Part shown: positions 1 through 42,434 of the stretch, piece after piece | Position numbering within the stretch: the stretch's first letter is position 1 | Layout: each line of letters begins with the position of its first letter | DNA from: a bacterium | Lineage (GTDB): Bacteria; Zixibacteria; MSB-5A5; GN15; FEB-12 | Length of the DNA stretch: 42,434 nt | NCBI GenBank assembly: GCA_024230675.1 | Contig: JAAERE010000317.1 | Location: 1 to 42,434, forward strand | Direction: 5' to 3' | Notes under the pieces: generated by a model | Seen by the model: the letters and a program-made list of their open reading frames with translations, nothing else | Told to the model about the DNA's origin: nothing | Database searches by the model: none | Program-made: the position numbers and the translations under genes

Positions 1-116
1 ACAGTTCAACTAGTTGCATTTTACCTGCCATAATAACACGAAAGACCAAATATATCTCCGAAGCATACTTGCCGCAAGTGAAATTTATCACTTTTTCTGT
101 CCGCCAATCGACCTAC

Positions 117-140
117 AAAAAAGCCCCGCCGAAGCGGGGC
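117..140 (-). terminator. Intrinsic terminator downstream of trxB
   Basis: Hairpin GCCCCGC-CGAA-GCGGGGC at 123-140 with an A6 run at 117-122 (U-tract on the minus strand), about 25 nt past the trxB stop. Confidence 0.85.
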
Positions 141-163
141 CTTTGGTCTTTTGGGGGCGATTC

Positions 164-1123
164 TCAGGTGCGATGAGCCGCTTTGTCTTCGAGCTCCTCC
201 AGACGCTTCTCGGCCGCCACCGCCGCTGTAGTGCCATCGCCCACCGCGTTGGTCACCTGCCGAACCAATTGGGCCCTGACATCCCCACAGGCGTATATAC
301 CCGGGACCGAGGTCTCCATCTTGAAATCCGTAATGATGTGGCCGTTGTCGTCTTTCTCAAGTTCCTCGCGCACGACGTTGGAATTCGGCCGGAAACCCAG
401 AAACGGAAACACCGCTCCCACCTCCAGCTTGGAAGTCTCCCCGGTCTTGACGTTCTTGAGCGAAAGATCCGTAACCTTCTGATCGCCGTTGACGCTCTCC
501 ACAACCGTGTCCCAAATGAATTCGATCTTGTCGTTGTCAAAAGCCCGTTGCTGGATGATCTTCGCGGCGCGAAGCTGATCCCGCCGGTGAATAACGTATA
601 CTTTGGAGGCAAACTTGGTCAGGAAAGCTCCTTCCTCCACAGCGGCATCGCCACCGCCAACCACTGCGATCACCTTGTCGCGGAAAAACGCACCGTCGCA
701 GATAGCACAATAAGAGACGCCCTTGCCGGAGAACTCTTCCTCGCCGGGGACGCCCAGCTTAACCGGAGAGCCGCCGGTCGACAGAATTACGGCCCGGCCT
801 CGATAGACGTTGCCAGAGGCACACCTGGCGACACGATAGTCTCCTTCGGTATAAACCTCTTCGACCTCCTCCATCTCGACTTCAAGACCAAACTTCTTGG
901 CGTGATCGGTGAATTTCATAGCCAACTCGGCGCCGGAGATATGCTCAAACCCCGGGTAGTCCTCGACGTCGCCGGTGATAGCTATCTGGCCGCCCGGGAG
1001 ATACTTTTCCAAACAGACAGTTTTGCGCTGGGCTCGCGCCGAATACATTCCGGCACACAGACCTCCCGGTCCGCCGCCGACAATCACTACATCATACTCT
1101 TTATACTCTTTTTCTTGTGCCAT
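164..1123 (-). CDS. trxB: Thioredoxin-disulfide reductase
   Basis: 319 aa with GGGPGG FAD motif, redox-active CAIC in GVSYCAICDG, GGGDAAVEE NADPH motif, HRRD, and TSVPGIYACGD. Confidence 0.96.
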   Translation of the reverse strand: MAQEKEYKEYDVVIVGGGPGGLCAGMYSARAQRKTVCLEKYLPGGQIAITGDVEDYPGFEHISGAELAMKFTDHAKKFGLEVEMEEVEEVYTEGDYRVARCASGNVYRGRAVILSTGGSPVKLGVPGEEEFSGKGVSYCAICDGAFFRDKVIAVVGGGDAAVEEGAFLTKFASKVYVIHRRDQLRAAKIIQQRAFDNDKIEFIWDTVVESVNGDQKVTDLSLKNVKTGETSKLEVGAVFPFLGFRPNSNVVREELEKDDNGHIITDFKMETSVPGIYACGDVRAQLVRQVTNAVGDGTTAAVAAEKRLEELEDKAAHRT

Positions 1124-1272
1124 TTAGATATCCCCTGACTTCTTCATATACCAAAACTTTCCTGACGTTCTTTCCGCATACAACAGGACAAGCGACCGAT
1201 TGTTCACGCCCATTCGGATCAGACGCGCAAGGTAATCAAAATCCGGCCTGGATTCAAGCTCGGCCCCGGCGG

Positions 1273-1815
1273 CTACCAGTCGATTCCCTTTTGCGCTTCG
1301 ATACCCGCCTGAAACGGATGCTTTATCTCCTTCATCTCCGTTACCAGGTCTGCCCTCTCGATCAGCCAGTCAGGAGCGTCGCGCCCGGTGATAACGAGGT
1401 TCTGATCCTCTGTCCTGGCCTCAAGCAACGCCTCAACCTGCTCCCGGCTGACAAGCTTCAGAGACAGGGCGACGTTGAGCTCGTCCAGGATGACCAGCGG
1501 ATAATCCCCTGAGCGCATCTTCTCGACCGCCATTTTCAGGCCCTCCCGGGCAGCCTTTTGGTGAACTTCGATATCCTTGTCGTCGTCGATAATTCCCACA
1601 AAGCCTTCGCCGACCACATGAAGTTCAACCCAGGGCTCGAGGGCTTTCAAACCCTTCAATTCGCCGTACTTCCAGCTTCCTTTGACGAACTGAACCAGAC
1701 AAATACGCCATTTATAGCCAACCGCCCGGACGCAGAGTCCCAGCGCGGCAGTGGTTTTCCCTTTGCCGTTGCCGGTATAGACCAGCAAAAGGCCCTGTTT
1801 CTTCTCCGAATTCAT
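1273..1815 (-). CDS. cobO: Cob(I)yrinic acid a,c-diamide adenosyltransferase (CobO/BtuR family)
   Basis: YTGNGKGKTTAALG P-loop, QFVKG, ILDE, VITGR, and C-terminal ADLVTEM..IKHPF..GI.AQKGIDW. Confidence 0.93.
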   Translation of the reverse strand: MNSEKKQGLLLVYTGNGKGKTTAALGLCVRAVGYKWRICLVQFVKGSWKYGELKGLKALEPWVELHVVGEGFVGIIDDDKDIEVHQKAAREGLKMAVEKMRSGDYPLVILDELNVALSLKLVSREQVEALLEARTEDQNLVITGRDAPDWLIERADLVTEMKEIKHPFQAGIEAQKGIDW

Positions 1816-1954
1816 TTTTTACTCCTTATTGACACCGCAAGGTATGCGATTTGGCCCCCCTTGAAAAGCGAAAACTTCTGTGGCACAGCACTTTGTGGGG
1901 CAAAAACAGGGACCGACGTAACCCGGACTTTGGGAAAAAAGTAACAAGATTGTT

Positions 1955-2010
1955 ATTGACTTCTGAGTCTATTTTGTATTATAAATGAGTATGATAGGAC
2001 CAACTTTGTC
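1955..2010 (+). promoter_or_regulatory. Sigma70-type promoter of the Rrf2-dcd-PFOR unit with candidate Rrf2 operator sites
   Basis: TTGACT at 1956-1961 and an AT-rich -10 region (TATAAA at 1980-1985). Imperfect palindrome ATTGAC-N6-GTCTAT overlaps the -35 box, and GAC-N7-GTC lies at 1998-2010. Confidence 0.5.
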
Positions 2011-2068
2011 GGGGGAACGCGACAGGATGTCAAAGTTGTGACGTTGGTAAATTAACAGGAAGGCGGAG

Positions 2069-2521
2069 ATGCAATTCACCAAAGCGGAAGAATACGGAAT
2101 GTTCGGTGTCCTCTATCTGGCTGACGCCGACAAATCAAAAGTAATCCCCCTTTCGGAGATCTCTCAAGCTCAGGATATCCCGGAAAAGTTTCTGGCCAAG
2201 ATTTTTCAGTCGTTGTCCAAAGCCGGCATTGTGCGTTCTCACCGCGGCGTGAGGGGCGGTTTCACGCTGGCCAAGAGCCCGGATCAGATTTCCATGAAAG
2301 AGGTCCTCGAGACCATCCAGGGACCTTATCACCTTATGAAGTGCACGGAATCCATGGCCGCCTGCGATCAGAAGAACGGCGATTTTTGCGCCCTGAGAGA
2401 GGTCCTGGTCATTGCCGAACAGAGACTTGTCTCCGTGTTTGACCAGTACACGCTGGCCGACCTGGCTATCTGGCAGAAGACACGGACCGATCCTGCAAAG
2501 AAGGCCGTTGCGGACCGGTAG
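2069..2521 (+). CDS. Rrf2 family transcriptional regulator with three Cys (probable Fe-S binding)
   Basis: N-terminal TKAEEYG, w[29 protein letters not shown], and C-x6-C-x7-C in the C-terminal half. AGGAAGG RBS. Confidence 0.93.
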
Positions 2522-2598
2522 AAACGGCTGTTTACTTTCAGGACTATTTCGCTTATCATTTCACCGCCAAAGACGTAAAACGGTGTATGGGAATAAAT

Positions 2599-3165
2599 AT
2601 GGGTGTTAAGTCTGACCGCTGGATCATTGAAATGTCCCGCCAACACCAGATGATTGACCCTTTCTCGGAAGCTCAGGTCCGAAAGGGGATCAGCTTCGGA
2701 GTGTCCTCGTACGGGTACGATATTAGCCTGTCGAACGAGTTCAAGATATTCGACGCATCCGCTCTTGAGGAGTTGGACCCCAAGAACAACGGTCCGGAGC
2801 ACTTCAGGGATATCAAGGCAGATTCGGTGCTTATCCCGGCCAACTCGTTCATTCTGGCTCAAACCCTGGAGTATTTCCGGATCCCCAGAGATGTGGTCAC
2901 TATTTGCACAGGTAAGTCAACCTACGCTCGTTGCGGCGTGGTGGTCAACGTCACACCGTTTGAGCCTGAATGGGAAGGTTTTGCGACGATCTCTCTGGCC
3001 AATACGGCCCCCTGCCCGGTTCGAGTATACGCGCACGAAGGAATAGCACAGCTGCTGTTTTTGGAGGCCTCGGAGGTATGCGAGGTCTCGTACAAAGATA
3101 AAAAAGGAAAATACCAGGGACAGAAGGCAATTACCCTGTCCAAAACGGACAAGGACTGCCGATAA
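2599..3165 (+). CDS. dcd: dCTP deaminase
   Basis: [35 protein letters not shown], and [11 protein letters not shown]. Start taken at the second Met (2599); 2587 is also possible. Confidence 0.95.
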
Positions 3166-3208
3166 CAGCCGTAATTGCTGTTTCTGATACTTGATTAGGA
3201 GACTACCG

Positions 3209-6200
3209 ATGACCGAAAAGACAGTTAGTCAGATAGACCGCGGAGCCAGGAAATCTGCCGGACAGCGCCGCATGGTGACTATCGACGGCAACACGGCTGC
3301 GGCCTATGTGGCGCACGCAACTAACGAAGTAATTGCCATCTACCCTATCACCCCGTCTTCCAACATGGGTGAAATTGCCGACGCCAAGTCGGCCGCGGGC
3401 GACAAAAACATCTGGGGTAGCATTCCGGTGGTGGTCGAGATGCAGTCAGAGGGAGGCGCCTCGGGCGCGGTCCACGGTGCTGTAACCTCGGGCGCCCTGA
3501 CGACAACTTTCACGGCCTCCCAGGGGCTGTTGCTGATGATTCCGAACATGTTCAAAATCGCCGGTGAAATGACTCCGACGGTGTTTCATGTTTCCGCCCG
3601 GGCCGTGGCCACCCACGCCCTGTCGATCTTTGGCGACCATTCCGATGTTATGGCCACCCGTTCCACCGGTTTTGGATTGTTATCCTCCAACTCGGTGCAG
3701 GAAGTCATGGACCTTGCCCTGATCACCCAGGCTGCGTCGCTGGCCAGCCGGGTGCCGTTCGTACATTTCTTCGACGGTTTCCGGACCTCGCACGAGGTAC
3801 AGAAAGTCGAACAGATCACTCCCGACGATATGCGGGCTCTGATTTCCGAAGACATGGTGGCCGGGCAGCGGCAACGGGCCCTCTCCCCTGACCGCCCGAC
3901 TATAAAGGGCACCTCGCAAAACCCGGACGTTTTCTTCCAGGGTCGCGAGACCGTCAACAAATACTACCAGGCGGCTCCGGCAATCGTCCAGGAAATGATG
4001 GACAGATTTGCCAAGGTCGTGGGTCGAGAGTATCATCTGTTTGATTACTGCGGCCATCCCGAGGCCGAGCGAGTCGTTATCATCATGGGAACCGGTGCCG
4101 AGGTCGTTCAGGAGACGGTCGATCACCTGGTTGCCAAGGGCGAAAAAGTCGGCATGATCAAGGTCCGCCTGTACCGTCCGTTCGACGTCAAGGCCTTTGC
4201 CAAAGCTCTCCCGGCCACGGTCAACAAAATCGCCGTGCTCGACCGCACCAAGGAGCCGGGCGCCGTGGGCGAACCGATGTACACCGACGTTCAGTCGGCG
4301 CTCAACGAGGCTCTTCTCGAGGGTTGGACAAACTTCAAGGATCATCCGATCGTGGTTGGCGGCCGTTACGGCCTGGGCTCGAAAGAGTTCAATCCGCCGA
4401 TGGCCAAGGCTGTGTTCGACAACCTTAATCAGGACGACCCGAAAAACCATTTCACGGTCGGCATCAAAGACGATGTCACCAACCTGTCGCTTGACCCGGA
4501 TTTGTCGTTTGATATCGAAGGTGACAGTTTCCGAGGCCTGTTCTACGGGCTCGGCGCCGATGGTACCGTGGGAGCCAACAAGAACTCCATCAAAATCATC
4601 GGAGAGAACACCGACAACTACGCTCAGGGTTATTTCGTATATGACTCCAAAAAAGCGGGCGCGGTGACGGTATCGCACGTGCGGTTCGGCAAAGACCTGA
4701 TCCAGAAACCGTATCTCATCAACGAGGCCAAGTTTGTGGCCTGCCATAATTTCTCTTTTGTCGAGAAGTATGAGATGGCGGAGCAGTTGATGGAAGGCGG
4801 TACTTTCCTGCTCAACGCTCCTTACGGCGCGAACGAGATATGGGACAAACTGCCGATCGAATTCCAGCAGGAACTGATCAACAAGAAGGCTAAGTTCTAT
4901 GTTATAGACGCTATCAGCCTCGGCAAAAAGCTGGGTCTGGGTGCCCGTATCAACATGATAATGCAAACGGCCTTCTTCCTCATTTCCGGCATTCTGCCAA
5001 AAGACGAGGCCGTCAAGGCAATCAAAGACGCTATCGTCAAGACCTACGGCAACAAGGGTGAGAAAGTCGTGAACATGAACTTCTCGGCGGTCGATGGTGC
5101 GGCCGAGAATATTCAGGAAGTGAAATATCCCAACGAGGTAACGAGTAAGTTCAATCGTCCGCCGATCGTTCCTCAAACGGCCCCGGAATTCGTGCAGAAA
5201 GTCACGGCCGAGATCGTGGCGGGACGCGGCGATGACCTCCCTGTCTCCGCTTTCCCGGACGACGGAACTTACATGACGGCTACCACCCAATACGAGAAGC
5301 GGAATATTGCGGTTGATATCCCGGTATGGGAACCGGATATCTGCATCCAGTGCAACATCTGTTCTATCGTATGTCCGCACGCTGCTATCAGGCCGAAGCT
5401 GGTTGAAGTGGATGACCTGGCCGCCGCGCCGAAGAGTTTCAAGTCGATCGAGGCCATGACCAAACCTCTGAAGGGCATGAAATACGTGCTTCAGGTGGCT
5501 CCCGAGGACTGCACCGGCTGCGAGGTCTGCGTGAACGCCTGTCCGGCGGTCGCGAAGGACGCCGACGGCAACAAGACCGATCGCAAGGCGATCAACATGG
5601 CTCCTCAGCCGGCGTTGCGCGAACAGGAAGCCAAAAACTGGGACTTCTTCCTCAACCTTCCGGAGACGGACCCGGAGAAGTACAAACTGGGTACGACCAA
5701 AGGCTCGCAGTTTGTCAAACCGCTATTCGAGTTCTCCGGCGCCTGCGCCGGTTGTGGTGAGACGCCGTATGTCAAGCTGATGACTCAGCTGTTTGGTGAC
5801 CGCGCCCTCTGCAGCAACGCCACCGGATGCAGCTCTATTTACGGCGGCAACCTCCCGACCACGCCTTACTGTCAGCGCTCAGACGGTCGTGGCCCGGCCT
5901 GGTCTAACTCACTCTTTGAGGACAACGCCGAGTTCGGTTTCGGTATGCGGCTGACCGCTGACAAACTAAAGCAGTACGCGCTGGAGCTGACCCAGGAACT
6001 CGTTCCGCGCCTCTACGATGAGATCGTCGGTGCGGATCAGACGACCCAGGAAGGCATCGAACAGCAACGCGCCCGGATAGTCACCCTCAAAGAGCAGCTG
6101 GCCGGAATGAACGGTGCCGACCGGGTCAAGGCCCTGACAAATGTGGCTGATTTCCTCGTCAACAAGTCGGTCTGGATTATCGGCGGTGACGGCTGGGCGT

Positions 6201-6823
6201 ACGATATCGGTTTCGGCGGCCTCGACCACGTCCTTGCTTCCGGCATGAACGTTAACGTCCTGGTTCTCGACACCGAAGTTTACTCTAACACCGGCGGGCA
6301 GATGTCCAAAGCTACGCCGCGTGGTTCCATCGCTCAGTTTGCCGCTGCCGGCAAGCCGCTGGGCAAAAAGGACCTCGGTCTGATGATGATGGCCTACAAC
6401 AACGTCTACGTGGCCCAGATCGCCGTCGGCGCCAGCCACAATCAGACGGTCAAGGCGATGGTCGAGGCCGAACAATATCAGGGACCGTCCCTGGTTCTGG
6501 CCTACTCTCATTGTATTGCTCACGGTATTGATATGGCCACGGGCCTGACCAATGAAGACAACGCCGTCAAGTCCGGCCACTGGCTGCTTTACCGGTTCAA
6601 TCCGGATCTGATCGATCAGGGTAAAAACCCTCTTCAGCTCGACAGCAAAGAGCCGTCGCTCACGTTCAAAGAGTACGCCTACGCGGAAAACCGCTTCCGT
6701 CGTCTGGCCTCGCAGGACAAAGATCGGGCCAAAGTGCTCCTGGAACTGGGTCAGAAAGACTGTGACCGGCGCTGGAATCTGTATCGCCAACTGGCAGGTA
6801 TGGATTACACTGAGAAGTCCTGA
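3209..6823 (+). CDS. nifJ: Pyruvate:ferredoxin (flavodoxin) oxidoreductase, single-chain type
   Basis: YPITPSS, MQSEGGA, GLGADGTVGANK, two ferredoxin motifs (CIQCNICSIVCP, CTGCEVCVNACP), FSGACAGCGETPY, and the TPP motif GGDGWAYDIG...YSNTGGQ. The ATG at 3209 follows AGGAG. Confidence 0.97.
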   Translation: MTEKTVSQIDRGARKSAGQRRMVTIDGNTAAAYVAHATNEVIAIYPITPSSNMGEIADAKSAAGDKNIWGSIPVVVEMQSEGGASGAVHGAVTSGALTTTFTASQGLLLMIPNMFKIAGEMTPTVFHVSARAVATHALSIFGDHSDVMATRSTGFGLLSSNSVQEVMDLALITQAASLASRVPFVHFFDGFRTSHEVQKVEQITPDDMRALISEDMVAGQRQRALSPDRPTIKGTSQNPDVFFQGRETVNKYYQAAPAIVQEMMDRFAKVVGREYHLFDYCGHPEAERVVIIMGTGAEVVQETVDHLVAKGEKVGMIKVRLYRPFDVKAFAKALPATVNKIAVLDRTKEPGAVGEPMYTDVQSALNEALLEGWTNFKDHPIVVGGRYGLGSKEFNPPMAKAVFDNLNQDDPKNHFTVGIKDDVTNLSLDPDLSFDIEGDSFRGLFYGLGADGTVGANKNSIKIIGENTDNYAQGYFVYDSKKAGAVTVSHVRFGKDLIQKPYLINEAKFVACHNFSFVEKYEMAEQLMEGGTFLLNAPYGANEIWDKLPIEFQQELINKKAKFYVIDAISLGKKLGLGARINMIMQTAFFLISGILPKDEAVKAIKDAIVKTYGNKGEKVVNMNFSAVDGAAENIQEVKYPNEVTSKFNRPPIVPQTAPEFVQKVTAEIVAGRGDDLPVSAFPDDGTYMTATTQYEKRNIAVDIPVWEPDICIQCNICSIVCPHAAIRPKLVEVDDLAAAPKSFKSIEAMTKPLKGMKYVLQVAPEDCTGCEVCVNACPAVAKDADGNKTDRKAINMAPQPALREQEAKNWDFFLNLPETDPEKYKLGTTKGSQFVKPLFEFSGACAGCGETPYVKLMTQLFGDRALCSNATGCSSIYGGNLPTTPYCQRSDGRGPAWSNSLFEDNAEFGFGMRLTADKLKQYALELTQELVPRLYDEIVGADQTTQEGIEQQRARIVTLKEQLAGMNGADRVKALTNVADFLVNKSVWIIGGDGWAYDIGFGGLDHVLASGMNVNVLVLDTEVYSNTGGQMSKATPRGSIAQFAAAGKPLGKKDLGLMMMAYNNVYVAQIAVGASHNQTVKAMVEAEQYQGPSLVLAYSHCIAHGIDMATGLTNEDNAVKSGHWLLYRFNPDLIDQGKNPLQLDSKEPSLTFKEYAYAENRFRRLASQDKDRAKVLLELGQKDCDRRWNLYRQLAGMDYTEKS

Positions 6824-6854
6824 TCGTACCGGATTTCCGGTTAATTTCGATCCC

Positions 6855-6885
6855 AAAGCGGGTACCCTCAGGGTACCCGCTTTTT
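6855..6885 (+). terminator. Intrinsic terminator after PFOR
   Basis: AAAGCGGGTACCC-TCA-GGGTACCCGCTTTTT. Confidence 0.92.
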
Positions 6886-6985
6886 CTTTGTCCGCCAGCC
6901 TTTTGCCCCTCCTGGAGTCAAGTAATCCGGCCTCCTTTCCGATATAACAAAAAGTTACCGTTATCAGAACTTCTCAGGAGGTAAA

Positions 6986-7828
6986 ATGCTTAAGAAAACG
7001 ACTGCTATCGTGCTGGCCCTTATTTTCGGTCTGGGCATCGGATCGGCGTTTGGACAGGATACCGAGCAGGATATCCTCAACCGATATCTGCAAAAGGCTG
7101 AAGACAAGCACACCACCAAACTTGGCTGGGCCTCGATCAATTTCAGTGTGGACAGAATCAATCGGAACAACACTTACAACAGCTTTGCCACCTATGAGTC
7201 GAGCAATTTCAGCGAGGGCGGTCTGAGCTGGCTGGGCCAGGGATATTCTCTTGGCGTCGAGTTTGGCCTAATTTTCAAACAGGGCGTAACCTGGTCGCTG
7301 GGCGGCGAGTATTGGCTGAAGATGACGGACGAGATCAGCGGCAGCCCTACCTATCTCCCGACCGGCACGCCGGTTGAAAATCCTTCCTCGGAAATACAGG
7401 TTTTCGGCTTCACCACGGGCGTGCAGTATTACCTGATGGGCAAACCGATACCGGCGAAGAAGCTCACCAAGATGGCGGTTCGGGTCGGCGGCTCTGTCGG
7501 CTATTATTCCGCGTCCTGGGACCTCTGGCCGGAGTACCAGAATCTCAATCTGGCAACTGCCACCAGCGAGGAGAACAACATAAGCTATAAGGGCACCGCC
7601 CCGGGCTTCTATTTCAACGTCGGACTAGACTATCCGATAAACTTCTGGGACATGGGCCTGGGCCTGGATATGGGCTATATGCTCCTGAACTTTAAGAATG
7701 TTGCGTGGTATAACGGCAGTGACGAAGAAATAGTCGCCTCCTATAACGGCACTGACGAAGGCCGCGTGGATCTGGACTTTTCGGGCGTCCGCGGCAAAGT
7801 TGAGCTCAAAAGGTATTTCAACTGGTAG
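6986..7828 (+). CDS. Secreted protein, probable outer-membrane beta-barrel
   Basis: Signal peptide (..GSAFG/QD), alternating amphipathic Gly/aromatic-rich strands, and a terminal aromatic strand VELKRYFNW. AGGAGG RBS. Confidence 0.7.
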   Translation: MLKKTTAIVLALIFGLGIGSAFGQDTEQDILNRYLQKAEDKHTTKLGWASINFSVDRINRNNTYNSFATYESSNFSEGGLSWLGQGYSLGVEFGLIFKQGVTWSLGGEYWLKMTDEISGSPTYLPTGTPVENPSSEIQVFGFTTGVQYYLMGKPIPAKKLTKMAVRVGGSVGYYSASWDLWPEYQNLNLATATSEENNISYKGTAPGFYFNVGLDYPINFWDMGLGLDMGYMLLNFKNVAWYNGSDEEIVASYNGTDEGRVDLDFSGVRGKVELKRYFNW

Positions 7829-7853
7829 TCCGTGCAATCGCCCCGCTGGGGGG

Positions 7854-7881
7854 TTGACAGTAGGCTACAGCGCCGTATTAT
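7854..7881 (+). promoter_or_regulatory. Candidate sigma70 promoter for the TolB-like gene
   Basis: TTGACA (7854-7859), 16-nt spacer, TATTAT (7876-7881). Confidence 0.55.
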
Positions 7882-7919
7882 AGGTCCCAAACAAACCTCG
7901 CAATGGAGATTGTCTGGCT

Positions 7920-8975
7920 GTGAAGAAATTACTGCTCAACCCCCGTCTGCTGATTTGGACCGTTACACTATGCATCGGTCTTGCTTCCTTCTCGTGGGCC
8001 GCTGAGAAGATGCCCGCCGAAAAGGCCGGCACGATTGGTGAGCCCACCGGAAAAATCGCTTTCATAAGAGAAAAGAACGTCTGGATGATGGATCCCAGAG
8101 GTGGGAGCCAGATGAAGGTCTGCGAAGCCAATAACGCCGACGGCCGGCTAAGTTGGTCCCCCGACGGCACCGAAATCCTGTTCACGCGCTCGGGACGCGT
8201 TAGCCTCAACGGCCCGAATATGCTGGGCGGCAACCACAAGGTCTACGATATCTTCAAGGCTCTGGTCGATTCGGCCAGGGTGGGCGCCACTTATTTCTGG
8301 TATCAGCTCACCGACGATATGGGCAGCCGTGATCCGGAATGGAGCGCCGACGGTGAGACGGTCCTTTTCTACAAAGACATGAACGCGAACCTGGTGAACG
8401 CTGAGCTTCCCAACTATCAGGTCTGCACCATGAATCCCCTCGGCGACGATGTAACAATCCTGCGCCAGGACTGGCAGAATATGTCGGAGTATTTCATCTC
8501 ACCGACACGCAATGCCAAAGGTGACATTGCGTTTGTGCACTTCGTGACCACTCAGGCGGAGAAGGATCGCCCCGGCGGTTTTAAATCGATTGGTCTGGCC
8601 AAGCTCAACGAAGCCAACTTCATGGCCACTCTCGATGACGTTCTAAAACAGTCCAGCAGCAATCCCAACTCGGTGGCTCCCTCCTGGTCGCCGGACGGCA
8701 AATGGATTGCCTGCGTCAGCAACAAGTTGACCGATCCCGGAATCTACATTACCAGCGCCGATTTCGTGGAAAAATATAAGGTCTTCACACCGCCCCCGGC
8801 GGCTTCGATGTACACGATGGCGCCCTCATTTTCGCCCGACTCCAAATGGATCACGTTTGCTACTACCGACGGTTCCATCTGGATTTGCGATATCACCGGC
8901 AACGGCGCCAAGCGCCTGACAGGCCCCGGACTTGACTTGGCCCCAGCCTGGTCGAAAGGTCCTGTTAAGAATTAG
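7920..8975 (+). CDS. Periplasmic TolB-like PD40 beta-propeller protein
   Basis: Signal peptide, GKIAF, repeated SWSPDG / PEWSADG / PSWSPDGK / PSFSPDSK / PAWS blades. GTG start after GGAG. Confidence 0.85.
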   Translation: MKKLLLNPRLLIWTVTLCIGLASFSWAAEKMPAEKAGTIGEPTGKIAFIREKNVWMMDPRGGSQMKVCEANNADGRLSWSPDGTEILFTRSGRVSLNGPNMLGGNHKVYDIFKALVDSARVGATYFWYQLTDDMGSRDPEWSADGETVLFYKDMNANLVNAELPNYQVCTMNPLGDDVTILRQDWQNMSEYFISPTRNAKGDIAFVHFVTTQAEKDRPGGFKSIGLAKLNEANFMATLDDVLKQSSSNPNSVAPSWSPDGKWIACVSNKLTDPGIYITSADFVEKYKVFTPPPAASMYTMAPSFSPDSKWITFATTDGSIWICDITGNGAKRLTGPGLDLAPAWSKGPVKN

Positions 8976-8993
8976 AGCCCGGAAATAGAATAA

Positions 8994-9030
8994 GAAAAGG
9001 CCGGATCGTTGATCCGGCCTTTTCCTTTTT
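8994..9030. terminator. Bidirectional intrinsic terminator between the TolB-like gene and pepA
   Basis: GAAAAGGCCGGATC-GTT-GATCCGGCCTTTTC followed by a T-run, between convergent genes. Confidence 0.9.
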
Positions 9031-9049
9031 CAGTCGTAAGGTCTGCTAC

Positions 9050-10543
9050 TTAGAGACGTTTCCAGTTGGACAGGACTTCGGTCAGGAGTCTGACACCAAA
9101 GCCGCTCGCTCCTTTAGGAACATAGGCTTTGCCCGAAGGCTCGAGATCCACGGCAGCTATGTCGATATGCGCCCACGGCCAGTCACCTATGAAATTCTCG
9201 AGAAAAGCTCCCGCCGCGATCGTTCCGGCCGCGCGGCCGCCGGAATTGACCAGATCGGCGATGTTTGACTTCATCTGGTCGCGGTGATCGTTCCAAATCG
9301 GAAGGGTCCAGACGCGTTCTGAAGTAGCTTCCGCGCCGGCCTCGATTCTCTCCAGCAGCTTGTTATTGTTGCCGAGAATTGGAGCGCCGGCATATCCCAG
9401 AATGTACAGCGTAGCGCCTGTCAGCGTAGCTACGTCGATAACCGCCTGGGGATCGAACTCGTTGGCGTAGTCCAGAGCATCGGCCAAAATCAGGCGTCCC
9501 TCGGCGTCGGTGTTGATAATCTCGATCGTCTTGCCCTTGCGCGAGACGTGGATATCACCGGGCTTGGTGGCTTTGCCTGAAGGCATGTTTTCGGTAGCCG
9601 GGATAAGCCCGACAATGTTGAGCTTCAACCCCAGTCTGGCGGCTGTAACGACCGTTGACAGGACCGCCGCCGAGCCGGCCATATCCTGCTTCATTTCGTG
9701 CATATTGAGACTCGGCTTTAGCGAAATGCCGCCGCTATCAAAAGTCACACCTTTGCCAACCAGAGCTACCGGTTTCTGCCCGGCCTTGCCGCCGTCGTAC
9801 TCCAGAATCAGGAAGCGTGGAGGCTCCACCGACCCCTGAGCGACACCGAGCAGGGCTCCCATCTTCTCGGCCGCGATCGCCTTCTCGTCCAATATTTTGC
9901 ACTTGAAACCAAACTTTTTCGCCAACTGCTGGGCTTTGCCGGCGTATTTTCGGGGAGTCAGATCGTTAGCCGGGGTCGAGGCCAGACGACGAGCCAGCAA
10001 TTGACCTTCGGCGATGATCTGACCGCGCTCTACGGCCCCCTGGAGGGCTCTGAGGCGCTTTTTATCGGGCAGGGCGAAAGTCACACTTGTCAGACGGTTA
10101 TCGTTCTCCGCAGCTTCGCCGGTCTTGTAGTCAAGCAGACGGAAAGAACCCAGCAGCAAACCCTCGGCGGCTGCCTGGAAGTAATCCCGATCGGTGAATT
10201 CTCCAAAGTGGACGGCGGCGGTTTGAGCCTTCGTCAGCCCTTTGTACCGCGAAACCAGGCCCATAGCCCGCCGGAAGCTGTCAGCAGCCACCTTCTTAGG
10301 CGAACCCAGGCCAAGCAAGAGCAGCCGCCCGGTGGCGAATTCAGCGGGACTCACAAAAGAAGCTATTTCTCCTTCTTTCCCTGAGAATTCCCCGCTCTCA
10401 ACCAGTCTGGTCAGGCCGCCTCCCGCCGCCACATCAATCTCTTTGAGAAACTTGCCCGCGACGTTCTTGATCTCGGTGGTAAAACAGATAACGGTATCGT
10501 CGGTCAGGCTGCCGGCCGGACCGCCCGCAAAATCGTATTTCAT
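9050..10543 (-). CDS. pepA: Leucyl aminopeptidase (M17)
   Basis: GKGVTFDSGGISLK, MKQDMAG, NTDAEGRLILAD, ATLTGA, and WAHIDIA. Confidence 0.96.
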   Translation of the reverse strand: MKYDFAGGPAGSLTDDTVICFTTEIKNVAGKFLKEIDVAAGGGLTRLVESGEFSGKEGEIASFVSPAEFATGRLLLLGLGSPKKVAADSFRRAMGLVSRYKGLTKAQTAAVHFGEFTDRDYFQAAAEGLLLGSFRLLDYKTGEAAENDNRLTSVTFALPDKKRLRALQGAVERGQIIAEGQLLARRLASTPANDLTPRKYAGKAQQLAKKFGFKCKILDEKAIAAEKMGALLGVAQGSVEPPRFLILEYDGGKAGQKPVALVGKGVTFDSGGISLKPSLNMHEMKQDMAGSAAVLSTVVTAARLGLKLNIVGLIPATENMPSGKATKPGDIHVSRKGKTIEIINTDAEGRLILADALDYANEFDPQAVIDVATLTGATLYILGYAGAPILGNNNKLLERIEAGAEATSERVWTLPIWNDHRDQMKSNIADLVNSGGRAAGTIAAGAFLENFIGDWPWAHIDIAAVDLEPSGKAYVPKGASGFGVRLLTEVLSNWKRL

Positions 10544-10629
10544 ATTCTCTCCTTTTGCATAGTCCAGTTTAAAAGGCGGCGGTTACAGGGGCAACAAATT
10601 TGTTCCGGTGGGGGCAGCAACAGAACTGG

Positions 10630-11829
10630 TTAGTAATCTGCTTTCAGGTACTCCTCAAAGTGGCGTTCAGTTTCTGCCATGTTGTCGCCGCCAAATTTGT
10701 CCAGAAAAACGTCGGCCAGCACAAGAGAGACGGCCGCTTCGCAGATGACGGCCAGAGCGGGCACGACGCAGTGATCGGCGCGTTCAACGATTGCCTCGGC
10801 CGGTTCTTTCGAACGGACATCAATCGTACGCAACGGCCGGTTGAGAGTTGAGATCGGCTTGTTGGCAACCTGGACAATCACATCCTCGCCGTTGGTCATC
10901 CCGCCTTCAATTCCCCCCGCATTATTTGTCTTGCGATAGAATTTCTTTTTCACCGGATCGCCATCGGGATCATAGTATATCTGGTCGTGCACCTGAGAGC
11001 CCGGAAGACCGGGAACCGCCGGGTCCGGACCGATGTGTACGGACTTGACCGATTGTATTGACATCAGAGCCCCCGCCAGACGGCCGTCGAGACGCTGGTA
11101 CCATTGAGAACAACTGCCCAAACCAACCGGCAGGCCGCGCACGATTACCTCTACCCGCCCACCGAGCGAGTCCCGCCTTTTCCGGGCAGCCTTGATTTCC
11201 GCGATCATCCGCTCGGAGGTCACCGGGTCCACACAACGAACCTCGGATTCTTCGGCTTTCCGGGCCAGATCCTCCAAATCGATCAATTCGGGTTGCTCAG
11301 TCAGAGCTGCGCTACCGATCTGCAGCACGTGAGAGGCAAACCGCACCCCGAAGCGCTCCAGGAACTGTCGGGTCAGGGCTCCCAGGGCAACCCTGGCGGC
11401 GGTCTCGCGGGCCGAGGCCCTCTCCAGGACGTTTCTCAGATCGTGATGGTTCCATTTGATACCGCCGGCGAGGTCGGCGTGTCCGGGACGAGGCCGGGAT
11501 GTATCGTCGAGCAGACGAGCCTGGCGCTCCCCCAGGTCTTCGGGCGGCGGCTTAATGGGGTCCATAATTTCGGACCAGTTGGCCCAATCACGATTCTTGA
11601 TTACGAGGGTTACCGGACCGCCCAGTGTAACGCCGTTCCTAACGCCTGAAACGATCGAGGCTTCATCTTTCTCGATTTCCATCCGGCCGCCGCGCCCGAA
11701 ACCCTTTTGTCGCCGCGCCAGCTGGAAATTGAGTTCTTGAATATCGACGTGGAGCCCGGCCGGCAGACCATCGGCCACAGCCGTTAGCTGGGGGCCGTGC
11801 GACTCCCCGGTCGTCATGAAAGTAAGCAT
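10630..11829 (-). CDS. aroC: Chorismate synthase
   Basis: TTGESHG, RRQKGFGRGGRM, RPGHADL, ERASARETA, NNAGGIEGGMTNG, and KPIST. Confidence 0.97.
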   Translation of the reverse strand: MLTFMTTGESHGPQLTAVADGLPAGLHVDIQELNFQLARRQKGFGRGGRMEIEKDEASIVSGVRNGVTLGGPVTLVIKNRDWANWSEIMDPIKPPPEDLGERQARLLDDTSRPRPGHADLAGGIKWNHHDLRNVLERASARETAARVALGALTRQFLERFGVRFASHVLQIGSAALTEQPELIDLEDLARKAEESEVRCVDPVTSERMIAEIKAARKRRDSLGGRVEVIVRGLPVGLGSCSQWYQRLDGRLAGALMSIQSVKSVHIGPDPAVPGLPGSQVHDQIYYDPDGDPVKKKFYRKTNNAGGIEGGMTNGEDVIVQVANKPISTLNRPLRTIDVRSKEPAEAIVERADHCVVPALAVICEAAVSLVLADVFLDKFGGDNMAETERHFEEYLKADY

Positions 11830-11880
11830 GAGGGTATGGTACGAAAATCGATGCGGCGGGTCAACTTCGGACAGGTTCGA

Positions 11881-13206
11881 TCAACCGGGCGCCGAGACCT
11901 CTTCGGGAAGCACAAGGATCGACTCTTTGTCCATCTGCTTCATCCGCTCGGCAATCCTGTCGTCCATGTTCATAGCCTGAGAGGTGCTCAGGAACTCGAC
12001 CTCGTCGATCGGTGAAATCTCGCTCATCTCGGCCAACACCGCGACCATTTTTTGAATCGACTTGTCGATAACGTCGAGGCTTTCCGGCAGCTTGGCCATC
12101 ATTAACTCGGTCTCACCCTTTTTGTGTTGCATCCGAGCCATTTGAGACCGCCCATAGATAGCCATTGCGGCGTTGTTGAGGTAGTGAGACAGAGTAGCCA
12201 TAGCGATAGTTTTGGACTCGTAGGCGCCGCGAGCCCGCTCCTGCTGAAGCAGCTTCTCGTTCATCTCCTGACGCTCTTTGAAGAGATTCTCGATCATCAG
12301 GTAGGCGCGCCAGATTTCCTGGTTGGCTCGAGTGACCATCTGCTCAATATCGCCAATGTCGACGCCAAGGTATTCGGCCACCGATATGGTGGAACTCATC
12401 AGCTTGATCGATATTCCGTCCACGTCCTGTTTTGTAAGTCCCAGGGCCGAGCCGGCCTTAGATATAGCCTGGAGACGATCTTCCAGATCCATTTTGTATC
12501 CGGCGTTGGGATCATCAACCAGCAGCGTAGCCAGACGGACAATCGCGCCGATGCGGTTGTCCCCGCCTTCGCAGTCGTTATGGTGATTAAGAATTGCCTC
12601 GGCAACATAGCCTGGAAGGCGCCAGCGCGTGGCCAGTTCACTGCCTGCGTCGCAGTGAGTCAAACCAAACACCTCTTGTTCAGCGCGGAGAACATCCCTC
12701 ACTCCAGGCACTTTGGCTTCCGCTATAAGCCGGTATTCCGCCGGATAATGGTGAATGAAGAACATAGTGCCAATATCGTGAAGCAGCCCGGCGACGAAAG
12801 CTTCCTCAGAGGCCTTGTACTCGATAGCCTCGGCTATTTTTTCGCCGGCAGCCGCAACCGTCAGGACGTTCGTAAAATACGTCTGCGGGTTTATCCCGGA
12901 ATCTCTTTCGATTTGCTCCGGATGGAACACTGACGACGACAGGGCCAGACATTTGACCGTGGTCGCACCCAGAGCCTGCACCGCCTGGTTCACCGTTTTT
13001 ATTCCGGAGTAACGTTTGTAAAGGGCTGAATTTGCCACCTTGAGAATTTTCCCGGTGAGCGGCGGATCCTTCAGGATTATCTTGGCAAGTGTATCGGAAG
13101 AAAAATCGGGATTGTCTACTTCGCGGAGGATCTCGGCCAGGGCCTGCGGTAGTGAGAGAAGATCGTCTCGTTCACGGATTTGAGACAATATAGACAGCTT
13201 GTCCAT
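11881..13206 (-). CDS. HDOD domain protein with C-terminal coiled coil and HisKA/DHp-like segment
   Basis: LSLPQAL, DPPLTGKILKVANSA, AVQALG and AGLLHDIG (HDOD). The C-terminal ATLSHYLNNAAMAIYG is H-box-like, and no HATPase domain follows. Confidence 0.88.
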   Translation of the reverse strand: MDKLSILSQIRERDDLLSLPQALAEILREVDNPDFSSDTLAKIILKDPPLTGKILKVANSALYKRYSGIKTVNQAVQALGATTVKCLALSSSVFHPEQIERDSGINPQTYFTNVLTVAAAGEKIAEAIEYKASEEAFVAGLLHDIGTMFFIHHYPAEYRLIAEAKVPGVRDVLRAEQEVFGLTHCDAGSELATRWRLPGYVAEAILNHHNDCEGGDNRIGAIVRLATLLVDDPNAGYKMDLEDRLQAISKAGSALGLTKQDVDGISIKLMSSTISVAEYLGVDIGDIEQMVTRANQEIWRAYLMIENLFKERQEMNEKLLQQERARGAYESKTIAMATLSHYLNNAAMAIYGRSQMARMQHKKGETELMMAKLPESLDVIDKSIQKMVAVLAEMSEISPIDEVEFLSTSQAMNMDDRIAERMKQMDKESILVLPEEVSAPG

Positions 13207-13292
13207 AGATATCTTTCAGCTAGGGTTGACATCCTCGGTCAATACTGATTGTCGGCAGATTCAGGGGATGATTTAGGGATATCGGAAGAACC

Positions 13293-16265
13293 TTAAGAGC
13301 GGTTCCGGCTGACCGTTACGACCGACTGGACAACGTCTGTAAGCTGTTCCATCCGAAAGGGCTTGTAGAGCACTTCATTGATGCCTGCGGCGGCCAGTTC
13401 CGACGGCTCAAGGCTGGCTTCCCAACCCGTCACCAGAATGATGGGCACTTCGTTGCCCAGCTTCCTCAGGCGCCTGGCGACGTCCAGACCCGATAGCCCT
13501 GGAAGGGTCAGGTCGGTAAGGATGATGTCAAACTGATCCCGTTGGGCCAGACGAAGACCTTCCTCGCCCGAACCGGCGGTCGTAACCTGATAGCCCAGGG
13601 AACGCCCCATAGCCGAAATCAAATCCAGGATAACCGACTGGTCGTCTATCGCCAGCAGTCGGATCTTGGTCGCCGGCGCTTCCTTCGGTTGGGGCGCGAC
13701 AGAATCGGCTGTTTCGACGACCGGGAATTTGAAAGACAAATAGGCCGGCACGGCACCCGCGCTGTCGACCGCATAAAAACTCACGCCTTCGGTCAGATGC
13801 TCTAGATAGTCGTCCTCCGGGCGGTCCGCAAGTGCCTGCTGAGAACGGTAGTACCTTCCGAAACCGGCGACAGCTTCCACCGGCGAGAAATTTCGGCGGT
13901 GTCGCGAGATATCCAGAAAAACATAGTTGTTTCTTACATAAGTCGAGATCGTGACAGCGTCCTCTTCCTCTGCCCTGGCCGCAAACTGCTCAATGACGGA
14001 CTCAAACATCTCGCGCATCTGAATGCTGGTAAACAGGATCGGCTTGTCGGCTCCCAGGCGAAGGCTGATTTCACGAGGCCGTTGACCGGCCATATACACG
14101 TCGCCGGAGATATGGTGCCGCTGAAGCACCGCTTCAATCACGCGGTCAAGGCTGCCTCCGGTTGAGGCGACCGGCACAGGTTCTTCATCAATCGAAGGTG
14201 TCGGTTCCAGAGGCTTTGGAAGCACTTCGCTGAGGAACGCCGACGCCTTCTCGGTCTCGGCGATGATCTGTTCCATACGCAACCGCGCCTCTCCGGGCAG
14301 ACTGTCGTCCCGGTTCAGCAGTTCGGCGGACCCTATCACCGCGGAGAGATGATTATTGATGTGATTCACTACGGCGCCCAGTCCCGACGAATCCGCTCCC
14401 TCGGTGAGCGAAGCCAACTGGCCGGAGCGCAGTTGGTCGATGCTAAGGCGCAGGGAGTACAGGCCGGCGGCCAGAGTGAGCAGGCGTTCCCATTCTCCGC
14501 GCTGACTTTCGTCGATCTCGTACATGTAAACAATGACGACTCCCACGACGTCCTGACCGGTGAGAATCGGGCAGTGGGCCACGAACGCCGGCGTGCCTCG
14601 TTCTCCCAGCATACGGCGCAGCAGCGAGCGATTGACATCTCCGTAGGCCTCCAGATGCCGGGCGACATTGGTACGACCGAAGATGGCAGCGCTCTCGCCG
14701 CTGATAGCGGCCTTGCCGGCGTCACCTTCCCCGGCGGTGATCTGCATGCGCGCCTGAGAAGGGGTCAATTCGGAGCCGGTCACCTCGGCCAGAGTGAGCA
14801 CGCCGCTGACGTCTCGTGTCAGGGCCAGTCCGATCGAACTGGTCGGCAGTAGCTCGGTGATATGTCGAAGGAAACAGCCGGGGTCTTTGATGAACCCCTC
14901 GGCGCATTCATCTGACTGGAGCAGGCGAAGGACGACGTCAAATCCCTTCCGGCGAGTAAGCCCCAGCCGGAGAAAACTATCCTGCCGAAGTACCAGACCG
15001 GCCATGTTGGCCAGGCTCTCGATCTGTTTCAACTCCCGGTCACTGACGGCGAACGGTCGGCCCGTCCGGAGGAGCAACAGCGCATCTCGGTCCGAGCCGG
15101 AACGCAAAGGAAAGACCAGGCTGGACATCACGGTGCTCTTCCCCCCCCCTTCGGCGGCGGCCTCCTGGTTGATGATCAACGGCTTGTCGCGATCGATAGC
15201 GTCCATCAGCGCCGTCTTGTAATTCTCGGTCAGTTCCGTCAGCGGCTCGCTGCCGCCGTAGAAACTCAGGTCGCCGCGCTTCAGGCCGCACAGGTGGACC
15301 GATTCACTCTGGGCGAGACCGCTCAGGCTGCTGCAGAAACGTGAAATCGCCTCCGCCCCCACGATGGCCTTGGCGGCGGAATCATAGCGAGAGACGGTTT
15401 CCGCCAACTCGGTCGAATGTTGCCCCACTTGCCGTGTTGCCGAAGCAAGTTCGCGCTGGAGCCGGGCGGAGAGGATCTTTTCTGCCAGCCATTGAGCAAC
15501 CGGGCTCAGATAGCCGATATCCGTGCGGCTGAAACGCCGGTTCTCCTCTGAGAACAGCAGTAAACCGCCAATCTTCTCCAGACCGGAAGCCAGCGGAAGG
15601 ATCAGGCAGCTGTTGAACCGAGATTGCACCGGTTTCCCGGATCGATCAACGAAGTCAAAGCGAGCACTCAGGACGGGATCGCCCAGTTCGACCGCCTGGC
15701 TGACAATGTTACGCTCCAGAGGGTAATGTTCCAGCAGGGCCGTTTCCTGCTTGGAAAGGCCCGAGAATGAGGTCAGCACAAACTGACGTCGGCTCCGGTT
15801 CACCAGAAACACTGCCCCGGAGGTTGAGGGATAGTGCACGAGGATTTCTTTCAACGACTGATTGAGTAGTTCCAACAGGTGATAAGGCTGGCGCGCATCG
15901 TGCTGAAGGTTTTCCAGAATCGCCAGTTTTCCCTGTCGAGCCTCGATGCTCTCCGCCTGAGTATTCCAGTAGTCGGCGTAAAATGCCAGACCAATAACCA
16001 TAAGCAGAACGCCGCCCGCAAAGCAGGCGAATTGGGCCAGATCAATAGCGGCGTAGGCTGAGACCACGAACCATTCGCTGTAATCGGCTGCCAGTCCGAC
16101 CGTCTCCCAGACCGCAGCCACGAACACAAGGGCTCCGCCGATCAGAAAAGGATAACGCCCCTCGACCGCCCGTCGGGAAAAGAAGCCCAAACGCAGTATG
16201 AGAAAGACGATCACGACAAGACTGAGAACCGGGGCCAGAAGAGCGGGCAGGCCGGATAACATCAA
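13293..16265 (-). CDS. Membrane-anchored multi-GAF sensor with DHp-like segment, degenerate HATPase and C-terminal receiver domain
   Basis: About three N-terminal TM helices, three GAF-like regions (e.g. SCLILPL..EKIGGLLLFS), VNHINNHLSAVIGSAELL, and a receiver with IDDQ / ILTDLTLPGLSG / VTG / YKPF. Start overlaps the miaB stop (ATGA). Confidence 0.82.
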   Translation of the reverse strand: MMLSGLPALLAPVLSLVVIVFLILRLGFFSRRAVEGRYPFLIGGALVFVAAVWETVGLAADYSEWFVVSAYAAIDLAQFACFAGGVLLMVIGLAFYADYWNTQAESIEARQGKLAILENLQHDARQPYHLLELLNQSLKEILVHYPSTSGAVFLVNRSRRQFVLTSFSGLSKQETALLEHYPLERNIVSQAVELGDPVLSARFDFVDRSGKPVQSRFNSCLILPLASGLEKIGGLLLFSEENRRFSRTDIGYLSPVAQWLAEKILSARLQRELASATRQVGQHSTELAETVSRYDSAAKAIVGAEAISRFCSSLSGLAQSESVHLCGLKRGDLSFYGGSEPLTELTENYKTALMDAIDRDKPLIINQEAAAEGGGKSTVMSSLVFPLRSGSDRDALLLLRTGRPFAVSDRELKQIESLANMAGLVLRQDSFLRLGLTRRKGFDVVLRLLQSDECAEGFIKDPGCFLRHITELLPTSSIGLALTRDVSGVLTLAEVTGSELTPSQARMQITAGEGDAGKAAISGESAAIFGRTNVARHLEAYGDVNRSLLRRMLGERGTPAFVAHCPILTGQDVVGVVIVYMYEIDESQRGEWERLLTLAAGLYSLRLSIDQLRSGQLASLTEGADSSGLGAVVNHINNHLSAVIGSAELLNRDDSLPGEARLRMEQIIAETEKASAFLSEVLPKPLEPTPSIDEEPVPVASTGGSLDRVIEAVLQRHHISGDVYMAGQRPREISLRLGADKPILFTSIQMREMFESVIEQFAARAEEEDAVTISTYVRNNYVFLDISRHRRNFSPVEAVAGFGRYYRSQQALADRPEDDYLEHLTEGVSFYAVDSAGAVPAYLSFKFPVVETADSVAPQPKEAPATKIRLLAIDDQSVILDLISAMGRSLGYQVTTAGSGEEGLRLAQRDQFDIILTDLTLPGLSGLDVARRLRKLGNEVPIILVTGWEASLEPSELAAAGINEVLYKPFRMEQLTDVVQSVVTVSRNRS

Positions 16266-17581
16266 TTCTCCTCCACCGGCTCACCGTGGAGCGTAAAAGC
16301 ATCCGCCGAAGATATCTTAACCGGGATGATCGAGCCGACCGGAGGGCGGTGCGTCTTGAACAATACCGTCTTGTTGCCGTCGGTCCGGGCTCGGGCATAT
16401 TCTTTAGAGCGCCGCGAAAGGCCTTCCACCAGCGACAGAGCAACCCGACCTACTTCACGCTGGTTGCGCTCAAAGGCGATGTCCTGCTGTATCTTTATCA
16501 GCTTGTTGAGCCGTTCTATTTTCTCGGCTTCGGGAACGTCGTCCTCGTACTTCGCAGCCGTAGTTCCCGGCCGCACGGAATAGCGAAACATGAAAGCGCT
16601 GTCAAAACGAATCTCGCGTACCGCCTTTAGAGTCATCTCGTATTCGTCGAGCGTTTCCGAGGGAAAGCCGACGATCAGATCCGTAGTTATCGAAACGTAA
16701 GGGAGCCTGTCGCGAATGTAATCGATAATCTTGCGGTAATGGTCGTAAGAATAGACCCGCCCCATCTGGCGCAGGACACGATCGGAGCCGGACTGGAGCG
16801 GCAGGTGGACGTGTGGTGTCAGTTTGGGTTCTTCGGCCATGACGTCGACCAGACGTCGCGACAAATCCTTGGGGTGAGAGGTCATGTATCTGATACGCCG
16901 CACCCCTGTCTCCCCGGCCACACGTTGAAGCAACCCGGGGAAGTCCGTGCCTTCGTGCCTGTAGCTGTTGACGTTCTGCCCGAGCAGCGTAACCTCGGCG
17001 GCTCCCTCGTTGACCATTTTATTGACGGCCTCGACGACATGATCGGCCGAATGGGATTGCTCCCGCCCCCGGACGTAAGGCACTATACAGTAAGTACAGA
17101 AATTGTCGCAGCCGCGCGAAATCGTCACGAAACCGGAATGTTCGTTTTCCTTAACCGGCTGGATAGCGTCGATGTTTTCATGGCCAAACGCCGTCATCAC
17201 TTCGTGAGTGCCCTCTCGGCCCTCCAGGACGTCAGGAAGTTCGAACTGCCGGTCGGTGCCGAGTATGTAGTCGACGTGGGGAGCCTTCTCCTTCAAACCA
17301 TCGGCCAGGCGCTGGGCCATACATCCCACGACAGCGATCTTCAGGTGAGGTTTGCGCTTTTTGTGTTTGAATATCTCGCCGAGTCGCCCGAAAACCCGAT
17401 CCTCCGCTTTCTCACGAACCGAGCAGGTATTGAGAACGATTATATCGGCCTCGTTTTCGTCGGCGACCCTGCGATAACCTCTTGTTGTCAAGGAGCTTGC
17501 GATAGTCGACGAGTCGGCCAGATTCATCTGGCACCCGTAGGTGGAGATATGGAAAGTCTCAAGCTTTTTTTTCGTAGACAT
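16262..17581 (-). CDS. miaB: tRNA-2-methylthio-N6-dimethylallyladenosine synthase
   Basis: TYGCQMN, NTCSVREKAE, GCMAQR, radical SAM GCDNFCTYCIVPYVRGRE, HLPLQSGS, and C-terminal TRAM domain. Confidence 0.97.
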   Translation of the reverse strand: MSTKKKLETFHISTYGCQMNLADSSTIASSLTTRGYRRVADENEADIIVLNTCSVREKAEDRVFGRLGEIFKHKKRKPHLKIAVVGCMAQRLADGLKEKAPHVDYILGTDRQFELPDVLEGREGTHEVMTAFGHENIDAIQPVKENEHSGFVTISRGCDNFCTYCIVPYVRGREQSHSADHVVEAVNKMVNEGAAEVTLLGQNVNSYRHEGTDFPGLLQRVAGETGVRRIRYMTSHPKDLSRRLVDVMAEEPKLTPHVHLPLQSGSDRVLRQMGRVYSYDHYRKIIDYIRDRLPYVSITTDLIVGFPSETLDEYEMTLKAVREIRFDSAFMFRYSVRPGTTAAKYEDDVPEAEKIERLNKLIKIQQDIAFERNQREVGRVALSLVEGLSRRSKEYARARTDGNKTVLFKTHRPPVGSIIPVKISSADAFTLHGEPVEEN

Positions 17582-17662
17582 GACCCAAAAAACCCGTCAA
17601 GCAAGTAAATAGAAAGTCCTAACCCGTTCGCCAAGTTGATGATTTTGCCCTGAAAAAGCAAC

Positions 17663-17697
17663 AAAAAACCCGGCCGCCCAATCAAGGGCCGCCGGGT
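17663..17697 (-). terminator. Probable terminator after the small dockerin-like protein
   Basis: ACCCGGC...GCCGGGT imperfect stem, preceded on the + strand by an A6 run. Confidence 0.6.
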
Positions 17698-17750
17698 CGA
17701 AGCTTTGATCCGGAATTGCACGCGATTCTGAGTCTACCGGGCTGCCCCAA

Positions 17751-18431
17751 CTACGGGCAGGGCGGCATCGGTTCCAGCGTCAAGAACTGGCTGTCGATCA
17801 TCAGCTGAAGGTCAACGATGTCGGTAATATCGCTCTCCCCCTCAAGGCCGGAACCGGGGTAATTGACGTTCCCCTCCTCGGCGCAGCACAGCAGCGACAG
17901 AGTCAGGAAGAGATGGTCTATCATCACCTGAAGATCGGTAATATCGATAACGCTGGAACAATTTACGTCGCCTACCGATGCATCCGCACAACAGTGCACA
18001 ACGGCTGACTCGAAGCTCTGCCAGAAGCCGTGTAGCGCCGTTGTACTCGTGGTGCTGCTTGAGCCTACAGCCGCCTGGCCGATAGTACCGACGATGCTGT
18101 AGTTTGGTGACGATGTAATGCCGCCTCCCGAAGCCACACAGTACCAGTTGATCGTCTCGCCCGCCTCGGGACTGAACATTGAGGGTTCATTTGGAACGCT
18201 CGGAACAGGTACGGCCGGCTCGTGCAACTGCGCTTCACCGGTCGTCTTTGGAGAAGCCACCGTTTTCTCTACAACGGTTTCGGAAGACCGACTCGGCAAC
18301 CGGTCATCTCTCTCGACACGCTCACTTGCCGGCCGTTCTTTGGCCGCATCGATCGAAGGAACGGCGGCGATAAGCAGCAGCAGCATCGCAATAATCGATA
18401 GTAATCTAGCGTTGGCGATCGTCATCAGCAC
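17751..18431 (-). CDS. Secreted protein with C-terminal dockerin-like domain
   Basis: Signal peptide, Pro/Glu/Ser-rich linker, INWYCVASGGG...GTIGQ...HGFWQ module, then CC..GDVNCSSVIDITDLQ..IDHLF plus a second repeat ending PPCP. Confidence 0.78.
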   Translation of the reverse strand: MLMTIANARLLSIIAMLLLLIAAVPSIDAAKERPASERVERDDRLPSRSSETVVEKTVASPKTTGEAQLHEPAVPVPSVPNEPSMFSPEAGETINWYCVASGGGITSSPNYSIVGTIGQAAVGSSSTTSTTALHGFWQSFESAVVHCCADASVGDVNCSSVIDITDLQVMIDHLFLTLSLLCCAEEGNVNYPGSGLEGESDITDIVDLQLMIDSQFLTLEPMPPCP

Positions 18432-18525
18432 GAACTCCTCTCAGATTGATCAGCGGCCGTTTCTCCGTTGAAGCGGCAGACCGCGAGTTGATACGAAAGG
18501 TGGCTATACAAGAGGTATCGGATAT

Positions 18526-18554
18526 ATTATAGCATAATTTATCCATTTTGTCAA
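18526..18554 (-). promoter_or_regulatory. Perfect-consensus sigma70 promoter (with extended -10)
   Basis: On the minus strand: TTGACA (18554-18549), 17-nt spacer ending TGC, TATAAT (18531-18526), about 95 nt upstream of the 18431 start. Confidence 0.85.
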
Positions 18555-18637
18555 CGCCGGAGTCGGAAAAGCCGCCCGTCCACCGCTGGAGAAACGGCGG
18601 ACGGACAAGCGTGACTGTGGCGCTATCCCACTACCGG

Positions 18638-20890
18638 CTATGGACATAGCGGCAGGGGCGTCAGACTGACAAACTGATAGTCGACCAGGATCTGAAGATC
18701 CGTGATATCGATTACTCCGGAACCATCGATGTCCCCCTCATCGTCGCAGGTTAGCGGCGTCAGGGTTAGAAACTGGTTATCCACCAGGATCTGAATATCG
18801 GTAATGTCAATTCCCCCCGACTGGTCGATATCGCCGACCGAGGGCGGCTGGCAGCAAGTCGGGTACGGATCGATCCTGATAGTGAACTCCGCCTGATCCG
18901 AGAAGGCGGCCGGGTGGTCGTTGAAGTGCACCTCGAAACTGAAATCACCGGTATCGGTCGGAACGCCGCTGATAATGCCCTGATTGTCGATACTCAAGCC
19001 GTCGGGGAGAGCCCCGGAGATAATCGTCACAACATTGTTCCCGGAACCGCCGCGATGTTCGACCGTATCCATGTAGGCCACGGCTCGATAGCCGTCCGAC
19101 AGTTCGTCGCCAAACGAAGTTATGAACATCTCCCAGCTATGTGCCCAGGATGAGTCGAGCACCCAATCGGCCGGGTCCAGCTTGACATTGTCTATGCCCA
19201 GAGGACGGTTGAATTTGAAGAGCTTCTTCCGGGCATCGGGGCGCAGCGTAAGCGTGTCCCCCGGTCCGCTGGTTTCATCGAAGTAGAAATCCACCGGCGT
19301 ACGAAAGACCTGGGGCGCTGTGGTCTGAACCTGCTTCACGACCAGATAGATGTCAAAGCCGCCGCTGTCGGAAGGCTCGTCCATAAAATAGTAGTGATAT
19401 TTCGGGAAGTAAGTTCCGTAAACCCAGTCGGCGAAAAACCAACCGAGTTCCTCACCCGTAGCCCCTTCAAAAACGTCCATGAAGTCAAAAGTTGTGGCAG
19501 CGGCAAACTTGAACTCGGAGTTGTAATAAGCCTCAACCCCGTCGGCGAATTTGTCTTCGCCCAGAACGCCGCGCAACATGTGTACTACCCAGGCGCCCTT
19601 GTCGTAACTCAGGTCACCGCTGAAAATCCGCCACACGTTGGTAGTGTCGTCGCAGAAAACCGTTCCCGGGCCATAATAGTCCATACCGCGCATATAGCTG
19701 TGATAGGTCAGCCAGCCGCTTCCAGCCAGATAGTACACGGCTTCGGCATAAGAAGCCCAACCTTCGTTCAGCCAGATATCCTCCCACGAAGCGCACGTTA
19801 TCATATCCCCCCACCACTGGTGTCCCAGCTCATGGGCCACGACTGCGGTGCTGAAGCCAAAAGTGGAATTCCCCCCCATGGAAGTCATGGTCTGGTGCTC
19901 CATACCGCCGCCCCATTCGAAATTGGCGTGGCCGTATTTCTCATCCAGATAGGGGTAGTCGCCGAAGGAGGCGGATAGCTTGGTCATGATATCCGGGGTT
20001 TTCCCCCAGGTCGACCGTGAGTAGGCGTCCCAATCGGTATATACGTGGTGCACGATCGGCATAGTATCCTGATTGGAGTTGTACGTGAATTCCTGCTCCC
20101 AAACCACGAACGGAGCGATTGCTACCGAAAACAGGTAGGTCGCCATGGGATAGTGTTCGGTGTAATGATAGGTTTCGCTGCTGGCGCTCGCGGCCCTTAT
20201 GGAGTCAAGAGTACCGTTGCTCGCGCAATAGAGCGAGGTATCAACTTCGATGTGTATTTTGAAAGAGTCCGCCTTGTCGTCCATGCGGTCCTTGCACGGC
20301 CACCAACTACGAGCGAAATAAGGCTCGGAAAGAGAACTGATCGACGCGCGTCCGCCGTGAGAGCCAAATTCGAACGATTGCAGTCCGCCCTCGACAGGAT
20401 GACCCTGGTAGAAAAAGTCGAACACGAACGGGTCGCCGCTGTTGAGAGAGGTCCCGAGATTCACAGTGACGACATCGATGTTACGGGAATAGGCCAAAGC
20501 GCCGGAGGGTCCTACAATCGAATCGACCGTCATGAGTTCGCAAAAGTCCACCTCTACCTCGGTCAGGCCGTCGACCACCGCCTCAAAATGAAATTGCACA
20601 CGACCCGTTAGCCATTCGGTCGTGTCGTTTACCTGAATCTCTATGTCGTACATCTTGACGTCGTAGTCTGTCTGATTGGTAGCCGCAGTCACAGCTCTGA
20701 GCCGGACCGCGCGAGCACGCTCAAGCCCCAGGGCTTTCCGATGACCCAGGTAGCGATGCATCTCTGAAGGGGACATCGTTTCGGGATCGGGCTCGGGCAC
20801 AACTGCAGTTTCGGGGCCTGCAGCCGCCGTAACGACAAGCAAGAGAATAATGGTGAGGATTGGTGCAGCAAGACCTGTAACTCTGGACAA
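18638..20890 (-). CDS. Secreted M1 family zinc aminopeptidase with Ig-like domain and C-terminal dockerin-like domain
   Basis: Signal peptide, ARSWWPCKD, GGMEHQ exopeptidase motif, HELGHQWWG-x-WLNEGWASY (HExxH-x18-E), YDKGAWVVHMLR, GALPDGLSI..GIISGVPT..G Ig motif, and a duplicated GDID.SG.IDITD.Q.LVD.QF tail. Confidence 0.93.
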   Translation of the reverse strand: MSRVTGLAAPILTIILLLVVTAAAGPETAVVPEPDPETMSPSEMHRYLGHRKALGLERARAVRLRAVTAATNQTDYDVKMYDIEIQVNDTTEWLTGRVQFHFEAVVDGLTEVEVDFCELMTVDSIVGPSGALAYSRNIDVVTVNLGTSLNSGDPFVFDFFYQGHPVEGGLQSFEFGSHGGRASISSLSEPYFARSWWPCKDRMDDKADSFKIHIEVDTSLYCASNGTLDSIRAASASSETYHYTEHYPMATYLFSVAIAPFVVWEQEFTYNSNQDTMPIVHHVYTDWDAYSRSTWGKTPDIMTKLSASFGDYPYLDEKYGHANFEWGGGMEHQTMTSMGGNSTFGFSTAVVAHELGHQWWGDMITCASWEDIWLNEGWASYAEAVYYLAGSGWLTYHSYMRGMDYYGPGTVFCDDTTNVWRIFSGDLSYDKGAWVVHMLRGVLGEDKFADGVEAYYNSEFKFAAATTFDFMDVFEGATGEELGWFFADWVYGTYFPKYHYYFMDEPSDSGGFDIYLVVKQVQTTAPQVFRTPVDFYFDETSGPGDTLTLRPDARKKLFKFNRPLGIDNVKLDPADWVLDSSWAHSWEMFITSFGDELSDGYRAVAYMDTVEHRGGSGNNVVTIISGALPDGLSIDNQGIISGVPTDTGDFSFEVHFNDHPAAFSDQAEFTIRIDPYPTCCQPPSVGDIDQSGGIDITDIQILVDNQFLTLTPLTCDDEGDIDGSGVIDITDLQILVDYQFVSLTPLPLCP

Positions 20891-21006
20891 AATCTACCTC
20901 CGGTTTTGTTGATTGAGAAGCAGCAATTTTGGAGCCGGCTCGGGGCTGTCTGCGACCTGATCCGGCAAGCGTGACGTAAATAGCGGATAAGACTGCGTCT
21001 CGTATC

Positions 21007-21034
21007 AAGATAGGGCCGGAACTCGACCTGTCAA
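21007..21034 (-). promoter_or_regulatory. Candidate sigma70 promoter for the M1 peptidase
   Basis: On the minus strand: TTGACA (21034-21029), 16 nt, TATCTT (21012-21007). Confidence 0.45.
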
Positions 21035-21057
21035 GGCAATCATTGACACAAACAAGA

Positions 21058-21083
21058 GCGCCGCCGGCTCAAGCCGGCGGCGC
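21058..21083 (-). terminator. Hairpin/terminator after the scaffold-like gene
   Basis: Perfect 11-bp stem GCGCCGCCGGC-TCAA-GCCGGCGGCGC, followed on the minus strand by TCTTGTTT. Confidence 0.7.
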
Positions 21084-21112
21084 AGGATTTTACATTAGAA
21101 GCAATCTGTTGC

Positions 21113-23458
21113 TCAGTATGGGTTTGTACAAAGAGGCGTCAGCGTCATGAACAGATTGTCGACGAGGTACTGGGCATCCGTCACATCGATTGAACCGTCG
21201 CAATTGGTGTCCCCAACCTCCCAGGTTGGTATGGGATCTCCCTCCATGCTGAGAAAGAGATAGCCAATGAGCTGCTGGATGTCTTCGATATCAATTATTC
21301 CGTCCCAGTTCATGTCTCCGACCAGTTTCCATACCTGCAGGCGTACGATAACCTCCTGAGGGCTGTTGGTGGCATCGGGAGCAACCACTTGCATCGTCCC
21401 GACGTACTCACCCAGCGTGTAACCAAGCGGGTTGACGACCAGATCCGTCAGCCCCGGCACTTCGCCGGAGGTCTCCTGGGGAGCCAGCCAGGGAATGGAC
21501 TCAGTGATCTGCCAGGGCATGCAACCACCGTATTCGTTGTAGATATCCGGGCCGTCAATAGTCACCGGACCGGCGTTCTCGCGCCACGGCAGGACTATCT
21601 CCGTCCGCTCAAGGTGAATCACGGGGTCATTAGCGGGCGGCAGGTGATTGTACTGAACCACTATCTGCTGGGGCGAGTTGGCCGCCCAATTCGAAACGAC
21701 GTTGATCGTATCGAAATAGGTGCCAAAGGGCAGATCTACCTGAAGGGCCCTGATACGGACGCTGTTGGTGGCCGGCCCGATATAATCCAACTCAGCCGAT
21801 ATCAGGCCCGGCTCGTAATCGAGTTCCACCGACATGGGGTTGTCGCCCCCGATATTGGTCACAGTAATATCAGTGCTCGGCGCGACCTGTCCATAGCCCT
21901 GTTGACACCCGAACATGTCGAATTCGACGCTGGTCTGGGAAATGTCTATTACAGCCGGGTCATCCACAGCTCGAATCCGGAACCTTACCAGGAAGGGTGA
22001 ATTGATAGCCTCGTTGGAGAACACCTGGGCAACAAAAGTCGTTTCCGCGCCCAGAGGCAGCACACTCTCCAGTATCCCCAGAGAGAGCTCCACCGAATCC
22101 GGCGCTGTAGAAGATGCGGGGCTTACACTCTTGACGAGCGGCGTTTCTTCCACGACCCAGAAATCCATCGCCCCCTCGCCGCTGTTGCGGACCTCAAAAG
22201 ACCGGAAGAAAATGGGCAGCTCGCTAACCGCCACCGGCCAGTAAATGACCGTATCAACGTCGATCATCGGCAGGTCGGTACCGACCACCAGGTTAACAGG
22301 TATTACCACCGGGCTGTTGGCCGCCTCAGCGCTGGAAACGTAGATCGCGTCTGAGTATTCTCCAAACATCAACCCGGTTATGTCGACTTCCAGAAGAACA
22401 TCACCGTCTTCGAAACCGGAACCCGGTGACAGGCTCAGCCAGGAGGAACTGTTGCTCACATCCCAACTGAGAGTTTGGCCGCCAATGTTGGAGATCGATA
22501 GCGTCTGGGTCGCCGGGTTGGCGCCCCCTTCCTGGGCGACGAAGAAAAACTCGCTGGAACTGATCCCTATGACCGGCGGAGGAGGGGTTACATCCAGTTC
22601 TACATACACGTACTGGGGCGAGTTGGACGCGGCCGCCGACTGCACCCGGATGGAATCAAAGTAGACTCCCTCTGACAGACCCAGTGTTGTTACGTTCACG
22701 GTTATCGTAGCCGGCGTCGTCCCTCCGGTCGGAGTTGGGGCCATCCAGCCGGCCGATTCGATCAGATTGAACGCCAGAGGATCAAAATCTGAGAAAACAA
22801 CAAACGTCTGTGAAGTCGGATCGGCAGCGCCCTCGATCGCGCTGAAGCGCACGGTATCGATCGGCACAACCAGATTCGAAGGCGCCGTGAATGAGGTATC
22901 GCGCAGGACCCTCTTCCCGGCCCAATAGGGAATGAACGGCTTGTTCGTTAGATCGTTGAACTTCATGTAGGTACCGCTGCTAAACACAGTGGTATCCAGG
23001 ACGATGGAATCGTTCACCGTCCAATCGGACACAGTGAAGTGGTACGAGGCCACCAGCTTGCGGGAAGGCCCCGGATTGAGTCCCGTACCCAAAATACGGG
23101 CCGCAGCGAACTGGAACACCTGGTAGATATTGGTGCTGTCGAGAATATTGTTGCGCAGAGTATAAGTGAAGAAATCCCAGGAGTCATCGGCGAGAGGCAA
23201 AATAACAGTGGAATCCATCTGCAGATTCGGGTTAACCCATTTGAAACCGCTGGAGACGGAGCCAAGCCCCTGGACATCGTTGTAGATGTACAGATCCATC
23301 TGGAGCTTGTTCTGGCCGGTCGCCACATCAGGGAACACCGGGAATTCCACAGTCAAGGTATCCCACTCGCCCTGGTCGTTTTCTCCCTGCTGGGCCGAGA
23401 CGGAAACCGCGCTCGCCAAGAAAACACACATCAACAGCGTCAACATCTTCCTATGCAT
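21113..23458 (-). CDS. Secreted protein: cohesin-like N-domain, five BACON/Ig-like repeats, C-terminal dockerin-like domain
   Basis: Signal peptide. Five ~100-aa beta-rich repeats each end A.NSP (SNSPQYV, ANSPVVI, INSPFLV, ANSPQQI, TNSPQEV), with W-L-x-x-x-P-x-SG motifs. Tail is GDMNWDGIIDIEDIQ...GDTNCDGSIDVTDAQ. The cohesin assignment is pattern-based inference. Confidence 0.75.
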   Translation of the reverse strand: MHRKMLTLLMCVFLASAVSVSAQQGENDQGEWDTLTVEFPVFPDVATGQNKLQMDLYIYNDVQGLGSVSSGFKWVNPNLQMDSTVILPLADDSWDFFTYTLRNNILDSTNIYQVFQFAAARILGTGLNPGPSRKLVASYHFTVSDWTVNDSIVLDTTVFSSGTYMKFNDLTNKPFIPYWAGKRVLRDTSFTAPSNLVVPIDTVRFSAIEGAADPTSQTFVVFSDFDPLAFNLIESAGWMAPTPTGGTTPATITVNVTTLGLSEGVYFDSIRVQSAAASNSPQYVYVELDVTPPPPVIGISSSEFFFVAQEGGANPATQTLSISNIGGQTLSWDVSNSSSWLSLSPGSGFEDGDVLLEVDITGLMFGEYSDAIYVSSAEAANSPVVIPVNLVVGTDLPMIDVDTVIYWPVAVSELPIFFRSFEVRNSGEGAMDFWVVEETPLVKSVSPASSTAPDSVELSLGILESVLPLGAETTFVAQVFSNEAINSPFLVRFRIRAVDDPAVIDISQTSVEFDMFGCQQGYGQVAPSTDITVTNIGGDNPMSVELDYEPGLISAELDYIGPATNSVRIRALQVDLPFGTYFDTINVVSNWAANSPQQIVVQYNHLPPANDPVIHLERTEIVLPWRENAGPVTIDGPDIYNEYGGCMPWQITESIPWLAPQETSGEVPGLTDLVVNPLGYTLGEYVGTMQVVAPDATNSPQEVIVRLQVWKLVGDMNWDGIIDIEDIQQLIGYLFLSMEGDPIPTWEVGDTNCDGSIDVTDAQYLVDNLFMTLTPLCTNPY

Positions 23459-23694
23459 CGTAAGCCTCCCTGCGCCGAGATTTGAGATTGCCGTGCCCTA
23501 TCCGCCGTGATCTGAGGTAGCCTCTCTTGCTTGCGCGCTCGTGCGCGCTGATTTGCATGAATCCGCATGCAGCAAGACAAGGGGCGATCAGAAATGTAAT
23601 TCTCATTAGTAAATACAGTCGGGTAACTGGTAAAGTAAAAAAAAGAGACGGTCGAATACAGGACCCCACGAATCCGTCTACCTGTTACAGGCTA

Positions 23695-23724
23695 AATATA
23701 GACGGTGGTCTCCACCTGTGTCAA
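23695..23724 (-). promoter_or_regulatory. Candidate sigma70 promoter for the scaffold-like gene (long 5' leader)
   Basis: On the minus strand: TTGACA (23724-23719), 18 nt, TATATT (23700-23695). Confidence 0.45.
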
Positions 23725-23804
23725 GGTATAATTGCAGACGGCTCGTCGTTTGGAGACCAAACAACACCACATTAACAGGAATTCGGTTGAGATCCAGCCG
23801 ACGG

Positions 23805-26279
23805 CTATTTCCGGGCCTTCGGCTTGCCCGCTTTCTTGCGCGGACGGACCGCTGTGGGCTTTTTCTTTCGGGCCTTGGCGATTTCCTCGGCGAAGACTTT
23901 CTCAAGGGTGTACGACGAGGGTTTGAAATCAAGCAGGCACAGTTCGAAAAGATCGTCGACTCGCTCGATGAAGTGAAACTTGGTCTTTCGGATGATCTCG
24001 TTAGGCAGATCGCTGAGGTCTTTATGATTCTCGCGCGGCAGGCCGACGTTGTAGATGCCCGCACGGTAGGCCGCGGATATCTTTTCCTTGACGCCGCCTA
24101 CGGCCAGGACGCGCCCCCTCAAAGTAACCTCGCCGGTCATGGCGATATCGTTGCGGATCGGCCGCTCCGACATCACGGAGGCAATAACCAGGCAAACGGT
24201 GATACCGGCTGAGGGACCGTCTTTCGGAATGGCACCCGAGGGAAAATGAATATGAATATCGAACTCGTTGAAATCGTTGGAGTCAATGCCGAGGACATCG
24301 GCCTTGGAGCGAACATACGAATGGGCCGCCTGTATAGACTCGCGCATTACCTCACCGAGTGAACCGGTGGTGATGATCTGCCCCTCCCCTTTCATCCGAA
24401 TACCTTCGATAAACATCAACTCGCCGCCGGCGCCGGTCCAGGCCAGCCCGGCCGCAATGCCTATTTCCGGCACGGTCTCAGCCTTCTCAGGAATAAAGAC
24501 GGTGGTCCCGAGATAGGCCTCCAGGTTCTTCTCTGAGATGGTCCAGCTTTTCTTTTTCTTCTCTGCCTTGGCCAGGGCGATTTTTCGGCATATCCTCTCG
24601 ATCTGTTGTGAAAAGCCGAGCAACCCGGCCTCCTGCGTAAAGCCGCTGATGATCAAGGAAAGAGTTTTGTCGTTCATCCGAACTTCGGATTTTAGCAGAC
24701 CGTGTCTTTTGAGCAGATTGGGCAGGATGTAGCGATTGGCAATGGCTATCTTCTCGCGCTCGATGTACCCTGGCAATTCGATTATCTCCAACCGGGGTAC
24801 GAACTGTTCCGGGATCTCCTCATAGGAACGCACTGAACAGACAAAAAAGACTTTGCTCAGATCAAACGGTACGCCCACGTACTGATCCAGGAATCGAGCG
24901 TTATACCGCGAATCAATCACTTCCAGCAGAGCCATGTTGACCGAAGAATCGTTTTCGACGTTGAAATAGTCGATATCCTCGAGCAGAATCAACGGATCGC
25001 TGCTCCCGGCGTCCCGGAGGGTGCGGATGATTTTGCCCGGCTGGGCCCCAAGATACGTGCGGGGGCTGCCCTTGACATCTGCCACGTCGGTAATACCGCC
25101 GACCGAGATTCTAATAAGCTCCTTGCCGGTGGCGCGTGCGATAGCCTTGGCCAACGAGGCCTTACCGGTTCCGGGCACACCCACCAGACACAGAGTAGGA
25201 GCCTGATCGGCCCCGCCCAGCAGTTTCCGCACCGAGAGGCGCTGAAGGATCTGCTCTTTCAACTTGTTCGGGCCGTAATAGTCGGTATTGAGGATTTTCT
25301 CGGCGTCGGCAATCGTGTAATCTTCGGGCGTGGTCTTGCCCCAGGGCAGGTTAAGCAGCCAGTTGAGATATCCTTTGGTCGCGCCGTACTCGGCCGAGGC
25401 CGGCGACAATTGGGCCAGCCGATCTACTTCCATACGGGCTCGAGCAACTACTTCATGAGGAAGATTGGGCGAGTTTTTGATTTGATTCTTCCAGCGCGCC
25501 GCCTCTTTTTCCTCGCCGAAATCCTCGCCAAGCTGCTTGCGGATTTCATGCAACTGCTGCCTCAGGAAATAGCGGTGCTGGTCCTCGGCGATTCGTCCTT
25601 TGACTTTCTCGTGAATGCTGACCGCCGTGGCAGCCCGGCTGAGTTCGGTATTTAAATGGGTGAGCAACCGATTGAATCGCGGTTCCAGCGCAACAGCCTC
25701 AAGAATCTCCTGCTTCGCAGCCAGCGGGAAGCGAAACGACGCGGCGACCTGATCGGCCAGACACGACGGGTCATCAACGTTCATTTTGAGAACATTGAGG
25801 GTCTCCGGCGAATACACCGGGTCCAGGTGTGTGATTTCGCCCACGATCGACACTACCTGGTTAACTTTTTGATCTATACTCTTGGCGGAGAAACGGAGCT
25901 TGTCCACGGCGTTGGCGGTCGCTTTCAAGTACGGACCGGTAGCAACGATCTTGCTCACCGCCGCCCGTTCGTGACCCTCAAGGGTCACCACCTGCGAGCC
26001 GCCGATGCCTTCGCGCATGCTTTGTACCGTTGCAAACACGCCCACCTGGTGAACCGGCGGCTCCTCGGCGGAGGAATCGCCCGACTGGGAATAGGCGGCC
26101 ACCAGCCGCGATTTGTCGGCATAACATGTTTTCAGAAGGGCCAGATTCTCGGGCCGACCGACCTGAATGGAAATGGTCGTGCCCGGAAACAGGATTCCGG
26201 TCATCAGCGGCAAAAGCGGAAAGGCAACCTCTCTGTCAGTGGCTACCAGCGGCAGACGGGTCTTGCTCTTTATAATCAT
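23805..26279 (-). CDS. lon: Lon protease (endopeptidase La) paralog with degenerate AAA+ motifs
   Basis: Lon N-domain (PLL..GILFPG), [58 protein letters not shown], and [21 protein letters not shown]. Walker A reads GKA and Walker B reads LLED. Confidence 0.93.
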
Positions 26280-26407
26280 ATTCTCCCTCAGTGTCCTTCT
26301 TGTTATCGGACACGAACGGGTTATTTCAAGAGCAAGTAGAGCAGAATCTACATGAGAGTCAACGAATTAGTTTCTGCCCGGCTACCCGCGCCGCGGCGCA
26401 GCGCCAT

Positions 26408-29083
26408 TTAGTTGACCGCTCCGGCCTCGCCCCGACTCTCGAAGATACTCCGGAGCTCGTAATCAGGATGATCCTTGAGGTTGTCCAGATTGAACCTGAT
26501 ACCGTCCGGATTGATATCGAGCCGGTAATAACCCAGACGATTGTTTTCGACCACCGGCCAGTTGGTGCTCATCCCGGCGTTGATCTCGTTTTTCATCCGG
26601 TACAGATAGCGAGCCTGGTTGAAACCAATCTCGATATCCTCCTTGTAAATCCAGCCGGTATCGCCGTTGAGCCGAGACCAGGCCAGCTTGGTCAGGTACT
26701 TAAAGGACTTGCCGGTCAGGCGCACCGGGAAGCCATCGATCCTGACCAGATAGCGGTCCGACTCAAAACGGCCATCGATCTCGACCAGTCTCGGCTGGCC
26801 GCCCATCTTCATCGTAGTGTCTAGAGTTGCCGATCTCATATCAACCTCCTCTTTAAGATTTTGCATTATTTCATTTATTTTCTTCACTTTGCCAGCATCG
26901 CCAACGACCCTATCAATATCCTCCGAGGACAGCGCCGCGAAGTCTTCGGAACCCTCTATCCCCGCCTGATAGAGAGCCGCGAAATCCGAGCGATTGAGCA
27001 CTGAGCCCAGATGACGATGAAGCTGCCGAAATGAGACCGGCAGCCCCCGGCGAAGGCTGAAAGCGTGGCGGACCAACTGGGGAACGGCCGGAGAGTCGTG
27101 ATCGGTGGCCCGAACCAACGTCCCCAGGGCCGAGACAAGATGCGCGGCCGTCTCCCCCAGCGACTGAATCTGCCCCAGGTGCAGCCGATAACGCTCCTCA
27201 AGCTTAGCCACCGGCACCAGGCGGCACCATTCATCCATTAGCAGAGCTGCTTTCAGAGCGGCCGCCTGGCGATATGACAGCGGTTCGCGGCGGTGACTTT
27301 CAGGCAACAGACAGGTAGCCTCTTCGACCGAATAGTCAAATCGCTGGTAAAGCTGCTTAACCGCCAGATTGTTGGCCTGCTCGTACCAGGAGAGAATCGA
27401 AGGCGGCAGCGTCCAATGATCTGAGCTCAGAGCCAGGCAGGTCCAGCCAAAAACCGTTTCCGGGTTAAGATTATCAACCAGCCCCAGATAATGGGCAGCT
27501 TCGCGGACCAAAAGGCCGGATCGGGCTGTTGCTTCGCCACAAGGCGTCGCCACCAGGCCCCCCTCCCTCCCATCGGCGGTGACCATGCGATGGTCCTCAA
27601 GGCCGTCTATGGCCGTCTTAAGGCTATCCGCCGAGAACTCAAGGCCAAGTTTCCCGGCAAACGTCCCGGCCATCAACCGAGCGGCCTCGCTGCGACTTCC
27701 GGCCAGGCCGCTCACAAACAAGTGCAGCAACCAGTCTTCGAGAGGCAGCGTGTCAAGGGCGGACTCAATCGGACGCGGCGGCACCGATCGGATATAGGTA
27801 TCCCAGAGCACCTCCTGATCGAAAGTAGAATCAGCCATGACAATAGCTTTCCCCGGCCGATCGTCGCCAAACCCGAAACGCCCCGCCCGCCCGGACATAT
27901 TGTCGAACTCGGCCCGGCTGATTGGCACCAGCTCGGCGCGATGGCCGTAGGTGCCGCCGGTATACTTGACTGTCTCGAGATATACGGTGTCGGCCGGTAG
28001 GTTCACGCCAAGAGCTAAAGTAGTGGTCGAGCACAGCACCTGAACTTCGCCATTGATAAACGCTTGCTCAACAGCCTTACGCTGCGAAACGGACAGGTCA
28101 GAACTGTGAAAAGCCACTCCCCGGCTTAATGTCCTGTTCAGTGAGCAGAGCAGCGACGAGGGTTCTTCATCGGCAAGCTGTGCTATCGCCTGCTTTGCCG
28201 GTCCCCAATTGACAGCCGTGGCCAGCTTGAGCGCCACCCTGACGGCGTCGGCGCGGGACTTGAGAAAAACCAGAGTCGCTCCCGAGTCAGCTTTGATACG
28301 CTTCACGAAAGACGCCAGAGTATCGTCGTCCTGAGGGCTCAAACCTTCAAAAGGCTCCTCTCCCTCGTGCCCCAGGTTATAGGACCTGAAACACAGTTTG
28401 CCCTCGGCCGCTACGCCCCGGATAAGATCGCGCGGACGGACTGTTTCCTCCACTAAGGTTGCGCTCAGCCAATCGGCCAGTGGTTGGATGCTTCGTTCAG
28501 CCAACACCGCTGAGAGGGCCAACAGGGTGGGCTTGTACTCGGAAGCCAGAATCTTGGTCAGCGTGCGCTCCAGGACCGCTCCCCGGACCGGCTCGGCTAT
28601 CATCTGGATCTCATCAATCACCACCAGGCCGATATTTCTCAATACGTCCAAATGATGCGTCAGAAGCAGATCCATCTTCTCGTTGATAGCCACAGCCAGA
28701 TGATAGTTGCCGTTGGCGAAAGATTCGTCGTTTTCGGGATGATCCCCGGTCGCTATCAGGCATTTGATGCCGAGCGGACCGTAAGTCTGCTGGAACAAGC
28801 GGTATTTCTCCTCAGCCAGCGATTTCATCGGACAGAGCAGAACCGCTTTGCTTCGACGGGTAAGGACGTTGATAGCGGCCAGCTCAGCACAGAAAGACTT
28901 CCCGGAAGACGTTGGCGCCGAGACAATCATGCTACCGGCAAGACCGGTCGAAAGCGTGTCGCCCAGCAGGCCGTGATTGATAGCCCGGCTTTGAACCGGC
29001 AGTAACCGGTCGCCCTGGCGCTGTTTCCAAACGTCGATCATCCGTTGAGGCAGTCCGTATTTGACAAGTTCGTTCAGGTTCAT
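26408..29083 (-). CDS. Ski2/Hel308-like SF2 helicase with C-terminal winged-helix-like domain
   Basis: LLPVQ (Q motif), APTSSGKS, PMKSLAEEK, VVIDEIQ, LSAV, LVFLKSR, STTTLALGVNLPA, and NMSGRAGR. The C-terminal ~140 aa has an OmpR-like pattern (IDGFPVRLT..FKYL..LA...VENNRLGYYRL). Confidence 0.9.
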   Translation of the reverse strand: MNLNELVKYGLPQRMIDVWKQRQGDRLLPVQSRAINHGLLGDTLSTGLAGSMIVSAPTSSGKSFCAELAAINVLTRRSKAVLLCPMKSLAEEKYRLFQQTYGPLGIKCLIATGDHPENDESFANGNYHLAVAINEKMDLLLTHHLDVLRNIGLVVIDEIQMIAEPVRGAVLERTLTKILASEYKPTLLALSAVLAERSIQPLADWLSATLVEETVRPRDLIRGVAAEGKLCFRSYNLGHEGEEPFEGLSPQDDDTLASFVKRIKADSGATLVFLKSRADAVRVALKLATAVNWGPAKQAIAQLADEEPSSLLCSLNRTLSRGVAFHSSDLSVSQRKAVEQAFINGEVQVLCSTTTLALGVNLPADTVYLETVKYTGGTYGHRAELVPISRAEFDNMSGRAGRFGFGDDRPGKAIVMADSTFDQEVLWDTYIRSVPPRPIESALDTLPLEDWLLHLFVSGLAGSRSEAARLMAGTFAGKLGLEFSADSLKTAIDGLEDHRMVTADGREGGLVATPCGEATARSGLLVREAAHYLGLVDNLNPETVFGWTCLALSSDHWTLPPSILSWYEQANNLAVKQLYQRFDYSVEEATCLLPESHRREPLSYRQAAALKAALLMDEWCRLVPVAKLEERYRLHLGQIQSLGETAAHLVSALGTLVRATDHDSPAVPQLVRHAFSLRRGLPVSFRQLHRHLGSVLNRSDFAALYQAGIEGSEDFAALSSEDIDRVVGDAGKVKKINEIMQNLKEEVDMRSATLDTTMKMGGQPRLVEIDGRFESDRYLVRIDGFPVRLTGKSFKYLTKLAWSRLNGDTGWIYKEDIEIGFNQARYLYRMKNEINAGMSTNWPVVENNRLGYYRLDINPDGIRFNLDNLKDHPDYELRSIFESRGEAGAVN

Positions 29084-29168
29084 ACTCTTTCCCCCCGCTC
29101 ATAACAGTGTCGATTAGCTCTGTCGGAAGCTGCCGACCAAAAACGGCCGATCGCTCCCCAGACGCGAT

Positions 29169-29375
29169 CTATATATGGCAGCTTTCAAAACCGCACGATG
29201 GACAGACACAGCAGCGCCCCTGCCGAATCATCCCGCCCGAGCAGTCGGGACAACTGGCCACGTTATGATAGGCATAGTCCTCGTTGCTGATATCACGCTC
29301 GAAGCGCATGAAGGGGCTGTACGAAGTCGGGACCGCCGACACCGTGTCCTCATTGATTCCGTGGAACTGTTCCAT
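29169..29375 (-). CDS. Small Cys-rich Zn-ribbon protein
   Basis: 68 aa ending CPDCSGGMIRQGRCCVCPSCGFESC. GGAG RBS 8 nt before the ATG, directly downstream of a good promoter. Confidence 0.75.
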   Translation of the reverse strand: MEQFHGINEDTVSAVPTSYSPFMRFERDISNEDYAYHNVASCPDCSGGMIRQGRCCVCPSCGFESCHI

Positions 29376-29422
29376 TTGTATCGCTCCGTGTCTGGAAATT
29401 ATCCGATGACTAGCTTAAGGCC

Positions 29423-29451
29423 ACGATACTGCACATCTGTGCAGGTGTCAA
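29423..29451 (-). promoter_or_regulatory. Sigma70 promoter with palindromic operator in the spacer
   Basis: On the minus strand: TTGACA (29451-29446), 17 nt, TATCGT (29428-29423). Spacer 29429-29444 is CTGCACA-TC-TGTGCAG. Confidence 0.72.
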
Positions 29452-29574
29452 GCGAAAAAACAAAAAAACGAGGCCCCGAAAACGTCCGCCCCTCGCTGGA
29501 CCGCTTTCCGGGGCCTGAAGGCGCTGTCCCACAGCACCTTAGCGTAAGGCCTATTCCGACTATTTATGGCCGAT

Positions 29575-30306
29575 TCAGTCGTCCAAAACGAAATCCACCC
29601 GGTAAGTCACCCAGACAGCCACGGGCTCGCCGTTCTGGTTTGCCGGTTTGAAGAGGTACTTGTCGGCGACCTCCAGGGCAGCTCGGTCAAGCAATGGCGT
29701 TCCCGAGGGCCCTATCACTACCGCCTCACGAACCGTACCGATCCTGGTCACCAGCGCCTTTATCCACACGGTCCCTTCCTGTCCGGTCTGCTCGGCGAAG
29801 TGCGGATACTCCGGCGCAACCTTGTGAATAAGTACAGGTATCTCTTCGACCAAGAAGAAGGAGTCTATCGGCGGGAAGTATTCTCCCACGTCCGGGTTGA
29901 CTGCAAACGCCCCCGGCTCCCCCAGGCCCGGGTCCACCCCCCATTCCACGAGCGCCGCCCGATCGGCCAGCGACATAACAACGGCGTCGGGATCGTCGAT
30001 GGCCTCATCTGGCACCGGAACAGGAATGCCGCCGGATAGGTCAGGCGCAGCTGGCCGCGGTCCGGTACGATCGCAAATTATAGTCGGCGGATTAATCAAA
30101 TCGAGATCCACCGTAGTCGTCGGCGGCGGTGGATCGGGCGGCACTTCGACAACCGGCTGATTCTGCATGAATACAAGAGCAGAAACCAACGCGGCCCCCA
30201 CCAGCAAGGTCACCGCAAGGTTGCTCAGCAGGAGGTTTCTCCAATAGGTAGCTTTGAGTTCAAAGGCTCCATATGGCGAGTAAAGGGCGTTTTGAATATT
30301 TGACAT
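29575..30306 (-). CDS. tonB: Energy transducer TonB (paralog 2)
   Basis: YSPYGAFELK N-motif, one TM helix, Pro-rich linker, and PEYP..A...GQEGTVWIKALV...LDRAAL..FKPA.QNG.PVAVWV.Y.VDF. Confidence 0.9.
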   Translation of the reverse strand: MSNIQNALYSPYGAFELKATYWRNLLLSNLAVTLLVGAALVSALVFMQNQPVVEVPPDPPPPTTTVDLDLINPPTIICDRTGPRPAAPDLSGGIPVPVPDEAIDDPDAVVMSLADRAALVEWGVDPGLGEPGAFAVNPDVGEYFPPIDSFFLVEEIPVLIHKVAPEYPHFAEQTGQEGTVWIKALVTRIGTVREAVVIGPSGTPLLDRAALEVADKYLFKPANQNGEPVAVWVTYRVDFVLDD

Positions 30307-30331
30307 GACTGAGTTCCTCCTATTTTTCTGG

Positions 30332-30967
30332 CTAGAGCTCGCCCGACGCCCTCGCCGCCGCCTGGGCGTCCGCCATGATTTTGTCGTCGCCGGTTTCCCA
30401 GTCCCCTATCGCATATCGATAGGAGAACCTGCCGTCCGTTTCGGTCAGGTCCTCGACGTCTATGTCGTTCTGCTGGGCGGTGTAGTCGTTCCATGACCGT
30501 TCAATCACATCGATCTCATCTAACACGTTGACCATGTCTTCGTAGCAGGCATCCGGGTGGATCAGGACCAGCGTGCTCAGCTTGCTGTTGGCCCGGTTTC
30601 GCTCCAGGAGTAGCCCTCGCACGGTATCGGCGTTAAACGCGTAAGGCACCGAGCCAGGGCTGGAAGGCAACAGCTCCGGCAGATTGGCGGGACTTGCCGT
30701 CTTGAGGTGCCACCAGAACCGACTCTCGCTGTCAACCCTGATCGTCATGAGATCCGACTCTCGAATAATGGGTTGATCCTGCGTCCGGGGCAGGTTGATC
30801 TCCATCGCCTGCGGCATGGCAAACACGGTAGAGACCATATAGAATATCAGGAGCAGAAAAGCGATATCGACCATCGGCGTCATGTCGATTCGTACGGCGA
30901 TGCGCCGCTTCGGTCGTCGACCCTTTTTCGAATCCTGTGTCGTTTTCTGTATTACTTCTCCGGCCAT
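30332..30967 (-). CDS. exbD: Biopolymer transporter ExbD (paralog 3)
   Basis: IDMTPMVDIAFLLLIFYMV and YEDMVNVLDE. Start moved to MAGEV (30967) by homology to 32820..33473 and the AAGGAG RBS. Confidence 0.9.
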   Translation of the reverse strand: MAGEVIQKTTQDSKKGRRPKRRIAVRIDMTPMVDIAFLLLIFYMVSTVFAMPQAMEINLPRTQDQPIIRESDLMTIRVDSESRFWWHLKTASPANLPELLPSSPGSVPYAFNADTVRGLLLERNRANSKLSTLVLIHPDACYEDMVNVLDEIDVIERSWNDYTAQQNDIDVEDLTETDGRFSYRYAIGDWETGDDKIMADAQAAARASGEL

Positions 30968-30974
30968 CTTCGAA

Positions 30975-31076
30975 TCACTCTCCTTTCGAAGGGGTCGGAG
31001 AGGTAACATCGGCACGGGTTGCCTTGAATTGGAAGGCTCCGTACGGTGCGTACGGCGAGAAATTGGCGTCTGGCAT
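30975..31076 (-). pseudogene. 33-aa ORF resembling a TonB N-terminus (remnant or small peptide)
   Basis: Hand translation gives MPDANFSPYAPYGAFQFKATRADVTSPTPSKGE*, compared with ALYSPYGAFELKAT in the neighbouring TonB. A GAGGGG RBS-like sequence lies upstream. Confidence 0.65.
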
Positions 31077-31342
31077 AACCGCTTCCCCTCTACTGCGGGT
31101 TTGTGTTTTACAGGCGTCGAACCTTACCCGGCTCGTAGCCACAGACGCTTTGCAGATACTATTCTCTTGGTGCTTGGTGAGGGCTTAGAATTGGGGTGAG
31201 GGGCTCCCGCCGTCCGTGTCCTTCCCCCTCTCTAATATAAGGACGGACCAGCTCTATTGTTCGTGCAACGTCAGGTTCGCCGATCCGAACAAAAGAACGC
31301 GGACGCCGGGCGAGTGTTGCTCCTTTCGAACAGCGTTCGCAA

Positions 31343-31849
31343 CTAGTCTTTTGCTTCGATTCTCGGAAGTTTGAAGCTGACTTTGTAGTCCACCCACACC
31401 GCTATTGGACGCATATCCTTGATGGCCGGTTTGTATAGGTTCCGGACGGCAGCCTTCACAGCGGCCTCATCAAGCCTCGAGAATCCTGAGCTTCGGTGAA
31501 CGACCGCCCCATATACCCCTCCGCCCTGACTGACGAGAACCTTCATCCATACCTCGCCCTCGACGCCAGCGGCCGCCTCGGCACTGGGATATTTCGGAGC
31601 CGCTTCCTTTAAGGCTTCCGGCGGAAGGTCAACTTCGACTGCGGCGTCCAGGGGCGGGGGCCCTTCGTAATCAGTCTCATGAACGAAAAGCCGAAGCGGC
31701 ACTTTTGCATCATCGCCCAAAGGCTCGGAGGCGGCCAGAAACAGAGTTGCCGCGATACCCAGGACTACAATTCTACACGGCTTCAATCGAGCCTGGTTTC
31801 CGCGCCTGGCCCGGGAATATCTGCGCGAAACGCAATTAGTAATCGACAT
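31343..31849 (-). CDS. Short TonB C-terminal domain protein
   Basis: Hydrophobic N-segment, then PKYP..A.AAGVEGEVWMKVLV...SSG..RLDEAAVKAA...YKPA...PIAVWVDYKVSF. Start at 31849 follows a purine-rich RBS; 31894 is also possible. Confidence 0.85.
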   Translation of the reverse strand: MSITNCVSRRYSRARRGNQARLKPCRIVVLGIAATLFLAASEPLGDDAKVPLRLFVHETDYEGPPPLDAAVEVDLPPEALKEAAPKYPSAEAAAGVEGEVWMKVLVSQGGGVYGAVVHRSSGFSRLDEAAVKAAVRNLYKPAIKDMRPIAVWVDYKVSFKLPRIEAKD

Positions 31850-31971
31850 GAGATTCTCCCCTCTGTCCTGGCGGCGTATTTCGATGAGTCCCACCGCGCT
31901 GTTCGGTTACCCTATGGAATCAAGACGCCCATCCACGGGTGTTTGTGCGTCCAAGATTTCGAGGCTCAAAC

Positions 31972-32003
31972 AAAAAAAACGCCCGCGCAAGGCGGGCGTT
32001 TTT
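31972..32003 (-). terminator. Intrinsic terminator after tonB paralog 1
   Basis: AAAAACGCCCGC-GCAAG-GCGGGCGTTTTT with an A8 run. Confidence 0.9.
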
Positions 32004-32028
32004 GAAATCACGTGGTATATATCTAATT

Positions 32029-32760
32029 CTAGTCCGGTACCTGGAAGTCGACCTTGTAAGTCACCCACATAGCTACCGGTCGCCCGTTCTGAATAGCCGG
32101 GCGGAACTTGTTGTCCTTGGCGACCTTCAGGGCGGCCTCGTCGAGAGACTGAGTGCCCGAAGATTTATAGACAACTGCCTCGCGGACGTTACCGTCGGCG
32201 CTGACCAGAGCCTTGATCCATACCAGACCTTCCAGCCCGGCTTGTTCAGCCAGACGCGGATATTCCGGCTGCACATGTTGAATCATCTGGGCGATTTCTT
32301 CCACCGGCACGAACTCGTCGATAGAAGGCAGGTAGTCTTCTTCGTTAATGTCCACGATGATATCATCCGAAGCATCGCTGACGATATCCGGAGCGACAAT
32401 CTCGGCCATCTCTTCACGGGTGGCCAGCATGACGTCATCGTCCATAACCTCGTCGTCGGCAACCGGCTTGGGGATACCGACTTTGGGGGCCTGTACGTTC
32501 GGTTGATCGACCTTCACCTGCGGCGGTTTCTTGACGATGGCCGGCGGCGGTCCCAGGTCCGCGATGGTCTGAATAACCACCGGAGCGTTACCGCCGATAA
32601 CGACGTCGTCCTCCATCGCAGCGATTATCCAGAAGGTGGCCAGTATCGCCAGTACGAAAGCCAGCATCGACAGCGATGCAATGCCAAAATTCCGCTGATA
32701 CTTGGCTTTGAGTTCAAAAGCTCCGTACGGTGAATACAGGGCATTTTCCATGTGTGACAT
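32029..32760 (-). CDS. tonB: Energy transducer TonB (paralog 1)
   Basis: YSPYGAFELKAKYQR, TM helix, Pro/acidic linker, and a TonB_C domain PEYPRLAEQAGLEGLVWIKALV...FRPAIQNGRPVAMWVTYKVDF. Confidence 0.92.
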   Translation of the reverse strand: MSHMENALYSPYGAFELKAKYQRNFGIASLSMLAFVLAILATFWIIAAMEDDVVIGGNAPVVIQTIADLGPPPAIVKKPPQVKVDQPNVQAPKVGIPKPVADDEVMDDDVMLATREEMAEIVAPDIVSDASDDIIVDINEEDYLPSIDEFVPVEEIAQMIQHVQPEYPRLAEQAGLEGLVWIKALVSADGNVREAVVYKSSGTQSLDEAALKVAKDNKFRPAIQNGRPVAMWVTYKVDFQVPD

Positions 32761-32819
32761 GACTACTATCCTCTAATTTCTAAAGACACCGTTCCCAGAG
32801 CGGGGCCACAAAAGTCCGT

Positions 32820-33473
32820 CTAAAGCTGTCCTGCCGCCTGGGCCGCACCCAGAGCCGCCGACATGACGTTATCATCGCGGGACTCCCAATCGCCGATTGC
32901 ATAGCGATAAGAAAACTTGCCGTCTTCCTTGGTCAAATCTTTGACCTTTTTATCGAGCCCGTCCGCAATATGGGCATTCCAGGAACGCTCGATAACGTCA
33001 ATTTCATCCAGGATGTTGACCATATCGTTGTACTTTGCGTCTTGCTGAATCAAGATCAGAGTACTGAGTTTAGCGTTGGCTCGATTCTGCTCAACAAGCA
33101 GCCCCTGTAGCGTATCAGCGTTGAATGCGTAAGCCACTGAGTCAGCCTTCTCGGCGCTGGTCGGCAGGAGCTTCGGCATGTTGTCCGGCGTCGCCCTTGC
33201 GATATTCCACCAGTACCGGCTCTCGCCGTCGACACGAATAGTCAGCAGGTTCGATTCCTTGATCTCGACAACCTGTTCCTCTTCCTCAGCCGAGGGCAGG
33301 TTGATTTCCATCGCCTGCGGCATGGAAAACACGGTGGAAACCATATAAAAAATAAGAAGCAGGAAAGCGATATCAACCATCGGCGTCATATCGATTCTGA
33401 TAGCGATACGCCGTTTTGGTCGACGGCCTTTTTTGCCGCCTTTCGCTGCTCTTTCTGCAACTTCGCCAGCCAT
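32820..33473 (-). CDS. exbD: Biopolymer transporter ExbD (paralog 2)
   Basis: IDMTPMVDIAFLLLIFYMV, INLP, and AKYNDMVNILDE. Confidence 0.92.
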   Translation of the reverse strand: MAGEVAERAAKGGKKGRRPKRRIAIRIDMTPMVDIAFLLLIFYMVSTVFSMPQAMEINLPSAEEEEQVVEIKESNLLTIRVDGESRYWWNIARATPDNMPKLLPTSAEKADSVAYAFNADTLQGLLVEQNRANAKLSTLILIQQDAKYNDMVNILDEIDVIERSWNAHIADGLDKKVKDLTKEDGKFSYRYAIGDWESRDDNVMSAALGAAQAAGQL

Positions 33474-33548
33474 TTCTATTCACTCTCCTTTCGGCAGGGC
33501 CGGAAGTCCAGGGACTTCACGCCGGCCGCCGGGGCGGGTTCCCCCACC

Positions 33549-34040
33549 TTAACTTTCTTCAGCCTCGCTCGAGGTTTCGACCTCGTTGTCGGTAATAATC
33601 AGGAAGCGCTCCAGGCTGTTTTCCTGCATCTGTTTCATGATGGCCTGCATGGTGCCGAAGCTGGCGTCCTGGTCGGCTTTCATAACTACCAGGGCGCGGT
33701 GATTATCGGCTCGAGCCCGGTTGAGTTCGCTGGCCACACCGTACTTGTCGGTCTTAACGACGGAACGCCCTTTGGTTGTCACCATTTGACCGTCGATCTC
33801 AATCGTCACCAGCTTGACCATGTCCACATAGATCGAGTCGTACTTCGTCACCGTAAGGTTGATAACGTCCTTATCGGGCAGCTCGATCTGGGAGTGTGAC
33901 TCGGGAAGATCCACGGCACGCGCTTCCGGTGGCTTGAAGGTGGTCGTCGCCATGTAGAAAATCAGAAGCAGAAAGGCGATATCCACCATAGGCGTCATGT
34001 CGATCCGGATGGCTACCCGACGTTTCTTCTTAATGGCCAT
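33549..34040 (-). CDS. exbD: Biopolymer transporter ExbD (paralog 1)
   Basis: IDMTPMVDIAFLLLIFYM, VDLP.S, and VVMKADQDASFG. Confidence 0.93.
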   Translation of the reverse strand: MAIKKKRRVAIRIDMTPMVDIAFLLLIFYMATTTFKPPEARAVDLPESHSQIELPDKDVINLTVTKYDSIYVDMVKLVTIEIDGQMVTTKGRSVVKTDKYGVASELNRARADNHRALVVMKADQDASFGTMQAIMKQMQENSLERFLIITDNEVETSSEAEES

Positions 34041-34043
34041 CGG

Positions 34044-34802
34044 TTACTTTCCTTCTTTAAGCTTCAACAACTGAATCACCTCAAAAGTTGCCTCATCGGT
34101 GGTGTAGTTGAAAGCGTCAACCTTGTTAACAAAGAAGTTATAGAAGAAAATACCGAGAATACCGGACAAAAGACCACCGGCCGTGTTGATCAGGGCCTCA
34201 GAAATACCGGTCGCCAGCGCGGTAGCATCGATAACACCGCCCTCGACGTCGCCGGTAGCGGCAAAGGCACGGATCATACCGATGGTAGTACCCAGAAGGC
34301 CGACCATGGTAGCGATCGAGGCGATCGTGGAAAGAGCGATCAGGTTACGCTCCAGCAGCGGTCCCTCGAGAGCGTTGGCTTCTTCGATAGCCGACTGCGT
34401 GAGTTGGATCTTCTTTTCAGAGTCCATGCTGCCGTCACCTCTGACCTCTCGGTACCTCTCGATACCGGCGCGCAGGACGTTGGCCGTTGTGCCACGCTGC
34501 TTATCGCAGGCCGCAAGAGCGGCGTCGTAGTCGTCGGACTGCAGCAGAGTAATGAGCTTCTTGAAGAATATCTGGATGGAGCTCTTGCCCTTGGCGACCG
34601 CGTACAATGAGATATAGCGCTCGATCACAAAGACCATGCACATGATGAAGATCATGATAAGAAGAACAACGAGCGGTCCACCCTGGTAGATCGAGTGAAC
34701 GATCGGATTGTCTGAGGTTCTGAATACTCCGTAAAAGAGTCCGAACCCGATAGCTAACGCCACAAAAGCGTTGAGACTTACAAATAAGGTCTGCTTAACC
34801 AC
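34044..34802 (-). CDS. exbB: MotA/TolQ/ExbB proton channel
   Basis: GGPLV..L, IERY, LSTIASIATMVGLLGTTIGMIRAF, and GISEALINTAGGL. GTG start after GGAGG. Confidence 0.94.
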   Translation of the reverse strand: MVKQTLFVSLNAFVALAIGFGLFYGVFRTSDNPIVHSIYQGGPLVVLLIMIFIMCMVFVIERYISLYAVAKGKSSIQIFFKKLITLLQSDDYDAALAACDKQRGTTANVLRAGIERYREVRGDGSMDSEKKIQLTQSAIEEANALEGPLLERNLIALSTIASIATMVGLLGTTIGMIRAFAATGDVEGGVIDATALATGISEALINTAGGLLSGILGIFFYNFFVNKVDAFNYTTDEATFEVIQLLKLKEGK

Positions 34803-34833
34803 GTGACTCTATCCTCCAACTATTAGAATGATA

Positions 34834-35859
34834 TTAAATCTCAATTCCCTTGACGGCGACCATCACAGAAGCCGCCGCTGACACAAACACACCCCAGGAA
34901 AGCGTTCCAAGGAGCGCTCCCACGCCGTAGCTGTCGCCGATGCTCGTGAAGCTCTCGGAGAGATCGAAACCGTAATCGGCCCCGATGAAAGACAGGCAAA
35001 TGACTACGAACAAAACACACACAGGTAGCCAGTTGTATTTCGAGTATTTCTTTATCGCCAGAGCGACTTCATCCGCCGAGCCCTTGAGCCCGAAGAGGCT
35101 GTACAGGTTGAGCGCCGGCAGACCGATGCAGAGCAGCCCGTAGACCAGCATCAATATGGCGCTGATAACCAGAATAAACCCGGACGAAAACACGGCCGAG
35201 CCCACACTTCCCAGGGAGATAAACGTCCCGAACCCGGAAAGGTGCTCGTATTCTCTGTTTTTGGCACGCTTGATAGCGTGACCGGTAAGAATTTCCTCGT
35301 TGGAGCGTTCTCCGGCATGCCTCGTGACCCTGACGGCTTGCTCCGGCTCCGCGGCGGCTTCCTCGACGGCCGCCAGCAACGTGTCCCCAATGGCAGCGCC
35401 TTCGACAGCCTCCTCAACACCTTCGGCAGCAGCCAGCAAACCGGCCGAATCCAGGTTGGTGGTGGCTTCGGCCAGCGAATCACCCTCAGCGCCGATGAGC
35501 GCCAAGCTGTCGTCAACTAGAGCCACCGGTTCCGGGGCCACCGCAGTCGGCGTGGCCGACACCTCGGTGTAAACCGAATACCAGGGCAGAAGAAGGGCCA
35601 GCAACATAGCCACCGAAGCTACGGCCAGGACCAGCTTCTCTCCAAAGGAGACCCGTTCCTCGACCAGCGTGCAGCCTTCGAGGTCAAGTCCACCTTTGGA
35701 CCGCTTGGCGACTACCTTATCAACCAGCTTCTGCTGCTCGGCTTTGCTCTTGAACAAGTCCTTGGGCTCTCCCGGAAAGACCTCAAAGCCGATGTAGTTG
35801 TATCGCTGTTTTTCGGCTATCCTGTTACCTTGTGGACTTTTCTTGTCCGCGTCAGTCAT
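34834..35859 (-). CDS. Hypothetical integral membrane protein with acidic Ala/Glu-rich loop
   Basis: One N-proximal TM helix ending LLPWY, a ~110-aa low-complexity acidic region, and 3-4 C-terminal TM helices. Lies between the TPR gene and exbB. Confidence 0.75.
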   Translation of the reverse strand: MTDADKKSPQGNRIAEKQRYNYIGFEVFPGEPKDLFKSKAEQQKLVDKVVAKRSKGGLDLEGCTLVEERVSFGEKLVLAVASVAMLLALLLPWYSVYTEVSATPTAVAPEPVALVDDSLALIGAEGDSLAEATTNLDSAGLLAAAEGVEEAVEGAAIGDTLLAAVEEAAAEPEQAVRVTRHAGERSNEEILTGHAIKRAKNREYEHLSGFGTFISLGSVGSAVFSSGFILVISAILMLVYGLLCIGLPALNLYSLFGLKGSADEVALAIKKYSKYNWLPVCVLFVVICLSFIGADYGFDLSESFTSIGDSYGVGALLGTLSWGVFVSAAASVMVAVKGIEI

Positions 35860-35905
35860 TCATATACCCTAAAGAGCTAAAGATGCACTAAAACAATAAT
35901 CCTGA

Positions 35906-37789
35906 TCAGAACTCGTAAACAGTATCGTCGTACCCCTTTTTGCATTCCGTGTCGGTCGGATCGCATTTGAGCGCCTTGCTATACCATTCGTTGGCCAGCC
36001 TGTAATCGGCACTGGCGTTATCAGTTTTCTCGGTCGCCCTGAGATGGTAAGCCTGGGCGATCCATTTGACAAGCGCAAAATCGGCACAGGCGCCTTCGCT
36101 GGCCACAAGACAGTCGTAAGCCTTGCGGAAATAACCCAGAGCCTTGGTGTAATTGCGTGTGCAAATCCCCTCGCCAAAATAGGCGAAACCCAGCGATTTA
36201 TTAGCGCTACAGTCGTCCGGATTCAAAGTCAGGAGACGCTCGAAATAGGTCACACCGTTGGCACAGTCCTGCTTGTGATACAGGTACGTATTCGCCACGC
36301 GAAGGACTATTGCGGAATCGTTCGGATTGTATTCGAGATAGTTGGTCAGATAGTCGATCGCGAGCTGGTAGTAATCTACGGGCTCCCCAGCCGGGACTAT
36401 TTCCTCCTCCATCTCCTCGTCCATTATGTCGTCTTCTTCGTCCGCAGCGCTTCCAGCCAGAGCCAGCGCGCAGGAGCCGGCGTTTTTATACATGCTGACC
36501 GAGTTGGAGTCGATACCTTCGGCGATACGAAGATCGTAATACTCCAGCGCCTGGGCATAACTCCGCAGGTTGTGATATGCCAGGGCTACGTTCTGCAACA
36601 GGCGTTTCTGGTCCGGTCTGTCTGCCAGCGACTTCTTGTAGTACCGGACGGACGTTGAAAAGTCTTTCGGCTTGCGATAGAAGTAGGAATCGCCAAGAAG
36701 CTGATAGAGCTCGCGATCATCAATATTGGAACTGTAATCCTCGCCCTGTTCAGCCACCCAGTCTATGTGACGCAGCAGCATTTCCGCCGCTCTTTCATAA
36801 TCCTTAATTCCCCAGAGAGAGCGTCCGCAATAGTAATATATGTCTCTAGGCTCATACGGAATCGATAGGACGTGATCGAAAAAGACAACAGCGTCCTCGA
36901 AACCGAAAATCTCGTTATAGGCCATGGCCGATTCGAAGTAAACGCGAACGTTCGATGAATCGGGCTGGCTGCCGGTCAGTTCGATATACTTCTTGTATGA
37001 CCCAATCGCGTCCATGAAACGGGCCTTGCGCTCGCCGCGGTTGCGCGAGGAGCGCGCCGCCTTGAAATAAATTCCACCGGCCCGGTTCCAGGCCTCGGCG
37101 TAGGTGCTGTCCATTGTCAGGACGACCCGAAGCTTTTCAATCGCACACGTATAGTCTTTTAGTTCCAGACAGGCCTCAGCCCAGTGGAAATAAACTTCGG
37201 TTCCGGCCGTGTCCAGCCTCTGCGCTATCTCGTATTCCATTCGGGCCAGAGCGGCCACACCGTTAAAGAAATTGGCGTCCCCAAGATTGAGATGGTATTC
37301 GGCGACGGTGGAATCGATGGAAATCGCGCGTCGGAAAGATACGTCGGCCTCACTGTACTGTTCACGCGCCATGAGGACCAAGCCGGTCCCGTTCTCGAAC
37401 CAGTCCTTGATCTTCCGGGCCTTCTTCAGGCCCTCTTTCATCGACTCCTCGGCTCCATCGAGATCCCCCAGAGCCAGCTGGCATCTCCCGAGATAGTAAA
37501 GCGACTCGTAGTATTTCTTCTTCTTCTCCAGGGTCAGAGAAAACTGTTCGGCTGCCTCGGCGTACTGATCGCGCCGGTAGAAAACCATGCCCTTGACGTG
37601 ATAGTTATAATGATACGTCGGGTCCGTTGCGATATCGTTATCCAGGAGTTGCAGCGCCCGTACGGTATCGGCCGCGTCGAAAGCTGCTTGAATCGGCTGT
37701 TTGAGATCCTGGGCAGAGAGTCCGACCGCAAACAGGAGGCTGGCGGCGACGACAAGGAGGGTCTTGGAGATGCGTTCTTTAGTCAACAT
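35906..37789 (-). CDS. Secreted tetratricopeptide repeat protein
   Basis: Signal peptide MLTK...GLSA/QD and many TPR-like units (YYLGRCQLALGD..GA, HLNLGDA, LGDSYF, ANKSLGFAYF). The start is uncertain (37789-37804). Confidence 0.88.
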   Translation of the reverse strand: MLTKERISKTLLVVAASLLFAVGLSAQDLKQPIQAAFDAADTVRALQLLDNDIATDPTYHYNYHVKGMVFYRRDQYAEAAEQFSLTLEKKKKYYESLYYLGRCQLALGDLDGAEESMKEGLKKARKIKDWFENGTGLVLMAREQYSEADVSFRRAISIDSTVAEYHLNLGDANFFNGVAALARMEYEIAQRLDTAGTEVYFHWAEACLELKDYTCAIEKLRVVLTMDSTYAEAWNRAGGIYFKAARSSRNRGERKARFMDAIGSYKKYIELTGSQPDSSNVRVYFESAMAYNEIFGFEDAVVFFDHVLSIPYEPRDIYYYCGRSLWGIKDYERAAEMLLRHIDWVAEQGEDYSSNIDDRELYQLLGDSYFYRKPKDFSTSVRYYKKSLADRPDQKRLLQNVALAYHNLRSYAQALEYYDLRIAEGIDSNSVSMYKNAGSCALALAGSAADEEDDIMDEEMEEEIVPAGEPVDYYQLAIDYLTNYLEYNPNDSAIVLRVANTYLYHKQDCANGVTYFERLLTLNPDDCSANKSLGFAYFGEGICTRNYTKALGYFRKAYDCLVASEGACADFALVKWIAQAYHLRATEKTDNASADYRLANEWYSKALKCDPTDTECKKGYDDTVYEF

Positions 37790-37847
37790 GTTTCCTATCA
37801 TCATCTTTTTCAACAAGATAGCAAAAATAAAAAGTTGGACGCCGTTG

Positions 37848-38078
37848 TCAAGAACTAAATTGCCGCCGGCTGGTCTCACGCGCCTCGGCGGCAGCCTGAC
37901 GAACCGGTCGCCTGAGCTGTCTGTTGAGTTGAATGAAAAAATATGTCACGGCAGCCACACCGACCAGAAGGCGGGTTGCCTCTGACAAATGTCCGGCGTA
38001 CGCCGATTCGACGTACAGCCCGGTCACGAGTATGATGATTCCTGAGACCATATACAGAATCCTCGTTGCGGTGATCAT
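37848..38078 (-). CDS. Small two-TM membrane protein
   Basis: AAGGAGG RBS before the ATG at 38078, two hydrophobic helices, and a basic tail. Confidence 0.65.
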   Translation of the reverse strand: MITATRILYMVSGIIILVTGLYVESAYAGHLSEATRLLVGVAAVTYFFIQLNRQLRRPVRQAAAEARETSRRQFSS

Positions 38079-38363
38079 TATTGACCTCCTTAACTTATAC
38101 ACGCCTCACGCCAGCTTCTTCCTGATTGAAGATACAAAAGCGGTTGTTTCCCTAATGCCTCGACAGGTCTCTATGGGACAAGATTCATGCCTGAATCGGG
38201 AACGGCGCAGGAAGCGCGCGGGCAAGTCGTTGAAACGCTATAGATTAGGCGTGTCGCGGGGAGCATTGAGAAGTCCAGGGCCAGATTCCGCGCGCAGATT
38301 TTGCGGAACGCAATCGGTCACGACCTACTTCTCAGTCGAGCTAACACATTGCAGGATTATGTC

Positions 38364-39539
38364 TTAGAAGTTTGACTCGAGCCGACTCTCGGGGAGCCAA
38401 GTTATCCACATTCGTACGGGGCGCTTGGGTAAACGCTCCAAATAGAACAGTCCGCGATATGAGCGAGGACGTCCCCGGAAGTCCAGGGCGGGATAAAACA
38501 GAACCTCCTCGGCCAGATTCTTGACCAGCTGACGGTTCCACCGGTCCCGTCCCGTGGTCTTTAAGTGTGTGGCAAGGCCGAGAGAATCGATGGCAAGACG
38601 TGAACTAAAGAGGTCGTAGTGTGTGTGCCAGTCTTTTTTGTCCCGGACTTTCGTCTGCCAGAACGAGGCGGGAACCGGCTTGGCCATCAGACCCAGCGTA
38701 TCGGGAAATATGCGAACTCGAAGACGTTCCAGAAGCGGGAGCTGCTCCAGCGTCACCGAATCCAGCGGCGCTGTCGGATACACGCACAGAGGGAAAAACG
38801 AGATCAAAACGTAGCAGCGAGCGGGTCGAGCCACCCCCGAGGCCTTCAGCGGCGTATATCTGGCCCAGTTCACGGCAGTGCGAAGTTTCTCTTCGTACCT
38901 GGGGTAGGTCGAAAGTATTGTCTCAATCGCGGTTGGTCTGCCGACACTGTCGAGGTCTACTTGCATGAGTAGGTACCTGTAGATCGGTTCGGTGCTGAAA
39001 GAGTCTATGTCGCAGTTGTATGAAGGAAAACTCTCTAGAGACGGCAGTTCCAGCCCGTTCATCTCCAGTCCTCGGGCGTAGAGATCGTACTCTATGACCT
39101 CGCGGCCGGAGAAAACTGGGAAAAAGAGTTCGGGCGTGTCTCCCCTGTCCCCGATCTGCATGGTCACAGGTAGAAGCATCTCGATCCTGACGGTGTCGCT
39201 GAAGCCGGGATCAAAAGGGATACTTCTCAGATAGTCGTCATAGCAGGCAGCGTAAAGATAATCCTCGGGGTTATCCGCCCGGAGGTCTGTTACCCGGCCG
39301 TGGGCGTCGATTCGAAGAATCAGCGAGACAATCTTTTCGACCGCCTTGAGATTGACGTTGCTGTCGGCTGAGTACGCGGGCATGTGCACCGGTTCGGGGA
39401 GCGTGAGGCCGTAAGTCGAAGGTCTTTCGGGCAACGCGACCTGCCACAGTTCCTCGGGCGTGGGCGGTCCACCGCAGTTGGCCAGCCAAAGGCAGACGCC
39501 ACAAAGAAGACAGGCTGTGAATGTTCGTGCAGTGGTCAT
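38364..39539 (-). CDS. Putative lipoprotein with tandem TonB-C-like domains
   Basis: Lipobox-like LANC. Repeated strand-ID..G.V/P...helix...F/Y-x-P pattern three times (LRIDAHGRV..IPFDPG; VDLDSVGRP..ARYTPL; LAIDSLG..LFYPAL). Confidence 0.6.
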   Translation of the reverse strand: MTTARTFTACLLCGVCLWLANCGGPPTPEELWQVALPERPSTYGLTLPEPVHMPAYSADSNVNLKAVEKIVSLILRIDAHGRVTDLRADNPEDYLYAACYDDYLRSIPFDPGFSDTVRIEMLLPVTMQIGDRGDTPELFFPVFSGREVIEYDLYARGLEMNGLELPSLESFPSYNCDIDSFSTEPIYRYLLMQVDLDSVGRPTAIETILSTYPRYEEKLRTAVNWARYTPLKASGVARPARCYVLISFFPLCVYPTAPLDSVTLEQLPLLERLRVRIFPDTLGLMAKPVPASFWQTKVRDKKDWHTHYDLFSSRLAIDSLGLATHLKTTGRDRWNRQLVKNLAEEVLFYPALDFRGRPRSYRGLFYLERLPKRPVRMWITWLPESRLESNF

Positions 39540-39645
39540 CGAATCAAGTATCTCCGCTACAACTCTACCGATCGGCTGCGTCGCCGCCAGTATTTAATTG
39601 CCGTCGCAGGACGCCAGGCCTATTATACCTCGACTGGTAGCACCT

Positions 39646-41151
39646 ATGGTCCTTTTAAAAGAACAACTGATGAGAAACATTTGGTCCTCGTGGGCCGGCT
39701 ATGCTGTCCGCATAGTCATCAGTTTTCTGTTTGTGCCTTTCATAACCTCGGTGCTTGGCGATGCCCGGTACGGTGTCTGGGTGATCGCATTTCAGACAAT
39801 CAACTATTTCATGCTGCTCGACCTGGGGCTGGAGAAAGCTCTGGTTCGGTTTGTCTCTAAACATCTCGGCAAGAACGACTTTCTCCGGATCAACCGCACA
39901 CTCAACACGACGTTCGGGCTTTACCTTATCGCCGGTTCAATTATTATAGTCGGCGCCTGGCTGACGGCAACTTTTTTGTTCGACTATTTCCAGATCGGCG
40001 ATCCGGCGCTGGCGGCCGAGGGCAAGTCGGTGCTGATCATCATCGGCTTATTCAGCGGCTTCCGCTTCTACCTCCTGCCGTTCACGGCCGGGCTGGTTGG
40101 TTTCCAGAGGTCCGATGTTTCAAACGCTCTGCACATGATCGAGGAAATCGTGCGGGCCGCCGTTCTCGTCTGGCTGCTGCTCAACGGATACGGCATGGTC
40201 GCGCTGGCTCTGGCAATATTGATCGTCAGCGTCGCTCGACAGTTGGTAGCGATAATCTTCCTCAAGCGTCTTCACCCGCAGACGGCTCTGGGGTTGTCGC
40301 ACTTTGATAAGCCGACCGCGAAGGAGCTGTTCACCTATTCCCGTATTACGTTCGGGATCACCGTGGCGTGGCTGGTGATATTCAACACGGACACGGTGCT
40401 TCTGGGACTGTTGTCGTCCGCTGCTCTGGCCGGAGTCTATGCACCGGGGGCGCAGTTGCTGCTGCACCTGCGCAACGCTGTTAACGTCGTGGCCACTCCC
40501 CTGACCGCCGCGATTTCGCAACTTGAAGCCGAAGGCAAACACGAGGCGATCCAGCGGTTGTACCTCAAAGGCCTGCGGTATACATCGTACCTTTCGTTTT
40601 TCATGGCCGTGGGCGTGATCCTGTACGCGCGGCCTTTCGTGGCGCTGTGGCTGGAGCCGGAGTTTGCCGAAGCCGCCGAAGTCATGCGTATTCTCGCCGT
40701 GTCAGGAGCGTTCTTTATCCCTCAAATAATCGGAAACGCCGTACTGTTTGCGACGGACAGACATGGGCTGCTGTTGCGTGTGTTGGTGCTGGAAGCGGCG
40801 TTGAAGATCATTCTGTCGTTGATTCTAATCCAAAAATACGGTCTGATCGGGATGGCTTTTGCGGCGGCGGTGCCTCAGTTGTTGTTGTACGTGAGCCTCT
40901 ACCCCGTCATGCTGGGACGCGCCCTGAACATCTCCACGGCGACTATCATGCTGACGAGTCTTCGCAGCGGACTGATGGCTATGTTTGCCACACTACCGGT
41001 CGTGGTAATAGTCCGGCAGCTTCTCCCCCCGACCAACTGGCCGTGGTTTTTTGCCAACCTGGCGATTGTGCTGGTCCCGGCGGCGGCAGGAGCTTATTTC
41101 GTCCTCGAACCTGCCGACCGCGCCCGCGTGCGAGCGTTTCTTAATCGGTAG
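39646..41151 (+). CDS. Oligosaccharide flippase (Wzx / polysaccharide biosynthesis family)
   Basis: About 12-14 TM helices, LG..RYGVW, LLDLGL..ALVRFVS, NTDTVLLG....AGVY, and LILIQKYGLIGMA. Start at 39646 or 39670. Confidence 0.9.
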   Translation: MVLLKEQLMRNIWSSWAGYAVRIVISFLFVPFITSVLGDARYGVWVIAFQTINYFMLLDLGLEKALVRFVSKHLGKNDFLRINRTLNTTFGLYLIAGSIIIVGAWLTATFLFDYFQIGDPALAAEGKSVLIIIGLFSGFRFYLLPFTAGLVGFQRSDVSNALHMIEEIVRAAVLVWLLLNGYGMVALALAILIVSVARQLVAIIFLKRLHPQTALGLSHFDKPTAKELFTYSRITFGITVAWLVIFNTDTVLLGLLSSAALAGVYAPGAQLLLHLRNAVNVVATPLTAAISQLEAEGKHEAIQRLYLKGLRYTSYLSFFMAVGVILYARPFVALWLEPEFAEAAEVMRILAVSGAFFIPQIIGNAVLFATDRHGLLLRVLVLEAALKIILSLILIQKYGLIGMAFAAAVPQLLLYVSLYPVMLGRALNISTATIMLTSLRSGLMAMFATLPVVVIVRQLLPPTNWPWFFANLAIVLVPAAAGAYFVLEPADRARVRAFLNR

Positions 41152-41207
41152 GTCGAAGCCCCTGCGGTTTCGACAGTTTGTAGGGCGGGTCCGTCTTCGA
41201 ACCCGCC
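41148..41207 (+). repeat. Two tandem GTAG-prefixed REP-like hairpins
   Basis: GTAG-GTCGAAGCC-cctgc-GGTTTCGAC (41148-41174) and GTAG-GGCGGGT-N10-ACCCGCC (41180-41207). Confidence 0.6.
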
Positions 41208-41341
41208 GGTAGTCACCCTGAACCCATCGAAGGGGAACGTCAAGACGGACAAACCGCGCAGTGCCGGTATTATCGATGTGGCGTAGTCTCGGCATTTGCC
41301 AAGGCTACCAGACCCGCAGAGTTTCGCCAATCACTCCGGTC

Positions 41342-41434
41342 CCCACCATAGGAATGATGGGCCACACCCAGCATGGGCCACCCCACCATAAGAATGATGG
41401 GCCACCCGGCCATAAGAATGATGGGCCACCCGGC
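41342..41434 (+). repeat. Tandem cluster of CCATA(G/A)GAATGATGGGCCAC repeats
   Basis: ATGGGCCAC at 41357, 41373, 41397 and 41421. Exact 24-bp tandem unit CATAAGAATGATGGGCCACCCGGC at 41387-41410 and 41411-41434. Confidence 0.92.
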
Positions 41435-41570
41435 CGATCACAAAGTGGATCAGGTCGAATATGTAAAGGGATAACACTCTTGACGGGAAGAGAGACTATT
41501 GCGTTATTGAAGTGCTGATAAAACAAGTCTATATTTGATGTCTAAAACAATAAAGGAAGAATGGTGAGGT

Positions 41571-42017
41571 ATGGAAGGTATAGTTACCGCAATAGTAACG
41601 TTAGCACTAATTGCAATGGTTGTCTCAGGTTCAGGTCCAAGCAAAAAGAAAAAGCCAAAAGATCAAAACCCTGAAAGAGACGAAAGCAAAGTGGGCTATG
41701 GTTCGCTACATTCTTACCAAGCAGGGTCCAATTTAAACTTCGACTCTGATGTCTTAGCAAAAGTTAAAGCACATCAAATTGAACGTGAAAAGACTTTGAG
41801 TCTCATGGGCAATTTGAAGTTAGATGATATTGGAAAAACGAGTACTCCAAAATACGATTTTAAAGATATAGATGTTAAGAAATTACAAGGCAATATTGGA
41901 GAAATGAGTACTCGAGAATATGACCGTAAATTAGAAGCTGGAACCAAAGAGATGGACTATAGACAGTTTAGAATCTGCTTAGACTCAGCCCCCCGATTCG
42001 GAAGAAGAAGTAATTGA
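41571..42017 (+). CDS. AT-rich hypothetical protein with N-terminal membrane anchor
   Basis: 148-aa ORF with an N-terminal hydrophobic helix and a Lys-rich segment. A/T-ending codons are unlike the rest of the window. Confidence 0.65.
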   Translation: MEGIVTAIVTLALIAMVVSGSGPSKKKKPKDQNPERDESKVGYGSLHSYQAGSNLNFDSDVLAKVKAHQIEREKTLSLMGNLKLDDIGKTSTPKYDFKDIDVKKLQGNIGEMSTREYDRKLEAGTKEMDYRQFRICLDSAPRFGRRSN

Positions 42018-42295
42018 ATCTCTTTGCATATGTCAGTAGTTTATAGAAATGGAATCAATCTGATAGTCTAAATATCAAACTACCAGAAACTCTCAATCTT
42101 GCAGATTGCAGTGTGACCACTCCGTCGTGGTCTAAGAGCAAGAACGCCCCCTCGTCTTGTCGGTTTCTCTCCATAACTTTCCCCGAATGACTAGAGGAAG
42201 CTCTGAGCGCCTCTTCTAATAAGTAGAATTGATTTATTATCATTTCTACTTTCAAAACAGCTTATATGCTGTTTGAACCTCCCCCGATTTAGTGT

Positions 42296-42322
42296 CGGGT
42301 GGCCCATCATTCCTATGGTGGG
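42296..42322 (-). repeat. Inverted copy of the 41342 repeat
   Basis: 42299-42322 GTGGCCCATCATTCCTATGGTGGG is the exact reverse complement of 41342-41365. Confidence 0.92.
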
Positions 42323-42434
42323 TTTCCAAGGCCTTATACAACCTCTCACAATTCTACGCCGTCGATCTCGAACTCGCCTTCGCGTCGTCCGTGATACCAT
42401 CGGTAGCTCGACCAGGGCCACCCGGCGGAGGCGT

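Follow-up and report, generated by a model that had tools for sequence, protein, structure and literature searches.

The window, i.e., the whole stretch of 42,434 nucleotides that was analysed, carries on its minus strand three genes coding for a short Zn-finger protein, a Hel308-like helicase and a paralog of the LonA protease, here called LonX, preceded by a promoter whose spacer is a palindrome. The placement among the Zixibacteria, as guessed in the initial annotation, is also right. In the direction of transcription, the features are:

29454..29515, minus strand: terminator-like hairpin followed by a T-run, where the upstream tonB-like gene (stop at 29575) ends
29423..29451, minus strand: sigma-70-type promoter identified by consensus scan, with TTGACA at 29451-29446, a 17-nt spacer and TATCGT at 29428-29423
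29429..29444, minus strand: 16-bp palindromic operator CTGCAC-N4-GTGCAG inside the promoter spacer, a putative LexA box
29399..29405, minus strand: leader motif CGGATAA, about 17 nt after the -10 hexamer; rGCCGATAa in relatives
29169-29375, minus strand: Zn-finger gene, 68 aa
26408-29083, minus strand: Hel308-like helicase gene, 891 aa
26504..26797, minus strand: OmpR/PhoB-type winged-helix domain, residues 763-860 of the helicase, assigned by fold match
26303..26362, minus strand: elements in the helicase-Lon intergenic region, -35-like TTGACT at 26362-26357 and CCGATAA at 26309-26303
23805-26279, minus strand: gene of the LonA paralog LonX, 824 aa

The gaps measure 85 nt between the Zn-finger and helicase genes and 128 nt between the helicase and Lon genes, confirming the co-oriented reading frames with short gaps of the initial annotation. 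A consensus scan detected no terminator-like site in either gap, in agreement with the same annotation; thus, co-transcription of helicase and Lon is possible in the window. The hairpin upstream of the promoter, read by eye as GGCCCCG...CGGGGCC followed by a T-rich run, escaped the terminator scan because its loop is long; it is kept in the strain-variant contig C408.

The promoter, TTGACA-17-TATCGT with a palindromic spacer, was recovered by the consensus scan at 29451..29423 as originally described, and the operator letters at 29444-29429 are CTGCACA-GA-TGTGCAG. The TTGACA...TAT(n)nT frame is present in 30/30 related helicase loci, and in all 30 the palindrome occupies the same promoter register (TTGACA-N-16mer-TAT), symmetric half-site variants such as CTGAAC..GTTCAG being included. 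The strict 14-mer is found only twice in the 2.75-Mb genome, at this locus and on a contig of 718 bp that represents a strain variant of it; this rarity, together with its constant position in the 30 loci, indicates that the palindrome is more than a chance occurrence. A search of five near-complete genomes with the promoter-embedded pattern gave 15 matches, 10 of which are palindromic: five of these lie at the helicase unit and three, by coordinates, at lexA (genomes G011, G039 and G052). Elsewhere in five genomes the strict 14-mer was inspected at 11 loci, all intragenic and devoid of promoter context. A weight matrix built on the helicase sites only proved too narrow, since its threshold left the site of lexA itself below. 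The leader motif was seen by eye in about 20 of the 30 loci, and its genome-wide distribution has no positional peak upstream of ORFs.

The same promoter-operator architecture is found in 26/30 lexA promoters, and all three genomes in which an imuA-like gene was found (this genome, G011 and G108) have a similar palindrome upstream of it, the next gene being PolIV-like; an operator common to lexA and the imuA-like gene is what an SOS regulon displays, and it upholds the earlier proposal of regulation by DNA damage. The genome encodes a canonical LexA (209.5 bits, cut-off 110.95), in which the AG site, the Ser and the Lys are visible. Judged from these sequences, the Zixibacteria very probably use the palindrome CTGCAC-N4-GTGCAG as their LexA box, and the unit would therefore be SOS-regulated. 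As given in PMC3091678, the AC-N4-GT geometry is that of the Bacillus subtilis box, CGAAC-N4-GTTCG, and of the cyanobacterial LexA boxes (RGTAC-N3-DGTWCB), with which the operator shares a palindrome of 14-16 bp and the AC-N4-GT core, whereas its half-sites are CTG(C/A)AC. Upstream regions of recA, read by eye in two relatives, contain no box, and thus the regulon seems unusual and a different regulator, which would also control lexA, is conceivable; however, lexA and the imuA-imuB-like cassette, where the site is located, are classic LexA targets, and the geometry of the site is that of a LexA box, making a non-LexA regulator highly improbable. The LexA box of the Fibrobacter type is TGCNC-N4-GTGCA; this box was not found in the literature searched.

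The helicase gene product consists of a Hel308-family SF2 helicase, which takes up roughly the first 750 residues, and a C-terminal domain fused to it. The helicase part matches PRK02362 with 285.2 bits at positions 4-750; this score lies far below the NCBIfam equivalog cut-off of 887 bits, as does the score of 218.4 bits with NF040935 (cut-off 1200). SF2 motifs I, II and VI are intact (APTSSGKS, DEIQ and GRAGR), the DEAD and Helicase_C families are matched, and the best structure matches are the archaeal Hel308/Hjm proteins (2zj2, 2va8 and 2p6r); residues 40-669 of 2p6r align with residues 41-726 of the helicase. After the RecA folds, the protein has the winged-helix, ratchet (domain 4) and C-terminal helical domains characteristic of Hel308, and PF21280, the Hel308 domain 4 family, is matched on the C-terminal part with 27.8 bits at a cut-off of 27. 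Thus, it resembles archaeal Hel308/Hjm, and the helicase domains of HelQ/PolQ, in its SF2 motifs and full multi-domain layout; it differs from the archaeal proteins in its bacterial origin, in the sub-cut-off scores, in the added OmpR-type winged helix, in the predicted LexA control and in having a Zn-finger gene as partner. The core of Lhr also resembles Hel308; the Lhr-type profile TIGR04121 gave only 64.8 bits with this helicase. A functional analogy is offered by the lhr-nei2 operon of Mycolicibacterium smegmatis, which, according to PMC13705206, is damage-inducible and combines a large SF2 helicase, protecting against crosslinkers, with a second enzyme; the partner there is a glycosylase, whereas here it is a Zn finger or Lon. 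By analogy with such enzymes, the substrate is assumed to be DNA rather than RNA, and the polarity 3'->5'.

The presence of a winged helix behind the helicase, also part of the initial annotation, is confirmed by fold, just as the Hel308-like helicase is by Pfam and NCBIfam matches. The AF2 model of the tail has a pLDDT of 88.5, and its VIA-align comparison with BaeR (4b09_A) gave a Z of 9.9 and an rmsd of 2.5 A over 90 residues. The 50 matches listed all belong to the OmpR/PhoB/CadC/ToxR/EmbR/AfsR class, with Z from 9.9 to 6.4 over 76-118 residues, in agreement with the OmpR/PhoB fold of a beta-sheet, a helix bundle with recognition helix and a C-terminal wing. At the sequence level, the tail matched no Pfam family, Trans_reg_C included, at E up to 10, and its PDB sequence profile yielded no meaningful match; a Foldseek search gave weak E-values, and stand-alone homologues of the tail had no match in PHROGs.

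The helicase is present in 60/61 genomes of the order, and its tail domain in 261/285 genomes of the phylum, including 190 of the 198 high-quality ones; single-copy and nearly universal, the unit belongs to the core genes of the phylum. This distribution, together with the housekeeping neighbourhood, indicates that the locus is no mobile defence island, and the anti-phage role suggested in the initial annotation is not supported. A defence system related to Hachiman was the form this reading could take, as the PADLOC HamB profiles match the helicase core (best E 1.2e-34, 117.7 bits) and HamB likewise has a Ski2/Hel308-like core. However, the similarity is limited to that core, the matches to archaeal Hel308 are stronger and full-length, and no HamA-like or mobile genes occur among the neighbours, which are the Zn finger, Lon and TonB; unlike HamB, the helicase gene is neither mobile nor patchy in distribution, but a core gene of the phylum. 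PADLOC, one of the checks originally proposed, has no family for the Zn finger and matches Lon only by the protease part of BrxL, so that no system emerges beyond these partial similarities; an anti-phage system related to Hachiman is extremely unlikely.

The 68-aa protein is variable at its N-terminus and ends in a six-Cys Zn finger, C-x2-C-x9-C-x2-C-x2-C-x4-C, whose cysteines are invariant in 22 sequences, in line with the Zn-ribbon protein originally listed. No Pfam match was obtained; in NCBIfam, the finger is matched by the profile for class II ribonucleotide reductase (RNR), over the final 40 positions of that profile, and the motif of the finger resembles the C-terminus of the NrdJ of this same genome. 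The likeness to the NrdJ Cys-rich domain comprises the six cysteines in its pattern at the extreme C-terminus and the sequence M(I/V)R-G-C-x2-C-x2-CG; unlike that domain, the finger is a free-standing protein of 45-150 aa encoded upstream of the helicase, and in distant families it is found as doubled Zn ribbons. The differences between the window and C408 across the Cys domain look synonymous by eye, and a Zixibacterial cluster of the finger in the Atlas has 64 members; on sequence grounds, it looks like a real gene. It lies 10-400 nt upstream of the helicase, behind the same promoter, in 28/29 relatives and in 10/16 distant loci. The predicted complex of helicase and Zn finger scored 0.22, against a mark of 0.32, which speaks neither for nor against binding.

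The resemblance to NrdJ suggests that the finger, instead of being a partner of the helicase, might act in trans on the class II RNR as a free Cys-rich tail and tune the dNTP supply during the SOS response. The six-Cys array does match the C-terminus of the genome's own NrdJ, and in NrdJd, according to PMC5704485, this Cys-rich tail binds Zn and transfers electrons, between subunits as well. The steady position of the gene upstream of the helicase and the doubled ribbons of distant families, which are unlike the RNR tail, argue against this action in trans, which is very unlikely.

LonX has the domain set of LonA, i.e., LON_substr_bdg (N domain), AAA, Lon_lid and S16 protease in Pfam, and passes TIGR00763 with 713.7 bits (cut-off 608). 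Its ATPase site departs from a competent one at several positions in 19/19 aligned orthologues: Walker A reads GKA, Walker B has ED for DE, the sensor-1 Asn is lost (CSVRS for TTAN) and so is the sensor-2 Arg (EAGLL for EAGLR). The Ser-Lys dyad is kept in the same 19 sequences, the Walker A Lys and the Arg finger are mostly retained, and the pore-loop tyrosine is kept; indeed, every LonX-like protein examined is devoid of the Walker B Glu and has the protease dyad. The genome also encodes a canonical Lon on contig C5 (956.8 bits), in which the Walker B DE, the sensor-1 Asn and the sensor-2 Arg are all present. The degenerate ATPase announced in the initial annotation is thus seen throughout the aligned orthologues, and these motifs suggest that the ATPase activity has been lost. 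LonX probably binds ATP without hydrolysing it, and would therefore cleave unfolded proteins only. This is the behaviour of LonC of Meiothermus taiwanensis, which, according to PMC3391209, binds nucleotide, has no ATPase activity and degrades unfolded substrates only. However, LonC forms a separate clade with an N-terminal fragment without canonical AAA+ motifs, whereas LonX, judged from its domains, has the LonA architecture with point-wise catalytic losses.

The initial annotation proposed that the three genes form a machine under one promoter. The single promoter is not an observation, as a conserved -35-like TTGAC(A/T) lies in the helicase-Lon gap: by eye, this element occurs in 11/16 short helicase-Lon intergenic regions of relatives and CCGATA in 13/16; no LexA box is present in the gap. 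In 52/60 genomes of the order, the genes for helicase and LonX share a contig and a strand and are no more than 3.3 kb apart, and the coordinates indicate a short gap in 46 of those 52. Inspection of the gene neighbourhood, as originally proposed, revealed that the pairing of Zn finger and helicase is conserved and that Lon adjacency is mostly absent in distant families: in 13/16 distant loci Lon is not adjacent, yet the box and the helicase persist, and only three, from families f5, f9 and f10, show the adjacency. LonX-like genes are on other contigs in G087, G226 and G268, and Lon is preceded in some relatives by a hairpin or by insertions of SocA/Panacea and PD-(D/E)XK genes. The flanking genes for TonB, a BACON-domain protein and an M1 peptidase are syntenic as well, so that the gene order may simply be inherited; given also the promoter-like element of Lon itself, its coupling to the helicase is only positional. 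The firmly conserved core, as far as the compared sequences go, is the LexA box, the Zn finger and the helicase.

A single machine, in which the helicase moves along damaged DNA and delivers or exposes DNA-stuck proteins to a motor-less Lon with the Zn finger as adaptor, would serve, for example, the proteolytic repair of DNA-protein crosslinks. The linkage in 52/60 genomes and the adjacency in the three distant families are compatible with it, as are the missing Walker B Glu and the retained protease dyad; the non-adjacent Lon genes, the separate promoter-like element with the hairpins and inserted genes of relatives, and the equal synteny of unrelated neighbours weigh against it and make it unlikely. 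More improbable still is the specific form in which the SOS-induced Hel308-type motor translocates on damaged DNA and drives the ATPase-less Lon ring, feeding DNA-bound or crosslinked proteins into LonX; here, the six-Cys finger would be an adaptor or redox switch, and the CCGATAA before the Zn-finger gene and lonX would be a winged-helix site tying both promoters. The niche for such a system is open, since a 2026 review (PMC13705206) states that bacteria have not clearly been shown to possess proteolysis dedicated to crosslinks.

The explanation that best accounts for these data, and which we consider probable, is a LexA-repressed (SOS) transcription unit, core to Zixibacteria, made of the Zn finger and the Hel308-type helicase, with Lon linked by position. 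LexA, bound to the 16-bp palindrome in the promoter spacer, would block RNA polymerase; upon DNA damage, RecA-triggered self-cleavage of LexA would open the promoter. The first product would be the six-Cys Zn finger, which corresponds to the Cys-rich tail of class II RNR as a protein of its own and may act as an accessory or redox-sensitive subunit; the second would be the Hel308-family DNA helicase, with the OmpR/PhoB-type winged helix as a possible grip on duplex DNA. By analogy with Hel308/HelQ and the damage-induced bacterial Lhr, the helicase would most likely act at stalled forks or sites of crosslink damage, where it would load on single-stranded DNA and unwind 3'->5'. LonX, with a promoter-like element of its own, may be expressed additionally by read-through during the SOS response.

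In the literature searched, no description of the unit was found, consistent with the initial claim that the combination is undescribed; no paper combined LexA, SOS regulon and Hel308, although similar helicases from related phyla may figure in the supplementary regulon tables of PMC8565304, and nothing relevant was found on Zixibacteria and LexA. The results offer a first view of an SOS network in an uncultured phylum, in which the best putative LexA box of the genome guards neither recA nor uvrA, but an archaeal-type helicase; this helicase carries a response-regulator-style DNA-binding fusion, and the gene paired with it encodes the zinc finger of ribonucleotide reductase as a free-standing copy. 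LonX represents a LonA clade with an ATPase that, by its motifs, is systematically disabled, and provides a natural test of a Lon ring without its motor. If the link between helicase and LonX were functional, it would bear on dedicated bacterial proteolysis of DNA-stuck proteins, and a Lon ring driven by the helicase, if true, would give bacteria an equivalent of helicase-assisted crosslink proteolysis.

The three co-oriented genes with short gaps and no intervening terminator that the initial annotation had described are present in the window: the gaps between the ORFs measure 85 and 128 nt, and scanning them for terminator-like sites gave none. The promoter proposed with them, TTGACA-N17-TATCGT with a palindromic spacer, was likewise located. 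The locus is laid out as follows:

23805–26279, minus strand: Lon paralog (LonX) ORF, 824 aa
26408–29083, minus strand: helicase ORF, 891 aa
29169–29375, minus strand: Zn-finger ORF, 68 aa
29444–29429, minus strand: palindrome CTGCACA-GA-TGTGCAG, nearly filling the promoter spacer
29451–29423, minus strand: TTGACA-17-TATCGT promoter (scan)
gene end at 29575, minus strand: tonB-like gene, followed downstream by a hairpin and T-run (by eye)

The remaining genes of the window are housekeeping genes (PFOR, chorismate synthase, aminopeptidases, ExbB/ExbD/TonB sets and a MurJ-like flippase), and none of them is a mobile or defence gene. The array directly upstream of the unit (29575–34802, minus) has one ExbB gene and three ExbD genes, the latter interleaved with three TonB-C-domain genes. 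A 718-bp contig of the same genome (C408, L152) carries a second copy, about 88% identical, of the terminator, promoter, operator, Zn finger and helicase start, with the same operator and TATACT as −10; its most likely source is a strain variant that was binned together with this genome.

The promoter palindrome is very probably a LexA box. The 16-mer operator, CTGCAC-N4-GTGCAG, was found with at most three mismatches in 30/30 helicase loci, a count that takes in the window, and in each it sits between TTGACA and TAT(n)nT; a number of variants alter both half-sites symmetrically (CTGAAC..GTTCAG), which fits the expectation for a dimer site. A canonical lexA is present in the window's genome, and the lexA promoters of relatives have the same build, with TG(A/C)(A/C)C-N4-G(T/A/G)(G/T)CA in the spacer, in 26 of 30 loci; of the other four, three lack anything similar and the −35 of the fourth is weaker. 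The AC-N4-GT geometry agrees with that of the B. subtilis and cyanobacterial LexA boxes, as published (PMC3091678), and LexA would be expected to bind the operator.

A loose promoter-plus-operator pattern, run on five near-complete genomes, gave 15 matches, ten palindromic and five non-palindromic; among the palindromic ones, five lie at the helicase unit and three, by coordinates, at lexA. A further good site in the window's genome is found 22 nt upstream of an ImuA-like gene (contig C420, 291–1224; NF033429, E 3.5e-10, profile positions 8–180 of 181, below the cut-off), which is followed by a PolIV-like reading frame and has homologues in two of five genomes searched. A like palindrome is kept at the homologous genes of genomes G011 and G108 (the palindrome-bearing loci are L156, on C420, L159 and L160), and the two genes are probably an imuA-imuB mutagenesis cassette in the same regulon. 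No such box was seen by eye in the recA upstream regions of two relatives. Four short contigs of the window's genome (C291, C197, C434 and C570; L151, L153) consist of a 279-bp tandem repeat with 89% matches, each unit of which holds an operator-like 14-mer and an 88-aa ORF.

The helicase, annotated publicly just as "DEAD/DEAH box helicase", has intact SF2 motifs, and among solved structures it is closest to archaeal Hel308/Hjm (2zj2, 2va8), the alignment with 2p6r spanning residues 41–726; HamB is a far weaker match (68.6 bits). An archaeal helicase profile (NCBIfam) aligned over positions 4–750, with a score of 285 that lies far below its equivalog cut-off of 887. Substrate and polarity would be those of its relatives. 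No Pfam match was obtained for the tail domain, and residues 700–891 were modelled from 45 sequences (mean pLDDT 88.5); residues 763–860 superpose on OmpR/PhoB-type effector domains, a class that accounts for 50/50 of the structure matches listed, the top one being BaeR (4b09_A; Z 9.9, rmsd 2.5 Å, 90 residues). A tail-domain profile search gave 715 matches at E<=0.001. The domain also occurs as stand-alone proteins of about 120–160 aa (P0150, P0199, P0208, P0270; locus L154) without a Pfam or PHROG family, and one such gene, on a phage-like contig, has a DUF5131 gene on one side and a GpA-type terminase on the other.

The Zn-finger protein varies at its N-terminus and carries six invariant cysteines in its C-terminal end, which matches the last 40 positions of a class II ribonucleotide reductase profile (NCBIfam); the same pattern ends the NrdJ of the window's genome. 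The six-Cys array of NrdJd is described (PMC5704485) as zinc-binding and active in electron transfer, also between subunits, and the 68-aa protein would likewise bind zinc.

The helicase occurs in 60/61 genomes of the order, and its tail domain in 261/285 genomes of the phylum (190/198 of the high-quality ones). The Zn-finger gene is directly upstream in 28/29 near loci. Among 16 distant loci from other families, the helicase is found in all, the box-bearing promoter in 11 (strict pattern) and an ORF for a Zn finger, which is often a doubled ribbon, in ten; at L099, L101 and L104–L109, two CxxC...CxxC modules replace the single six-Cys finger. The Lon paralog adjoins the helicase in only three of these distant loci; three other genomes encode, unlinked to it, LonX-like proteins whose Walker B is broken, and the remaining distant genomes have canonical-looking Lons only. 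Within the order, coordinates place LonX within 3.3 kb of the helicase, on its contig and its strand, in 52/60 genomes, with a short gap in 46 and one of 1.0–3.2 kb in six; in the other eight, the helicase contig ends (3), the genes are on different contigs (3), or a helicase (1) or LonX-type (1) match is missing.

LonX has the full LonA architecture and scores above the TIGR00763 cut-off. In the window protein and 19/19 aligned orthologues, Walker A reads GKA, Walker B is ED rather than DE, and the sensor-1 Asn and sensor-2 Arg are lost, while the Ser-Lys dyad is retained, as mostly is the Arg finger; every usual residue is present in the canonical Lon that this genome encodes on contig C5. 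These replacements suggest that LonX is ATPase-deficient, and its nearest analogue as such is LonC, described (PMC3391209) as a Lon without ATPase activity.

The proposal that all three genes form one unit under one promoter calls for caution where Lon is concerned. The absence of a terminator in the window's gap makes helicase-Lon co-transcription possible there; against a general three-gene unit stand the scarce adjacency in distant loci and a −35-like TTGAC(A/T) before Lon, conserved by eye in 11/16 short gaps and in the window. The helicase-Lon gap contains no LexA box. In relatives, a terminator-like hairpin was called in this gap at L069 (scan), on the opposite strand at L086, and by eye only at L089, with none at L068. 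The two longer gaps examined hold inserted genes: a SocA/Panacea antitoxin-like gene and a PD-(D/E)XK nuclease gene (L067, 6856–8610), and an ORF without Pfam family (L074, 6990–7766). Neighbours with no obvious link to the unit are also syntenic, namely TonB upstream in 14/29 loci and a BACON-domain protein after Lon in about 12/29; distant family f9 again has both, f10 has the BACON-domain protein, and in f19 an M1 peptidase homologue still follows the unlinked LonX-like gene. Given Lon's own −35-like element, the hairpins, the insertions and these syntenic but unrelated neighbours, the conserved adjacency may be inherited gene order.

In the window, the gene after Lon (21113–23458, minus) encodes a protein of 781 aa that weakly matches BACON and dockerin, and is preceded by a near-consensus promoter-like TTGACA-18-TATATT (23724–23695); this type of gene adjoins the Lon paralog even in f9 and f10. 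A CCGATAA-like motif (rGCCGATAa) lies, in most relatives, shortly downstream of the −10 of the LexA-box promoter (window 29399–29405, minus) and again 10–35 nt upstream of the Lon paralog start (26303–26309, minus). It showed no positional peak upstream of ORFs genome-wide, and may serve as the site of a second regulator or as a leader element in the RNA.

The nearest analogues of the unit are archaeal Hel308, the Cys-rich domain of NrdJ and bacterial helicase operons that respond to DNA damage, lhr-nei2 for example (PMC13705206). No paper was found joining LexA, the SOS regulon and Hel308, or on a Zixibacterial SOS system. The unit is probably an SOS-regulated repair helicase unit; its putative link to a pseudo-ATPase Lon may be the more novel part.
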